A stretch of 64,000 nucleotides of DNA from Bryobacterales bacterium. GTDB taxonomy: Bacteria; Acidobacteriota; Terriglobia; Bryobacterales; Bryobacteraceae. Positions 1 to 64,000 of this stretch are shown here, piece by piece. Location: positions 22,214 to 86,213 of the forward strand of contig JAFAQY010000106.1 in NCBI GenBank assembly GCA_019261985.1. Reading direction: 5' to 3'. The notes beneath the pieces were generated by a model that had not been told where the DNA came from, did not search any database, and saw only the letters and a list, made by a program, of their open reading frames with translations. Numbering within the stretch: the stretch's first letter is position 1; each line of letters opens with the position of its first letter. The position numbers and the translations under genes are program-made.

Positions 1-921
1 CTTTGCTTGGGGTTTCGCCGCGCCGGGGAACGGCTGGGGCGTAACGTCCGCCGGCGTTAGACCCATGGCCCACTTGATTCCTTCGAGGACCATCTTTTGG
101 AATCGCGGATCGTCCCACGTGGCTTCGTCGTGCCCCCAGCCGATGTTGTACATCCGGCCCTTCCCATACTGGCGCGCCCAAACCACCGGAAAATCTCCAT
201 CGGCGCGGCGCGCGCGGTCTGCCGGGCTGAGCTTATCCGGATCGAGCCGCATAATCACGTGAACGTTATTGCGCGAATACGGCTCTTTGAGAACGGGGTG
301 TTGCTCGGTGAACTGAAATGGCGCGGGACCGAAAGCACTCGCGCCCGGGAATTTCGGGTCCTCTACGATGACTGTAGCGTTGGCATTGAACTCGCTGGAC
401 ATGGTGCCGCCAATAAGTTCGGCCCACTCCGGCCATTGATAGTAACCAACGGTTGCTGCGTGGCCGACAATGATGCCCTTTCCGTCATCGCGAACGAATG
501 AGAGTAAGTCCTCCTTTTGTTTGTCGGTGAAGGCGCCGATGCCGGCGGGCAGCAGGAATACCGCGTCATAGAAATCCAGCGTGCGGGCGTTCACGCTGCG
601 GCCCTGATAGCGCGGGCCCTGGCCGGGGATCTGATCTTTGGTGATCAATTGCGGGTCGGTGCGGATCATCGTCATGTACGCGCCCGATTCGCGTCCAAGC
701 CGCTCGACGGTTGCCAGCGCGTGGGAAATCGAATCGTGGTGAAAGCCTGTCGAAACATCGGCCACGGCCAGCAGCTTCTTTTTGCCAGCCCAGAAATTTG
801 CATCCGCGCCGCCACGTCCTTTGCCTTTCTGATCTTGCGGCGGCTGTGCCCGGAGGCCCCCGGCCACGATGGCAATCGCCAAGGTGGCGGCGGCGATGCT
901 GTATTTCAGTTGCTTACTCAT
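1..921 (-). CDS. ThuA-like secreted protein (trehalose-utilisation / class I glutamine amidotransferase-like fold); the 3' end runs off the window start
   Basis: Absent from the ORF track because there is no stop codon in the window. Reverse-strand translation from the ATG at 921..919 gives MSKQLKYSIAAATLAIAIVAGGLRAQPP (signal peptide), then ...GKGIIVGHAATVGYYQWPEW...DFPVVWARQYGKGRMYNIGWGHDE, which is typical ThuA-domain sequence. The frame stays open to base 1. Confidence 0.7.
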   Translation of the reverse strand, partial: MSKQLKYSIAAATLAIAIVAGGLRAQPPQDQKGKGRGGADANFWAGKKKLLAVADVSTGFHHDSISHALATVERLGRESGAYMTMIRTDPQLITKDQIPGQGPRYQGRSVNARTLDFYDAVFLLPAGIGAFTDKQKEDLLSFVRDDGKGIIVGHAATVGYYQWPEWAELIGGTMSSEFNANATVIVEDPKFPGASAFGPAPFQFTEQHPVLKEPYSRNNVHVIMRLDPDKLSPADRARRADGDFPVVWARQYGKGRMYNIGWGHDEATWDDPRFQKMVLEGIKWAMGLTPADVTPQPFPGAAKPQAK

Positions 922-935
922 TTGAGATTTTTTCC

Positions 936-2006
936 TCAATCCGGAACTCCGTTCACGGTGCGGATAACGCCGCGGTAAAAAGCGAGATCGCGGCGCATCG
1001 CCGCCAATAAATCCGCTTGTGGTATTTCCAGCTTCCACGATCCGAAATTCGTACCGAGGAGATTCACCGGGGGCTTACCCGGAGGATAGACTTCGTACTC
1101 GAAATACAATTCAATGGGCTGCCTGAAGTTGATCTCCTTCAGGTACGCGAAGAATCCTTGGAAATCCACGATACCCTCCCCAGGCCGGCAATATTTCGGC
1201 GACCAGCGTCCCGTGAACGGCGCGGACGGGAAATGCACCCACTGAAAATCCTTCAACGTTACGCTGCCGATCAAGCGGCGAGCAAGATGTGCCGACTCGA
1301 ACCACCCAGGGCCGCCTCGAACCGTCGCGTGTCCGATGTCATAGTTCATCCCAACGAAGCGGGGATCGAAATCGCGAATCATCGTCCACAGGTCCCACAC
1401 GGCGCCGCCGACCAGACCCGGATAGGAATGGGTGTGATAAAGAGCCGTTACCCCGTACTTTTCGTTGAGCCGCGCAAGCCGTCCGATACGCGCCGAGTAT
1501 TCCTCGAGCTGAGTGCGAAAATCGCGCTGGTAATCGTACCGAAAATTTGCGGCACGGTATGACGTCATCCCGACGCCTTTCATCGTCGCGATGATCGCCT
1601 CCGCGCGCGGGGAGTTATCGTCCAGAATTGCGGTCGTCAAGAAAGGAGCGCTCAGGCCTGCTTTTCGAGTGAGCTCTACCACGGTGGGCAGCTTCTTTTC
1701 GACATCCTCGGGAACAATATGCGCGCCGCCACGTACAGCCCATCCAATGCCATCGAAACCGGCTTCTTTGGCGAACGCAATCGCCGGTTCTACATCGGTC
1801 CACTGAAGGTGTCTGGCAAACAGGATCAGAGGAGGATTCCAGTCCAGCCTGTCCGGCGCCGGTACTTGTACCTGTACTTGCTGTTGCGCATCCGCAGCGG
1901 TTGCGGAGGCAAGAGTCCCTAGAGCGACACCCTGGAGCATTGCTCGCCTGGTGGCTTTATCCGCCTGAGCGGAATTGGAAACGCCGGGCGCGGGGTCGTT
2001 GCTCAC
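936..2006 (-). CDS. Tat-exported xylose isomerase-like TIM-barrel protein (sugar phosphate isomerase/epimerase family), paralog 1
   Basis: 356-aa ORF. Twin-arginine signal KATRRAMLQGVALGTLASATAADA. AP_endonuc_2-type motifs ALYHTHSYPG and NYDIGHATVRGG. Lies 15 nt downstream of the TonB receptor and 14 nt upstream of the ThuA-like gene. Confidence 0.8.
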   Translation of the reverse strand: MSNDPAPGVSNSAQADKATRRAMLQGVALGTLASATAADAQQQVQVQVPAPDRLDWNPPLILFARHLQWTDVEPAIAFAKEAGFDGIGWAVRGGAHIVPEDVEKKLPTVVELTRKAGLSAPFLTTAILDDNSPRAEAIIATMKGVGMTSYRAANFRYDYQRDFRTQLEEYSARIGRLARLNEKYGVTALYHTHSYPGLVGGAVWDLWTMIRDFDPRFVGMNYDIGHATVRGGPGWFESAHLARRLIGSVTLKDFQWVHFPSAPFTGRWSPKYCRPGEGIVDFQGFFAYLKEINFRQPIELYFEYEVYPPGKPPVNLLGTNFGSWKLEIPQADLLAAMRRDLAFYRGVIRTVNGVPD

Positions 2007-2021
2007 GTTGGTCCTTTCAGA

Positions 2022-5000
2022 TCAAAACACGATTTTCGCGGCGACCTGCATAATTCGGGGATCCTGAGCGGTCGAGATGATCCCGAAAGTTGTACCGCTG
2101 CTTAGCGACGTCCCCGGATTGTTGAACCGGGCGTGGTTAAACACGTTAAACGCCTCCCATCTGAAATTCAATTTGACGTTTTCGCGAATGACAAAAGATC
2201 GGGATAAGGCGGCATCCAGATTCCAAGCGCCTGGACCCACAAGAAGATTTCGCCCAGCGTTGCCGTAAGTGCCCGGGGCCTGCTTCGCGAACGCCGCAGT
2301 GTTGAACCACTGAGCAATTGTCGGGTTGGGTAGCGCTCCATTGCCGATTACGTTGGGACGATCGAGGCCTATACCGGTCAATGAGATATCTGTCCCGTCC
2401 GTGATGTTCAGGGGCGTGCCGGTGTAGGCGGTAAATATCGGCGATAGTTGCCAACCGCCAGCAATCCGCTGAACCCAGGCTGAGCTGAATTTCGGCGACT
2501 GCGTCACCGCTGAAAGGTTGAATACCTGCCGCCGGTCGAACGAGCAGCTTGCCCATTCCGCTCTCCGGTTGTTTGGATTTTGGTAGTAGTTTGTAATGTC
2601 CTGATTCGCCTCTCCCTGATCGAAACAATGCGACAGAGTGTAATTCGCCAGCACCGAGAAGCTATGGCTGAAGCGATGATTGAGGCTGAGCAGAAGTCCG
2701 TTGTAGCTGGCATTGCCGTTGTCGTCAATCATGATCGTGCTGCCGAAGTATTTTCCTGTACTCGGATTCGCGAGGATGAACACTCGCCGGCTCTCCTGAT
2801 TGCCCAGGGTCGCGCCGGGGCCGTACACGGCAGGATTCAGCTCATGACCGAGCCACTGGTGCGTCGTCTTGTTGCCTAGATACGTGGCGGATACGAGCCA
2901 GTCCGCGCCGAGCTGCTTCTGAAACGATACATTCCACTGCTGGACATAAGTGGCGTGCGCGTGCAGAGGTTCGAATACATAGGTCCCATCCAGCGGGAAC
3001 TGGAAGTTCGGGCCGGGCGTGCCCGAAGGGAATGGATTGCCGCCGGGATAATTCTGCCACGGGCTGCTCAGATTTACATTCGGTAGCGTGATGGTTTCTC
3101 CCCATGGCGGATTCAACGGTACGTGCAGTGTGTTCCATAGATACGCAGAATCCCAGAACATCCCGTAGCCGCCACGCAATGTTTCGGTCCCCTTACCGCG
3201 CGGATCGAGCACAAATCCAAAGCGCGGCGCGATGTCGCCATAGCGCGGGAACGTGTCGGACCGGCCCGGAAATCCAGCATCGCCCGGAAACGTCAGCCCG
3301 GGAGGCGCGAGCTTCAAAACCGTGCTGGTCTGCCCGGCGTAAAATTTCGCGGGGTCAAACTGCGATGCATAGCCGTATAGCTGATGCTGCGGAATAAACG
3401 GATCCCAACGGATGCCGAGATTTAGCTGAAGCCGCTTATTGACCTTCCAATTGTCCTGCGCGTAGAGCGAAGGAGCATTGGCGGCGTCGCGCGCAATCTG
3501 ACCGTTGCCCTGAAGGAACGTATCGACATTGCCGGTGAGGAAATCCGCCAGTGCATTCCCGGTTAACTGGCCGTTGAAAGTGAACCGCGGATTTTGCTGG
3601 AAGGGTCCATCGCCGTTCATCTGGGTATGCACCCAGCTCACTCCAAACGTCAATTGATGCGCGCCATGCGTCATGCCCAATTCGTCCCCCAAGGAAGAGA
3701 TATTCGTATACACCCATCCGGGGATTGAACTGAGAGTAAAATAGCCCGGCACTTGAATTTGACCGCTATAGTTCGGGATCGGCGAGTAGATATTCGAGCC
3801 AAGCTGAGCGATCGTGGGCACTCCGTTAGCTCCTACCCTCACAACGGCGGAGCGGGAGAAACTGGCGCGGAAGGAGTTCACAATAGTGGAGCTGATCAAG
3901 TGAGTGTCTCCCGCGGTGAGCGACTGGACCTGGTCCTGAAGGCCCGGGTTTCCCGCCGTCAGGAGGTTCGCAGTGTTGTAAAACGCATCGAGAGTGTAGT
4001 TGGTGACGAAATAGCGGAAGAAGATGGAGTCTTTCTCCGTGCGCTGCCAGTCCAGACGCCCAGTCCCTTGATACTCGTTGTCGATCTGCGGAATGCCATA
4101 AAGGATGCGCCCGCATGAATCCGCCGATACCGGCAGAAGGGAAAGAAATTTGAGGGCGATGGGATTCAGCATACTCTGTGGGATGACATTGTTCACCGCT
4201 CCGGAAGCGGCGTTCAATGTAACGGGGGTCCTTTGGCAGGGAGGGGACAAGATCGTTTGGAAATTCCCCTGCAGAACAGCAGCGGTTGGGACAAATGCTT
4301 GATTTGTTGCAGGAGCCGTCCTCTCCGTCGTGCCCTGGAATCCGGCGAAGAAGAACAGTTTGTCCTTTTTGATCGGACCGCCAATCACTCCACCGAATTG
4401 ATTGCGTTTCAGGGAATCGCGCGCGGGCGCAAAAAAGTTCCGCGCGTTAAACACGTAATTGCGCAGGAACTCGAAGGCGTCGCCGTGAACCGCGTTAGTT
4501 CCGGATTTTGTGATTACATTCACAGCGCCGCCCGGATGGCTTCCGTAATTGGCCGGCAGTGTGCTCGTCTCCACCTTGAATTCCTGCAAGGCATCGGGGA
4601 ATGGCAGAGGCATGCCGACATTGGTGCGCGGGTCGATATGCGTACTCCCATCGAGGAAATAGTTCGTTTGATTGCCCTGGCCGCCTGCCACCGAGAATGC
4701 GGCTACCGTAGGGTAATTGAGATTCGTTGCCACACCGCCACCGGTATTCACGACGGCAGCTCCCGAGAGCGCGATCAATTGTGCCGCGTTCCGTCCGTTC
4801 AACGGCAGATCTACGACACGCTGCTGATCGATCACCTGGCCGACGCTGGTGTTCTGGGTCTCCACCATGCCGGCATTTGCCCGCACTTCGATCTGTTCGG
4901 TAACCCCGCCGACTTTGAGCGTGACGTTGATCTGCGGATTGGTATTCACCTGGAGCACGATCCCGTTCTGCGTATAAGGAGTGAATCCGTCCTTCGCTAC

Positions 5001-5231
5001 CTGCAACTGGTATGGGCCGGCAACCAGGTTGGTCACGGCATACGAACCATCCGCCGCGGAGTCCAGCGTTCGGGATGCCGAGGTATCGGTATTCGTGATC
5101 GTGACTCGAGCCCCCGCTATGGCTGCGCCGCTCGCGTCCTGAATGATTCCGGAAATCTGTGAAACCGCCGCCACCTGTGCTACCACCGGAACGGCCACGC
5201 AAAGCAAAAGGCCTAGACGCATTTGTCGCAT
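2022..5231 (-). CDS. TonB-dependent receptor with N-terminal carboxypeptidase-regulatory-like domain (1 of 3)
   Basis: 1069-aa ORF with a signal peptide. ISGIIQDASGAAIAGARVTITNTDT...YAVTNLVAGPYQLQV is a CarboxypepD_reg fold, followed by plug-like LPLNGRNAAQL. The long beta-barrel ends in AAKIVF (terminal Phe). Roughly 50% identical over long stretches to the 10991-14269 paralog. Confidence 0.85.
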   Translation of the reverse strand: MRQMRLGLLLCVAVPVVAQVAAVSQISGIIQDASGAAIAGARVTITNTDTSASRTLDSAADGSYAVTNLVAGPYQLQVAKDGFTPYTQNGIVLQVNTNPQINVTLKVGGVTEQIEVRANAGMVETQNTSVGQVIDQQRVVDLPLNGRNAAQLIALSGAAVVNTGGGVATNLNYPTVAAFSVAGGQGNQTNYFLDGSTHIDPRTNVGMPLPFPDALQEFKVETSTLPANYGSHPGGAVNVITKSGTNAVHGDAFEFLRNYVFNARNFFAPARDSLKRNQFGGVIGGPIKKDKLFFFAGFQGTTERTAPATNQAFVPTAAVLQGNFQTILSPPCQRTPVTLNAASGAVNNVIPQSMLNPIALKFLSLLPVSADSCGRILYGIPQIDNEYQGTGRLDWQRTEKDSIFFRYFVTNYTLDAFYNTANLLTAGNPGLQDQVQSLTAGDTHLISSTIVNSFRASFSRSAVVRVGANGVPTIAQLGSNIYSPIPNYSGQIQVPGYFTLSSIPGWVYTNISSLGDELGMTHGAHQLTFGVSWVHTQMNGDGPFQQNPRFTFNGQLTGNALADFLTGNVDTFLQGNGQIARDAANAPSLYAQDNWKVNKRLQLNLGIRWDPFIPQHQLYGYASQFDPAKFYAGQTSTVLKLAPPGLTFPGDAGFPGRSDTFPRYGDIAPRFGFVLDPRGKGTETLRGGYGMFWDSAYLWNTLHVPLNPPWGETITLPNVNLSSPWQNYPGGNPFPSGTPGPNFQFPLDGTYVFEPLHAHATYVQQWNVSFQKQLGADWLVSATYLGNKTTHQWLGHELNPAVYGPGATLGNQESRRVFILANPSTGKYFGSTIMIDDNGNASYNGLLLSLNHRFSHSFSVLANYTLSHCFDQGEANQDITNYYQNPNNRRAEWASCSFDRRQVFNLSAVTQSPKFSSAWVQRIAGGWQLSPIFTAYTGTPLNITDGTDISLTGIGLDRPNVIGNGALPNPTIAQWFNTAAFAKQAPGTYGNAGRNLLVGPGAWNLDAALSRSFVIRENVKLNFRWEAFNVFNHARFNNPGTSLSSGTTFGIISTAQDPRIMQVAAKIVF

Positions 5232-5258
5232 GATTCAAACCCCCGCAGTGTTCGAGCG

Positions 5259-5321
5259 AGTGTAACCCTGTTTGCCCATAAGAACAACAAAGTAACGGTG
5301 CAACACCGTTAAACACGCTCG
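5259..5321 (-). promoter_or_regulatory. Sigma70-like promoter (-35 TTGTTC, 17-nt spacer, -10 TACACT) preceded by a conserved 30-nt palindromic element
   Basis: The gene-sense sequence is CGAGCGTGTTTAACGGTGTTGCACCGTTAC. Its core TAACGGTG-N3-CACCGTTA is a perfect 8-bp inverted repeat, and it ends 60 nt before the receptor ATG. The same element with the same spacing occurs at 14322-14351. Confidence 0.45.
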
Positions 5322-5390
5322 CAGACGATTGGAACTGCTTGCTCCGGCGCCAGCGCTGGTGATACGGTGTGCTAGAACTGGGCGACGATT

Positions 5391-7283
5391 ATGAAAACTC
5401 GAGAGGCTGGCTTAATTTTGATCCTGGCGGCTGGGGCCACGGAAGCTCTGGCTCAGACAACCTGGGCAGGATTCGGAGGCGACCCCGGTCATACACGATA
5501 CTCGACACTGAATCAGATCACTCCGGCGAACGTTGCGAAGCTCCGCCAGGCTTGGGCGTACGACCTGGGCAGCATGGGCCGTAAATGGGAAGCCACTCCG
5601 CTGGTCGTGGACGACGTGATGTACCTGACGCTGCCGCAAGGCGCCGACGGTGTGGTTGCGCTGGATCCGGTCACCGGAAAGCAGCTTTGGAAGTACGAAG
5701 CCAAGGACAGCCGCGGACGCTCGAACCGCGCCGTCTCGTACTGGCCCGGTGACGCAAAGACTCCGCCGCGTCTGCTGTTCGCCTCAGGCGACAAGCTGAT
5801 CGCCTTGTCCGCCAAGACTGGACAGCCTGTGAAGGAGTTTGGCGACAATGGTGTGGTCAACCTCCGGATTGGCGTTGCCGACAATTATCCGACCGGAGCC
5901 TACTCGTTCTCATCGCCGCCTGCGATCTACAAAGACTTGGCCATCCTCGGGCCTTCGACCCAGGAGACGGGACGCTATGGTCCTAGCGGAGATCCGCGAG
6001 CGTTTGATATTCGCACCGGCAAAATGATCTGGCGCTTTCACCTTGTTCCACGGCCGGGAGAGCCGAACGAAGGCACGTGGGGACCTGAGGGCTGGCAGGA
6101 GCGTTCCGGTCCAAGCATGTGGGGACTCATCAGCGTTGACACGGAACGCGGAATCGTCTTTCTTCCCGTGGGAAATCCGTCCAGCAGCTTTTATGGCGCG
6201 GACCGGCCGGGCACGAATCTGTATGCGAACTGCGTTCTGGCGCTCGACGCCGCCACGGGCAAGCTCTTATGGTATTTCCAAACCACGCATCATGATCTGG
6301 TCGATGCGGATCTGGCGGCCGCTCCGATTCTTTTCGACATTACCCGCAACGGCCGCAAAATTCCCGCTGTCGCGCAGGTGACGAAGCTGAACATGGTATT
6401 CATCCTCGATCGCCTCACCGGAAAGCCCATCTATCCGGTAGAGGAGCGGCCTGCGCCGAAGAGTACCGTGCCGGGTGAAGTAAGTTGGCCGACCCAGCCC
6501 TATACGGTCAAGCCCGCGCCTCTGGGACGTCTCTCCATTACGCGAGACGAACTGACTACGGTGACGCCCGAATCGCGGCAATTCTGTTTGGAGTGGTGGG
6601 ACAGGGAGCACATGCGTAACGAAGGCGTCTTTTCCAGCTACGGCTCCGAAGGTACGACCGTTATGTTTCCCGGGACCATCGGCGGCGGCAACTGGGGAGG
6701 CATGGCGTTCAATCCCCAGCTGGGCTATTTGTTCGTGAATATCAGTAATCTGGGAACAATCGGCAAACTCGCGCCCGTGCCGCCCAATTCGCGTAGGAGT
6801 GCACCGTCCGGCTTGCCGCCATTACCGGAAGTCGATTATTTAAACGGCCCTGCATATACTCGCTTCCAGGACGAAAATGGACTACCCTGTCAGCAACCGC
6901 CTTGGGGGGAACTGGCGGCGATTAACGTGAACACCGGCGACGTGGCCTGGAAGGTCCCTCTTGGAATTGTCGACTCGTTGGAAGCCAAGGGCATCACCAA
7001 TACCGGCACGCCCAATGTCGGCGGGGCAATCGCGACCTCCACCGGGCTGGTATTTATCGGGGCTACTCGCGATAAGCGGTTTCGGGCCTTTGACGCGAAA
7101 ACCGGGAAGCTGTTGTGGGAAACGAAACTGGAAGCCTCGGCTGCTGCTTCGCCCGTCACCTACCGCGGCAAGGACGGCAAGCAATACGTGGTTATTGCGG
7201 CGGGCGGACCGTCCGATGCCGGCCGCGGCACCGAGTTCGAAGGAAACTTCCCTCAGAAACTGATCGCGTTTTCCCTGCCGTAG
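5391..7283 (+). CDS. Soluble periplasmic PQQ-dependent dehydrogenase (8-bladed quinoprotein, glucose/quinate-dehydrogenase-like), paralog 1
   Basis: 630-aa ORF with a Sec signal peptide. N-terminal quinoprotein signature TWAGFGGDPGHTRYSTLNQITPANVAKLRQAW. Also YFQTTHHDLVDADL and repeated propeller W-motifs. Paralogous to 16649-18526. Confidence 0.85.
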   Translation: MKTREAGLILILAAGATEALAQTTWAGFGGDPGHTRYSTLNQITPANVAKLRQAWAYDLGSMGRKWEATPLVVDDVMYLTLPQGADGVVALDPVTGKQLWKYEAKDSRGRSNRAVSYWPGDAKTPPRLLFASGDKLIALSAKTGQPVKEFGDNGVVNLRIGVADNYPTGAYSFSSPPAIYKDLAILGPSTQETGRYGPSGDPRAFDIRTGKMIWRFHLVPRPGEPNEGTWGPEGWQERSGPSMWGLISVDTERGIVFLPVGNPSSSFYGADRPGTNLYANCVLALDAATGKLLWYFQTTHHDLVDADLAAAPILFDITRNGRKIPAVAQVTKLNMVFILDRLTGKPIYPVEERPAPKSTVPGEVSWPTQPYTVKPAPLGRLSITRDELTTVTPESRQFCLEWWDREHMRNEGVFSSYGSEGTTVMFPGTIGGGNWGGMAFNPQLGYLFVNISNLGTIGKLAPVPPNSRRSAPSGLPPLPEVDYLNGPAYTRFQDENGLPCQQPPWGELAAINVNTGDVAWKVPLGIVDSLEAKGITNTGTPNVGGAIATSTGLVFIGATRDKRFRAFDAKTGKLLWETKLEASAAASPVTYRGKDGKQYVVIAAGGPSDAGRGTEFEGNFPQKLIAFSLP

Positions 7284-7290
7284 CGGCAAA

Positions 7291-8241
7291 TCAGGCCAAG
7301 CCGGCTTGGCGCAATGCGGCCCGGAGAACTTGGAGATCTTTTTTCATCGCACCTAAGACCTGCTCGCGCGGCAGCGTGATCTTATCCTGCGCATTTTCTG
7401 CGCCGCCGTTGGGATATTCGGCTTGAATCTCCATCGGACCCGAGAAATTGATCTCGTTCAGGATCGCCACGAATTGTCCGAGCTGCACGTTCCCCTGGCC
7501 AAGCGGAGTGTAGTGCGGGCGCCAATCGCGGCCGTCCTGTCCCTTTTCGAGGTATGAATCCTTGACTGACACACCGGCAATATACGGTCCCGCGGCGCGG
7601 AGATTGTTGATCCAGGTTCCGCCGCCACCCGCGTTGGTCGCATGGCCGATATCGTAGTGGAAGCCGACGAGCTTGGGATCAAAATTCTTCAGCACATAAA
7701 GAAAGTCCCAGATCGCGGACCCTACTTGTGTGCCGGCGTAGTTATGGTACATGGCCGTCATTTTGTACTTCTCGTTTAACGCGGCCAGCTTTGCCACGCG
7801 TGGTTTCAAAGTATCCAGTTGCTCGATCACCGGCTTGCCGGCTTCGTAGCGGAACGTCCCCCACCAGTAGTATGTGATTCCGACTGATGCCGCCGCGCGG
7901 AGAATGTCTTCGGCATTGGGTGAATCGGCGTCGGTGATATTCGTGGTGATCGCGACAACTTGCAGGCCATGTTTGCGCACAGCGTCCACAAATGCCGGCA
8001 GTTCCTGCCCGACTTTGGCCGGGTTCACGTGACCTGGGTAGGCGCGAACAGTAATATCGAGGCCGTCGTATCCCATCTCCAACGCCGCTTCGGCGACTTC
8101 GTCAGGAGACCGAAGCCATTGCAGGTGCCTTGAATACGCGTCGATCTTTTGAGTCTTCTGGTTGTTGGGCGTCTGTTGCGCGCGGGTGGCCGTTGCCACC
8201 GCGACGCCAGCGCCGATTTTCAGCAACTCCCGGCGATTCAT
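7291..8241 (-). CDS. Tat-exported xylose isomerase-like TIM-barrel protein, paralog 2
   Basis: The ORF runs 7291-8259. The start is placed at the internal ATG (8241), giving MNRRELLKIGAGVAVATATRAQ (twin-arginine signal). Motifs AMYHNYAGTQ and HYDIGHATNAGGG. An alternative start lies at 8259. Confidence 0.8.
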   Translation of the reverse strand: MNRRELLKIGAGVAVATATRAQQTPNNQKTQKIDAYSRHLQWLRSPDEVAEAALEMGYDGLDITVRAYPGHVNPAKVGQELPAFVDAVRKHGLQVVAITTNITDADSPNAEDILRAAASVGITYYWWGTFRYEAGKPVIEQLDTLKPRVAKLAALNEKYKMTAMYHNYAGTQVGSAIWDFLYVLKNFDPKLVGFHYDIGHATNAGGGGTWINNLRAAGPYIAGVSVKDSYLEKGQDGRDWRPHYTPLGQGNVQLGQFVAILNEINFSGPMEIQAEYPNGGAENAQDKITLPREQVLGAMKKDLQVLRAALRQAGLA

Positions 8242-8331
8242 GCAGCTAGCATACGGCAAATTGGTGCTCTGAGGAGCGTTTTTACGGTTACATGATTGTT
8301 CGCCCCGATCGTGAATGCTACCATTTAGCGC

Positions 8332-9636
8332 TTGCGGCCCACTCGCGCCCGATATTGGGTGATTATCTTCGGGGTCACGATGGCGATTCTCGCTTTCGTC
8401 GACCGCGTCTGCATCTCGCAGGCTGCGCCCCTGATCGCACGGGATCTCAACTTCGATAAAGCCCAGATGGGCACGGTATTTGGAGCGTTCTTACTGAGCT
8501 ATGGCCTGTTCGAGATTCCCGGCGCATGGTATGGCGACTTGGTAGGCGCGCGTAAGGGGCTGATCCGGATCGTTTCCGGTTGGTCCTTGTTCACCGGGCT
8601 GACAGGCTGGGCCTGGAGTTTCCGGTCCATGGTCGCCATCCGGTTTTTGTTTGGAATTGGCGAGGCTGGCTGCTTTCCGATCATTACCAAAGCATTCCGG
8701 GTGTGGCTCCCGCTAAGGGAGCGGACTCGCGCGCAAGGAATCCTGTGGACCTCCGCCCGTTGGGGCGGCGCTTTCACGCCGCTCCTGGTTGTCTTGATTT
8801 TGCGCTACATGAGCTGGCGTTGGTCGTTCGTATTTTTTGCAAGCCTCGGGTTGGTGTGGGCTGCCCTGTTTTCGCGTTGGTATCGCGACGATCCCGCGAA
8901 GCATCCGCGTGTCAACGCAGCCGAGCGGGAATTGCTCGAGGACACTGACTCGAAAGCCATCGAGCCGCACGCCGTGCCTTGGAAGGCGCTGCTTCGATCA
9001 CGGTCAGTTCTCCTGTTGAGCCTCCAGTATTTCTTCGTTTCTTTCTCCTGGTACTTCTATCTCACCTGGCTGCCGACTTATTTGCAGGAACATCATCATT
9101 TGACATCGGAGCAGAGCGCGGCATACGCTGTTTTCCCGCTCCTGTTTTGCGGGATCGGATCGCTCTTCTGCGGATTCATCACGCAGCATGTCGTGAGGTG
9201 GACTGGCGATGTCCGGCGTACTCGGCGACTCATGGCCTCGATTGGTTTTCTGGGCGCGGGCTCTTTTCTTGCGCTGGCTACTCGAATGCCCGGCGTGAAC
9301 TCAACGATGTCGATGATGGCCGCGGCATGTTTTTTCAACGACCAGGTGGTGCCGCATTCATGGGCTTCGTGCATGGATATAGGAGGCAGGCGCGCGGCCT
9401 CTTCGGTCGCAGGCACGATGAACCTGATGGGCAATCTGGCGGGAACGGGTTCGTCCGTGTTGGGCGGCTATCTCTTGCAGCACTCGGGCAACGATTGGAA
9501 CTTGTTTATTTCGGTTCTCGCCGGTGTGTATTTTCTAGGGATTCTCTGCTGGCCGTTCATTGATCCCGAGACTCCGCTGGCCGAGCCTGCCGCGCGCGAT
9601 CAGGGTTTCATGCGATCGAGCGCAATCCGCGCATAG
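8332..9636 (+). CDS. MFS transporter (anion:cation symporter/acidic-sugar type)
   Basis: 434-aa ORF with about 12 predicted hydrophobic helices. N-terminal RARYWVIIFGVTMAILAFVDRVCIS and GDLVGARKG loop motifs are typical of ACS-family MFS transporters. The TTG start is the only start upstream of TM1. Confidence 0.75.
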   Translation: MRPTRARYWVIIFGVTMAILAFVDRVCISQAAPLIARDLNFDKAQMGTVFGAFLLSYGLFEIPGAWYGDLVGARKGLIRIVSGWSLFTGLTGWAWSFRSMVAIRFLFGIGEAGCFPIITKAFRVWLPLRERTRAQGILWTSARWGGAFTPLLVVLILRYMSWRWSFVFFASLGLVWAALFSRWYRDDPAKHPRVNAAERELLEDTDSKAIEPHAVPWKALLRSRSVLLLSLQYFFVSFSWYFYLTWLPTYLQEHHHLTSEQSAAYAVFPLLFCGIGSLFCGFITQHVVRWTGDVRRTRRLMASIGFLGAGSFLALATRMPGVNSTMSMMAAACFFNDQVVPHSWASCMDIGGRRAASSVAGTMNLMGNLAGTGSSVLGGYLLQHSGNDWNLFISVLAGVYFLGILCWPFIDPETPLAEPAARDQGFMRSSAIRA

Positions 9637-10991
9637 TAGGTTCGCTGAACAACTCCACCGGGCGAATAAGGAAAAGCGATGTGCGCAAACTTGCTGCCGC
9701 CCGTAATCGGTGTCGTAAAGTCGCCGCCTCCGAGGGAGTAGTTTCCCATCTGAACCAGCGGCGGGTAGGGCGAGGCTTCCGGGCTGATTTTGATCGTCGG
9801 ACCGAATTTTCCGTAATCCAACATCGCGGCGAACACGTTGTATGCGCCCGCTGCGCGAAAGCCTCTCCATGCGGCTAGAATGCGTCCATCGCTGGTGTAA
9901 CCAAGGCCGGGCATATCGGCGCTTGAAACGGGAGGTAGTCCGGGAGGCGGCGGTTGCGGCTCCGCCGACTTCCAAGTCTTGCCGTCGTCTTCAGTGAAGA
10001 AGATTTTGAGATTGCGGTGATCCGGAGTAAACCCGGTTACGGCGAAGTGTCCGGAATGCACCGGGTCCGCGGCGACCTGCGGGTAACGCACACGGCCTGT
10101 GGGATTCACCTCGGTTGAATCCGCGATCAGGTTGTAGGTGAAGCGCCGGCCTAAGTCTTTGCTGATTCCGAACACCAAGCACGGGCATTTTCGGCCCATT
10201 ACGGGGGTGGAACCGGCGAAGTAAACTGCCACGACGCTGCCCTGAGCCGCTGCGAAATCCGCGCCACGTCCCGGCCATTCCTTCGCGGCCGCGGGCTGAT
10301 AAACAGTGCCGAAGTTGAGGCCCTTATCGCTAGATGCCGCGAGATAGCCTTGAGCGGTGGAAAAGAAAGTTCCCGTTGCCGTGTCGGCAAGGCCTTTGGC
10401 GCCATCCCACGGAGTGTCCTGTGGCTCCTTGCCGCGCTCGATTCCCGTGACGCCCGGCGCGAATTTATCGACGGTGAGCCCGGGCACGCCCTTCGACCAA
10501 GTGGCCCCCCCGTCACGGGAAACGGCCACCATCTGCCGGCCCTGTTTGGGTTCAGGGCCAGTGACACCGTTCGCTGTGAATAGAGCACCACCGGCATAGA
10601 CGATGCCATCCGGCCCAAAGGCTGCCCACGGCGCATTGCAATACCAAAGCTCGGGCATCGTGGCGGAACGCCCCGTTCTAAGAACGGTCATCAGATTTGT
10701 ATCGCGGAACGTGACTCCTCCATCGTGCGAGATGGCGATGTGACAATCGGCGGTTCGGCTGCCCTTCGGGGCATTGGTGTCGATGGGGAGGGAATACAGC
10801 CGCCAGGCCACCGCGACGAGGTTGTCATCCTTGGGACTCGTTGCGACGAAGGGAAACGCAGACGCGAACTGGGGCCCATTTTGGCTGATATCGATGATTT
10901 CAACCCCCGGAGATGCTCCGGGTTCGGAAACCATTTGCGCGGTCACAATGGAGGCCAGCGCAGTTAGACAGACAACGCGGGAGAAGCTCAT
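9600..10991 (-). CDS. Secreted BNR/Asp-box beta-propeller protein (sialidase-like fold)
   Basis: 463-aa ORF with a signal peptide. Asp-box repeats SHDGGVTF, SRDGGATW, SSDKGLNF, SKDLGRRF and TEDDGKTW. Its ATG overlaps the TAA of the upstream TonB receptor (TAATG), indicating translational coupling. Confidence 0.75.
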   Translation of the reverse strand: MSFSRVVCLTALASIVTAQMVSEPGASPGVEIIDISQNGPQFASAFPFVATSPKDDNLVAVAWRLYSLPIDTNAPKGSRTADCHIAISHDGGVTFRDTNLMTVLRTGRSATMPELWYCNAPWAAFGPDGIVYAGGALFTANGVTGPEPKQGRQMVAVSRDGGATWSKGVPGLTVDKFAPGVTGIERGKEPQDTPWDGAKGLADTATGTFFSTAQGYLAASSDKGLNFGTVYQPAAAKEWPGRGADFAAAQGSVVAVYFAGSTPVMGRKCPCLVFGISKDLGRRFTYNLIADSTEVNPTGRVRYPQVAADPVHSGHFAVTGFTPDHRNLKIFFTEDDGKTWKSAEPQPPPPGLPPVSSADMPGLGYTSDGRILAAWRGFRAAGAYNVFAAMLDYGKFGPTIKISPEASPYPPLVQMGNYSLGGGDFTTPITGGSKFAHIAFPYSPGGVVQRTYYARIALDRMKP

Positions 10992-13900
10992 TAAAACACG
11001 TATTTCAGCGCGCCCTGAAGAATCCGCGGGTCGCGCGCGCTAAGAATCTGCCCGTAGGTGGGACTGTTCAGCGTCGCGTCGGGATTACCAAACCGCGCAT
11101 GGTTGAACACGTTGAAAGCCTCGGCGCGGAAGTCAATGCGGTTACGCTCCGTGATGCGAAAACTGCGCGATAGCGCTACGTCAACATTCCACGCTCCCGG
11201 CCCGGTGATCACGCCCACCCCCGAATTGCCCCAGCTTCCTGTCGGGGCGGGGACGAATGCGGACGTGTTGAACCATTTGGCGATGGACGGATTTGCCAGA
11301 TCCGGACCGGCGACAGCATTCGGGCGCGTGCCGCTGCCTGTGAGCGATGTATCGAAACCGGTTGCCGGCGTGACATGCGTTCCTGTCGCGGCAGTGAAGA
11401 TGGTCGATTCCTGCCAGTCGCCGAGTAGCCGCCGCGTCCAGCCGGCGGAGAATCTCGGCGTTCGAACCACACCTGTAAGATTGAAAACCTGACGGCGATC
11501 GGAAAGGCAATTGCCGTACTCGGCCTCGCGGTTGTTGGGGTCCTGAGGACTGGCTCCGCCATTGAGCGCAACTTCGTTTTCGGTCAGGCAGTGTGACCAC
11601 GTATAATTCGCCAGAACCGTAAAGCTGTGCGTGAAACGATGCTGAGCGGAGAGCAGCATCGCGTTGTAGGTCGCGATCGCGCCGTCGCCAAAAGGAGTAA
11701 CCGCGGAATAAGCAGCCGCCTTGGCGGGGTTCGACAGGTACAGGACTCGCCGGAAATTCGTGTTCGATTGATTCGAGCATGGTCCCGCGGCAGTTAGCCC
11801 ATATTGGCCGTCGGCGCAATTGCCTGGGATATAAATTGCAGGATTCAGCGGCTCGCCCATTTCGAGATGCAGAGTTCGATTCCCCAGATAAGAAGCTGAG
11901 AGCAGCCAGTCGCCGGCGACCTGCTTTTGCAGCGCGACATTCCACTGTTCCATGTAGGTTGGCTTCGGGTTCAATTTGAAGAAACCCAGTCCGCCCCCAA
12001 ACTGTGGAAAGGGCACATTGGCCGGCAGCGGACTGGGGAGCGGGAACGGGTTCGTTCCGTAAGTCGAGCCGGCGTAAGGATCCGAGAACCCGCCGGCCGG
12101 ATTCGGGATACTTACCGGATACGCAAAGGGAGCATGGGTTCCGTTTTGCAGAAATAAGGGCACGGCGCTATAAAAAATTCCGTAGCCTGCGCGGATCGTT
12201 TCGAGACCTTTCCCCCGAGGGTCGTAGACCACACCTATGCGCGGAGCGAATTCGGCCCAGCGGCTGTTGAAGTAGTGGTTTGCAGGCATGCCCGGATCGC
12301 CGACGAACAATGTTCCCGCCGGCGCGTTGGTGAATACCCGGCTATGAATGCCGGCGCTATACCATCCGGGGTCGAAGATGCTGACTTGCGGAACCGCCTT
12401 CCATGGCGAGACGTAAGGGTCCCATCGCAAGCCTGCGCTCACATTGAAACGCGAGCTGAGACGGATGTTGTCCTGCACGAAAAGCGAGGGGAACGTCAGC
12501 CGCTCATCGCCGATCTGGCCGTTGTTCTGCGAGAATGACGACGGTTTGCCGAGCAGGAAGTCGGCCAGCGAATTGCCCGTGTTCTGCCCGTTGAACGTGA
12601 AATTTCCGTTGCGTGAAAAATTGCCGAAGGAATTCAGCCGTGAATTCTGCCCAGTGGCCCCGAAGGCGATTTGATGCGCGCCGCGGATCCAATTGATCTG
12701 CTCGGAGAGCTGGTAATTGGTGGAAATCCACGGCCCGGGCGAGCAGTTCTGGCACACCGGCGTGAAATAGCTGGTGATGTTGATGAAGGCGTAGCCCGGC
12801 ACTCCCTGGGTAACATTCGCGCCCAGTTGTGTCGGCGTCGGGACGCCGGGCGGCGTGTACCGGATGACGGAGGTCCGGCTGAAGGACGCCCTGAAGGAGC
12901 TGATCATCCGCGGATTGATGACGAAATTCTCGCCGGCCACGGCTGAATTGACGCGATCCGCCAATCCGACGCTTGCGTCGGTGGACATGGTCAGCAGGTT
13001 GTCTGCGAAGTACGGCGGGTGCTGGTAATCGGTGATGAAATAACGCGCAAACACGGAATGTTTGTCGTTGACTTGCCAATCCGACCGGACGACGTACTGG
13101 TTTTCATGATCGCTGCTCGGGATTCCGTATGTGAGCTTCCCGCAGGGGTTCGACGATACAGGAATCAGTTTCAAGAGATTCAGCGCAACGGGATTGAGAA
13201 GGCTGGCCGGGACTTTGTTTCCGACGAAAGGAGCCTTGAGCGTGACATTTCCGCAGGAAGCGATTCCAGTAAAATCGCCCTGGAGAGCGGCGGCCGTGGC
13301 AACGAAGTTTATGTTTGCGGCGGGTGCGACTTTTTCGAAAGTGCCTTGATATCCCCCAAAGAAGAACAGCTTGTTCTTGATAATCGGTCCGCCTATCGTA
13401 CCGCCGAACTGATTGCGTTTGAGCGAATCGCGTGCCGGAGCAAAGAAGTTTCGCGCGTTGAGCGCGTAATTGCGGATGAACTCGAATGCGTCTCCGTGGA
13501 ATTGATTGCCGCCGCTTTTTGTGATCACGTTGATCACTCCGCCCGGCTGCGAACCGTAATTGGCCGGCAATGAGCTGGTTTCGACCTTAAACTCCTGAAG
13601 GGCGTCGGGAAACGGCATGGGAAGTCCGATATTGGAAATCGGGTCCATATGGTTGCCGCCGTCGAGCACGAACAGCGTCTGTCCGCCTTGGCCGCCCGCC
13701 ACCGAGAACGCTGAAGACGTTGGGTAGTTCTTGTTCGAGATGAGCGATTGACCCGCGCTGGTCGGCACGAAATCGTTTGCCGCCCCGGAGAGAGTTACCA
13801 GTTGTGTGACCTGGCGGCCATTCAGCGGAAGCTCGAGCACACGTTCCTGATCGATTACCTGCCCTATGCCGGGATTGTGAGTCTCCACTTGAGCCGCATT

Positions 13901-14269
13901 GGCCACGACTTCGATTTGCTGAGTAACCCCGCCCACGTTCAGTGTGATGTTGATCTGGGGATTCGTATTCACTTCCAGTACGATGCCGGACTGCATATAC
14001 GGCGCGAAGCCCTCTTTAGAACCTCGAAGCGCGTACGGCCCGGGAGGCAGGTTGGACAGGAGATATGAGCCATCCCGCCCGCTCTTGACGGTTCTGGCGA
14101 TGGCGGTGTTGGCGTTGGTGATCGTGATTTCGGCGTCAGGAATAACGGCGCCAGTCGCATCTTGGACGGTTCCGGAGACTTGGGAAACCTGGCTCGTCTG
14201 CCCCCAGGCGCTGCCGGCCCAAAGCAAGACAGCAATGAAGAGGGCAGCCGCAACACACGAACTCTTCAT
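10991..14269 (-). CDS. TonB-dependent receptor with carboxypeptidase-regulatory-like domain (2 of 3)
   Basis: 1092-aa ORF. Signal peptide, VSGTVQDATGAVIPDAEITITNANT, plug motif LPLNGRQVTQL, C-terminal GALKYVF. Confidence 0.85.
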   Translation of the reverse strand: MKSSCVAAALFIAVLLWAGSAWGQTSQVSQVSGTVQDATGAVIPDAEITITNANTAIARTVKSGRDGSYLLSNLPPGPYALRGSKEGFAPYMQSGIVLEVNTNPQINITLNVGGVTQQIEVVANAAQVETHNPGIGQVIDQERVLELPLNGRQVTQLVTLSGAANDFVPTSAGQSLISNKNYPTSSAFSVAGGQGGQTLFVLDGGNHMDPISNIGLPMPFPDALQEFKVETSSLPANYGSQPGGVINVITKSGGNQFHGDAFEFIRNYALNARNFFAPARDSLKRNQFGGTIGGPIIKNKLFFFGGYQGTFEKVAPAANINFVATAAALQGDFTGIASCGNVTLKAPFVGNKVPASLLNPVALNLLKLIPVSSNPCGKLTYGIPSSDHENQYVVRSDWQVNDKHSVFARYFITDYQHPPYFADNLLTMSTDASVGLADRVNSAVAGENFVINPRMISSFRASFSRTSVIRYTPPGVPTPTQLGANVTQGVPGYAFINITSYFTPVCQNCSPGPWISTNYQLSEQINWIRGAHQIAFGATGQNSRLNSFGNFSRNGNFTFNGQNTGNSLADFLLGKPSSFSQNNGQIGDERLTFPSLFVQDNIRLSSRFNVSAGLRWDPYVSPWKAVPQVSIFDPGWYSAGIHSRVFTNAPAGTLFVGDPGMPANHYFNSRWAEFAPRIGVVYDPRGKGLETIRAGYGIFYSAVPLFLQNGTHAPFAYPVSIPNPAGGFSDPYAGSTYGTNPFPLPSPLPANVPFPQFGGGLGFFKLNPKPTYMEQWNVALQKQVAGDWLLSASYLGNRTLHLEMGEPLNPAIYIPGNCADGQYGLTAAGPCSNQSNTNFRRVLYLSNPAKAAAYSAVTPFGDGAIATYNAMLLSAQHRFTHSFTVLANYTWSHCLTENEVALNGGASPQDPNNREAEYGNCLSDRRQVFNLTGVVRTPRFSAGWTRRLLGDWQESTIFTAATGTHVTPATGFDTSLTGSGTRPNAVAGPDLANPSIAKWFNTSAFVPAPTGSWGNSGVGVITGPGAWNVDVALSRSFRITERNRIDFRAEAFNVFNHARFGNPDATLNSPTYGQILSARDPRILQGALKYVF

Positions 14270-14321
14270 GGAGTTACTCCCTTCTGATCTGCGGTTACGC
14301 TAACACGGCCGGGCGCATTTT

Positions 14322-14395
14322 CGAGCGTGTTTAACCGTGCTGAACCGTTACATGGAGCGCTCTCCATTGCTCGTGCGTTTTGTTCGGGTTAGAAT
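14322..14395 (+). promoter_or_regulatory. Conserved 30-nt palindromic element followed by a sigma70-like promoter (-35 TTGCTC at 14367, 17-nt spacer, -10 TAGAAT at 14390)
   Basis: CGAGCGTGTTTAACCGTGCTGAACCGTTAC ends 59 nt before the MBL-hydrolase ATG. It matches the element at 5292-5321 at 26 of 30 positions, in the same gene-sense orientation and with the same spacing. Confidence 0.45.
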
Positions 14396-14410
14396 CGCTC
14401 AGATCGAACT

Positions 14411-15499
14411 ATGAGAATCATTGGCGCAGTAAGCATTGCCTTGGCCGTGATTTCGCAGGCGCAGGATTCCTCTAGCGCGCCCCCGGGAGCCGGCCGGGGT
14501 GGGCGGGGCCCTTCGCCGAACCTCCCGACGAAAGCACAATGGGATTCAAACGCGAAGACTCAAGAGTACGTGGCCAAGGCCAAAGCGATCGCGGGAGACG
14601 ATCCTGATCTCCAATTCGACTTTGGGATCTTTTGTCAGCCTTCCGGGGGCTCGACGAACGAGGACCGGGCCAAGATTGGCGTTCCCAACAGTCTGCCGCA
14701 CCTCACTGCTTATCCGACGCCGAATCCGAAAGCTTCGTTAGGAATCCAGCGCCTCTTCGACAACTTCTACTGGATCGGTGACACCGGTGTTGGAGCGTGG
14801 CTGATCACGTCAAACGACGGCTACATTTTGTTCGACTCTCTGAATAACGAAGATGAAGCGCGCGACGTGCTGGTTCCGAGTATGAAAAAGGCTGGTCTTG
14901 ATCCGGCCAAGATCAAGTACATGGTGTTCGGGCATTACCACTTGGACCACACCGGGGGCGGCCTCTACATCCAATCCAATTACCACCCGAAAGTCGTCAT
15001 GGGCCGCGACGATTGGGAGCTATATTTCAAAACCATGCAGTCGGGATCGGGGCAAGCGGCGCGGCTCGCGAACAAGACGCCGATGAAGCGGGACATCGAT
15101 GCAACAGATGGAATGAAGATCACCGCCGGCGACGTCACTGCGACCATCTACGAGATGACAGGCCACACACCAGGCTCGATCGGGATGATTGTTCCCGTAA
15201 AATACCAGGGCCGGGCGCACCCGATTCTCTTGGTGACTGCTGCTACAGACGTTCACAATCGCGAATCCTTTATCGGCGGCTATGAGCACATCTGGGATAT
15301 CGGCATCCAGAACAAAGTGGAATCGGTAATGCAGGTTCATCCGAATACCAACATGAATCTACTTGCCCGGACGAAATACGTCAGCGAAAACTATCCCCCG
15401 GCGAAAAATCCGCTGCTCTATGGCGCCGATCGGACGAAGAAGTACATCGAGATAATGCGGGCGTGCACACTGGGCCGCATGGAGGCTCTGGGATGGTAA
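14411..15499 (+). CDS. Secreted MBL-fold metallo-hydrolase
   Basis: 362-aa ORF with a signal peptide. Metallo-beta-lactamase motif GHYHLDHTGG, plus a downstream HTPGS. Confidence 0.8.
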   Translation: MRIIGAVSIALAVISQAQDSSSAPPGAGRGGRGPSPNLPTKAQWDSNAKTQEYVAKAKAIAGDDPDLQFDFGIFCQPSGGSTNEDRAKIGVPNSLPHLTAYPTPNPKASLGIQRLFDNFYWIGDTGVGAWLITSNDGYILFDSLNNEDEARDVLVPSMKKAGLDPAKIKYMVFGHYHLDHTGGGLYIQSNYHPKVVMGRDDWELYFKTMQSGSGQAARLANKTPMKRDIDATDGMKITAGDVTATIYEMTGHTPGSIGMIVPVKYQGRAHPILLVTAATDVHNRESFIGGYEHIWDIGIQNKVESVMQVHPNTNMNLLARTKYVSENYPPAKNPLLYGADRTKKYIEIMRACTLGRMEALGW

Positions 15500-16641
15500 T
15501 GCGCATGCGCAGGCGCGAGCTTCTCAAATCGGGCGCAGCCGTGTTGCTGGCAGGATGGGCGCGCCCCGCGTTTACTCAGGCAAAATCCTCGGGAAAATTC
15601 TCTCTCGATGTCTACTCGCGCAGCCTGCAATGGCTCCGAACGCCCGCGGAGGTGGCCAAGGCGGTAACCGAAATCGGCCTGAATAGCGTGGATCTAACGG
15701 TTATGCCTTATCCGGGTCACGTTGATCCCGCCAAGGTGAAAACGGATCTGCCGAGGTTCGTAAAAGACCTCGGCGACGGCGGCATCACGGTATCGGCGAT
15801 TACGTGTCCAATAACGGATGCGGATTCGTCCGACGCGGAAGCTATCATTGGGACCGCCTCATCAGCCGGGATTCGATATTACAGTTGGGGTGGATTTCGC
15901 TATGACGATAAGAAGCCCTACCAAGTGCAGCTCGACGCACTGAAACCGCGTGTGGAGAGGTTAGCGCGGCTAAATGAGAAGCACAATATCAAGGCTCTGT
16001 ATCAGCCGCGTGCCGGGGCGATGAATATCGGTACGGCGTTTTTCGATTTGTTAGACGTGCTGAAGGAATTCGACCCGCGATTCGTCGCTTTCCGGTACGA
16101 TACGGGGAGTCTCGTGCAAACGACTCCGGACCTACAGGCTCTCCAATTGCGCATGGGCGGCCGTTATATCGGCGGTATCGCGCTAAACGATGCCGCGGTG
16201 AAGCTTGACCTGCCGGTATGGCATCAGGGCGCTTACCAGGGAACGCCCGAGCAACAGATCGGCGCGTCCAGCGGCGGCGACAACACGGGCAAGGACGGCG
16301 GGAATCCGCTGGCGCTCGGAGGCGGAGGCCGGCCGCTTCCTTATCATGTTCATCCCGTGCCCGTCGGGACCGGCATGATCGATTTGACGCTGATCGGCAA
16401 GACGCTGAAGGAAATCGGCTTCGAAGGACCGGCCGAATGTCAGGCAGAGTGGCCCCTCGGCGGCGCGGAGATCGGAAACGACAAGATCACGTTGCCGCGC
16501 CAGACAGTGTTGGGCCAAATCAAACACAATCGCCTAATGGTGGAACAGGCATTCGCGCCGGCATGGAATATCAACATAGCCCAGCCGCCGTTTATGCAGC
16601 GCGGCGCCAAAACCGCATCCGGGCCGGATCCCGAGCAGTGA
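15493..16641 (+). CDS. Tat-exported xylose isomerase-like TIM-barrel protein, paralog 3
   Basis: The ORF track starts at 15463. The likely start is the ATG at 15493 or 15499, overlapping the MBL stop (ATGGTAATG). MVMRMRRRELLKSGAAVLLAGWARPAFTQA is a twin-arginine signal. The TIM-barrel body carries a Gly-rich insert. Confidence 0.8.
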   Translation: MVMRMRRRELLKSGAAVLLAGWARPAFTQAKSSGKFSLDVYSRSLQWLRTPAEVAKAVTEIGLNSVDLTVMPYPGHVDPAKVKTDLPRFVKDLGDGGITVSAITCPITDADSSDAEAIIGTASSAGIRYYSWGGFRYDDKKPYQVQLDALKPRVERLARLNEKHNIKALYQPRAGAMNIGTAFFDLLDVLKEFDPRFVAFRYDTGSLVQTTPDLQALQLRMGGRYIGGIALNDAAVKLDLPVWHQGAYQGTPEQQIGASSGGDNTGKDGGNPLALGGGGRPLPYHVHPVPVGTGMIDLTLIGKTLKEIGFEGPAECQAEWPLGGAEIGNDKITLPRQTVLGQIKHNRLMVEQAFAPAWNINIAQPPFMQRGAKTASGPDPEQ

Positions 16642-16648
16642 GGAATCG

Positions 16649-18526
16649 ATGACTAAGTCTGTATTTTCGCTCCTGACAATCGTGTTAGCCGCGCCGGTAT
16701 TTTCAGCGGAGGGAGATTGGTACACCGTCGGAGGCGATTTCGGCCACACGAAATATTCATCGCTCAAGCAGATTACGACCGCGAACGTTTCGCATCTGGC
16801 GCCGGCATGGAGCTTCGACGCGGGCGGGGGCGAGGTTACTCCGATCGTCATCGATGGTGTGATGTATTACCCCGCCGGAAGCAAGATCGTTGCGCTTGAG
16901 GCACACACGGGCAAGGTGCTGTGGCAGACCGATATGAGCAACTTGATCCCGGCTACGCCCGAAATGCTGGTGAATCCCGCGCGCGCCGCGGGCCTTCCCG
17001 CGGGACGAGGCGCGCAGGCTTCGAACAACGCATTCCTGCGGCTGGGTAATAGCGCAAAATATGGGGTCTCCATGTGGACCGACGGCGGCGCGACTCCGCC
17101 GCGCATTGTGGTGGCAACCACCGGCGGCTATCTGATCCAGCTTGATGCCAAGACGGGCGCGCTCTACAAGGATTTCGGGCAGCGCGGCGCACTCGATCTC
17201 AGGATCAACGCCATGGAGAAATTCTCATCGAGCGACTACACGCCTGGGATGCTTCCCACGATTTACAAGAATCTGGCCATCATCGCTCCGCGCACTGGCG
17301 AGCAGGGCCGTTACGGTACGCCCGGCGATGCGCGAGCTTTCGATCTCGGCACGGGAAAAGAGGTCTGGCGCTTTCACGTTGTGCCGCATCCGGGAGAGCC
17401 GAATTTCGGCACGTGGGGCCTCGACGGATGGCAGGACCGCCGCGGCCCCGGAAGTTGGGTCCCTATGACCGTGGACTTCGCAAGCGGCACGATTTTCATG
17501 GCGACGGGCAATGCGACGGATCAAGATTACGGCGCGCCCCGCCCCGGCGACAATCTGTATTCGAGCAGCCTGGTGGCTATCGACGCCGCAACCGGCAAAT
17601 TGCGCTGGTACTTTCAAACCACGCATCACGACATCTACGATTGGGACCTCAATTCCCCGCCGGTTCTCGCAGACATCACCGCCAACGATGGAAAGAAAGT
17701 CGCGGCGGTATTGCAGAACACCAAGCAAGGGTATCTGTTCGTGCTGGATCGCGTCACCGGCAAGCCGATCCTTCCGATTGAGGAGAGGCCGGTTCCTCCC
17801 AGCGACGCGCCGGGTGAAGTCACCTCGCCAACCGAACCCGTCCCGTTGAAACCGCCTCCGTTAGGACGTGTGAGTCTGAGCCGCGACGAAGTCGCAAACC
17901 TTTCGCCGGAGAGCCACAAATTCTGCCTGGACATTTACGACAAAGTTCTTCAGGCAGGCGAGGGTACGCCGTATTCGATGGTTCCAACGCTGGTGTTTCC
18001 TAGCTCCACGGGCGGCGGCACATTCGCCGGAGCTACCTATGATCCGAATTTGAACTACATCTTCGTGAACGACAAGGAAGTGGGCACCATTGCCATGCTC
18101 ACTCCGCAGCTTTCTTCGAACACCTTCGAATCGCTGGCAAAATCGAAACTCCCGTTCGTCGATCGGAACGGATATCCGTGCTCGACGCCTCCTTGGGGAG
18201 AACTGATGGCCGTGAATGCCGCAACGGGCGACATCGTCTGGCGTCAACCGCTGGGCGAGTACAAAGAACTCACCGCCAGGGGCATCCCGAAAACAGGCAC
18301 GGAGAATTCGGGCGGGTCCATCGCCACGGCGGGCGGGCTGCTTTTTATAGCGGCGTCGCAAGATAAGATGTTCCGCGCGTTCGAGTCGCGCACGGGGAAG
18401 GAACTGTGGAGCGCGGACCTGCCTGCGAATGGGAACGCAACTCCTTCGACGTTTCTCGGCAAGGATGGCAAACAATATGTCGCGATCTGTACCAGCCGGG
18501 GAGTGGCGGCCTTCCGGCTACCGTAG
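16649..18526 (+). CDS. Soluble periplasmic PQQ-dependent dehydrogenase, paralog 2
   Basis: 625-aa ORF. GAGGAA ribosome-binding site, signal peptide, DWYTVGGDFGHTKYSSLKQITTANVSHLAPAW, YFQTTHHDIYDWDL. Confidence 0.85.
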   Translation: MTKSVFSLLTIVLAAPVFSAEGDWYTVGGDFGHTKYSSLKQITTANVSHLAPAWSFDAGGGEVTPIVIDGVMYYPAGSKIVALEAHTGKVLWQTDMSNLIPATPEMLVNPARAAGLPAGRGAQASNNAFLRLGNSAKYGVSMWTDGGATPPRIVVATTGGYLIQLDAKTGALYKDFGQRGALDLRINAMEKFSSSDYTPGMLPTIYKNLAIIAPRTGEQGRYGTPGDARAFDLGTGKEVWRFHVVPHPGEPNFGTWGLDGWQDRRGPGSWVPMTVDFASGTIFMATGNATDQDYGAPRPGDNLYSSSLVAIDAATGKLRWYFQTTHHDIYDWDLNSPPVLADITANDGKKVAAVLQNTKQGYLFVLDRVTGKPILPIEERPVPPSDAPGEVTSPTEPVPLKPPPLGRVSLSRDEVANLSPESHKFCLDIYDKVLQAGEGTPYSMVPTLVFPSSTGGGTFAGATYDPNLNYIFVNDKEVGTIAMLTPQLSSNTFESLAKSKLPFVDRNGYPCSTPPWGELMAVNAATGDIVWRQPLGEYKELTARGIPKTGTENSGGSIATAGGLLFIAASQDKMFRAFESRTGKELWSADLPANGNATPSTFLGKDGKQYVAICTSRGVAAFRLP

Positions 18527-19502
18527 TTTGACACGCCGCGCTGCGCTGCGCGTGGGCGCCGGTCTTCTCGCGGCGGCTCGGATGCGGGCTGCCGGTAAGC
18601 GAATTCCGCTAGGCGGGAATGTTATCCTTCCCGGCGCCACGGCCGTCTCAACTCTGGACGGACAGATTGGATACCGTGAGATTGACGACCCGGTTGTTCT
18701 CGCGCAAGAGCACAAGCGGCTCGGCTACACGGCTGCCTTCTGTCCCGAGGCGCGTCCGGGCGACACGGCAAGAGTGAATGCGATCCGCAAAGCTTTCGCG
18801 GACGTAGACGTGCTGATCGCGGAGGTCGGCGCATGGCGCAACATGATGACGCCTGATCCTGGCGCCAAGAAAGCGAATCTCGAATACGTAATGCAGCGGC
18901 TGGCTCTGGCCGACGAGCTGGGCGTGAAATGCTGCGTGGACATCGCTGGTTCATTCGATGGCAACACCTTGTCCGGGCCCCATCCCAAGAACCTTTCCAA
19001 AGAGTTCTTCGATGGCACCGTGGAAAACTGCCGGAAGATTCTGGACACTGTAAGACCCAAAGTTGCCAAATTCTCGATCGAGATGAAAGCCTGGGATATC
19101 CCTGACGGGCCGGATTCTTATCTGGAGCTCATCCGCGCCATTGACCGGACAACGTTCGGCGTACATATCGACATCTGCAACATCATTAGTTCGCCGATCC
19201 GGTACTACAACAATACCGCGCTCATTCATGAAACCTTCCAGAAACTTGGCAGGTGGGTGTTGTCCTGCCACGCGAAGGATCTTCGTTGGGTTCCACAGGT
19301 CAACGTAAATTTCGAAGAGGTCCCGCCGGGTGACGGCGGCATCCCGGGGCAGGGCGGCGGAGTGGATTACCATGCCTACTTGACTGAGGTGGCCAAGCTC
19401 GGCGTTCCACTGATGCTGGAACACTTCAACACGAACGAAGAGTTTTTGAGAGGTGCACGATATATCCGCAGCGTGGCAGGGAAACTAGGCCTCTCTATCT
19501 AA
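18477..19502 (+). CDS. Tat-exported xylose isomerase-like TIM-barrel protein, paralog 4
   Basis: The ORF track starts at 18429. The ATG at 18477 has an AAGGA sequence 11 nt upstream. An alternative TTG at 18528 lies right after the PQQ gene stop. Twin-arginine signal SLTRRAALRVGAGLLAAARMRAAG. TIM-barrel body with CHAKDL and LMLEH. Confidence 0.7.
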   Translation: MSRSVPAGEWRPSGYRSLTRRAALRVGAGLLAAARMRAAGKRIPLGGNVILPGATAVSTLDGQIGYREIDDPVVLAQEHKRLGYTAAFCPEARPGDTARVNAIRKAFADVDVLIAEVGAWRNMMTPDPGAKKANLEYVMQRLALADELGVKCCVDIAGSFDGNTLSGPHPKNLSKEFFDGTVENCRKILDTVRPKVAKFSIEMKAWDIPDGPDSYLELIRAIDRTTFGVHIDICNIISSPIRYYNNTALIHETFQKLGRWVLSCHAKDLRWVPQVNVNFEEVPPGDGGIPGQGGGVDYHAYLTEVAKLGVPLMLEHFNTNEEFLRGARYIRSVAGKLGLSI

Positions 19503-20051
<549 letters not shown>

Positions 20052-20204
20052 TACGCAAGGGTATCTGACATTGCTTCCGCTCAGACGGTGTCTGTTGGGG
20101 AGCCGGTTTGGCAACCAGTCAGACGCAAGCCGGACCGCGAGCGTTGGAACCACGGGGGTATTGGCTTACTATGGCGATCCGAAAGGGGAGGTTGGCGTCC
20201 GGGA

Positions 20205-21299
20205 TCAAGGTAAAACGACCATGCCGCCGGTCATGTCATTATTCAAATCCCACGTCGTTTCGTGCTTAAACGTGACGGCATCGTAAACGTCGATCTCGAA
20301 TCCCGCCCCGTACATGTATAGCTTCGCGCCGTTGGCTGAAATTCCGAAACTGTACCGCGATCTGCAGGGCACTTCACCAGTGCGGGCGAGTTTACTGGTG
20401 CCAAGATCGAGCCCCCAAAATTCGCAGCGCTTGTTGCCTAGGGTTCCGTTCGTGATAACGGTGTAGCCCATTTTCTTATCCGGCGTGACGCGCAGATTCG
20501 TCATTGCGACCGGCGCTGGGCCCATGGCCGTGAAATCGAACTTTCTGGTGTTGAGGTCGAATCGCGCCAAGCCGAATACGCGATTGTGAACGATCGGATC
20601 GGAAAAATTGAATATCGCGACGTGTTCTCCCGGTTGGCTAATCGATTCCAGAAGACCTCCGAGTCCGAGATTTTCGATCGCGGGAGCGTCCGGCTGCGCG
20701 AGATCGATCTTCTCAACGATGCTGAAGTCGGAGGAATTCAGCACGGTTACCGTGGATCCGAATTGATAGAGGTATTTTCCGTCCGGAGAGACTTCGAATC
20801 CGCCACCGTTGCGGCCGCCACCCCCTCCTCCGCGCCCCCCCCGGCCGGGCTCATCTTCGGGCTGATCCACCGTCTTCACGATCTTCTGCTGCGCCATGTC
20901 GATGATCGTGTATTTAGGTTTACCGATCGCGTAACGGTCGATTTGCTTCGTGATTTCAATCGTCGAAGCGTAAAGCAGCTTTCCTTCTGGGTCCGGAGCG
21001 CCTCCATTTATCCGATACCGGTGGGTTGCATCGTCCAACACAAAATGATTCGTAATCTTGCGCGAGGCGAGGTCTAGAACTTCGAACCCACTATGGTCAT
21101 TCGTGCTTACGATAATGGATTTTCGATCGTACGAGAGCCGCAAGCCCCTGGGAAGTCCCGTTACCAGATGAATTCGGTCAACGATTTTGCCCTGAGCTTC
21201 ATCGATTACGAGAATCCGATCCGGATACGCGCCGGCGAAAATCGTGCCTCCGCTCGCGATGGCCGAAATAAGACCGAGACTAACGAAAATTAGCTTCAT
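20205..21299 (-). CDS. qhpB: QHNDH beta subunit-like 7-bladed beta-propeller (locus 1)
   Basis: The ORF runs 20205-21374. The start is placed at MKLIFVSLGLISAIASG (signal peptide), 23 nt after the qhpC stop. Propeller-like repeats are present, and the gene sits immediately downstream of qhpA-D-C. Contains a Gly/Arg-rich insert, GRGGRGGGGGGRNGGG. Confidence 0.7.
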   Translation of the reverse strand: MKLIFVSLGLISAIASGGTIFAGAYPDRILVIDEAQGKIVDRIHLVTGLPRGLRLSYDRKSIIVSTNDHSGFEVLDLASRKITNHFVLDDATHRYRINGGAPDPEGKLLYASTIEITKQIDRYAIGKPKYTIIDMAQQKIVKTVDQPEDEPGRGGRGGGGGGRNGGGFEVSPDGKYLYQFGSTVTVLNSSDFSIVEKIDLAQPDAPAIENLGLGGLLESISQPGEHVAIFNFSDPIVHNRVFGLARFDLNTRKFDFTAMGPAPVAMTNLRVTPDKKMGYTVITNGTLGNKRCEFWGLDLGTSKLARTGEVPCRSRYSFGISANGAKLYMYGAGFEIDVYDAVTFKHETTWDLNNDMTGGMVVLP

Positions 21300-21322
21300 A
21301 ATCTTCACTCGGGAAACACCTG

Positions 21323-21694
21323 CTATGGGAACACCAAATCCAGGTTCCGCCAATCCTTCGTGGCGGCGGCGCACTTACCCGCCCAATCGGGATAGTTGTT
21401 CAAGTGATCGGGAACCTGCGCCGGCCAGAAACATGTGACGTAGCAATCATAGATATCGCGCTCCACCGGTTGGCACAATCCAGCGGTTCCACCGGAGGAA
21501 TCCACCTCCCATCCCGGAGAAAACGCCAGCGCGCATCCCATAGGCACGTGCGGACGTGGCGGGGGCGCCTGATTTGGTTGGTTCTGAAGAGCCACTACAT
21601 CATCGTCTGAATGTCGCTCCGATTGCGGCCGTATTGCGGGATCCATATGCTCGATGCGGCGCGCCTTTTTGTTTACTGCTCGCAAATGTTTCAT
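21323..21694 (-). CDS. qhpC: QHNDH gamma subunit precursor (cysteine tryptophylquinone and thioether-crosslinked peptide), locus 1
   Basis: The ORF track extends to 21799, but the ATG at 21694 overlaps the qhpD TGA (ATGA). The core is GCALAFSPGWEVDSSGGTAGLCQPVERDIYDCYVTCFWPAQVPD...DWRNLDLVFP. It carries Cys7/Glu16, Cys27/Asp33, Cys37, Cys41, Trp43 and Asp49 at canonical spacing (numbering as recalled from the Paracoccus/Pseudomonas enzymes). Confidence 0.8.
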   Translation of the reverse strand: MKHLRAVNKKARRIEHMDPAIRPQSERHSDDDVVALQNQPNQAPPPRPHVPMGCALAFSPGWEVDSSGGTAGLCQPVERDIYDCYVTCFWPAQVPDHLNNYPDWAGKCAAATKDWRNLDLVFP

Positions 21695-23130
21695 AGCGCC
21701 TTCCTTTCCGCGAATTTTTCCAGAAACTCTGGATTTTCCGCGCTGATGGTACCGAAAATGCGCAAACAGGTGTCCGTCCAATCCCTGATCCAATCGCAAT
21801 AATGCAAATTAGGATGGCCGGTGTCGCCGTAACGAACGAAAGCTTCGTGATGGCAGCCGCCGGCACACAGCGGGCGCGCCCAGCATGTGTGGCACTCGTA
21901 CTTGTTATTGATATGGCCGCGCTGCAGAAAATCCGTCTGTTTAGCGCGGTCCACTCCGGTAGCGATGTTGCCCATTGCGTGAGTATCGGAATCGACGAAG
22001 CGATGGCACGGAGCGATATCTCCAGACGGCCCTACTCCCATCAGGCCCAAGCCGGCGCCGCACGGATGGGATTTGTTGACTCCTTGATAAAGCTCGGCGA
22101 TCGTGTCGCTCACGTTGGTGAACCCGTGCATTTCGCCACGCAGCGCATATTCCAGGTATTCGCCCGCGAGGATGTGGAACTGTTCCAACACTCCGTTCAT
22201 ACCTGGCTCATTGATGGCGTACAAACGATCGGGCGAAGTGGTGACGGGTGCGAATCCGACTTCATGAAAGCCAAGGTCGTCTTTCAAGTGCCTGTAAATG
22301 CGCACTACATCCGTCACGCCATTCGTCAACGTAACCCGCGCCGTAATGGGACGGGTGCGGTGGCCGTGAATCAGCGCTTTCACCCGCGGCTCAATCACGT
22401 CGTAGCTTCCACGGCCGTTCGCGAAAACTCGCAGCTTATTATGCAGGTCGGGTGGACCATCCATGCTTACGGTCACGCCGATTCGGTTTTCCGAGAGGAA
22501 TTCGATAATTGCGGGAGTGAGCAGCGTCGCATTGGTGGTCAAACTGAAATCGATGCTCCGGCTCTTGGCGGCCGCGCGCGCGTTGGCATAGGTCACAACA
22601 CGCTTGAGCAACGGAAAGTTCATCAGCGTTTCCCCGCCGAAGAACGTGATATGCACGGCCCGCCGGCCGGAGGAATTCTCGAGCAGAAAGTTCACCGAGC
22701 CCTTAGCGGTCTCAATGTCCATGAACTTCGGCTTGCCGTCCGGAGTCGCTACCTTGTCTTCTCCGAACTCATAGCAATACTGACACGACAGGTTGCACTG
22801 GTTGGTGAGGTTCATCACCAGACTTTGCATGGGAAAGTCTGGTGGAGGCGGCTCCAATGGCTCGGTTTCCGCATGGACCGGCACGATCGCCCGCACTTGC
22901 GCTAGCTCGTCTATCAATTCCGCTGCATCGTTATAGGCGAAGTCGCGTTGCATCAGTCCCGCGACGAGTTCCTCGCGAGTCGCTCGCTTCCCGGCAAGCT
23001 CGCCGACCACCGCGGCCGCATCGGAATCTATTTCGAAGATGGCCCCCGCAGGAACTACATACAGGAACTTGCGGCCGCCGCCTTCAAAACTGTGAAACTC
23101 GCCCAGCCGGTACGCTGCGCCCGCACTCAC
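21691..23130 (-). CDS. qhpD: Radical SAM/SPASM peptide-crosslinking maturase, locus 1
   Basis: CNLSCQYCYE is the CX3CX2C radical SAM motif. The C-terminal SPASM cysteines are CGAGLG...CHRF...CHTCWARPLCAGGCHHE. The likely GTG start at 23130 overlaps the qhpA stop (GTGA). The ORF track's TTG at 23154 is the alternative. Confidence 0.85.
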   Translation of the reverse strand: MSAGAAYRLGEFHSFEGGGRKFLYVVPAGAIFEIDSDAAAVVGELAGKRATREELVAGLMQRDFAYNDAAELIDELAQVRAIVPVHAETEPLEPPPPDFPMQSLVMNLTNQCNLSCQYCYEFGEDKVATPDGKPKFMDIETAKGSVNFLLENSSGRRAVHITFFGGETLMNFPLLKRVVTYANARAAAKSRSIDFSLTTNATLLTPAIIEFLSENRIGVTVSMDGPPDLHNKLRVFANGRGSYDVIEPRVKALIHGHRTRPITARVTLTNGVTDVVRIYRHLKDDLGFHEVGFAPVTTSPDRLYAINEPGMNGVLEQFHILAGEYLEYALRGEMHGFTNVSDTIAELYQGVNKSHPCGAGLGLMGVGPSGDIAPCHRFVDSDTHAMGNIATGVDRAKQTDFLQRGHINNKYECHTCWARPLCAGGCHHEAFVRYGDTGHPNLHYCDWIRDWTDTCLRIFGTISAENPEFLEKFAERKAL

Positions 23131-24917
23131 TTGGTCACCTCCGGTTGGTCCCAACGTATGTAAGTAGGAATCGTCACCACAAGATAAGACTTGCCCACCA
23201 GCGGCTTCCCATCTTTATCTTTCTCGTTCTTTGCAGTTGCCACTACCCAGACGTTGCCGTAATTGTTTCGGCTGAATTTGCGCTGGGGGTTGGGACCGTC
23301 GAGGTTGGGAGTGAATAGACCGTGGCCGTCGAGCGTTCCTACGAATTCCTTGTCGTCGTCGCCGAAAACGGAATAGAACTCCTCGATAGACCAACTGACA
23401 TCTATGGGTCCTAATTCAATGTCGTCGCCGGTGCGCAGCTTACCGTCTTCGCCGCGGTGGTACGCCATTACTTCGAGTTGCTGATAGCCCTTGGGATGTG
23501 GAGATTTTGAATCGCCACCCAACCGCGCTAGCGAAGCTTCAGGTAACACCTTGATGTAATCCACCTTGTCGTAAACGGCAAGAGCACCCTCCAGCACCGA
23601 ATTCCGGAATGACACATCGCGCTTTCCCGGAACAGCGGTGGAAGCGACATCTAACTGCGCAACAATTTCGGTGGACGTGTGGGAAGCGATCGACTTTACC
23701 GTGATGCCCGAACCAAAATCCAAATCCCCAACGGCAACCTGCGCGGGCAGATTGCTCCCGATTAACCGTAGTTGCTGGCCCTGCGATCCCGTTTTGACCG
23801 AATAACGATCGATCGTGAGCAACGTGGGTTCCGGGGTAGCGCGTTTGAGCGTCACGTCCACGCCGAATTCCTGATACTCGCCCCAGAACCACCGGCCTTG
23901 CGCCCAGGTCTGATCCGGCGAGATCCACAGTGCCTCGCGCATTTCGGCCGATAGATCGTTCGGGACCGGGTTGGCTGGAGCGGATGTGCCTTTAGAACGG
24001 CCGCGCCAAGAGTAGCCTGCATATACCAATCCCGTGCCGATTCTTGAAATGGCGGCTCCGCCGCCGACCGGCTGCAACTTAAGAGAAGTCGTAAATTCGT
24101 CGTCGGCAGCTCCGGGCGAGATGATCAACTCGCCGTGGTATTTTCCATGTCCGGGGATATGCGCGGAAATCAACCACCGGCCTGCGATTTTGGGCGATCG
24201 CATGCGCGCGCGCCACGCGGCCCACTCCGGAGTGCGCAAGCCGTAATTCTTGCCAAGAAAGTCGAGCGTGATGTCGAGAGAAATGTTTGCCGCGTTCGCC
24301 GCGGCAGCGGCATCGCCACCGCCGCCGCCCTCGCCGCCTCCGTTAGGTCCCGCGCCGTTTCTTCGAAACGCCGCGTCTGCCTGCTGATAGAGCGCCGAAT
24401 GCAGATCGGCGAGCAAGGACCACTCCGCGCGCGTCCGGCGCCACTGGAATGGACGTCCCAGAGCATGACAGTTCATGCAGGTAGCACGAATGGAGTCGTT
24501 TGGGATGGTTTCATCCTGAATGCGATGCTCGGCCATATACATCACGGGCTTAGCTTCTTCCGGCGCCAAACCGTGAGACGCGCTCAGGTATTTCACGATC
24601 GCCTTGGCGTCGGCCGGCTCGAGCGTGAGCCCGTTCAGGCGCACCATGCGTTTGATGGCCTCTTCCCACCCCTCCGGAGTGGTGCGAATCCACGAAATTC
24701 GCGTTAAATTGTCCTTCTCGTCCTTCCGGTGACAGCTCGAGCACTTGCTGACGGTGAGGGTGTCTGTGACAGGGATTCCCTCTTCCTGAGCTTCGGCCGC
24801 GCCGCCGCGGCCGGTGGCGTTGCCCCCTCCGCGTCCATTGCCTCGGCCTTGGCAAAAGGCCGGAGAGGACAGCGTGATTATCCCTAACACGAGACCAATG
24901 GCGATCGAATTCTTCAT
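23127..24917 (-). CDS. qhpA: QHNDH alpha subunit-like di-heme cytochrome c protein, locus 1
   Basis: 596-aa ORF with a signal peptide. Two CxxCH motifs (CSSCH, CMNCH) lie in an N-terminal domain containing RISWIRTTPEGWEEAIKRM, followed by long beta-rich domains. Two Gly-rich low-complexity inserts are present. Confidence 0.8.
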   Translation of the reverse strand: MKNSIAIGLVLGIITLSSPAFCQGRGNGRGGGNATGRGGAAEAQEEGIPVTDTLTVSKCSSCHRKDEKDNLTRISWIRTTPEGWEEAIKRMVRLNGLTLEPADAKAIVKYLSASHGLAPEEAKPVMYMAEHRIQDETIPNDSIRATCMNCHALGRPFQWRRTRAEWSLLADLHSALYQQADAAFRRNGAGPNGGGEGGGGGDAAAAANAANISLDITLDFLGKNYGLRTPEWAAWRARMRSPKIAGRWLISAHIPGHGKYHGELIISPGAADDEFTTSLKLQPVGGGAAISRIGTGLVYAGYSWRGRSKGTSAPANPVPNDLSAEMREALWISPDQTWAQGRWFWGEYQEFGVDVTLKRATPEPTLLTIDRYSVKTGSQGQQLRLIGSNLPAQVAVGDLDFGSGITVKSIASHTSTEIVAQLDVASTAVPGKRDVSFRNSVLEGALAVYDKVDYIKVLPEASLARLGGDSKSPHPKGYQQLEVMAYHRGEDGKLRTGDDIELGPIDVSWSIEEFYSVFGDDDKEFVGTLDGHGLFTPNLDGPNPQRKFSRNNYGNVWVVATAKNEKDKDGKPLVGKSYLVVTIPTYIRWDQPEVTK

Positions 24918-25078
24918 AGCGGCCCCTCAGGTACAACCGGAATGCCTCCCCGGCGCGGAAGGCTTAAGCGATTCAGATAACTTGGACGGGGGTTGGAAGT
25001 CCGACTTGGACTATTGCGGTTACGCCGCCGCAGCCTACATCGGCTGCATGCTGGCGCGAGTGCTTCTATTTCCTATCT

Positions 25079-25106
25079 ATTGTTGGATAACACTCGGATA
25101 ATGTCA
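25079..25106 (-). promoter_or_regulatory. Candidate sigma70 promoter for qhp locus 1 (-35 TTGACA, 16-nt spacer, -10 AACAAT)
   Basis: Reverse-strand sequence TTGACATTATCCGAGTGTTATCCAACAAT, about 160 nt upstream of the qhpA ATG. The spacer contains the direct repeat GGATAA-N5-GGATAA (plus-strand view). Called on sequence pattern only. Confidence 0.3.
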
Positions 25107-25125
25107 ACGCTTGTTCTGCATATTT

Positions 25126-26253
25126 CTATTGTTTTTGTCCGGCCAATGCTAATACCGAGTATGCCGTCGCCGCGTCACTCATAAACCGTCCGGCGTCGGA
25201 TGTGGGATCGCGTTGTTTGTTCAGCGAGGTCGCGATCCACCGGCCTGTATCCCGGTCCTGATTTTTGGAGAGCCATCCAAGAGCACTCTTCAAATGCGGT
25301 TCGCCGGTTGAGGTCCCGGCCCGCTCTAGCGCGAGCGCCACGAGTCCGGTGGCATAACCATCGCTGTTTGTATCGAGCTCGGTCGAATCCCTGCGCTTCC
25401 AGCCTCCAATTACCACGGACGAGGTGCTCCAGCCGCCATCGCTCCGCTGTTTACTAAAAAGCTCGTTCACAATCGCTGTTCGGTCGGAGGGCTGCAGAAT
25501 CCCAGGTACACCAGCCCCTGCCCAGAGCAGCACGGCTTTGTTCAACAACGATTGGCGCGCAGCATTCCGCGCGAGATAGCCGGCGAGTAAAGCTACATTC
25601 GCCTTAACCTGTGCTTCTGACTGGTACTCCCTGGGCGCGTTGCCTACAGCGATCGCCGCCAGCGTCGCACCCCAGAATTGCGAATCGTCCGCTTCCCACG
25701 GCTCGTTGTGAAAATTCAGCCAGGTAAAGGCGCCCGCGGAATCGCCGGTTTTAAGTTGCAAGGCCCACATGTTTTCAAAAGCCTTGCGGGCATCGTCGCC
25801 GAGCTTGCCATCGCGCGTATCATAGCTCGACAGGACCAGCGCGTTAAGAACGGATTCCGTGCCTCGGGCCTCGGCCGTCTTCGGCGGCCCATTCTTTTCG
25901 TCACTGTAGAAGGGCAGGGCCTCGGGCCAGATGCGAATGCGCTTGGCCACGTTCGCGATCAATTTGCGTTCACCGGCTGAGGGGCCGTTCTCGGAAAGTC
26001 GCGCGCGCAAAGCCGGCCGCCCCAGGGCGTAAGGAACAGCTGTGTGGCACGAAATACAAAACGTATCGTGATCTCGAGCGGCGGATGGCCAGGTTGTCCA
26101 CCACTCGAATCGCTGGTCCAAGTACGCGGCCGCGGCTTTGGCATTCCATGAAGCCGCCGTATTGGCGGAGTCCGAGGCATCCGCGGCAAACGAAGCCGCG
26201 GGTACTAGCAGGCATGCAACCGAAAGCGGAATAGTCTTCTTCATTGACCTCAC
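25126..26253 (-). CDS. Secreted protein with one CxxCH heme-binding motif and prenyltransferase/terpene-cyclase-like alpha/alpha-toroid repeats
   Basis: 375-aa ORF with a signal peptide. CISCH motif near the N-terminus. Repeats such as RSDGGWST and SDGYATGLVALALERAG are typical of the squalene-cyclase/prenyltransferase repeat fold. Function unknown. Confidence 0.5.
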   Translation of the reverse strand: MRSMKKTIPLSVACLLVPAASFAADASDSANTAASWNAKAAAAYLDQRFEWWTTWPSAARDHDTFCISCHTAVPYALGRPALRARLSENGPSAGERKLIANVAKRIRIWPEALPFYSDEKNGPPKTAEARGTESVLNALVLSSYDTRDGKLGDDARKAFENMWALQLKTGDSAGAFTWLNFHNEPWEADDSQFWGATLAAIAVGNAPREYQSEAQVKANVALLAGYLARNAARQSLLNKAVLLWAGAGVPGILQPSDRTAIVNELFSKQRSDGGWSTSSVVIGGWKRRDSTELDTNSDGYATGLVALALERAGTSTGEPHLKSALGWLSKNQDRDTGRWIATSLNKQRDPTSDAGRFMSDAATAYSVLALAGQKQ

Positions 26254-26304
26254 CTCTTCTGACCTAACCTCCTCGGCTGCTTCCGAATATACGATATTTG
26301 TGCG

Positions 26305-29300
26305 TCAAAAGCTCAGCCGCCCTGTAACCTGGATCGAGCGGGGGCCCCCGTTTTCCTGCGATTGAACGTTGTTGAGGCTGGAGAATCCCGCTGTACCGAT
26401 ACTGAGATTCGAAGGGACTGCGTAATTGGGGTGGTTAATCGCGTTGGAGGCTGCTGCTCCAATCTGAATCTTCATGCGCTCCTTAACCTGAAATGACTTG
26501 AACAACGAAAGCGAAACGGCCTGTGTTCCGGGCCCGACGACGGCGCCGACGGGCGAATCGCCCGGACGGCCAATGTTGTTCGCCGGCTTTACGAATGCGG
26601 CAGGATTAATCCAGCCGCCAATGCCCTGGTTGGCGGGATAGAGAGGAATGCCGGAAACGATATCGGCGCGTCCCGCTCCGGAGGTGTTCACCGAGTTGTT
26701 GCCGGAAGGATCGGCTCCGGGTGCGATCACGGTCAAGAATGGCCCGGTTTGAAATAGCAACACACCGGAAAGTTCCCAACCCCCAATAAGCGCATCCATG
26801 AAACCGTTCGCGTTGCCGAACAGCATTCGGTTGTGGCCGAAAGGCATTTCATAAAGAAACGTCGTGAGAAAGCGATTCCTGTGAGTGAAAGAGACGTTAC
26901 CGTAATCGAGATTGAGGTTGTAAATATCGGTTACGGTTCCTCCGGCTTGGGTTGCGAATGCCGTGGGGTTGTAGCCTTGTCCATTCGAAAGATTCTTGGC
27001 AAAGGTATAGCTGCTGGCGAATTGCAGGCCGTGCGACATCCGCTTATTGGCCGCGACGGTAAAGGCGTTGTAGTTGCTGCGGGCTCCCGTGCTTTCCTGC
27101 GCAATGTATGCCCACAACGGATAGGCCGAGCCTGCGGCGGCTTTAGCAAAGCCAATCGTATTCGGAGCAACCTGCGCCAGGTTTTGGGTATATCCGATAT
27201 CGGAGCCGTGATTTCCGTCGTAAGTCAGCCGAAGACCGGTGTTAAAGCCCAGCGCTCGCTCAATTGTTAAATTCCACTGCTGCACATACGGGTCGTGATA
27301 ATGGACATCCGCTGAGAGCTGAAAACTCTGCGTGCCTGGTTGCGACAAATTTGCCGGGAAGGGATTCGCCAGCGTTAGCGCCGGAGTCCCGCCTACGATC
27401 GTATTCGTGTAGCTGCCGACGCTGCTTGATTGTACGGCCCATCCGGCGCTCGTGAGGGTTCCCAACATGGCTTCGATAAATCTGCCATATCCGCCGCGAA
27501 TGACTGTTTTGTCATTCCTGAATGGCCGCCAGGCGAAACCTATGCGCGGACCAAAGCTGGTTTTATCTGAATAATGAAGGGTATTGGGTAGACCCGCCTG
27601 GCCGGCGCTCAGGATCGGAGTTGGCGCGATCGATCCGGCAAATACAGAGTCCACTGGCGCGTGGTTAGATACCGCCACTGCTCCGTGCACCGTTACACCG
27701 TTAACGATCGAATAGGAGTCCGGAAGAAATACGGCCATGTTGTTCCAGGCATCGGTAAACGGAGGATGGTACTCCCAGCGCATGCCGTAATTGACGGTGA
27801 GGAACGGACTCACTTTCCAATCGTCTTGGGCAAACACCGCGTAATGGACGGCGCTCCCGTTGGAGTCCGGCGCATCGACGATGCCGACGCCGGTGCGGTC
27901 GGGAATCCCCAGCAGGAAAGCCTGGTACGGATTGAGACCCGTTACGGAGCCGTTAAAAGTGTACTGGCCCGCGCGGTTGCCCGCGAATACATTGCTGAAA
28001 TACGCGGAGAGCCGCCGAATGTCGCCTCCAAATTTGTACGAATGGGAGCCCTTGGTCCAGGTGATATTGTCGATCAATTGCTTGGTTTGAGAACGCGATA
28101 CAGAACTGGCGGTGGAACTGGTTGACTGAAAACCAGTGATAGTGAAGGTGGGGGTAGCGCTGCCCACGGGCGGATCGGGCAAGGGGACGCCAATCGCAGA
28201 GGTTATAGCCGTTGCGTTGATACCGGTACTGGTGATGACACGGGTAGCCGTAATGCCCACCCGCAATTCGTTCACGACCGTGGGCGAGATCACCCAATTG
28301 TGCGCGCCCGTGAAAGCATAATCCATTTCCGGCTGATGCGTACCGCCCGCGAGAATCGTCCCTGTGGAGGATGGTGGATTTGTAATGTCCTTGTACTTAT
28401 ACGTTCCGCGGACGAATAAGGTCTGCTTGGGCGTGATCACCTGGTCGATCCGCGCGTCAGCCTGATTGCTGCTGATCGGCGTGGGAAAATTCACTGCGTA
28501 GTTGTTTGCGATAGCGTTCGCCGGTCCCGTGTTCGGAAGAGGAAACAAATAGTTGAGCGCCGCCAATGAAACCGGCGAAATTTGGCTCAGGGGGATCTGG
28601 CCGAGCTTATAAACCGACAGGTCTCCACTGCGCAACGCCAGCGATGGGACACTTTGGACGATGAACTGCTGGCGCGGCAACTGCAGCCCTTCGTAACTCA
28701 TGAAGAAGAACGTTTTGTCCTTTCCGTGATAGAGACGCGGGAGCACCACCGGTCCACCGAGATACCCGCCATAGTTATTCATATGAATCTGCGAAACTGT
28801 CGCGCTGAAAGGATTGCGGGCGTTCATATCGGTATTTTGAAGATTCTCGTAAACGCCGCCGTGCAGCGAATTCGTTCCGCTTTTGGAAATAGTGGTGATA
28901 TCGCTGACGCCGCCGAACTCAGCGGCATTGTTAATCTGACTAACGCGGATTTCTTCGATAGTTCCGAAGGACGGGAACAATTCAGCGATCGGCGCTTCGC
29001 TTCGCACGCTCATTGTGCTGATGCCGTCAATGGTGATGGAGAGCTGGCTTGGTTTGGTTCCGGCCACCGAAAGAGCACCCGCGCCGTCCGTCTGCACTCC
29101 GGATTGCGTGGTCAGCGTTGAGATCGCGCTAGTCGAGCCAAGCGCGCGCGAACCGATCGCGACCGGAAGATCAACCAGCTCGCGTCCGCTCTTCGTCTCC
29201 GCGATGTTCGAAACTTCCGTCGTGATCACCGCAACATTGGTCGAAGTCACATCGACGGTCTGCACCTGTCCCGCGACTACCAGAGCGCCATCCGCGCGAA

Positions 29301-29616
29301 GAGTCTCGCGCGCGAGCAGCGACAAATTCTTCAGCATAAGGGGTTGAAAACCCGGCGCCTCCAGCACGATCTCATACATTCCCGGCTCGAGATTCACAAT
29401 CGAATAGCTACCTTCTTTGTCCGTCACTACGGACCGTTTCACGCCCGTGCCGGTGTTGGTGACGGTAACGATGCAATCGGCGATCACGGCCCCGGATGGA
29501 TCGCGCACAGAGCCGACGAACGATCCGAAGGTTGATTGCGCCGCCGCAAAAGATACGCAAAGCAAAAGAGTAATAAGGCCGGTGATTACCTGGCGGGAAT
29601 TCTTAGATCTATACAC
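26305..29616 (-). CDS. TonB-dependent receptor with carboxypeptidase-regulatory-like domain (3 of 3)
   Basis: The ORF track starts at a TTG at 29631. The GTG at 29616 is preceded by GGAGGAG 6-8 nt upstream. Sequence shows a signal peptide, FGSFVGSVRDPSGAVIADCIVTVTNTGTG and a C-terminal TGRLSF. Confidence 0.85.
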   Translation of the reverse strand: MYRSKNSRQVITGLITLLLCVSFAAAQSTFGSFVGSVRDPSGAVIADCIVTVTNTGTGVKRSVVTDKEGSYSIVNLEPGMYEIVLEAPGFQPLMLKNLSLLARETLRADGALVVAGQVQTVDVTSTNVAVITTEVSNIAETKSGRELVDLPVAIGSRALGSTSAISTLTTQSGVQTDGAGALSVAGTKPSQLSITIDGISTMSVRSEAPIAELFPSFGTIEEIRVSQINNAAEFGGVSDITTISKSGTNSLHGGVYENLQNTDMNARNPFSATVSQIHMNNYGGYLGGPVVLPRLYHGKDKTFFFMSYEGLQLPRQQFIVQSVPSLALRSGDLSVYKLGQIPLSQISPVSLAALNYLFPLPNTGPANAIANNYAVNFPTPISSNQADARIDQVITPKQTLFVRGTYKYKDITNPPSSTGTILAGGTHQPEMDYAFTGAHNWVISPTVVNELRVGITATRVITSTGINATAITSAIGVPLPDPPVGSATPTFTITGFQSTSSTASSVSRSQTKQLIDNITWTKGSHSYKFGGDIRRLSAYFSNVFAGNRAGQYTFNGSVTGLNPYQAFLLGIPDRTGVGIVDAPDSNGSAVHYAVFAQDDWKVSPFLTVNYGMRWEYHPPFTDAWNNMAVFLPDSYSIVNGVTVHGAVAVSNHAPVDSVFAGSIAPTPILSAGQAGLPNTLHYSDKTSFGPRIGFAWRPFRNDKTVIRGGYGRFIEAMLGTLTSAGWAVQSSSVGSYTNTIVGGTPALTLANPFPANLSQPGTQSFQLSADVHYHDPYVQQWNLTIERALGFNTGLRLTYDGNHGSDIGYTQNLAQVAPNTIGFAKAAAGSAYPLWAYIAQESTGARSNYNAFTVAANKRMSHGLQFASSYTFAKNLSNGQGYNPTAFATQAGGTVTDIYNLNLDYGNVSFTHRNRFLTTFLYEMPFGHNRMLFGNANGFMDALIGGWELSGVLLFQTGPFLTVIAPGADPSGNNSVNTSGAGRADIVSGIPLYPANQGIGGWINPAAFVKPANNIGRPGDSPVGAVVGPGTQAVSLSLFKSFQVKERMKIQIGAAASNAINHPNYAVPSNLSIGTAGFSSLNNVQSQENGGPRSIQVTGRLSF

Positions 29617-30048
29617 GTTACGCTCCTCCAAAGAAGATTTGTTTCCTTCGTGGGTAGCGCGAACGCTGCGCGACGGATACGGTTCGCTAAAAACTGGAAA
29701 AAATCTGTCCCGGCCGGAGGGACATCATTTGGGAGTGACTCAACTCGGTCACCGTTACGTTTTCTCGCATGTGGAGAACGTAAGCTGAATAGTCATTGAT
29801 TCTAACATCCACGGCAAAGAACTTCAATGGCGAACAAATCACTAGATTGAATCATCGCGATAAAAAAGAATTATTGGCGGCACCCAACTTTGTTGGAAAC
29901 AAAAAATGTTTAAAATCCGCGCTGTTCGATTTATACTTGCATGAAGACCCGCGTCGGTCCCGCCTAAGCAGGCTGCTGTCCGCACGTTCCGGCTAAGAGA
30001 ACAACCCCTTCTCTGAGAAATTCTCAATTCCAAATTCGAGGTGAGCCG

Positions 30049-31473
30049 GTGATCCGTTGGATCGTAGCAGCGGGAGTTGCGCTGTGTATCGCAGCCGTAG
30101 GTCAGCCTGGCGGTTTGCCATTCACGATCGAGGCGGTTGAGAACGTGAGTGCCCATTTCCCCGGTGCGCCGAAGCTGCAATCGTTTGCCTGGGCACAGTG
30201 GGATGGCAAGTGGATTTTTATCGGGGGCAGAACCACGGGATACCACGGCGTCGGGGCCGCGGACGCGGATTTTCCCCGCGCCGGCAGCAACGACAGGATC
30301 TGGGTGATCGATCCTTCCTTAGCGAAGACTTACAGCTTCCCGCTGGCGAGTCTGCCCAGCGCCTTGACAGCTGTTAAAGACCAATGGCTATCCAGCAATC
30401 TTCTGTTTTTTCAGGACAAAAGCACGTTATATCTGGCGGGCGGCTACGGAGCGAACTCGAATGGAAAGTTAGTCACGTATCCGGTTCTATCGCGGGTCGA
30501 TCTGCAAGCTCTGGTGAAGGGTGTTGTCGCCGGAACGGATACGTTCTCCGACACGATCCGATGGACCACAAGTACTCTGGTGCAGTCGGCCGGAGGCGAG
30601 TTGCTGAAGCTCGATGACGGTTCGTTTTATCTTGCCGGAGGACACGTGTTCACAGGAAGTTATCGGGATTTCGAAGCGGGGAATGAACAGGAGACGAAAA
30701 CTGCGTCGCAGAAGTACCTGGGGGAGATCCGGAGGCTGAAGTTAACCGATGCGGGTGGGCGCCCGTACGTTGACTTGATCGAGCGCTACGCCGATCCGGA
30801 ATTCGCCCGACGCGATTTAAACGCAGGCCTGATTATCCTTCCCGACGGACACTCTCTCGGCGCGGCAATTTATGGCGGCGTGTTCACGCGAGAGCAGCTC
30901 AATTTTTCGAAGCCCATTTATTGGGACGCCTTTACAAGCCCTCACGTAGATGAGTATGAGCAGAAGATGAGTGCCTATTCCTGTGCCACCGTCCAGATGT
31001 TCGATCCGGATTCGAAAACCATGTACACGACGTTTTTCGGGGGTATCAGCCGGTGGACCTGGGACGAGAAGAAAAGTGTGTTTGTCCAAGCACCATTGGT
31101 GGGCGATAAGACCAAAACCGTTTACCTCGACGGCATGCCGTGGATCGACCAGATTTCTACACTTGCTCGCCATGGCGGCCATAGCGAGGAGTTCGTTCAG
31201 TCTTCTCGTCTGGGCGGATTCGTTGGAGCGAACGCGGCGTTTCTGCCGGTGGCTGGATTGAAAAGAATACGGGCGGATGCGCCGGTTTACGATCTCTCCG
31301 CGCTGCGCGGAAAGCGAACTCTGATTGGTTATATTTACGGCGGCATCCGTGCGTTTCCGCGTGAATTTCCTTATCTCGAAAGCTCGCCTTCCTACAGCGC
31401 AGGGAACGTGCCTACCAAACCGAACGATCTGATTCTGGCCGTGTACATCACGGTCCCGGCATCGCGGCGCTAA
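30049..31473 (+). CDS. Secreted Kelch-like beta-propeller protein (hypothetical)
   Basis: 474-aa ORF with a GTG start and a signal-like N-terminus. Recurring Kelch-like motifs: WIFIGGRTTGYHG, LYLAGGYGAN, FYLAGGHVF, AAIYGGVF, TTFFGGIS, GYIYGGI. Confidence 0.45.
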   Translation: MIRWIVAAGVALCIAAVGQPGGLPFTIEAVENVSAHFPGAPKLQSFAWAQWDGKWIFIGGRTTGYHGVGAADADFPRAGSNDRIWVIDPSLAKTYSFPLASLPSALTAVKDQWLSSNLLFFQDKSTLYLAGGYGANSNGKLVTYPVLSRVDLQALVKGVVAGTDTFSDTIRWTTSTLVQSAGGELLKLDDGSFYLAGGHVFTGSYRDFEAGNEQETKTASQKYLGEIRRLKLTDAGGRPYVDLIERYADPEFARRDLNAGLIILPDGHSLGAAIYGGVFTREQLNFSKPIYWDAFTSPHVDEYEQKMSAYSCATVQMFDPDSKTMYTTFFGGISRWTWDEKKSVFVQAPLVGDKTKTVYLDGMPWIDQISTLARHGGHSEEFVQSSRLGGFVGANAAFLPVAGLKRIRADAPVYDLSALRGKRTLIGYIYGGIRAFPREFPYLESSPSYSAGNVPTKPNDLILAVYITVPASRR

Positions 31474-32189
31474 ACCCCGGCTTCGGAGGCGAGCGCCGCG
31501 CCCAAGAGGTCCGCGTTAACAGACTCGCGGGCACGCAGCACGAACCCCGTCATATTCGCCACCGCGAAGCTGATCCCGTGCAGATTACGCTCGCGCGGCA
31601 TCCCCGGAAGCGAGCGCGGGTAGCCCGAAGCGTAATAACAGCCGTTTTTCAGGTAATAGCGGTCACGCGGGCAATCCCAATCGAGACCCACGCCAATGAC
31701 TCCGGGAAGACTTCCAGGAAGGCACAATTGCCCATTGGCTTCATAGGCCGCAACAATTATCGTTCCCCGCGCGGCAGCGTTTTCTATTAAAGCTCGGAAC
31801 CGGCTCTGGTATTCGAGCTTCAAGGTTCCGAGGCTCAGATTGACGACATCTACGCCTTTTGCCAAGCTCCACTCGATTGCCGCAATAAGAGCCGGCGTTG
31901 AGGTGCGCAGCGAGTTGTGAAACAGTTTTACGGCAAAATAGTCCGCGTCAGGAGCCTTCTCCTGGATTGCGGCCATTACGGCGGTGCCGTGGCCCAGCAT
32001 GTCCACAAACGAATCTTCCTCTAGCTCGCCGGGTCCGAACACCGAAACGCCGCCCGACACGCCCCGGATATGTGGATGGCGAGCGTTCACGCCGCTGTCG
32101 ATGACCGCGGCACGCAGACCACGGCCCGATGCTCCTGGAAAGGGCAGAGCCTGGCTGGCCTCAGGACTGGAGTATGGGGTCGAGGACAT
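31470..32189 (-). CDS. qhpE: Small subtilisin-like serine protease (gamma-leader peptidase type)
   Basis: 239-aa ORF. S8-type catalytic triad contexts AVIDSGVNARHPH (Asp), LGHGTAVMAAI (His) and HGISFAVANMTG (Ser). There is no signal peptide, and the gene overlaps the 3' end of the ABC exporter gene by 29 nt. Confidence 0.7.
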   Translation of the reverse strand: MSSTPYSSPEASQALPFPGASGRGLRAAVIDSGVNARHPHIRGVSGGVSVFGPGELEEDSFVDMLGHGTAVMAAIQEKAPDADYFAVKLFHNSLRTSTPALIAAIEWSLAKGVDVVNLSLGTLKLEYQSRFRALIENAAARGTIIVAAYEANGQLCLPGSLPGVIGVGLDWDCPRDRYYLKNGCYYASGYPRSLPGMPRERNLHGISFAVANMTGFVLRARESVNADLLGAALASEAGV

Positions 32190-33879
32190 GCGTAATCTTC
32201 ATTTGGGTGATTTGGGCGCGCGCAGATTCGATCTCGATCACGCAATCGGCGCTGGCTGCCAATGCCGGGCGGTGGGTGATGACGATCAGTGTCGAACCGG
32301 GCAATGCATCGCGCAGATTTGAAGCCACCAGTCTTTCGGTTTCGGAATCAAGGGCCGATGTGGGCTCGTCAAGAATGAGCACGCGCGGACGGCGCAGCAA
32401 GGCGCGCGCTAGGGCGATCCGTTGCCTTTCGCCGGCGGATAGGGCTAGACCCCGCTCCCCGGTCTTGGTTCCATAGCCTTCGGGAAGCCGTTCGATCAAC
32501 TCGCCCAGACCGGCGGCGCGAGCGGCTTGGTCGATCCGATCATCGCCGGCATCGGGAAGAGCATAGGAGATGTTCTCGCGGATGCTCGTATTGAACAAAT
32601 ACGGCGACTGGTCCACTAGCATCACTTGGCCGCGCAAATCGTCGAGCGAGACCGCTCGTAGATCGTGGCCATCCAGCAGGATTCGCCCACGATCCGGATC
32701 CAGATAGCGGACCAGAAGGTCGGCAAGAGTAGATTTGCCGGCGCCGCTTGGTCCTAAGATGGCGCAGAACGCTCCGGCCGGAATCTCGAGAGAAACATCT
32801 TCAAGAACGGGCTTGCGGTCATATTTGATGGAAACGTTTTCTAGACGAAAATGACCTTGAACCAACGCAAGCCGAGTTGGCGGCTCAGCTTCACGAACCT
32901 CGGCGGGCGTATCGAAAAGCTCGAAAACCCGGCCTAGCGAAACCCGGGCCGAGGCCAGTCCGGACGTCATGCTCATCAGGTTCTGGATGGGGGACAACAG
33001 GCGCATATGGTAGGCCATAAAGGCCACCATCGTGCCGACGGACATGGCGCCATTGATAATCAGCCACCCTCCATAAAGAAACACGGCGGCGGTAGCAGCC
33101 GTTAGAATCGCGCCCGGCAGCGCACCAGTCATAAACGATGCGATTTGCGCGTCGAGCATGGTTCGTACAAAGGCGTCGTTGCGTTCCTTAAAACGCGCCG
33201 TCTCGTGCTTATTGGCGCGGAGCGAAACAACAACCCGCATGCCCAGAATCGTCTCCACAAACAAACTGCCCAGATCCGCGCTGCGTTCCCGCAGGGCCTT
33301 CGTGAAGGCAGTGAGCTTACGCTGATACCGGCGGAAGGTGTAAAGGCAAGCAGGAATAAAAACGACACTTACAAAGAATAGGCGCCAGTTCAGCAACAGC
33401 ATCATGAAAATGCTGCCGAACAGAAAGACAACGTTCGAAAGGACGGAAAGCAGCGTATCGGCCGATACGCGCTGTATCTCGCCGACATCGTTGTTCAGGC
33501 GGGACATCAGATCGCCAAGCCTGAAGCCGGCGTAAAACCGGGGCGATAGCGTCTGCAAATGACGGAACAGAGCCAGCCGCATATCGAAGAGCATCGCGGC
33601 CGAGACCTTTACATAGCGGTAGCTCGAAAGAATATTGAGGAGAAAACTCAACACGCTCGCGCCGAACATTAAACCCGCCACGCGAACCAGAGCGTGCATG
33701 TCGCGCTTCAAAAGCGCGCTGTCGATAAGGAGCTTGGAGATGTACGGCTGAACCAATCCCAGGCACGTGGCAGCGAGACTGATCGCGAGGATCAGGACCA
33801 GCCGCCCCGTGTAGGGATGAAGAAAAACCCAAAGTCTGCGCCAATGGCGCCATTGGGCTACGCCTGCGCCGGCTTCCAT
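32161..33879 (-). CDS. qhpF: ABC exporter with fused permease and ATPase (gamma-subunit exporter type)
   Basis: 572-aa ORF. Six-helix TMD, then Walker A GPSGAGKST, signature LSAGERQR and Walker B LILDEPTS. Lies directly downstream of qhpB of locus 2. Confidence 0.75.
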   Translation of the reverse strand: MEAGAGVAQWRHWRRLWVFLHPYTGRLVLILAISLAATCLGLVQPYISKLLIDSALLKRDMHALVRVAGLMFGASVLSFLLNILSSYRYVKVSAAMLFDMRLALFRHLQTLSPRFYAGFRLGDLMSRLNNDVGEIQRVSADTLLSVLSNVVFLFGSIFMMLLLNWRLFFVSVVFIPACLYTFRRYQRKLTAFTKALRERSADLGSLFVETILGMRVVVSLRANKHETARFKERNDAFVRTMLDAQIASFMTGALPGAILTAATAAVFLYGGWLIINGAMSVGTMVAFMAYHMRLLSPIQNLMSMTSGLASARVSLGRVFELFDTPAEVREAEPPTRLALVQGHFRLENVSIKYDRKPVLEDVSLEIPAGAFCAILGPSGAGKSTLADLLVRYLDPDRGRILLDGHDLRAVSLDDLRGQVMLVDQSPYLFNTSIRENISYALPDAGDDRIDQAARAAGLGELIERLPEGYGTKTGERGLALSAGERQRIALARALLRRPRVLILDEPTSALDSETERLVASNLRDALPGSTLIVITHRPALAASADCVIEIESARAQITQMKITHVLDPILQS

Positions 33880-33991
33880 TTAGCTTGTCCCGAGAACTGT
33901 ATCCAAACTCGGGCGGACGCCCAGGCCCGCGCCGGAATCCACATAGGCCCGCGGTCCATGGGGACCACCCCACAGGGTATGAGATCGAACA

Positions 33992-35110
33992 TCAGCTACC
34001 TGATAACGTTATCAGATTTGTGGTGGTGTCTTTGTTGAGGTACAGCAGCTTGGTGGATTTCAACGTTTTCGTATCGTAGAACTCGATCGTCGAACCGCCG
34101 CCATACACCAGCAGCTTCGATCCGTCGCTGCTGATCGAAAAACGGAAGTTTACGCGAGCGGGAAGAAACTCTCTCTTGATCACCTTATGCGCGGCAACGT
34201 CCCATACCCACCACTCCGTAACGCGATTCGCGCCCGTGTTGTACACCATTAGCGAATAGCCGAGCTTACGGTCGGGTGAAAGAGCAAAACCCACCATCGG
34301 GAAAGCCGGCCCCAGCGGTGTGTATTCCACCTTCTTGGTTGCCAAATCGATTGTGGCCATGCCGATCGTCTGTTTGTGAACGGCTGCATCCACCGAGGTG
34401 AACACGTTCGTCACAGTCCCGGCAGCGTCGTTTGGATCGTCGTTCGCGGCCAGCCGGTAGGGAGATGCGCCCGGGTACTCCGGCTTCGCCAGTTCGATAC
34501 GGTCGACTTCATGAAGATCGCTCAAATCGAAGACGACGACGTCGTCATCGAATACATACAGTAGCTTGCCGTCGGGCGAAATCTTGTAAGTCGCGCCGAA
34601 ACCAAAGCCATCGTCGTACCCTTTGGGGAAGGGCATTGACTGAACGATCTTTTTATCCTGCAGGTCGATTTTCACGAATATCGGAGGATCGTTCCGATAT
34701 TGGTCGATCTCTTTAACGGTTACCTTCATCGTGGTGTACACGTACCGTCCTGCTGGATCGACCGCGAGGCCGGAAAAGTTGCGGCCGCCCGCCCGCAACA
34801 TGCGCGGAATGCTCTTTCCATCCGAGAGCGGAAAACTGCTGACAATCTGGCGCGAAGCGAGATCGACCGTCTCGAAATCGAGTTGCGTGGTGACCAGGTG
34901 AAGCTTGGTTTTATCCGCGGATAAGACTGTGGTGCGGGGAATGCCGCCAAGCGGGATTTCACCAACGATATCGCCCGTGCTCTCGTTAATGATGAGAAGT
35001 TTCTTATCGAGCGTTCCGACATACATCAAGCCCTTTAAGCTCGCTGGCGTTTGCCCCAAGCACAAGGCCGAGGCCAAAACGACGGTTCCAAACAATCGCG
35101 TGACTCCCAT
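33992..35110 (-). CDS. qhpB: QHNDH beta subunit-like beta-propeller (locus 2)
   Basis: 372-aa ORF with a signal peptide. Alignable along its length with 20205-21299 (for example LHLVTTQLDFETVDLASRQIV against the locus 1 equivalent). Starts 15 nt after the qhpC stop. Confidence 0.7.
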   Translation of the reverse strand: MGVTRLFGTVVLASALCLGQTPASLKGLMYVGTLDKKLLIINESTGDIVGEIPLGGIPRTTVLSADKTKLHLVTTQLDFETVDLASRQIVSSFPLSDGKSIPRMLRAGGRNFSGLAVDPAGRYVYTTMKVTVKEIDQYRNDPPIFVKIDLQDKKIVQSMPFPKGYDDGFGFGATYKISPDGKLLYVFDDDVVVFDLSDLHEVDRIELAKPEYPGASPYRLAANDDPNDAAGTVTNVFTSVDAAVHKQTIGMATIDLATKKVEYTPLGPAFPMVGFALSPDRKLGYSLMVYNTGANRVTEWWVWDVAAHKVIKREFLPARVNFRFSISSDGSKLLVYGGGSTIEFYDTKTLKSTKLLYLNKDTTTNLITLSGS

Positions 35111-35125
35111 CTGTGTTGCCTCTCG

Positions 35126-35473
35126 TTACGGATAAACGACATCCACGTTGCGCCAATCGTTGACGGCTGCGCTGCACTTGTCCGTCCACGAAGGATTGTT
35201 GCTGACATGATCCGGAACTTGCGCGGGCCAGGCACAGCCTAGATAGCAGTCAAAGAGATCCCGCTCCACGGGCTGGCACAGGCCTGCCGTTCCGCCCGAA
35301 ACATCCACTTCCCAGCCGGGGTTAAACGAGAGCGTGCATCCCAGCGGGTAGTAAACGCGCCCGGATTTGGAAGCGTCGGACTCTTGTTGCAGCGCCTGCA
35401 CATCGCCCAATTCGGCGAAGCGTACCCGCTCCATGTTGCGAGCCTTCTGATTAAACGGTTGCAGCGATTTCAT
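35126..35473 (-). CDS. qhpC: QHNDH gamma subunit precursor, locus 2
   Basis: The ORF track extends to 35581. The start is placed at the ATG at 35473, with an AAGGA sequence 6 nt upstream and 11 nt after the qhpD stop. The core GCTLSFNPGWEVDVSGGTAGLCQPVERDLFDCYLGCAWPAQVPD...DWRNVDVVYP has all canonical crosslink residues. Confidence 0.8.
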   Translation of the reverse strand: MKSLQPFNQKARNMERVRFAELGDVQALQQESDASKSGRVYYPLGCTLSFNPGWEVDVSGGTAGLCQPVERDLFDCYLGCAWPAQVPDHVSNNPSWTDKCSAAVNDWRNVDVVYP

Positions 35474-35484
35474 GAGTGGTCCTT

Positions 35485-36927
35485 TCAGTCGTTGAAGCGC
35501 TCCAAAAACTTTGGATTGCCCATGCCGATCTCCGCATAAATGTGGAGACAAAGATCGATCCATCCGCGCACGCGATCGCACTGCTTCAATAGCGACGCGG
35601 AGGTATTGCCGTGATTAATGAACGATTCGTGATAGCAGCCTCCCGCGCATACGGGACGCACCCAGCAGGTGTGACAGTCCGGCCGCGCCCCGATATGATG
35701 CTGTTCCAGAAACTCCCGCCGGGCTTCGTGATCGATGCCGCCTTTCACCACGTTGCCCATCTGCGCGACGGGCGCGTCAACAAACCGGTGGCACGCACCG
35801 ATGTCTCCCGATGTGCCAACGCCAAGCATTCCGAGTCCGGCTCCACAGGTATAGGCCTTGCTGACTCCCGAATGAAGCTCCTTAAGAGTGTCGGTGACGT
35901 TAGTGAAGCGGTGGTGGCGACCCTTGAGAGCGTGGTCCCGATATTCGTACGCCAGATCCGCGAATTCGCCGAGGATATCGTCCATGGTTTCGCCGCCGAT
36001 GTGATAGAGGCGGTCGGGACTGGCAGTCGCCGGCGAAAATCCTACACCCGCGAAATCGAACTCCTGGGTCAGATGATCGTAGATTCGCCGCACATGGCGA
36101 ACACCGCTGCTAAGAGTCACTCTGGCGCCGATGGAATTTGTTTTGTGCCGCGCCAGCAGCATTTTTATCTTGGGAGCGATGACATCGTAGCTGCCGCGGC
36201 CATTGTGAAAAACGCGCATGCGATCGTGCAATTCTTTATCGCCGTCGATGCTGACGGTTACCCCGAAACGATGCTCAGCAAGAAAATCCGCGATCTCTTC
36301 CGTCAGAAGCGTCGCGTTGGTAGTTAGACTGTAATCGACCGCTTTGCCCTCCGACGCCGCCTTCGCATCCGTATAAGCCACTGTGGACTGCATCAGCGGG
36401 AAATTCAAGAGAGATTCACCGCCGAAAAAAGTCACGTGCAGCTTGGGGCGTCCGGCCGACTCGCGAAACAAAGTGTCTATCGCGGCCTGCGCGACCGGAT
36501 CGGTCATGTACTTCGGCTTGTCTTTTGTAATGGCGATTTTGTCCGGGCTGTACTCGTAGCAGTATCCGCAGCTCAGGTTGCACTGATTGGTGAGGTTCAG
36601 GACCACGCGCTGCAGAGGAAAATCGCCAGCCGGTATTGACGGAAATTTTGGACGTCCATCGCCGGAAGTCAGAACGTCGTAATACGTCATCTCTTCAAGG
36701 ATGGCTTCGATTTCGTCTGGAGCGTAACGCCGTTCAGTAAACCAAGAGACCAGCTCCCCACGATCGAGCGGACCAAGGGGAAACGCGTCGAAAATCTCTT
36801 TCGAAAGCCCGTCTAAACGGAACACAGCCCCGCTGGGGACCAGATAGAGAAAGTCAGCATCCGCAACTCTGAACCGGTGATGTTCAGACTGCCGGTAAGC
36901 CGTCGCGGCAGGTTCGCAAGCAGTCAT
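35485..36927 (-). CDS. qhpD: Radical SAM/SPASM peptide-crosslinking maturase, locus 2
   Basis: 480-aa ORF. CNLSCGYCYE motif and SPASM cysteines CGAGLG...CHRF...CHTCWVRPVCAGGCYHE. Its ATG overlaps the qhpA TGA (ATGA). Confidence 0.85.
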   Translation of the reverse strand: MTACEPAATAYRQSEHHRFRVADADFLYLVPSGAVFRLDGLSKEIFDAFPLGPLDRGELVSWFTERRYAPDEIEAILEEMTYYDVLTSGDGRPKFPSIPAGDFPLQRVVLNLTNQCNLSCGYCYEYSPDKIAITKDKPKYMTDPVAQAAIDTLFRESAGRPKLHVTFFGGESLLNFPLMQSTVAYTDAKAASEGKAVDYSLTTNATLLTEEIADFLAEHRFGVTVSIDGDKELHDRMRVFHNGRGSYDVIAPKIKMLLARHKTNSIGARVTLSSGVRHVRRIYDHLTQEFDFAGVGFSPATASPDRLYHIGGETMDDILGEFADLAYEYRDHALKGRHHRFTNVTDTLKELHSGVSKAYTCGAGLGMLGVGTSGDIGACHRFVDAPVAQMGNVVKGGIDHEARREFLEQHHIGARPDCHTCWVRPVCAGGCYHESFINHGNTSASLLKQCDRVRGWIDLCLHIYAEIGMGNPKFLERFND

Positions 36928-38747
36928 TGCTGAGCGACCTCGGGCTGGTCGTAAAGCGTGTAATTCGGGACAGTCACTACCAGGTACGATTTGGCCTTGT
37001 GGGTGACTCCTGCGGCATCTTTATAGGTGGCAACAGCCCAGACGTCGCCGTAGTTGTCTACGCCGAAGTTACTGTTGACCTTTTTGCGTTCGGGGTTGGG
37101 ACCTTCAAAGCTGGGCGTGAACAAGCCCGAATCGTCGATCTTCCCCACGAACAGGATGTCATCGTCGTCAGGGGTTGAAAAGAACTCCTCCATCGACCAT
37201 TGGGCGCTTACGGGTCCTAAATCCAGATCGTCGGCAGTGTGAGGCTTGCCATCGGGACCGGCGGCGTATGCTCGCGCTTCATATTGCGCAAACTCTTTGG
37301 GCCACTTAATGCCACCGAGCCGCGAAATCTGCGCGTTCGGGCTCACCTCAATGTAGGCGATCTTGTCGTACACGGCCAGGGCTTTAATCTTGCCGGCGCG
37401 GCCGATGGTCAGATCCCGCATGCCTACCGGAGCTTTTGCGGCAATGTCAACTTCGATGGTCGCCAATGTAGGGGTTGCGTTGACGACTTTCGTGACCGTA
37501 ATGCCGGGGCCGAATATGAAATCGGACGGTTGCAGCGATGACGGAAGATTGCCGCCAAATATCTTTACCTGACCGTGCGAAGGAGACTGAAGGGCCGATA
37601 TATCCGTACCCAGGATCGCCGGTTCTGCGCTAGCACGCACCAGATGCACATCCATGCCAAGCTCGCCGAAACCGCTCCAGAACCAGCGGCCGTCCATGCT
37701 GTTGCCATCGCGGGAAACCATCATGGCCTCGCGCCATTCAGCTGGAATACCACTGGCCGCGGTGACCGGCGCCGACGCCGCCGTAACCGGAAGGGGACTC
37801 ATGGCCGCAGCCCCGGAACGGCCGCGCCAGCTATAGCCGGTGTACACGATGCTCTTGCCGGTGAGCTTCAGGCTAGCTCCGGAACTCGCGTAAGTCAGCT
37901 GTGTTGTCGTCGAAAAAAGATCGTCGGATGCTCCGGGCGTAATCACAACCTGGCCGTAGATGCGTCCGCGACCCGGCTGATAGGCGGACACAAGCCACGT
38001 TCCCGCGAGTTTAGGCGCTCGCATAGCGGCGCGCCAAGCCGTCCATTCAGGAGTAATCAGCGGTTGGCTGGTTGCAAGATAATCGACAGCGATAGCGCCA
38101 GGCGCTTTTGCATTTACGGCGGAAGCTGCCGTGGCTCGAGGCGCTTCACGATTAATACCACCGGTATCGTTCGCTGTCAGGTGTACCGGCGCTTCCTCGA
38201 TCGGTACAGCCTTGGTGCGCTGCGGGCGGAACACGTTCTCCGCGCTCGGGAACATGCCGATGTGCATCGCCAGTAACTTTTGATAATCCTCGCGCGTTCG
38301 GCGCTGAGCTAAAACGCGGCCGATGTTGTGACAGTTGTTGCACGTTTTCTGAAGGGCCGGATTCGAAACATGATCGTCCTGATAGCCTTGGGTCCGGTGC
38401 TCCACCTCCCAGAACCCTGCCGCCATTTCTTCCGGCGCCAAGCCGTTGTTGTTGCTAAGGTAGCGGACGATGTCCCGCACTTCTTGCGGTGTGGCCGAAA
38501 GCCCGTTCAGCCGGATCATGCGTTTAATCGCCTGTTCCCAGACCTCGGGAGTCGTACGGATGTAAGAGATTCGGGTCATCAACCCGGCGGGGTCGCGCCG
38601 GTGGCAACCACCGCATTTGCTGATCGTCAACTGATCGTTTATAGGAATTCCCGCCACGTCAGGCTGCGAGCCGCTCTGCGCGTGAACGATGCTAAGTGCC
38701 ATGAAAAGCAGGCCTGCAACACCGACAAATCGTGCATGACTGGACAT
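36924..38747 (-). CDS. qhpA: QHNDH alpha subunit-like di-heme cytochrome c protein, locus 2
   Basis: 607-aa ORF with a signal peptide. CGGCH and CNNCH motifs, RISYIRTTPEVWEQAIKRM. The C-terminal SYLVVTVPNYTLYDQPEV matches the locus 1 C-terminus. Confidence 0.8.
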   Translation of the reverse strand: MSSHARFVGVAGLLFMALSIVHAQSGSQPDVAGIPINDQLTISKCGGCHRRDPAGLMTRISYIRTTPEVWEQAIKRMIRLNGLSATPQEVRDIVRYLSNNNGLAPEEMAAGFWEVEHRTQGYQDDHVSNPALQKTCNNCHNIGRVLAQRRTREDYQKLLAMHIGMFPSAENVFRPQRTKAVPIEEAPVHLTANDTGGINREAPRATAASAVNAKAPGAIAVDYLATSQPLITPEWTAWRAAMRAPKLAGTWLVSAYQPGRGRIYGQVVITPGASDDLFSTTTQLTYASSGASLKLTGKSIVYTGYSWRGRSGAAAMSPLPVTAASAPVTAASGIPAEWREAMMVSRDGNSMDGRWFWSGFGELGMDVHLVRASAEPAILGTDISALQSPSHGQVKIFGGNLPSSLQPSDFIFGPGITVTKVVNATPTLATIEVDIAAKAPVGMRDLTIGRAGKIKALAVYDKIAYIEVSPNAQISRLGGIKWPKEFAQYEARAYAAGPDGKPHTADDLDLGPVSAQWSMEEFFSTPDDDDILFVGKIDDSGLFTPSFEGPNPERKKVNSNFGVDNYGDVWAVATYKDAAGVTHKAKSYLVVTVPNYTLYDQPEVAQQ

Positions 38748-39191
38748 CGGTTATTTCCCCTTCCGTTTCTGAGAGCGCACCGCTCACAACACATCGTCAC
38801 TTCACGAGGACGGACGTTTGCTTCAGGCGAAGAGCAAGATAATGCGAAAGACGGGAGACGAGGTCCGGCGTGGACTACAGAGGCGCTCACGCAAACACTG
38901 TGTGAGCGCAAACGGGCAGAGCCGCGAGGTACTCGCGAAAAGTCAATCTAGCATGGCCGGGATTTTCTGTCAATGCCGTTCTGAAAATTACATATTGCAT
39001 CTCAACAAATGCGCGTGTTATAGCTCTAGAAGTCCGGTATTCGCCGCGTTTGTTGCGAAATTGCCCCTGTCAGGTTAGTGTCGAGCTGATCCCGCGCTCA
39101 GCCGCGCTGTGCCCCGACGCCCTCTTTTCCCCTGTTTGGACCGAAATCGTCAGCCTTTACAGATTGAACTGAATTTCCTTTACGAGGGCAA

Positions 39192-40526
39192 ATGAGTTTG
39201 AAACTGCATTCCCCGCATCTTGGCGTACCGGTCATCGTCCTGCTTGTAGTTTCGGCCGCCGCTCAAATCAATCCGGGCGCCATTGGGCGCAAGGCGCTTG
39301 ACGATCTGCTTGCGCAGCGCTTTTCCGAGTTGCGGGAACTGTTTGACACCGCTATGAAGGAGAACTTGACTCCCGATGTTCTCCGCGGCAGAGTCAGCTC
39401 GGAACTGGCGACTTTTGGTAAACCGGAAACGATCGGCGAACCCGTCGTGGGCCATGAAGGGCAGCTCACGGTGGTTACTCTCCCGGTAACGTTTTCGAAG
39501 ACCAAAGTGAATGTTCAGTTTCATATTCACGAATCCGGCGAACTGGCGGCTATCCACTTCCGGCCCGCAGATTCAGCGCCTCCGGTGGCGTGGCAGCGGC
39601 CTGCCTACAGCAACCCGAATGCATTCCAAGAGCGAGCGATCACCATCGGCAACGAGCCCTGGAAGCTGGGTGGAACATTCACCGTACCGAAAGGAAAGGG
39701 GCCATTCCCGGCTGTGGTTCTGGTGCATGGTCCAGGTCCGAACGACCGGGATGAATCGATGCGGGCCAACAAGGTCTTCGCGGACATCGCGGAAGGGCTC
39801 TCATCGCGCGGTATTGCCGTATTGAGATACGACAAACGCACGCTGGTCTACGGACGGCAAATGAGCGAGCGCGAGTTTACGTTGCGCGAGGAAATCATCG
39901 AAGATGCGTTAGCGGCTGCTGCCTTCCTGCGCGCGCAGCCCGAAATAGACCGCGGGAAAATTTATCTGCTCGGCCACAGCCTGGGTGGATACGCAGCTCC
40001 GCGGATCGCCCGCGAGGATGGCAAGTTCGCTGGAGTAATTTTTCTCGCTGCTAATGCGCGCCCGATTCAGGAACTGGTTCTGGAGCAAACGCGATATTTG
40101 GCCGCGGCCGGCGCGCTGTCTCCCGATGAGGCCCAGAAACGGCTGGACGCTTTGAAGATAGAAACGGAAAAACTGAACGCGCTAGAACCGGGGAAAGCGA
40201 ATCCGCCCGTAGTATTGGGGCTACCCTCAGCCTGGCTCCTTGATGTGAAGTCTTACGATCCCGTGGCCGAAGCGGCGCGTCTGTCAATTCCGCTTTTATT
40301 TCTCCAAGGCGGCCGCGATTTTCAGGTCGGCATGAAAGATTTCGAGCAGTGGAAATCGAGGCTTGGGGCGCAACCGAACGCAACCTTCCACTCTTATCCC
40401 GACTTGAATCACCTATTTATTTCGGGAAAGGCCAGGAGCGTACCGGCCGAGTACCTCATTCCCGGCAACGTGTCGGCGGATGTGATCGCCGCGATTGCGG
40501 ATTGGATCGCGGCCGGTGGAAACTAG
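39192..40526 (+). CDS. Secreted alpha/beta-fold serine hydrolase
   Basis: 444-aa ORF with a signal peptide and an N-terminal helical domain. Nucleophile elbow GHSLGG, with downstream GGRDFQV and LNHLF (acid and His contexts). Confidence 0.75.
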   Translation: MSLKLHSPHLGVPVIVLLVVSAAAQINPGAIGRKALDDLLAQRFSELRELFDTAMKENLTPDVLRGRVSSELATFGKPETIGEPVVGHEGQLTVVTLPVTFSKTKVNVQFHIHESGELAAIHFRPADSAPPVAWQRPAYSNPNAFQERAITIGNEPWKLGGTFTVPKGKGPFPAVVLVHGPGPNDRDESMRANKVFADIAEGLSSRGIAVLRYDKRTLVYGRQMSEREFTLREEIIEDALAAAAFLRAQPEIDRGKIYLLGHSLGGYAAPRIAREDGKFAGVIFLAANARPIQELVLEQTRYLAAAGALSPDEAQKRLDALKIETEKLNALEPGKANPPVVLGLPSAWLLDVKSYDPVAEAARLSIPLLFLQGGRDFQVGMKDFEQWKSRLGAQPNATFHSYPDLNHLFISGKARSVPAEYLIPGNVSADVIAAIADWIAAGGN

Positions 40527-40534
40527 CCGGGCGT

Positions 40535-41536
40535 TTATGCGACGGCCTCAAGCTGAAAACCGTTCAGTCGATAGCGAAACGGGGGAAATCGCGCCAGTCT
40601 TTCGGCGCACCAAGCCAAGCCACGTTCAAGGGCGTGCAATTCCGCGGTCCACCACGGCCCATCGCCACCGCTCCGATAAAAACCAATACAGTTCGCGAGG
40701 TGCCGGTGAAAGCCGGCGGTCAAGCGCGATTCGTAATGCGCAAACACATGATCCGCTGACTCCCCGTTGGATATGGCACGGACGGCAGCAGCGGCTAGAA
40801 CGGCTTCGCGCACGGCATGCGCGGTACCGTCTCCACAGATTGGATCGAAAGCGAGCGCGGCCGTGCCGCAGGCCAGCCATCGCCTGTCCTCAGCGCAGCC
40901 GCAAAGCGGGATCATTATTCTCGGGTGGGCAGGGAATTCGCCATTGGGCGCATGAACGTATCGGATTTGCTTTGCGATCAGCCGGCTGCCTTCGAGCGGA
41001 GCGCCGCAGACACCGCCAACGCAAAGTAGCGACCCTGTGCTATCTTCGCTTCCGATCAAGAATAGCCAACCGTCCTCAGCCGATTCGACCCAGCAGCCAG
41101 GTTCGCCGGCGGTGTTCAATTCAACCGAATAAGCGCGGGCCGTTCGCGTGCCGAAACGTTGCTCCGCCGCTCCGGGCGGAGATGGACGTGAAGAAAAGAT
41201 CTCCCACTCCGATGGGCGCGGCACGGCGGCGATTGGGATGGCCGGCCGGATATGGTCCAACAGTATTTTCTCAGAGACAACCACAGCGGAATGCGGTAAA
41301 ACGACGGGTTCGGCTTGCGAACCCCAGAGGACAGTCCTGTGTTGAATGCGCGGCAGCTCTCGAAAGAGGTCCCGATGTCCGAAAACATCCGCCATCAATT
41401 TAATCGCGGCCTCGCTGAGCATCACGGCCGGCACGCGGGGACGGCTGGAAGCTTCGAGCTCCACGGGAACCCCGGCTCGATGTAAAATATGCGCGCAGCA
41501 ATATGCGGCTACTCCGTCGCCGCGAACCAGGACCAT
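40535..41536 (-). CDS. FAD-dependent monooxygenase-like flavoprotein, candidate QhpG/LodB-type tryptophylquinone biogenesis enzyme
   Basis: 333-aa ORF. The N-terminal Rossmann beta-alpha-beta is MVLVRGDGVAAYCCAHILHRAGVPVELE (a GxGxxA variant). The second FAD motif is ACGTAALAFDPICGDGTAHAVREA (GD...DP type). The assignment to cofactor biogenesis rests on context. Confidence 0.45.
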   Translation of the reverse strand: MVLVRGDGVAAYCCAHILHRAGVPVELEASSRPRVPAVMLSEAAIKLMADVFGHRDLFRELPRIQHRTVLWGSQAEPVVLPHSAVVVSEKILLDHIRPAIPIAAVPRPSEWEIFSSRPSPPGAAEQRFGTRTARAYSVELNTAGEPGCWVESAEDGWLFLIGSEDSTGSLLCVGGVCGAPLEGSRLIAKQIRYVHAPNGEFPAHPRIMIPLCGCAEDRRWLACGTAALAFDPICGDGTAHAVREAVLAAAAVRAISNGESADHVFAHYESRLTAGFHRHLANCIGFYRSGGDGPWWTAELHALERGLAWCAERLARFPPFRYRLNGFQLEAVA

Positions 41537-43162
41537 GTGATCAGGATAACGAAGGCACTACTCCCGATAATCCTGCTGCTGACTCGTGTAGCTGGTCAGT
41601 CGCCCGCGCCAGAGGAGGGCATTCCCGTTACCGATCCGTTGGTCATCGCGAAATGTGGCCCTTGCCACGCAAAAGACGACCGCGGAAATCTGGAGCGAAT
41701 TTCGTGGATGCGGACCACGCCCGAAGGCTGGCAGGAGGCATTACGAAAAACAGTGCTGGATGGACGTCTTACGATCGCGCCGGCCGAAGCGCGTGCCGTT
41801 GTGAAATCGCTAAGCGGAAGTCACGGATTGGCGCCTGAGGAAGCGCAGCCTGTGGCGTATTACGCGGAGCGCCGAATTCAGGAGGAAGGCATCGATGACG
41901 ACAATCCACTGACGTCGTGTACGAAATGCCACCCCGCGGCTCGACCGCTTTCGTGGAGGCGGTCGCCGAAGGAGTGGGAGCAATTCGTCGAAACGCATGC
42001 GAAGGAATACAAGTTCGATTTGAACCCGCGGACGATTACGGCTCTCAGTAAAACCACTTCGCTTCATACGCCCGAGTGGACGGGATGGAGCGCCCGCACG
42101 GCTCGCCCGGACCTGAGTGGCCGCTGGTTAGTCACGGCCCATTTGCATGGTGGCGGAAAATACACGGGTGAGCTGCAAGTGGAGCGCGGTAGCGCCCCGG
42201 ACGAGTTCAGCACGCGCATAAAACTGAAATCCACAAAGAATGGCTTCGAAGTCGTCCGCACGGGCCAAACTGTAATATTCGGAGGTTATCAATGGCGTGG
42301 CCGGTCTCGAGGAGTTAATCCTCCTAACAGCCCTGAGGATGCTTCCAATGAGGCGCGTGAGTCGCTGTGGTTCTCGCCTGATTTAACCCGCGCCGAAGGC
42401 CGTTGGTTCTGGGGGCAATACCAGGAATTCGGGTTTAACGTGGAACTACGGCGACCCTCGACTGGAGCGACCCTGCTCGCTATCGACAGCCAATCGCTCA
42501 AGATAGGCTCGAAATCTAATGCGATTCGGCTTATCGGCGACAATTTCGCCGCTCAGGTGAGTCCTGCCGATCTAAGCTTTGGCCCCGGCGTGACGGTACG
42601 GCGAATCGTTTCCGGCAACGCAACGGAAATCGTGGTTGAAGTGGATGTCGCCGCAAATGCGACGCCACGCAAGAACGATGTCTCGCTGCACGGGTCGGTT
42701 CTGAAAGGCAGGCTTGCGATCTACGATCGCGTCGATTACCTGAAGGTCACCCCGGAATCATCGCTTGCCGCGTTCGGCAATGCCAATTATCAACGGGGCT
42801 TTGGAATTTTCGAAGCGATCGGATTTCAGCGCGGCCCGGATGGCAAGGCTCACACGGCCGACGATCTCGACCTAGGGCCGATAGACGCGACTTGGTCGAT
42901 GGAGGTCTTTTATGCCGTCGATTCGAGTGGCAACGACAAAATCGGCAAAGTCAGCACAGCCGGTCTCTTCACTCCCGCCGCGGACAATCCTGGAGTGAAT
43001 TATGACATTTGGGTCATCGCGACGGCGGTGAAAGAATTTAGCAAAGACGCGCGTCCTTTGGTGGGTAAAGGTTATGTCGTGGTGACGGTTCCCGAGTACA
43101 CGTTTAATGGACGACGCTATATACGCGACCTGGACCGCTGGATCGAGGAGGGCACCTGGTAA
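41537..43162 (+). CDS. Third, orphan QHNDH alpha subunit-like di-heme cytochrome c protein
   Basis: The ORF track starts at the ATG at 41489. The GTG at 41537 gives a cleaner signal peptide (VIRITKALLPIILLLTRVAGQ). CGPCH and CTKCH motifs, RISWMRTTPEGWQEALRK, and alignment along its length with the two qhpA products. No gamma, beta or radical SAM gene is adjacent. Confidence 0.65.
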   Translation: MIRITKALLPIILLLTRVAGQSPAPEEGIPVTDPLVIAKCGPCHAKDDRGNLERISWMRTTPEGWQEALRKTVLDGRLTIAPAEARAVVKSLSGSHGLAPEEAQPVAYYAERRIQEEGIDDDNPLTSCTKCHPAARPLSWRRSPKEWEQFVETHAKEYKFDLNPRTITALSKTTSLHTPEWTGWSARTARPDLSGRWLVTAHLHGGGKYTGELQVERGSAPDEFSTRIKLKSTKNGFEVVRTGQTVIFGGYQWRGRSRGVNPPNSPEDASNEARESLWFSPDLTRAEGRWFWGQYQEFGFNVELRRPSTGATLLAIDSQSLKIGSKSNAIRLIGDNFAAQVSPADLSFGPGVTVRRIVSGNATEIVVEVDVAANATPRKNDVSLHGSVLKGRLAIYDRVDYLKVTPESSLAAFGNANYQRGFGIFEAIGFQRGPDGKAHTADDLDLGPIDATWSMEVFYAVDSSGNDKIGKVSTAGLFTPAADNPGVNYDIWVIATAVKEFSKDARPLVGKGYVVVTVPEYTFNGRRYIRDLDRWIEEGTW

Positions 43163-43167
43163 TACGG

Positions 43168-43536
43168 TTGCGTTTAGCCGGTCTTCTGCTACCAGCGGTG
43201 GCCCTCGCCCATCATGGTTTGGCGGTGTTCGATCGGACCACCCCAATCACGCTCATCGGAACAGTCACGGAGTTCCACTTCACCAATCCTCACTGCATCA
43301 TCGACTTCGACGTTAAGGCCGGCAACGGCCGGTTGCAGAAATGGCAAGGCGAGCTGACCAGCCCTCTCCATTTGAAGGGCTGGACCGCAACTTCGCTCGA
43401 AGCAGGGAACCAAGTTAAAATCACGGGTTATCGCGCCAAGAGCGGAGCATATTACGTCTGGATTACGCGGCTGGTTTCATCGAATGGTAAAGAGATCCGC
43501 ACGAACGGCGACAATCTGATTCCAGAAACACCATAG
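43168..43536 (+). CDS. Small secreted DUF6152-like protein
   Basis: 122-aa ORF with a TTG start 5 nt after the upstream stop. Signal peptide, then AHHGLAVFDRTTPITLIGTVTEFHFTNPHCIIDF. This resembles the AHH..FD...G.V....NPH pattern I recall for DUF6152 proteins; the family call is from memory. Confidence 0.5.
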   Translation: MRLAGLLLPAVALAHHGLAVFDRTTPITLIGTVTEFHFTNPHCIIDFDVKAGNGRLQKWQGELTSPLHLKGWTATSLEAGNQVKITGYRAKSGAYYVWITRLVSSNGKEIRTNGDNLIPETP

Positions 43537-43889
43537 CGCGTACCAAAGTTCCATAGAAGCCGTGACTACCCGTCCGATTCCATGCCGTTGACCAGGGTAG
43601 AAGTCCACTTAATCGAAGTAATCCGCTCGGTCAAACCTCTCTTCAAGAACTGGGCGCTGGCCGTTCATTCCGCGATTCTGAGTTGGCTGCCTTTCCGCTC
43701 TATGGACAAGAAGATTGTCCTGAGATTCAGCGTTCCATTGACAACGGAACGCGCGCGCGCCGCATCCCGGAAAAGATAGCCGGCGGTCTAGAATCAAAGC
43801 TCTTTGGAAGCTAAACAACCATACGAAGATGTCGAATCGGCAGGGTACATACCGGACGCGGAATTTCGCCAATCGCATGAAAAAAATGG

Positions 43890-43920
43890 TGGCTCCCCGG
43901 CGTGGATTCGAACCACGAAC
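43890..43920 (-). other. tRNA 3' fragment (T-arm, acceptor 3' strand and CCA) with no 5' half; a possible att-site remnant
   Basis: The reverse strand reads CGTGG-TTCGAAT-CCACG-CCGGGGA-G-CCA, followed by CCATTTTTT. No matching 5' acceptor strand (TCCCCGG), D-arm or foldable anticodon arm lies upstream. Confidence 0.5.
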
Positions 43921-44050
43921 TTGACAGGTTTTTGAAGGCTCACAACTTGTTGATTCTAAAAAGTCGTTGAAGTCATCAAAAGCACCAAAAGCAGGCATTT
44001 GGTACAAAAACTGTAAAAAATTTTTACCCCAATCGGATGCACGTCCCGCT

Positions 44051-44470
44051 TCAATGGTTTTGCGGGAATTTTTTTAGGTAAGCTCGCAGCTCATCCAGTA
44101 CCTTGCGAAAGGCGGCGAGCCGTTTTTCATCCGTTCCCTCGATTGCGGCTGGATCGTTGAAGCTGTGATGAAGGCGGACAGCCTTTCCGAAGAACACAGG
44201 ACAGCTCTCTTTCGCGTTGTCGCAGACCGTCAGCACATAGTCAAAATTTTGGCTCGCGAACTCATCAACATGCTTCGAGCGGTGGGATGTGATGTCGATG
44301 CCGACTTCCTTCATGACCGCTATCGCCTCGGGACGCACAGTGCTTGGTTTTGTTCCCGCGCTTTCCACCGTGAAGCGGTGCCCCGCGTCGTGCCGCAGCA
44401 GTCCTTCGGCCATCTGCGAACGCGCAGAATTGCCCGTGCACAGGATGAGCACCCGTTTCTTATCTTCCAT
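44051..44470 (-). CDS. arsC: Arsenate reductase, LMW-PTP/thioredoxin-coupled type
   Basis: The ORF track extends to 44623. The start is placed at MEDKKRVLILCTGNSARSQMAEG (CX5R P-loop). A CDNAKESC pair supplies the downstream cysteines. Confidence 0.85.
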   Translation of the reverse strand: MEDKKRVLILCTGNSARSQMAEGLLRHDAGHRFTVESAGTKPSTVRPEAIAVMKEVGIDITSHRSKHVDEFASQNFDYVLTVCDNAKESCPVFFGKAVRLHHSFNDPAAIEGTDEKRLAAFRKVLDELRAYLKKFPQNH

Positions 44471-45182
44471 GCGATAGCTCCTTCTCAGAGTGAGGCACCA
44501 CGACATCCTGCGCCTGTTTCGGTAGCGACGGCACCAGCCACCGGAAAAGAAACGTCGCGGCAAAAGCGCCCGCGAGCTGGGCCGCCATAAAGCCCGGAGC
44601 ATCGGCGGGACGGATACCGACAAAGGTATTCGTGAACGCCCGAGCGAGTGTCACGGCCGGATTAGCGAACGATGTGGACGCGGTGAACCAGTACGCGCCG
44701 GTAATGTATAGCCCGACAGCCAACGGAACAGCTTCCGTGCGCAGCCGCCCGCACCCCCAGATAACCGAGAGCAGCCCGAAAGTAGCGATGAACTCACTGA
44801 GGAGCTGCGAGCCGCCAGCCCTCACGTGCTGCTATACCTGTAGCACAGGCTCCGCGAACATCAGATGAGCAGCCCAAACACCGAGAATGGCGCCCACGGC
44901 TTGCGCCACGATGTAGCCCGGAACATCGCGCCATCGCATCCCGCTCTGGCTTGCATCCGCGAGCGTCACGGCCGGATTGAAATGCGCGCCGGAAATCACG
45001 CCGAAAGTAAAGATGAGCGTGACCAGCGTCGCGCCCGTCGCCAGCGTATTCGCGAGAAGCGCGATAGCGACATTACCGCCGCTCAGGCGCTCGCCCATGA
45101 CGCCAGAACCAACGACAGCCGCCAGCAGCAGCGCCGTACCAAGCAGCTCTCCCGTAAGACGGCGCGCCAGTGTCATGAGCAA
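44460..45182 (-). pseudogene. MIP/aquaglyceroporin (AqpS-like arsenite channel) interrupted by one in-frame TAG
   Basis: ORFs 44832-45182 (first NPA: HFNPAVT) and 44460-44825 (second NPA: FANPAVT) are in the same frame. They are separated only by the TAG at 44832-44834. Read-through gives ...EPVLQV*QHVRAGGSQLLSEFIATFGL. Confidence 0.7.
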
Positions 45183-46035
45183 CAGCCGGGCGCGCAGCAG
45201 ACTTCCGGCTTTTTCGCGCGAACAAAGGCACTCATGAACTTGTCTTGTACGAGCGGCGCGACCGCATCCACGTCGAGGCCTTGGCCAGTCAGAAACTGCC
45301 GCGCATCTTCGATGTTGTAAATCCGCGTGGGTTCAACGTCGATCGCATCGAACCCGGCTTTCGCCAACCGCTTAATGTAATCCGTTTCCTCAAGCGCACC
45401 CGCAATGCAGCCGACCCACAGCTCCATGCTTTTCCTGATTTCGGCCGGAACCGCTCCCCGCACGACGACATCAGAAACGGCAAATCGCCCACCCGGCTTC
45501 AGCACACGGAAGGCCTCTCTGATCACCCGGTCCTTATCGCCTGAGAGGTTGATAACGCAATTCGAAATGATGACGTCGACAGAGTTGTCATGAAGCGGGA
45601 TGTTCTCGATCTCGCCTTTGAGAAATTCGACATTCGTCAAGCCGCTCTTGCGTTTGTTCTCTTCGGCGAGCGCCAGCATTTCATTGGTCATGTCGAGCCC
45701 GTAGGCCTTCGCCGTGGGACCGACGCGCTTTGCCGAGAGGAGAACGTCGATACCGCCGCCCGAACCAAGGTCGAGCACGGTTTCACCGGCCTTCAGTTCA
45801 GCCAGCGCGGTCGGATTGCCGCAGCCGAGCGACGCGAGAAGGGCCTTTTCCGGCACGCCGCTTTTCTGCGCTTCATCGTAAAGATCCGAGGTGATGGGGT
45901 CACATGACGAAGAAGCAGCGCCTTCGCAGCAACTCGCTTTGGAGCAGCAATCCGCGGCAGTCCTTCCCCGGTACGAACACGCTTCGCCGCTTCGCCGTAT
46001 TTGTCTTGAACGATTTCCTTCACATCAGAACTCAT
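45173..46035 (-). pseudogene. arsM: Arsenite S-adenosylmethionine methyltransferase with a frameshift in a G4 run
   Basis: The ATG at 46035 has an AGGAGA ribosome-binding site and gives MSSDVKEIVQDKYGEAAKRVRTGEG. The expected continuation [70 protein letters not shown] lies in a different frame after the CCCC run at 45966-45969. Adding a single base would restore the frame. Confidence 0.75.
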
Positions 46036-46044
46036 TGGTATCTC

Positions 46045-47884
46045 CTATTTGCAGCAGAGGATTTTTTCCGGCTGCACAGCCTTGTTCCGTGTACAACATT
46101 CGGCGTAAAGGAAACCGAGAAGGTCCTGCGCCGCCTCGGTCCAAGTGCCGCCGCTCATAGGCGTGTTGTTGGAGATGCTGGCGGAAACCACTCCAGGGAG
46201 TTGTTCAATTCGATCCACAACGTCCTTAAAGAAAACCGTTAATTGCGGGGGCCGGCTGGCCCCGCGTTGCTCATTGAGACTCGCAACCAACACCCCTTCG
46301 CGTTGGAATCCGGGATCTAGAGCTTGAAGGTTCCGAAGAGTTCGAATGAACAGCCCCGCTCCCGTCACCAGCACCAGTGACAGAGCCACTTGAACGGTCA
46401 CCAGCAACGACAAAATGCGCGAGGGTGAGGGTGCCACCCGCCACTCTGGTTTAAAAGCTATTAGCTGCGTAGCGGATCCGGCTGTTTGAAGTGCCGGTAC
46501 AAGCCCAAACAGAATCGCCGAGGCAATGGATATTGCGCCGGTAAAAGCCAACACATTGGCGTTCGGAGTCAAATCGAATGCGATTTTAAAAGGTCCGCTT
46601 GAGATGACGGCGAGCAATGCCCGGCTGGCGCACACCGCCAAAACCAATCCTGATGCGGCGCCCACAAGCGCAACCAAAAGGCTTTCGGTTAAAAGCTGGC
46701 GCACGATGCGCCCCCGCTTGGCGCCGATCGCCAGCCGGATTCCAATCTCATGCTGCCGTGCCGTTCCGCGAGCCAGTAGCAGATTCGCAATGTTCGCGCA
46801 GCAAATGAGCAGAATCACCGCTACGATCGTCATTAGAACCTGCAAGGGCCGTTCGAACATTGTCCGTAGAAATGTCCACCCGGTTCCGCCCGGCTTTAAA
46901 TCCAGCCTCGCCGAGCGGATTTGATCTTGAAAGGCTTGGCAACCCCGGCGACATGGCGGCCGTAGCGATTTGGGGCCAAGCCGCGGCTAAGCGCGACTTA
47001 GCTACCGCAATCGACACGCCTTTCTGCGGGCGCGCCAGCACTCGTAGCCAGTTATTGCCGGCGCCAAGGAGCACACCGCCGTTGACGTTCATTGGGAGCA
47101 TGGCCGCGAGCGGCAGCGTGATATTGGCGACGGCTCCGACATCGGCCCCGGTGAAACCGGGTGGGCTTACCCCGGCAATGGTGACCGGGTATCCACCGAT
47201 CAATAACTTTTGTCCCAGCGCTTGTGGATCGCCTTTGAACTCGTGTTGCCAATATTCATAGCTGAGCACGGCCACTACCGGCGAGCCTGGCTGGTCGTCG
47301 TCGCGTGTTAGCAATCGCCCGGCTATGGGTTTCACGCCGAGGGTCTCATAAAAAGCTCCCGTTACCCAAGCTCCAGGAACGCGCCTTAGAGAGCCTGGCA
47401 ATCCGACGTTGAACCCGGCGCTGCTGAAGCCCGCGGCGGCCGCGAAGACCTCTTTCTGGCCGGCTAATGCTCGAACCATCGGATAACTGAAACTTTCGCG
47501 CGGAGAAGCTGCACCGGGAGTTCGTACGATTACCTGAACTAATTCCTGCGGACGGTCGACCGGCAACCAACGCAGCAGGAGCGCATCGATGAACGTAAGA
47601 ATGGCTGTATTTACGCCGATTCCAAGAGCGAGCGAGATCACCGCTGTAGCCGCGAACCCCGGGCTTTTTTGCAGCGTTCGCACCGCGTAGCGCACATCGC
47701 GCACACATTCTTCCAACCAGGTCCAACCCAACGCTTCGCGCCTACTCTCCGCAGCCAGGGTGAGGTTACCGAGTTCGCCAGGGTTTGCGATCGCCGCAAG
47801 CGATTCCAGCTCTTCACGCATTTCCCGCTCTTCGGCGCGCCGGAAAGCCGGGAGCAGATACGCCAATCTTCGCCAGAAGCTCAT
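46045..47884 (-). pseudogene. ADOP-type (acidobacterial duplicated orphan permease) MacB_PCD/FtsX permease, frameshifted and 3'-truncated
   Basis: The N-terminus MSFWRRLAYLL...VRYAVRTLQKSPGFAATAVISLALGIG is typical of ADOP proteins. The frame changes at the CCCC run at 46943-46946; removing one base joins ...AAMSPG to CQAFQDQIRSARLDLKPGGTGWTFLRTMFERPLQVLM. The protein ends about 110 aa into the second periplasmic domain, with no second FtsX domain. Confidence 0.7.
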
Positions 47885-47893
47885 ACAGACCCC

Positions 47894-48214
47894 CTACAAA
47901 GCCGGACCCATCACGCGCGAAATTGCAGTGGCAAACTCCGCCCATTTGGAATGCTCTTCCACCAGTTGCTTGCGGCCCGCGGGCGTTAAGCGGTAGTACT
48001 TCGCCCGGCGGTTGTGCTCCGAAGTCTCCCATTTTGCCGATATCCAGCCTTTGAGCTCCAGCCGCTTTAACGCCGGATAAAGCGAACCGAATTCAATGTC
48101 CAAGACCTCCTTCGATAAGCTCCGGATGGCTTTCGCGATGCCATAGCCATGCAGCGGCCCCAGAGCGAGCGTTTTCAGAACGAGCATGTCGAGCGTGCCT
48201 TGGAGCAGATCCAT
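47894..48214 (-). CDS. PadR-family transcriptional regulator (acidobacterial ADOP-associated type)
   Basis: 106-aa ORF. LDMLVLKTLALGPLHGYGIAKAI...GSLYPALKRLELKGWI is a PadR winged helix. Lies 9 nt upstream of the permease. Confidence 0.85.
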   Translation of the reverse strand: MDLLQGTLDMLVLKTLALGPLHGYGIAKAIRSLSKEVLDIEFGSLYPALKRLELKGWISAKWETSEHNRRAKYYRLTPAGRKQLVEEHSKWAEFATAISRVMGPAL

Positions 48215-48602
48215 ACGAAGACAGTCTATATAAAGACGTTCTGAATATCAAGCCTTTTTTGGGCGTGGCAAGTAGCGATTGCCGTACATGCGTCGGCAAC
48301 GTTCAGGTCAGCGAGAAGAAACCGCGCAAGGCCCAAGAGCCATGGGCATCTCGCGCGAGCCCCCACTGTTGGGACTGGGCCGCCCCCACCAGGGCTGAAT
48401 TGGAGGATTTCACGTCACCGCTCAGGCGGGCTTAAGCCTGCTCCACCATACCTCAGAGCGTGGCGCTGAAATGCTCTGTAAAACGGGTGTAACAAGCAAT
48501 GTTGTAGAATGATGTTTTAGGCGGAGGTGGGTCTTCTCGAGTAGCCTGCTCCCCAGTTTCGGACGCAGCGTAGGCCAACAGATCGGCGGCCAAAACCACG
48601 GC

Positions 48603-49406
48603 GTGGTGACCGATGGCGTGCGGCACGCCATGAGAAGGGCAGTTTGCGGTCTTCTCGACCTCCTCTTCCCGGACGAATGCAGGATCTGCGAACAGCCGCT
48701 GCACGAAATTTCTCGCATCCCGGTTTGCCTTTATTGCCTAAAACAGCCGCAAGCACTTGATGCCGAATTTTTCTGCCGGACGTGCCGCACACCATTTCTA
48801 AACCGTTATCCCCTGGATGAAACCGGCCAGTGCTCGCTGTGCCGGCTGGGGCTGAACGGTTTTGACGATGTCTATTCCGCGGGAGCCTACGAAGGAAATC
48901 TGCGCAAACTGATTCACCTTTTCAAATTCGAGGGCGTGCGGCCGCTGGCGCGGCCGCTGGGGAATTTCCTCGCGCAAGTTCTGCCTCGAGAGCAGCGTTT
49001 CGACGCGATCGTACCGATGCCCTTGCACTGGCGGCGCCGGTGGCAGCGCGGGTTTAACCAATCCGAGTTACTGGCGCGCGAAATCAGCCGGCGATGGAAC
49101 GTGCCGTTGCGCAGTCCGGTCCGCCGCAAGAAAGCCACCGTCCCGCAAGCGGGCCTGACCAGCGCACAGCGCCGTAAGAATGTCCAAGGCGCATTCGAGG
49201 TCAAGCGCGGGCCGCGCCTGGACGGGCTCAGTATTCTGTTGATCGATGATGTTCTAACGACCGGCGCAACGGCGAGCGCATGCGCACGAGCACTCAAACG
49301 CGGGGGCGCGGCGCGAGTTTCTCTGCTTACGCTGGCCCGCCGCGACCGCCGCGGGGGAATGGACGTTCAAACCAATTCTCTTGCATCCGCTGCTGGAGGT
49401 TCATGA
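48603..49406 (+). CDS. comF: ComF-family protein (double zinc ribbon plus phosphoribosyltransferase domain)
   Basis: Cysteine pairs CRIC...CLYC...CRTC...CSLC, and PRT motif LLIDDVLTTGATASA. A GTG start at 48603 or an ATG at 48630 are both possible. Confidence 0.75.
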   Translation: MVTDGVRHAMRRAVCGLLDLLFPDECRICEQPLHEISRIPVCLYCLKQPQALDAEFFCRTCRTPFLNRYPLDETGQCSLCRLGLNGFDDVYSAGAYEGNLRKLIHLFKFEGVRPLARPLGNFLAQVLPREQRFDAIVPMPLHWRRRWQRGFNQSELLAREISRRWNVPLRSPVRRKKATVPQAGLTSAQRRKNVQGAFEVKRGPRLDGLSILLIDDVLTTGATASACARALKRGGAARVSLLTLARRDRRGGMDVQTNSLASAAGGS

Positions 49407-49409
49407 GAA

Positions 49410-49943
49410 ATGATGGCTCTAAGCCAAGAACGCTTGCACCGTCCCGTACTGGTTCTCAACTCCAGTTACGAGCCGATCAATGTCTGCGCCGCGCGCCGCG
49501 CGTTGGTGCTGGTGCTTAAAGGAGTCGCCGCGGCCGAGGAGCATTCGAGCGGCCATGTGCATTCCGCGCGCCACGCCGTCCGCGTGCCGAGCGTGATTCG
49601 CCTGCTCGAGTACCGCCGCATTCCTCACCAGACTCGCGCCTTGTCGCGGAAAAATATCCTGATGCGCGACCGCTACACGTGCCAGTACTGCCATAAAACT
49701 CTTAACTCGTCCGAGCTTACTCTCGACCATGTGATTCCACGCTCCCGCGCGGGCGAGACTACGTGGGAAAATCTGGTAGCTTGCTGCCACCCCTGCAATA
49801 ACCGCAAAGGTAGCCGCACGCCGGAGGAAGCGGGCATGCGCCTGGCTCGCGCGCCCCGTCCGTTCAGCCTCCATACCAGCCGGCACCTGATGCGTCTGCT
49901 GGGCAAAAGCGACGATCAGTGGCGGAAGTATCTCTTTTACTAA
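49410..49943 (+). CDS. HNH endonuclease-family protein
   Basis: 177-aa [11 protein letters not shown]...[30 protein letters not shown] is the HNH/McrA-type motif. Starts 3 nt after comF. Confidence 0.75.
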
Positions 49944-50048
49944 TTGCCGAAAGCGGGAGGTAAGCTCCCGAACATCGTGGGCACGCAACAAAAGCGGCGC
50001 GGCCCCGGTAGGAGTCGCGCCGCCTTTCGCTGCTGCAATGGACAAGCG

Positions 50049-50468
50049 TTATTCAGCCGCGCTGCGGGTCAGCGGCACAGCCACAGTTCGGGCCTCTTCG
50101 CTGCCCGCCGCCTTCGGGGACTTCAGTTCGTACCCGGCTTCCGAATTTCCAACCTGGATCTTCATAAGAGCACATTCATTGGCCTGGCATTTGAATTCCA
50201 GCTTGGATGGGTCCGAAGCCCGGCTTTCGCTCTGCTGGCCCATCGCGACCATGGTCTTCTTGCCGGTTGCCCGGTCTTGGAACACCCAGACCACCGGATT
50301 GGTGCTCGGGCGTACGACTTTATAATCGCCCGCCGTCAGAACGGTCTTGGAGTTGACCTTGAATGAGAAGGGGATGCTTGCGATCAGGTTGCTCTGAGCC
50401 GAAGCGGTTGCAGTAGCCGCAATCAAGGTGGCTGCCGCGGTGATTAAGTTGAATTTCAAACTGTTCAT
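50049..50468 (-). CDS. Small secreted hypothetical protein
   Basis: 139-aa ORF with a clear signal peptide (AATATASAQ), beta-rich, containing IPFSFKVNSKTVLTAGDYKV. No recognisable catalytic motif. Confidence 0.5.
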   Translation of the reverse strand: MNSLKFNLITAAATLIAATATASAQSNLIASIPFSFKVNSKTVLTAGDYKVVRPSTNPVVWVFQDRATGKKTMVAMGQQSESRASDPSKLEFKCQANECALMKIQVGNSEAGYELKSPKAAGSEEARTVAVPLTRSAAE

Positions 50469-50647
50469 TTTCGTTCTCCTCTCCGGCCTTGCGACCGTTT
50501 GTTTTCGAATGCTAAAGAGGGTGCAATCCGCGCGCCACGAACGCCGGCGAATGTAAGTGGATGAATATTCGTGCTTTGAAGCTCTCGGACGGTTCGCACG
50601 CTAACTTGCCGGTTCGCATTCCCTAACCAAACCGTTAAAGTGGAAGT

Positions 50648-51778
50648 TTGCTCTTCTTTTCAATTTGCGTCGCGTTGTTGGCGGGGTCGCTCGTCTACTC
50701 GATCCTGACGATCATTGCCGCGCGCAAATATCTCGCATCACGGCTGCCTCCGGTGCCCGCGAACCCCGAGCCGATCAGCATATTGAAGCCGCTCTCCGGT
50801 CTCGATCTGAATCTCGAAGCAAACCTGCGGACATTTTTCGACCAGGAATACCCGGGCTTTGAAATCTTGTTCGCTGTCCGGCACGACGAAGATCCCGCCG
50901 CGCGAGTAGCGGCGAAATTGATCCGGGAGTATCCGCAAATTCCGGCGCGCCTGCTGATCACAGGCGAGCCTCCGTATCCGAACGCGAAGGTTTATAGCCT
51001 TGATCGCATGTTAGCCGCGGCATCGCATGATCTTGTAGTCATGAGCGACAGCGATATTCGCGTCGGTCCGGATTTGCTGAAGATCGCGGCAGCCGAGTTT
51101 CAAGATCCGCAAGCAGGCATAGGCACATGTCCTTACCGCGCGGTAGCGGGAGACAGCTTTTGGTCGCGGCTTGAAGCCATCGGCATGAACACGGATTTCA
51201 TGGCTGGAATCCTGGTGGCGCGCATGATCGAAGGAATGCAGTTCGCGGTGGGACCGACTATCATCGCCCGGCGGCACGTGCTGGAATCGATCGGCGGGTT
51301 TAACCGTCTTAAGGACTACCTTGCGGAGGATTTCGTAATGGGGCAGTTCGCGGCGCGGGCGGGCCACGGAGTGCTCCTGTCGTCCTATGTAATCGAGCAT
51401 CACATCGGCGCTGCGGATTTCCGCCACAACGTAGCCCATCGCTTACGGTGGGTTCGAAGCACGCGCCGCTCACGGCCGCTCGGTTATTTGGGACAGATTT
51501 TTACGATGCCTTTGCCGCTCGCGATCCTCACCGTTTCTTTTAACCCGGCATGGTGGCCTCTGCTGCTCCTCACGGTGGTCCTCCGGTACGCGGCGGCATG
51601 TGCGGTTGCGGCGGGCGTACTGAGCTCGAAAGTAAATTGGACTCTGCTTCCGTTTGAGGATTTGGCTGCCTTCTGTTTCTGGGTCGCCGGCTTTTTCGGA
51701 AGCACCATCACATGGCGCGGCCGCCGCTACCGCCTGCTTGAAGATGGGCGGTTTGAGGCCCTTGATCGAAGTCATTGA
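50648..51778 (+). CDS. Membrane glycosyltransferase, family 21-like (ceramide glucosyltransferase / HpnI-like)
   Basis: 376-aa ORF with a TTG start and an N-terminal TM helix. PISILKPLSGLD...EILFAVRHDEDPA...NAKVYSL...VMSDSDIRV is typical of GT21/HpnI enzymes. C-terminal TM helices are present. Confidence 0.65.
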   Translation: MLFFSICVALLAGSLVYSILTIIAARKYLASRLPPVPANPEPISILKPLSGLDLNLEANLRTFFDQEYPGFEILFAVRHDEDPAARVAAKLIREYPQIPARLLITGEPPYPNAKVYSLDRMLAAASHDLVVMSDSDIRVGPDLLKIAAAEFQDPQAGIGTCPYRAVAGDSFWSRLEAIGMNTDFMAGILVARMIEGMQFAVGPTIIARRHVLESIGGFNRLKDYLAEDFVMGQFAARAGHGVLLSSYVIEHHIGAADFRHNVAHRLRWVRSTRRSRPLGYLGQIFTMPLPLAILTVSFNPAWWPLLLLTVVLRYAAACAVAAGVLSSKVNWTLLPFEDLAAFCFWVAGFFGSTITWRGRRYRLLEDGRFEALDRSH

Positions 51779-51787
51779 TTCCTTATA

Positions 51788-52192
51788 TCAAAGATTTGCG
51801 ATATCGAAATCTGCAATTGCCCGACTGGCCAGTGCCACCAGAGTCCACAAAAGCACGCAAATGAACCAACCAGCGCGCCCGCGGCGTAATGGCGACAATT
51901 GACATAAGATCGCAACTGGAAATAGGGCCATCTTGACTCGAAACGCCGGATTGGCCAAGTAGCGCGGCGTATCGGCGAAAAACATCGCCAGGCCCGTGAT
52001 TAGCAGCAGCAACAAGCCGGAATGCGTCCACCGCCTGAGAATTCGGCCGCTCTTCGACAATGCGGCCGTCCCTACAAACATGGCCAGCCCGGCCAAATGT
52101 AACGACTCGATGAATGGGAACAGCCACGTATTTTTCACACGTACTTTCCCGCAGTAGATTAGCAGAAACTCGCGCGAACCCGGGCACGTCAC
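51788..52192 (-). CDS. Hypothetical small membrane protein
   Basis: 134-aa ORF with 3-4 hydrophobic helices (LAGLAMFVGTAAL, LLLLLITGLAMFF, WFICVLLWTLVALA). An alternative overlapping frame, 51783-52241, is less protein-like. The start is uncertain. Confidence 0.35.
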   Translation of the reverse strand: MTCPGSREFLLIYCGKVRVKNTWLFPFIESLHLAGLAMFVGTAALSKSGRILRRWTHSGLLLLLITGLAMFFADTPRYLANPAFRVKMALFPVAILCQLSPLRRGRAGWFICVLLWTLVALASRAIADFDIANL

Positions 52193-52231
52193 ATGTAAGA
52201 TGTCCTGGTAGACTTGAATTTTGTCTGCAGT

Positions 52232-53410
52232 ATGAGGTCATACAGCTTTTTCGGAGGAGCTTTTCTTTCTTTGTGCTGCGCGACCGGAGCGCTGGTTTCG
52301 GCGCAAACGGCCCAAATCTCCCTGGGTCCTCAAACTGTGCAGCCGGACGGGATGATAACAGCGCCGGTTCTGCTTGCTTCTGAAGGTCTTCAAGTCTCGG
52401 CCGTTCAGTTCGACCTCACGTTCGACAGCACCGTGAACACCATCGCGCCGAATCCGGATTCAAGCTCCAACTCGTCGTCGAAGGGCGTGAGTAACGCGCA
52501 TACGAATGGCCCCGGAATCCGCGTGCTGCTGACCGGCATGAACCAAAATGCGATTCCCGATGGCCCACTGGCAAGCATAGTTATTGCGCCTGTTTCCTCG
52601 GGTTTCTCAGGCGTGCTTAATCTGTCGAATGCCGCGGCCAGCGATCCGAACGGGAGTGCTGTCGCAATCTCCGGGCCGGCAGCACCGCCGCCGCCCGTTT
52701 CTCTAACAATCGTCAATGCTGCAGCCCCATGTGAGGCCTCATCCACACCTTGCACGCCGGCTGGCGCCATCGCCCCGGGGGAGATCGTTTCGCTCTTCCA
52801 AAGCGGCATTTTACCGGCATCGGTCCAAACTAGCGCCCCCGATCCCAATGTGTCCGTGTCATTCAACGGAACATCCGTTGCCTTGCTCTATACCGGTCCG
52901 AATCAAATAAATGCCGTGACGCCATTTGGCTTGGCTGGACAGTCCAGCGCCGCGGTCGTGGTGTCCTATCAAGGTCAACAGGTGGCGCAGACCACGGTGA
53001 GCGTCGCGCCAAGCGCTCCGGCTGTTTTTACGGTTGATGCTTCGGGTATGGGACAAGCCGTCGTGTTCAATCAGGACGGAACGCCGAATTCTGCGTCCAA
53101 TCCCGCGGCAATCGGGTCGACCGTAAGCCTATACGCCACAGGCGCGGGGCTTTTTCAAAATCCCGCGCTGACCGACGGCGAAATCGTACCAGCCGGGTCG
53201 ACCTCCACGCCCGCGCTGAAAGTCTTCATGGTGCTCGGGGGCGGGGACGTCAACAACGTTCCCTATACTGGGCCAACCCCTGGCATGATCGCCGGCATCC
53301 TCCAGATTAAGTTCGTGATCGGCTCGAACGTGAGTCCCGGCTCCGCGGTTCCTCTGTGGGTAAACGTTGGAGGGGTCCGCAGCCCCACGGTTACGATTGC
53401 CGTGCGCTAG
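52232..53410 (+). CDS. Secreted protein with a cohesin-like N-terminal domain and a Solibacter-type uncharacterised C-terminal domain
   Basis: The ATG at 52232 gives MRSYSFFGGAFLSLCCATGALVSAQ (signal peptide). LQVSAVQFDLTFDSTV is cohesin-like. The C-terminal YTGPTPGMIAGILQIKFVIGSNVSPGSAVPLWVNVGGVRSPTVTIAVR matches the Solibacter C-terminal domain pattern (recalled as TIGR03437). Confidence 0.6.
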   Translation: MRSYSFFGGAFLSLCCATGALVSAQTAQISLGPQTVQPDGMITAPVLLASEGLQVSAVQFDLTFDSTVNTIAPNPDSSSNSSSKGVSNAHTNGPGIRVLLTGMNQNAIPDGPLASIVIAPVSSGFSGVLNLSNAAASDPNGSAVAISGPAAPPPPVSLTIVNAAAPCEASSTPCTPAGAIAPGEIVSLFQSGILPASVQTSAPDPNVSVSFNGTSVALLYTGPNQINAVTPFGLAGQSSAAVVVSYQGQQVAQTTVSVAPSAPAVFTVDASGMGQAVVFNQDGTPNSASNPAAIGSTVSLYATGAGLFQNPALTDGEIVPAGSTSTPALKVFMVLGGGDVNNVPYTGPTPGMIAGILQIKFVIGSNVSPGSAVPLWVNVGGVRSPTVTIAVR

Positions 53411-53557
53411 CCAGTCCGTGATGGCTGGGCTGTAAAGCAGACGCTCGACGCTAGCCTCATCGGCAGCGTGAGCCCCACCGTTGCGGCCAGCCTCGGGAGT
53501 ACGGATTACGACTCGGTGCGCCGGCGTTCGTAGGATCATCTAAGTAGGAGAACTGCC

Positions 53558-55621
53558 ATGAATCTCACGATCCGAGCGGGCGTTGTTACTTCCCTCGCCT
53601 TTTTCGCGGCAAATGGCTGGGCCGAGGAAGGCATGTGGACCTTCGATAACCCACCGGTAAAACAACTGCAGGACAAATATCGCTTCACGCCCACAAAAGA
53701 GTGGCTCGATCACGTGCGGCTGGCGAGCGTCCGCCTGAACGACGGCGGCTCGGGCTCCTTCGTGAGTCCGCACGGCTTGCTGCTCACGAACCATCACGTC
53801 GCGCGAGGGCAGTTGCAAAAAAACTCCACTCCGGAGCACGATTACATCGCCAATGGATTTTACGCCGCAACTCCGGATCAAGAGATCAAATCGCCGGACC
53901 TGGAGATCAATGTCCTGATATCGATGGAAGACGTCACCGCTCGCGTGCGCGATGCGGTGAAGCAGGCCAAATCGGCGGAAGACCAGTACAAATCGCGGCA
54001 GGCCATAATCGCGCAGATCGAGCGCGAAAGCCAGCAGAAGACCGGTCTGCGCTCCGACGTAGTGACGCTTTACGGCGGCGGGGAGTACTGGCTCTACCGC
54101 TACAAAAAGTACACCGATGTGCGCATTGTGTTCGCGCCGGAGCAACAGATCGCGTTTTATGGAGGCGATCCCGACAACTTCACCTACCCGCGGTATGACC
54201 TGGACATGGCTCTATTCCGCGTTTACGAGAACGGCAAACCGATCGACAGCACCCAATATTTGAAATGGAATCCGAAGGGGGCGGCCGACGAAGAGCTGGT
54301 CTTTGTTTCTGGAAATCCCGGCGCGACATCCCGGCTCGATACCGTGGCGCAGCTCGCAAATGAACGCGACACCATTGAACCCATTCTGATTAAACGAACC
54401 AACGACCGTATCGCTACGCTGAAAAACTTCGCGGGGCTGGGATCGAATCAAGCTCTTGAGGCCGGGTCGCGAATATTCAATCTGGAGAATTCAAAGAAGG
54501 TTTACGACGGCCGTCTGCGAGGGCTCAAGGACCCGGCCATCTTCGGGAAGAAGCAAAAAGAAGAGGACGATTTCAAGGCGCGGGTGATGGCGAATCCGCA
54601 GTGGAAGGCGGCATCCGGCAATGCCTGGCAGGAGATCGCAGACGCACAGAAAAAAGCCGTCTCTCGCGTGAAAGAGCAATTCTTCCGCGATCTGGATTCC
54701 ACCCTGGCCAGTTACGCTGGGGTAATCGTGCAATACGTGGCCGAAGTCAAAAAGCCGGATGGCGAGCGGCTCCCGGGTTATCACGATTCGCAGCTGGAGT
54801 CGCTGAAATTCAGGTTGCTATCGAAGGCTCCCGTTTATCGCGATTTGGAAATCGCAACCATGACCGGCGCTCTGGAACTCAGTCTTTCCGAGTTGGGCGC
54901 GAGCGATCCTTTTGTGAAGGCGGTGCTGGAGGGCAGGACCCCCACTCAGGCCGCGACAGAACTGGTGACCGCCACCAAGCTGACCGACGCGGCGGTTCGG
55001 CAGCAGCTTCTGGATGGGGGCGAAGCCGCGGTAATGGCCTCGAACGATCCGATGATCGTGCTCGCGCGCAAGCTCGATCCCATGCGCCGGGAACTAATCA
55101 AGTGGAACGAGCAGAACGTGACGAGTGTGGTGCAAAGGGCGGGGGAGCAACTAGGGAGGGCGCGATTTGATGTTTACGGAAAATCGACGTATCCCGATGC
55201 CACGTTCACGCTTCGGCTGAGCTATGGCCAAATGAAGGGCTATCCCATGAACGGGACCATTGCTCCGTACAAGACGACCCTGTTCGGGCTTTACGACCGG
55301 GCCAACAGCTTCAATTTCCAAGAGCCATTCGATTTGCCGGCCCGATACAAGGAGGGCAAGTCGAAGCTGGATCTATCCACCCCCATGAATTTTGTCAGCA
55401 CCAATGACATCATCGGGGGCAACTCCGGATCGCCGGTGATCAACCGCAACGGCGAGATTGTGGGTTTGATTTTTGACGGAAACATCGAGTCGCTGGTCGG
55501 CGATTTCGTTTATGACATCGCGGAGAACCGCGCCGTTGCGGTGCACACATCGGTGATGACCGAGGTGCTAACCAAGCTCTACGGCGCACAGAAGCTGGTG
55601 GACGAATTACTGAACCCCTAA
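53558..55621 (+). CDS. S46-family serine peptidase (dipeptidyl-peptidase 7/11-like)
   Basis: 687-aa ORF with an AGGAGA ribosome-binding site and a signal peptide. N-terminal EEGMWTFDNPP, His context LLLTNHHVA, and catalytic Ser context IGGNSGSPVINRNGEIVGLIFDGN. Confidence 0.85.
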   Translation: MNLTIRAGVVTSLAFFAANGWAEEGMWTFDNPPVKQLQDKYRFTPTKEWLDHVRLASVRLNDGGSGSFVSPHGLLLTNHHVARGQLQKNSTPEHDYIANGFYAATPDQEIKSPDLEINVLISMEDVTARVRDAVKQAKSAEDQYKSRQAIIAQIERESQQKTGLRSDVVTLYGGGEYWLYRYKKYTDVRIVFAPEQQIAFYGGDPDNFTYPRYDLDMALFRVYENGKPIDSTQYLKWNPKGAADEELVFVSGNPGATSRLDTVAQLANERDTIEPILIKRTNDRIATLKNFAGLGSNQALEAGSRIFNLENSKKVYDGRLRGLKDPAIFGKKQKEEDDFKARVMANPQWKAASGNAWQEIADAQKKAVSRVKEQFFRDLDSTLASYAGVIVQYVAEVKKPDGERLPGYHDSQLESLKFRLLSKAPVYRDLEIATMTGALELSLSELGASDPFVKAVLEGRTPTQAATELVTATKLTDAAVRQQLLDGGEAAVMASNDPMIVLARKLDPMRRELIKWNEQNVTSVVQRAGEQLGRARFDVYGKSTYPDATFTLRLSYGQMKGYPMNGTIAPYKTTLFGLYDRANSFNFQEPFDLPARYKEGKSKLDLSTPMNFVSTNDIIGGNSGSPVINRNGEIVGLIFDGNIESLVGDFVYDIAENRAVAVHTSVMTEVLTKLYGAQKLVDELLNP

Positions 55622-55625
55622 ACGA

Positions 55626-55666
55626 AAAAGCCACGGGGCGGCCGCCGAAACAAACCAGCCCCGTGG
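55626..55666 (-). terminator. Rho-independent terminator of the flagellin gene
   Basis: A 9-bp GC-rich stem (CCACGGGGC at 55631-55639 pairing with GCCCCGTGG at 55658-55666) is followed on the minus strand by CTTTTTCG. It begins 31 nt after the flagellin stop. Confidence 0.6.
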
Positions 55667-55696
55667 GTTAAGTAGTAGGAGGAAAAAGCGTCAGGC

Positions 55697-58600
55697 TTAC
55701 CCGTGCTGCAGTAATGACAGAACCTGTTGCGGCGCCGAGTTGGCCTGCGCGAGCGCCGCGATGCCCGCCTGCAACATAATTTGAGCCTTGGTCAGATTGG
55801 CCGATTCGGTGGCCAGGTCGGCGTCGCGGATGGTAGACTCCGCAGCCGAGAAATTGGTCAATTGCGAGTTGGCCAGGTTGATCGCGTAATTGAATTGGTT
55901 TTCTCCACGGCCGACTACGGCTTGCGCGGAGCCGAGCCTCGTGACCGCGGCTGCCAAGGAAGTCGCCGCCGCTTCGGCCGAAGACAGCGTACTTATGTCG
56001 GAAGTGGAGCCGCCCGCCGCTCGCGTTGAATCGACGGTGACGCCTTGCGCGCCACCGGAGCTCATCCCGGCTCCATCGCCTGTGCTGCCGATGGAAACCT
56101 GGAAGTTGTTCAGCGTGCTCATGAACTTGATCTGCTCGGTGCCGGAGGAATTGTCTTTGATGGCAACGATCTTCTGGAGGGTGGTGTTGTTGCTCTGCTG
56201 AAGCGCAGTGTTGATCGCGCTAATCGCCTGGTCGATGGTTTGGCCGTTGCGGGATGTCGCGTTATCTTGCAGCGTGACTGACAACGATTGCTGAACCCCA
56301 TTGTTGTCCAATGCCGCGATGGTAACCGTCTGTTGATCGGAGCCATTCACGATCGGGGTGAAGGTCAAGTCTGAGGTTTCGCTGGCCCCTCCTACGTCTA
56401 TCTGCGCCGCATTCGCCGGTGCGGGGCTGCTGACGTTCCCGGTAAAGGTCTTGCCGGAGACGCCGTAACCCGTATCTGCCAACTCACCTGTGAAAGTACT
56501 GTTGTTCGTGATTCCAAGGTTGGCATTGCCCGTTCCCGTGGTGAAGCCGACGGACGCGCCTGTGCCCGCAGCCGCTGTGGTGAACTTCAAAAATCCTTGG
56601 GCGTCGCTCGCTACGGTGAGCCCGCTAGCGGTGAAGGCGGTAGCGATATTGGCAAGAGTCGAAGTTGCGCCCAATGTCGCGGTTTGAGCAGTGCCGCCGT
56701 TGACTGTATAAAGCACGTTGCCGCCAGTGGTTACACTGGAGTTCGCGGCGACTCCGGCCGTTTCGGTATCGGCATTCAGGCCGAGATTCGTCCGAGCGTC
56801 GTGCGAGGCCGCCGCCGTCAGAGCAACGCTTGAGTTTGTGCCGGTGCTATTGGACGTGATCACGATTTTATTCGCGCTGTTGATGCTGGCGGTCGCGCCG
56901 ATATTGTTGGACAAGAACTCAGTATTAAGCATGTCTGCGACTTGCTGCCGCGTGTAGGTGCCCGCGGCTAGCGTAATGGTAGTGGCGCCGCCGCTGTCTA
57001 CATTGATTTTCAACGAATCGTTGGTGCCGGCCGTAATTGTGGTGCTTGCACCAAGCGCCGCGTTCCCCACGGCAGTGCCTGAAGTCGCGTTCGCCTGGAA
57101 AGTGGCGTTGCCGGAAGCGACTCCGACAATCGTGCTCGCCGCAACCGCGCCGCTTCCGATGGCGTTCAGGCGGAAGTAAGTGCCGTTCGTAGACTGGATG
57201 CTCAACTGACCGCCGGAAAAAGTGGCCTTCATGCCGGCGGCTTGCAGACCGGCATCCTGCGAAAACTTTTGGTTAAGGTATGCGGCGATGTTCGCCCCCG
57301 AACGCGAAGTGCCGTTCACGGCTGCCCCCGCGGTCAGGCCGAGATCGCTGTTCGTGGTCAGCACCTGCACGCTCGAGGCCGCGCCCGATGTGGTGGATGT
57401 GAACTGCAGTGCGTTGTTAACCACCGTCGCCACATTCGACCCTACGGCGGCATTGATCTGATTCGCGACATCGCTCAGCGCGACCTTTGTGCCGGTGTTC
57501 AACGTCACATCGGTAATGCTTCCGTTAACCGCAAGGCTGAGATATCTGTTGTTGTTGGTAATCGCGGAAACCACTCCGCCCGTAACGGCTGAGCCGGTGG
57601 TCGTTGCAGCCGTTGCATCACCCGCATTACTCGGGCCATCCGCCAGATTCACGGCAATGGAATGAGTATTCGAAGCCTGCCCGCCTAGCGAAATCTCGAA
57701 CGTGCTGGTTCCGACGGCGGTAGCGTTGTTGTACGTTGTTCCAACGCTAAAGTCCGAGCCCGTGAGGCTGGTGTAATCCACGGCATTATTGGCGCCGTTC
57801 ACGAACGAACCGAACCCGAACATATTTTGCGCATCGCCCGTCACATCCACGCTGAAAGCCTCACCCTTATTGGATGTGAACGTGAGGCCGTCACCCGCCG
57901 TGGACGTGGTTAGATTAATGCCGGCCGCCTTTAAATTGGCGTCTGCGGAAACGGCGGAGTTCAGCGCCGAAATGGCCTGGTCGATGGTTTCAGTCGCGGT
58001 CGTGGTCAGGCTGATGTTGGTGGGGCTGGATTGTCCGGCGCCTTTGAATTGGAACGTGATCGTCCCGGCTCCAGCGGTTCCAAAAGTAGTCCCGCTAGCC
58101 GCTGAGTTCGCGGCGGCCATGACCTGCGTGTTTAGGGAAGCACCCGTCGAAGCACTTGCGGCGGTTGCAGTAGTGGTAGAAAGGCCGAGGTTGGTCGCCA
58201 AGGTTGTTGAAGAGATCGCCACGCTCGAATTACTGCTGTTGTTCTTGCTCTGGATCACGATCTGGTCGCCCTGCAGGGACGCCACCCCGTAATTAGCGAA
58301 ATGTAATCCAGCGCCCGTGTCGTTGTTCAAGTCCTTTACGATTTGAGCTTTGGAAACGCTCGCCCCGGAGGTCACGTTCACGCTAAAGGTGGGGCCGCCG
58401 TCCACGGACAGCGTAAGTGTGTTCGCCGTGCCGCCGCTGTTGGTCGCGATGGTCGCGTTGGAATCCGTTCCTTCGACCGAGGCGTTTACACCGAAATTTC
58501 CGAGTAGGGCATTCCCCATCCGGTCGCCCGCCTCCACCTGGAACGCCGCGGTGGAAGAGTTAAAGGTGAGCTGCTGCTTGCCTGTAGCATCCGTACTGAT

Positions 58601-59434
58601 CGAAGCGACAACATTTGCGTTCTTCAAAGCCGTGGCCTGCTGCGTGCCGGCGCCCTCCGCGCTCTGAATCGCTGCGTTGACCGCCGTTACAAGATCCGAG
58701 GTGCTCCCCAGATTGGCAGTGTCTACGCTGATCTGAATGCCGTTACCGGAAAATCCTGGGCCTTTCAGATAGAAGGTCGTATGGCCCGGGTTCGCCTCAG
58801 AGGCGGTGTTGGTGGCGTTCCCCAGAATACTTGCCAGACTCGTCGTGGGCGAACCGGCGCCGATATCCGTGCCGCTAATACCACTCGCCTGCACGCCGCT
58901 CAGCCCGAGACTCGCCGTGTCGACAGTCGAGTGGCTCAAATCGATCGCGACACTACCGTTCTGCGTGGCGCTGACGCCATTTGAGGACTGGCCCCCGCCG
59001 ATCAGCACGCTAAGATTTTTCGCGAAGGTGCCTCCATTATTTAGCCCGATCGCCTGCGCCTGCCGGTCGATTTCCGTCAAGACGCTTTGAAATTCGTTGT
59101 TCAGCACGTTCCGGTCTCCCGTGAACGTGCCCGAGGCGGATTGCGTGGCCAGCGTTTGGGCGCGGTCCAGAAGCTGCGAGATGTTATTCAAGCCGCCATC
59201 GGCAATCTGCAACTGGCTCAAACCGTCATTGGCGTTTTGAATACCCTGCGTCAAAACCGCTTCCTGCGAGCGGTACTGGTTAGCAATCGCCAACCCGGCA
59301 GCGTCATTGCCCGAGTTTACGATACGCAGACCGGATGTCACCTCGCTAATTGTCTGGTTTAAGAAATTCTGCGTCTGCCCCAAATACTGCCGCGATTGCA
59401 ATGACGCGATGTTGGTGTTAATGCTAAACGACAC
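55697..59434 (-). CDS. Giant flagellin (1245 aa)
   Basis: GTG start. The N-terminal D0/D1 region is MSFSINTNIASLQSRQYL...GLRIVNSGNDAAGLAIANQ. The C-terminal D1/D0 region is AQAVVGRGENQFNYAINLANSQLTNFSAAESTIRDADLATESANLTKAQIMLQAGIAALAQANSAPQQVLSLLQ. The roughly 950-aa central region is Ser/Thr/Ala/Gly/Asn-rich and internally repetitive. Confidence 0.85.
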   Translation of the reverse strand: MSFSINTNIASLQSRQYLGQTQNFLNQTISEVTSGLRIVNSGNDAAGLAIANQYRSQEAVLTQGIQNANDGLSQLQIADGGLNNISQLLDRAQTLATQSASGTFTGDRNVLNNEFQSVLTEIDRQAQAIGLNNGGTFAKNLSVLIGGGQSSNGVSATQNGSVAIDLSHSTVDTASLGLSGVQASGISGTDIGAGSPTTSLASILGNATNTASEANPGHTTFYLKGPGFSGNGIQISVDTANLGSTSDLVTAVNAAIQSAEGAGTQQATALKNANVVASISTDATGKQQLTFNSSTAAFQVEAGDRMGNALLGNFGVNASVEGTDSNATIATNSGGTANTLTLSVDGGPTFSVNVTSGASVSKAQIVKDLNNDTGAGLHFANYGVASLQGDQIVIQSKNNSSNSSVAISSTTLATNLGLSTTTATAASASTGASLNTQVMAAANSAASGTTFGTAGAGTITFQFKGAGQSSPTNISLTTTATETIDQAISALNSAVSADANLKAAGINLTTSTAGDGLTFTSNKGEAFSVDVTGDAQNMFGFGSFVNGANNAVDYTSLTGSDFSVGTTYNNATAVGTSTFEISLGGQASNTHSIAVNLADGPSNAGDATAATTTGSAVTGGVVSAITNNNRYLSLAVNGSITDVTLNTGTKVALSDVANQINAAVGSNVATVVNNALQFTSTTSGAASSVQVLTTNSDLGLTAGAAVNGTSRSGANIAAYLNQKFSQDAGLQAAGMKATFSGGQLSIQSTNGTYFRLNAIGSGAVAASTIVGVASGNATFQANATSGTAVGNAALGASTTITAGTNDSLKINVDSGGATTITLAAGTYTRQQVADMLNTEFLSNNIGATASINSANKIVITSNSTGTNSSVALTAAASHDARTNLGLNADTETAGVAANSSVTTGGNVLYTVNGGTAQTATLGATSTLANIATAFTASGLTVASDAQGFLKFTTAAAGTGASVGFTTGTGNANLGITNNSTFTGELADTGYGVSGKTFTGNVSSPAPANAAQIDVGGASETSDLTFTPIVNGSDQQTVTIAALDNNGVQQSLSVTLQDNATSRNGQTIDQAISAINTALQQSNNTTLQKIVAIKDNSSGTEQIKFMSTLNNFQVSIGSTGDGAGMSSGGAQGVTVDSTRAAGGSTSDISTLSSAEAAATSLAAAVTRLGSAQAVVGRGENQFNYAINLANSQLTNFSAAESTIRDADLATESANLTKAQIMLQAGIAALAQANSAPQQVLSLLQHG

Positions 59435-59442
59435 GGATTCGT

Positions 59443-59476
59443 CTCCTTTGATTAGTTACCGGAAATCCTTTCCCGG
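59443..59476 (-). promoter_or_regulatory. Flagellin 5' leader with two candidate CsrA-binding GGA sites (a hairpin loop and the Shine-Dalgarno sequence)
   Basis: The leader reads CCGGGAA-AGGA-TTTCCGG, a 7-bp stem presenting AGGA in a 4-nt loop (59459-59476). It continues CAAAGGAGAC, where GGA lies within the Shine-Dalgarno sequence (59443-59447), 8 nt before the GTG. Confidence 0.55.
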
Positions 59477-59492
59477 TTGCTTCACAAAGCTT

Positions 59493-59520
59493 TTATCGGC
59501 TGCTTTCGTAACTTTTTGAA
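59493..59520 (-). promoter_or_regulatory. Sigma28 (FliA)-type promoter for the flagellin gene
   Basis: The gene-sense sequence is TCAAAAAGTTACGAAAGCA-GCCGATAA. The -10 element is an exact GCCGATAA whose last three bases are the csrA TAA stop. CAAA lies 14 nt upstream as a weak -35. Confidence 0.45.
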
Positions 59521-59750
59521 GCCGGATCTTTCAAACACGCGCTTAAACGCCTGATTGCAACCGGGGGTATCTCGCGCGCTGCTTCGCGGTTCTGTTGGCG
59601 CGTGATCTGGATTTCTTTCCTTAGTACCGGCACCGATCGCGGCGCCCGGATTCCGAGCTTCACCTGGGAAACCGTGGCTTCCAATACCTCGACCTCCACG
59701 CCTTCGCCGATCAGCACAGCCTCCCCTGGCCTTCGCCGGATCACTAACAC
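59493..59750 (-). CDS. csrA: Carbon storage regulator CsrA (flagellar type)
   Basis: 85-aa ORF. MLVIRRRPGEAVLIGEGVEVEVLEATVSQVKLGIRAPRSVPVLRKEI is canonical CsrA. It overlaps fliW by 7 nt. Confidence 0.85.
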   Translation of the reverse strand: MLVIRRRPGEAVLIGEGVEVEVLEATVSQVKLGIRAPRSVPVLRKEIQITRQQNREAAREIPPVAIRRLSACLKDPASKSYESSR

Positions 59751-60277
59751 GTGTCCTCTGCGGCATCTTGCGGCTTAACCGAGCCCGGCGCGGACGGCCA
59801 AGGAGAGCTTCCACTGTGCCGCTTCTCGCTAACCGGGGCCGGCGAGATAAGGTGCCGGTGCGAATAGCGAGTATCGCTGCGCACAGCCTGCAAAGCCACG
59901 TGCGTTCGCACATTCACCACGATTGGGGCCAGCAAATTCGCGGTGAGCCGGCTGCCTTCCGCCAGGCATAAGATCGCTAAGCAGACGACGTCTTCGTCCA
60001 TAACCGGTCGCCGTGCGGTATCCAATCCAAGCGTCCTTAGATCTTCCCGGCTGATATCCAGCGAGTACCGGGCATCAACGGCCGGTACGGGCGCTGCCCA
60101 AAGGCGCAACTGCGGGGATTTGAGGCTTTGAAGGCAAACCACCGGCGCCAGATCCGCTGGCGCACTAACTGTGAAATGGCGATCCCGTTCGAATCCTGGA
60201 AGCCCGTCCGGGAAATAGAGGATCACCCGATCCCGCGCCAGGGAAGATCGAGCGAGGCAGACTTGAATGGAGGCCAT
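59744..60277 (-). CDS. fliW: Flagellar assembly factor FliW
   Basis: 177-aa ORF. ILYFPDGLPGFERDRHF...LTANLLAPIVVNVRTHVALQ is the FliW signature. Sits immediately upstream of csrA. Confidence 0.8.
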   Translation of the reverse strand: MASIQVCLARSSLARDRVILYFPDGLPGFERDRHFTVSAPADLAPVVCLQSLKSPQLRLWAAPVPAVDARYSLDISREDLRTLGLDTARRPVMDEDVVCLAILCLAEGSRLTANLLAPIVVNVRTHVALQAVRSDTRYSHRHLISPAPVSEKRHSGSSPWPSAPGSVKPQDAAEDTC

Positions 60278-60333
60278 CAGTGCAAATCAAGCACGCAAGT
60301 AGCCAACATTCGCGTCCGACGAACTAAAACAAT

Positions 60334-60393
60334 CTCTCGCAAAGCCCGCAAAGAAAACAAATCTCTTTGCGATCTTTGCGGGCTTTGCGAGAG
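60334..60393. repeat. Perfect 21-bp inverted repeat (hairpin with an 18-nt loop), related to a second partial copy at 60473-60530
   Basis: CTCTCGCAAAGCCCGCAAAGA (60334-60354) is the exact reverse complement of 60373-60393. On the minus strand it is followed by ATTGTTTTAG, so it may terminate the tannase transcript. The motif AATCTCT(C/A)GCAAAGCCC(C)GCAAAG recurs at 60473. Confidence 0.7.
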
Positions 60394-60536
60394 TATGAAT
60401 TGTGTTCCGTTGAGGGCCTATGGGGCGACGGAATCATCTCACTTCAATATTCGCGCCAGGATGAATTAAACCAATCTCTAGCAAAGCCCCGCAAAGGCCG
60501 CAAAGAAAAACAGATCTCTGCGAGAATGTGAATCGC

Positions 60537-62066
60537 TCAGGGCTTCGGCAGGCCACACGCGAAATTCTCGGCTCGGTCCGTGCTCCCCGACCCCTTCCAG
60601 TGCGCCTCCAGCGGATAAGGGCACAGCGGACGCGTGCGGTCCACCGCACCATTCGTTAAATGCGACGCAATCATTTGCTCCGGCGCCGAGCCTCGCTCTA
60701 TCCAATCCTCCAGCGCCTTTACCGAATCGAAGGTGTTCGGCCCCGGGCCGCCATTGCAGTGATACATGCCCGGAACCATAAACAACCGATAGAAGCTTTT
60801 GGTCTTATCCAAACCGCCATTGAATTGCACGGCGCTTTCGTAATAATTGATGCTATTCAGCGGCGAGATGTCGGGATCGGCATAACCGTGATACTGAATT
60901 AACTTGCCGCCGCGCCCACGGAATGCCGTCAGGTCCGGATTCATGTTGTTGAAAATCGGCCCCAGCTTTTTATCGATGAAATCGACGTCGCTATCGAATC
61001 CGTTCTCGCGTTGCCAGCGGAAGCCGCGGTAGTCCCAATTTGGATTCTCAAATCCGACATTTTGCAGAAACGGCATTCCCAAAACGGTATGCGACCCGCG
61101 TCCACGATCGGAACCTGTAATCCAGGTGCTCCATCCGCCCGCGCCCGCTTCCCCACCCGGCAGTACTCCGGGAAAAATCTGGTCGCCCGCCGGCGTCCGC
61201 CCGCCTTGGTAAATCTTCTTTACCGATTCCACCTGCGTGGACGTCAGGCAATCGGCGGCATCGCCAGCTTTGCAGAGCAGCGCGGAGGGGTCGAAATGAC
61301 AGCGGCGCGGATCATTGATCACTCCATCCTTAATTCCATCCAGAGCGTCACACGCCTTATAAACCGCTTCGCCGATGAGCTGCGTCTTGCTCGCCGGAAT
61401 ATAGCCGGACTCCATTGCCTGCGTAATCCAAAGGTGTCCGCCGAGATAAAGATGCGTCCAATAGTTCGCCGGGTCGCCGGCAATGATGCCGTCGAAGTCT
61501 TCCGGGTAGCGCTGCGCCTCGGTCAATGCCTCCTGCCCGCCTTGTGAGCAGCCGCTGAAATAAGAATGCTCCGGAGCGGCGCCGTAAAACGCCTGGATGA
61601 TCGCCTTATCCGCCTGCGCTGTCACGTGCACGGCGCGGTGGGCGAAATCGATGACCCGCTGCATGTGGCCAAGCGCCCAATGCCCATCGTTGTCCGCTGT
61701 GTGCCCGGTATCGGTGCTGCTGGAAGCGTAACCGCGACGCAGCGGATCGAGCATCGCGTTATAGTTGATCGTGCCTGCGAGACCGCCGTTGCCGACTTCC
61801 ATAAACTTGCGGTTCCAAGATCCAGGGAGCCATAGCTCGAAGTTCACTTCCGGCGCGATCACGCCCGCCACCCGGCAAAATCCCGGAACGCTCGCCGGCG
61901 GCGCCGCCCCCCGGCCTCCAGGCAGCGCAAACGAGCCGGCCGGAACAGAGGCGGCCATCGTAATCGTCGTGTTCGGAAGCGAGAGCTTCGTCAGGTTTTC
62001 GCACGGCTGCTGAGCAAGCAGGCGCAGGGAGCAAATCGAGAGGACGAAAACGAAGGCACGAATCAT
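60537..62066 (-). CDS. Tannase/feruloyl esterase-family alpha/beta hydrolase (secreted)
   Basis: 509-aa ORF with a signal peptide. FMEVGNGGLAG, nucleophile motif FSGCSQGGQEAL, and multiple conserved cysteines typical of the family. Confidence 0.8.
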   Translation of the reverse strand: MIRAFVFVLSICSLRLLAQQPCENLTKLSLPNTTITMAASVPAGSFALPGGRGAAPPASVPGFCRVAGVIAPEVNFELWLPGSWNRKFMEVGNGGLAGTINYNAMLDPLRRGYASSSTDTGHTADNDGHWALGHMQRVIDFAHRAVHVTAQADKAIIQAFYGAAPEHSYFSGCSQGGQEALTEAQRYPEDFDGIIAGDPANYWTHLYLGGHLWITQAMESGYIPASKTQLIGEAVYKACDALDGIKDGVINDPRRCHFDPSALLCKAGDAADCLTSTQVESVKKIYQGGRTPAGDQIFPGVLPGGEAGAGGWSTWITGSDRGRGSHTVLGMPFLQNVGFENPNWDYRGFRWQRENGFDSDVDFIDKKLGPIFNNMNPDLTAFRGRGGKLIQYHGYADPDISPLNSINYYESAVQFNGGLDKTKSFYRLFMVPGMYHCNGGPGPNTFDSVKALEDWIERGSAPEQMIASHLTNGAVDRTRPLCPYPLEAHWKGSGSTDRAENFACGLPKP

Positions 62067-62084
62067 GTGAGGAGTATATAAGAA

Positions 62085-63254
62085 CTACCGAGTAAGCGCT
62101 TGCGCCAAATCCTCGATGAGATCCTGCGCATTCTCCAATCCGATGGAACAACGGAGCAGATTCTGGGGAGTCTTCGATCCCGGTCCTTCGATCGACGCAC
62201 GGTGTTCGATCAAGCTGTGGGTGCCCCCGAGGCTGGTCGCGCGGGTAAACAGACGTACCCGCGCGGCCACGCCCATCGCTTCTTCCCGCCCACCGTGCAC
62301 CTGAAAGGAAAGCATCCCGCCCCCGCCCGGCATCTGCTTCTGCGCTGTTGCGTATCCGGGATGCGGCGGCAGGCCGGGATAAAACACCCGCTCCACCGCC
62401 GGATGCGTTTGTAAAAACCCCGCGATGGATTTTGCGTTCGCGCAATGCGCGCGCATGCGCCACGGAAGAGTGCTGATTCCCCGCAGCGTGAGCCAACAGT
62501 CGAACGGCGAGGGCGCCGCCCCGCCGAACATCAATGATTTCCGCGCCCGCTCGAAAAGATAATTGTCGCAGCGCGTGATCAGGGCGCCCCCCGTCGCGTC
62601 GCTATGCCCGCCGATGTATTTCGTGGTGGAGTGCCAAACCATGTCGATACCCCAGTCCAGTGGACGCTGAACGACAGGCGTGGTGAACGTCGCATCGCAC
62701 ACGCTGATCGCGTTCGCTTTCCGCGCGATCTGCGCTACGGCCTCAAGATCCGTAATTTTCAGCAGCGGGTTCGATGGCGTCTCAATCAGCACCAGCCTGG
62801 TATTTGGCCGAACCGCTTCGCGCACGGCGTCGAGATCGGTCATGTCCACGTAGCTTGTCTCGACGGGCCACTTGCCGAAAATACCGCCGATCAGCTGTCG
62901 CAGGCCGTAGTAAACATCGTCCGGCGCGATGATGTGGTCCCCGGGTTCCAGCCCTTGCACCAGCGCTGTCGCGACCGCCAGCCCCGATGAAAAAGCCAGT
63001 GATTCTTTGCCACCCTCCATGGCGGCCAGGCATTCCTCAAGCGACCTCCGTGAAGGATTTCCTTCGCGCGCATAGCTGAACCCGAGCGGGTACTCGCCGC
63101 TCGGGCTGCGCTCAAACGTAGTGGAAAGGTGGATCGGCGGCGTCACCGCTCCCGTGCCGGGATCGATCTGCCGTCCGGCATGCACCGCCAGCGTTTCGAT
63201 TTTCATAGCTTGCGCTTTAGGGCTATTCGCTTTAGGGCCATTCATGGATTGCAT
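62085..63254 (-). CDS. Cys/Met-metabolism PLP-dependent enzyme (cystathionine gamma-synthase/gamma-lyase family)
   Basis: 389-aa ORF. The PLP-lysine context is VWHSTTKYIGGHSDATGG. The N-terminal MKIETLAVHAG suggests the true start may be the ATG at 63206. Confidence 0.85.
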   Translation of the reverse strand: MQSMNGPKANSPKAQAMKIETLAVHAGRQIDPGTGAVTPPIHLSTTFERSPSGEYPLGFSYAREGNPSRRSLEECLAAMEGGKESLAFSSGLAVATALVQGLEPGDHIIAPDDVYYGLRQLIGGIFGKWPVETSYVDMTDLDAVREAVRPNTRLVLIETPSNPLLKITDLEAVAQIARKANAISVCDATFTTPVVQRPLDWGIDMVWHSTTKYIGGHSDATGGALITRCDNYLFERARKSLMFGGAAPSPFDCWLTLRGISTLPWRMRAHCANAKSIAGFLQTHPAVERVFYPGLPPHPGYATAQKQMPGGGGMLSFQVHGGREEAMGVAARVRLFTRATSLGGTHSLIEHRASIEGPGSKTPQNLLRCSIGLENAQDLIEDLAQALTR

Positions 63255-63345
63255 GGTAACCCGCGGCCATTACAGCAGCGGCCCACTATACTGAATTGAG
63301 CATTGCCCCTTCGAACGCCGCCCGCGATGCTGCGGGAATCCAACG

Positions 63346-64000
63346 ATGAATCTTCTCCTTTCGATTCTTGCTTCCGACATCCTGCCGGTTTTCGCAATCG
63401 CCGGCGCGGGATTTCTTCTGGCGCGATTCGCGGGAGTGGATGTAAAGATTCTGGCGCGGGTGGTGTTTTACTCGCTTTTGCCGTGCCTTGCCTTCCGGCT
63501 GCTCGTAACCTCAACTGCCTCCGGACCAAATGTTATCCGCCTGATGTTCCTCGCCGTGCTGATCATGGGCGCCATGGGCATTGTGGGATGCGTCGCCGGC
63601 AAGGCCCTCCGTCTGGACAGCAAGCTTCTGCGCGCGTTCATCATGATCGTGATGTTTTCAAATGGCGGGAACTACGGCCTTCCGGTGGTGAGGTTCGCAT
63701 TCGGCAACGAAGCCCTGACCTATGCGACGATTTTTTTCCTGACGGGCTCTGTAGTGACGTATGTTGCCGGAGCCTTCTTCGCGGGCAGCCACCGCAAAAA
63801 CATCGCCGGCGCTCTCGAAAAGGTCTGGAAAATGCCTTCGTTATACGGCATAGGATTGGCGCTGATTGTGCTCGCCATCGGCCGGCCCGTGCCGGAAGCG
63901 ATCATGCGCCCGATCGTCCTTCTTAGCGACGCCGCGCTTCCGCTCATGATCCTTGTCCTGGGTATGCAGCTTGAGCGCGCCGTCTGGCCCGCGCAACCCC
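63346..64000 (+). CDS. AEC-family (auxin efflux carrier-like) membrane transporter; the 3' end runs off the window end
   Basis: Absent from the ORF track because there is no stop codon in the window. The ATG at 63346 gives MNLLLSILASDILPVFAIAGAGFLLARF...MFSNGGNYGLPVV...LPLMILVLGMQL, a multi-helix AEC-like sequence, open to the window end. Confidence 0.7.
   Translation, partial: MNLLLSILASDILPVFAIAGAGFLLARFAGVDVKILARVVFYSLLPCLAFRLLVTSTASGPNVIRLMFLAVLIMGAMGIVGCVAGKALRLDSKLLRAFIMIVMFSNGGNYGLPVVRFAFGNEALTYATIFFLTGSVVTYVAGAFFAGSHRKNIAGALEKVWKMPSLYGIGLALIVLAIGRPVPEAIMRPIVLLSDAALPLMILVLGMQLERAVWPAQP

Follow-up and report, generated by a model that had tools for sequence, protein, structure and literature searches.

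We asked why the gamma subunit (QhpC) of an acidobacterial QHNDH has one cysteine more than the characterised enzymes, and what this residue might be doing there. QHNDH is a model system for the enzymatic formation of sulfur-to-methylene thioethers in a protein and for CTQ biogenesis. To our knowledge, all the biochemistry so far comes from two proteobacterial four-cysteine enzymes, and we know of no biochemical study of the five-cysteine clade considered here. The question is raised by the gene qhpC2, located in the window (by which we mean the whole stretch of 64,000 nucleotides of Bryobacterales DNA that was analysed). An additional Cys-X5-Asp motif is encoded near its 3' end, and the features concerned are as follows, residue numbers being those of the solved P. 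putida and P. denitrificans gamma subunits:

35126–35473, minus strand: qhpC2, precursor of the QHNDH gamma subunit (PF08992, NF037958 and PDB matches)
35156–35176, minus strand: extra Cys-X5-Asp motif, Cys61-Ser-Ala-Ala-Val-Asn-Asp67 (from the translation)
35174–35176, minus strand: Cys61 codon TGC, the fifth cysteine (Ala in both solved structures)
35156–35158, minus strand: Asp67 codon GAT, candidate thioether acceptor (kept in nearly the whole family)
35153–35155, minus strand: Trp68 codon (invariant family-wide with or without Cys61)

The product of qhpC2 is 115 residues long, with a leader of about residues 1–39 followed by a mature domain of 76 residues. It matches PF08992 (E=5.5e-32, 110 bits against a cutoff of 25) and NF037958 (115.7 bits against a cutoff of 50), as well as the PDB gamma chains 1jmx_G (E=5e-21) and 1jju_C (E=7e-20). 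The codons TGC AGC GCA GCC GTC AAC GAT at 35156–35176 on the minus strand are translated as CSAAVND; the bare C-X5-DW pattern has two further chance occurrences in the six-frame translation of the 64-kb window. The mature protein thus contains five cysteines, Cys61 being additional to the four canonical ones, which are encoded upstream together with their partners:

35309–35338, minus strand: canonical cross-link pair Cys7...Glu16 (alignment to 1jju_C/1jmx_G; PMC8172795)
35258–35278, minus strand: canonical cross-link pair Cys27-X5-Asp33 (alignment; PMC8172795)
35210–35248, minus strand: Cys37...Trp43 (the CTQ precursor) and the pair Cys41...Asp49 (alignment; PMC7876137, PMC8172795)

At the sequence level, every one of these canonical residues is found at its aligned position in QhpC2 and in QhpC1, the product of a paralogous gene in the same window. 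The four canonical cysteines of QhpC all end in thioethers (PMC7876137, PMC8172795). Three of the links are introduced by the maturase QhpD into the leader-bearing precursor (PMC7876137), and CTQ itself is a Cys-X5-Trp link (PMC8172795). The known cysteine-acid pairs are spaced X8, X5 and X7, and the extra motif has the X5 spacing of Cys27-Asp33. In family alignments, the leader holds a conserved N-x-K-A motif.

The gamma subunits of P. denitrificans (1JJU/1PBY, chain C) and P. putida (1JMX/1JMZ, chain G) belong to the same family as the window QhpC, and a leader peptide and a qhpA-D-C-B operon are common to all of them. The window QhpC and the 1JJU and 1JMX chains share all thioether and CTQ residues, together with D67-W68-R69. 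However, the solved gamma subunits have Ala61 and four cysteines, whereas the clade of the window has Cys61 and also differs at F11, R32, D36 and D72. The window contains two qhp loci with this gene order:

36924–38747, minus strand: qhpA2, dihaem alpha subunit (TIGR03908, 448 bits against a cutoff of 274; four Pfam alpha-subunit domains)
35485–36927, minus strand: qhpD2, radical SAM/SPASM maturase (TIGR03906, 520 bits against a cutoff of 453)
33992–35110, minus strand: qhpB2, divergent beta subunit (TIGR03907, 44.6 bits, below the cutoff of 223; operon position)
32161–33879, minus strand: ABC exporter, QhpF-like by position (PF00664 and PF00005; role inferred from PMC7876137)
31470–32189, minus strand: qhpE, subtilisin-like leader peptidase (NF049966, 162.2 bits against a cutoff of 165; PF00082)
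40535–41536, minus strand: possible divergent, short QhpG-like flavin monooxygenase (NF049967, 63 bits against a cutoff of 240)
21323–21694, minus strand: qhpC1, paralogous gamma subunit (PF08992, E=1.9e-36, 124 bits)
21353–21373, minus strand: equivalent motif of locus 1, Cys61-AAATK-Asp67 (CAAATKD, from the translation)
21691–23154, minus strand: qhpD1, second QhpD maturase (TIGR03906, 628 bits against a cutoff of 453)
23127–24917, minus strand: qhpA1, alpha subunit (TIGR03908, 510 bits)
20205–21302, minus strand: qhpB1, divergent beta subunit (TIGR03907, 51 bits, below cutoff; operon position)

The two structural loci (20205–24917 and 31470–38747) are 13 kb apart. As annotated, locus 2 is a complete qhpA-D-C-B-F-E operon, entirely on the minus strand, with QhpB and QhpG matches below cutoff. 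A true QhpD adjoins each qhpC gene, the TIGR03906 scores of 520 and 628 bits both exceeding the cutoff of 453. The QhpE peptidase and the ABC exporter adjoin locus 2 only, and locus 1 presumably borrows them. The open reading frame at 40535–41536 encodes 333 residues and gave no Pfam match. It is much shorter than the P. putida QhpG of about 430 residues, and it perhaps lacks the C-terminal winged-helix domain; if it is the CTQ-forming monooxygenase, it would be a highly divergent one.

The preliminary description of this DNA had drawn its argument from the two paralogs. Translation and alignment agree with its reading of KCSAAVNDW, with Cys61 and Asp67, in the gamma subunit of locus 2 and of an equivalent motif in locus 1, and Cys61 is indeed extra relative to the characterised enzymes, as both PDB gamma chains have Ala61. 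It had counted four differences among the five intervening residues, where there are three (SAAVN against AAATK). It had also stated that only the two putative partners and the following Trp were kept between the paralogs, but W57, K60, A63, A64, R69, N70 and D72 are identical too. Such a two-paralog comparison is weak because the mature domains are 67% identical and several flanking residues are shared. Moreover, Asp67-Trp68 is near-universal in the family, so that its retention between paralogs is expected and is no evidence for pairing. The contention that Cys61 and Asp67 form a functional pair rather than contain a chance cysteine therefore has to be divided: the cysteine is not there by chance, as the homologs described below indicate, whereas the argument for its pairing falls because Asp67-Trp68 is kept nearly everywhere without Cys61. 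The earlier reasoning was thus flawed, and the pairing hypothesis survives better tests, which on the available alignments support it in part.

Cys61, Asp67 and Trp68 occur together in 120/120 of the nearest protein clusters, down to 57% identity, and in 80/80 of the closest species-representative genome loci, a set made of the closest loci only, from which the reference genomes of the Ala61 clade are left out. These loci come mostly from Acidobacteriota (Bryobacteraceae, Terriglobia, Blastocatellia), with some Gemmatimonadota and two Rhodospirillaceae MAGs. Among 82 distinct coding sequences the Cys61 codon is TGC in 71 and TGT in 11, and the Asp67 codon is GAC in 60 and GAT in 22. This synonymous turnover with the residue kept reflects strong purifying selection at Cys61, as opposed to recent common descent. 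A single exception was met within the Cys61 lineages, P0125, which has Tyr. Divergent Cys61 lineages retrieved by exhaustive and profile searches have Asp at +6, the 50%-identity representative search being rich in fragments and frameshifted proteins and used qualitatively, and lineages with a one-residue insertion have Glu at +6 and Asp at +7. Obvious frameshifted fragments aside, every Cys61 in the surveyed homologs was accompanied by an acidic residue at +6. In the conservation analysis that the preliminary description had called for, Cys-bearing homologs keep both Cys61 and this acidic residue, and free replacement was not seen. The insertion lineage (P0162, P0218, P0371, P0373, P0382, P0399 and P0400), exemplified by CSGVNAEDW, keeps an acidic residue at the X5 spacing.

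One could imagine that Cys61 has no specific function and was simply inherited as a neutral mark of its lineage. Its distribution needs just one state change on the tree, and the paralogs are 67% identical in any case. Nevertheless, we find this hardly credible, because synonymous codons have turned over, with almost no change of the residue, in over 200 distinct sequences spread across several phyla, and the neighbouring positions 62, 63, 65 and 66 vary freely in the 82 coding sequences and in the family alignment. The situation is different in the studied proteobacterial clade: position 61 is Cys in 0/120 of the clusters nearest to the P. putida gamma subunit, where it is Ala in 107, Thr in 5, Ser in 3, and Pro, Val, Lys, Glu or Asp once each. 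When all lineages without the cysteine are considered, position 61 accepts A, S, T, V, K, N, L, G, R, E and D. With such a broad tolerance in the absence of Cys, simple packing fails to explain the absolute conservation of the cysteine, and a crowded site with room for Cys or Ala alone is improbable. According to these comparisons, Cys61 is a real, non-chance residue, functionally constrained across a large, deep and environmentally dominant clade.

One conceivable use of a fifth cysteine is an intermolecular disulfide with another subunit, a second gamma chain or a partner protein. The odd number of cysteines in mature QhpC is in line with this idea, as is the Cys at position 17 of QhpB2, close to where its signal peptide is predicted to be cleaved. 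Yet residue 17 is the sole cysteine of QhpB2 and lies in the signal peptide, QhpB1 has no N-terminal Cys, and the cysteines of QhpA2 all belong to its two haem-binding CXXCH motifs. In addition, cysteine is entirely missing from the beta ORFs of the closest relatives, and 31 of 72 related beta ORFs lack it past residue 30. We therefore regard an intermolecular disulfide as very improbable. An inter-subunit disulfide in particular was rejected, since the four other gamma cysteines are committed, neither QhpA2 nor QhpB2 offers a free cysteine, and none is conserved in the 72 beta ORFs.

We then considered whether Asp67 behaves as a partner of Cys61. Asp67 is invariant in a diverse sample of 33 sequences that includes Cys61-less ones. 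In a set of 122 sequences, again with Cys61-less members, Asp67 is conserved in at least 90% and Trp68 in 100%. Among the sequences without Cys61, Asp67 is about 90% conserved, and 1jju_C and 1jmx_G themselves have Ala61 followed by Asp67-Trp68. The retention of Asp67-Trp68 in Ala61 enzymes counts against pairing, since it implies that Asp67 has another role. The conservation of Asp67 is nonetheless tighter when the cysteine is present. Of the 120 clusters nearest to the P. putida gamma subunit, only 103 have Asp at position 67, against Asn in 5, Gly in 5, Ser in 4 and Gln in 1. A widespread QhpC of the classic clade, that of Pseudomonas chlororaphis (P0263, 382 member sequences), has Ser in place of Asp67, which shows that a gamma subunit lacking Cys61 can do without this Asp.

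A neighbour-joining tree of 122 non-redundant mature domains was built from 72 residues, with positions 61 and 67 masked and without an outgroup. The Cys-less state forms one nested clade on this tree, that of the classic proteobacterial enzymes, and one state change suffices to account for it. The lineages with Cys61 fall on at least five deep branches, and this short, unrooted tree is compatible with a change in either direction. Parsimony counts about eight independent replacements of Asp67, by Ser, Asn, Gly or Gln, all of them inside the Cys-less clade. As the summed branch lengths are 4.95 for the Cys-less and 3.75 for the Cys-bearing part, eight losses out of eight would land in the Cys-less part with a probability of 0.569^8, or about 0.011; we prefer this conditional value to a Poisson P of 0.002, which ignores the uncertainty of the rate. 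As a control, 5 of the 72 sites (F11, R32, C61, D67 and D72) are invariant in the Cys subtrees but have changed five times or more among the Cys-less sequences, and eight sites have the opposite pattern. Clade-specific constraint is therefore common in QhpC, and the covariation of Cys61 and Asp67 is moderate evidence rather than proof. Ser, Asn, Gly and Gln are typical helix N-cap residues, and Asp67 probably has a helix N-cap role throughout the family, judging from its replacements. In the Cys61 lineages, the alignments indicate that something further forbids even such conservative changes of Asp67. F11, R32 and D72 (Asp72 at 35141–35143) share the pattern of C61 and D67, being fixed with Cys61 and variable in the classic clade, and may form a co-adapted cluster with Cys61.

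We propose, tentatively and a little short of even confidence, that the likeliest role of Cys61 is as the sulfur donor of a fourth QhpD-made thioether, directed to the beta-methylene carbon of Asp67. The ring so closed would span seven residues, like that of Cys27-Asp33, and would staple the C-terminal segment of the gamma subunit. In such a scenario the bond would form with Asp67 as the acceptor, and QhpD would act on the precursor while this is still in the cytoplasm and carries its leader, ahead of cleavage by QhpE and export. Support for the pairing comes from four features of the sequences: Asp67 is never lost in the presence of Cys61, Cys61 has no candidate disulfide partner, the X5 spacing is shared with a known pair, and a QhpD gene is adjacent. 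The candidate ring and the Cys27-X5-Asp33 ring have the same residue types and spacing, lie in the same polypeptide and have the same maturase available. They differ in that the known ring contains a Pro (CQPVERD), whereas the putative one is rich in Ala and Ser (CSAAVND) and predicted to be helical.

Alternatively, Cys61 might be linked to another acceptor, such as Asp72 (C-X10-D), Asp18 or Glu31, or to W57 or W68 in a second Cys-Trp link. Asp72 is present in 82/82 of the acidobacterial loci and is clade-specific, the classic clade having Gly, and CTQ offers a precedent for a Cys-X5-Trp link (PMC8172795). However, position 72 is T, N, Q, K, E or Cys in deep Cys61 lineages, all of which keep D67; W57 and W68 are just as invariant where Cys61 is missing; and a second QhpG-type enzyme is not evident. 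We thus consider another acceptor improbable, and Asp72 was rejected as a general acceptor on account of the deep Cys61 lineages that lack it. Because Asp72 varies in these lineages, Asp67 is the only acidic residue universally available near Cys61.

The chemistry of QhpD and its relatives bears on whether the proposed Cys61-Asp67 bond could be made. Freyrasin, produced by the PapA/PapB system, is a ranthipeptide with multiple Cys-Asp thioethers to the beta carbon, as proposed here for QhpC. Ranthipeptides are small secreted peptides with repeated CX3D motifs, whereas QhpC is an enzyme subunit. The window QhpD is a relative of PapB and not a member of its family: PapB is the next best NCBIfam match of qhpD2, at 266 bits, under the PapB cutoff of 340. 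PapB cross-links C-X0-6-D motifs largely whatever the intervening sequence (PMC9413430). Such tolerance suggests that an added Cys-X5-Asp motif could be processed. On the other hand, Cys37 is left unlinked by QhpD despite acidic residues nearby (PMC7876137), which indicates that a Cys-acid motif alone is no guarantee of a bond.

The main competitor of the Cys61-Asp67 thioether is a free thiol with a structural or redox function, buried on a helix face formed by W57, C61, A64 and W68 or at a subunit interface, Asp67 capping the W68-R69 turn. We consider this unlikely, though it has to be taken seriously. In its favour, two AF2 models, one of the full precursor with a 33-sequence alignment (pLDDT 50) and one of the mature domain with 122 sequences (pLDDT 58), both show residues 55 or 57 to 66 as a helix that breaks at Asp67, and residues 68–70 as a short turn; both are of low confidence, and AF2 is unable to represent the cross-links that define the QhpC fold. 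The conserved positions 57, 61, 64, 68 and 71 match helical periodicity, Asp67 and Trp68 are kept in the absence of Cys61, the replacements of Asp67 in the classic clade are of the N-cap type, and the clade-specific F11, R32 and D72 suggest a co-adapted packing cluster. Nevertheless, an absolutely conserved Cys across phyla is unusual for packing, when A, S, T, V, K, N, E and D are tolerated at this position elsewhere. An unpaired thiol would also be chemically risky in a periplasmic quinoprotein, and the tighter constraint on Asp67 would be left unexplained.

The same helix poses a difficulty for the thioether. A thioether needs a C-beta to C-beta distance of about 2.8 A. By backbone building, the distance between the C-beta atoms of residues 61 and 67 is 11.0 A in a continuous ideal helix; it is no less than 9.5 A with residue 65 still helical, 3.7 A with a helix end at 64 and less than 3.3 A with the end at 63, so that contact calls for a helix ending by residue 63–64. 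As modelled, the Cys61-Asp67 bond is therefore impossible, and the last helix turn would have to unwind for it to form. Segment 62–65 is Ala-rich, and the known QhpC rings contain Pro or Gly. A Foldseek search of the better AF2 model against the PDB gave 0 matches, not even 1JJU or 1JMX. The portion of the published work that is available describes QhpC as mostly coil with two short alpha-helices (PMC7876137). Taken together, the predicted geometry counts mildly against the Cys61-Asp67 bond.

If the bond exists, the substrate scope of QhpD would be broader than described. The cage architecture of the gamma subunit would differ in most natural enzymes, those of the abundant soil Acidobacteriota included, and the studied proteobacterial enzymes would represent a reduced form. 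Still more tentatively, we speculate that Cys61-Asp67 is the fourth Cys-Asp thioether, bringing the number of thioethers to five per 76-residue domain, in most environmental QhpC lineages (Acidobacteriota, Gemmatimonadota and deep branches). It would possibly be ancestral, the proteobacterial form being derived and reduced, with Asp67 slowly decaying. If Cys61 is a free thiol instead, an invariant unpaired cysteine in a periplasmic quinoprotein still needs explaining. The open literature on QhpC, QhpD and QHNDH, including papers of 2021 and 2025, reports three Cys-Asp/Glu links and CTQ only. We found no mention of a fifth QhpC cysteine in the open literature on QhpC, QhpD and QHNDH in Acidobacteria, and the Cys61 feature appears to be undescribed, as far as that literature goes.

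Two further observations concern neighbouring parts of the system. First, both beta subunits of the window score 45–51 bits against the QH_beta cutoff of 223 despite their canonical place in the operon, and by this measure the beta subunit of Acidobacteriota has diverged greatly from those characterised. In about half of the related beta ORFs that lie downstream of gamma genes (31 of 72; loci L017–L080), a pair of cysteines about 20 residues apart is found near positions 290 and 310, comparable to C317 and C337 of QhpB1. The other half have no cysteine, like QhpB2, which defines two beta subtypes. Second, a metagenomic QhpC lineage (P0207, P0217, P0223, P0244, P0388, P0404, P0413, P0443, P0451 and P0453) has seven cysteines, among them a CC doublet at 6–7, Cys61 and, at position 72, a further one, as in DCGNINSDWRNLCTVPD. 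This number implies that the lineage has still more cross-links or a disulfide.
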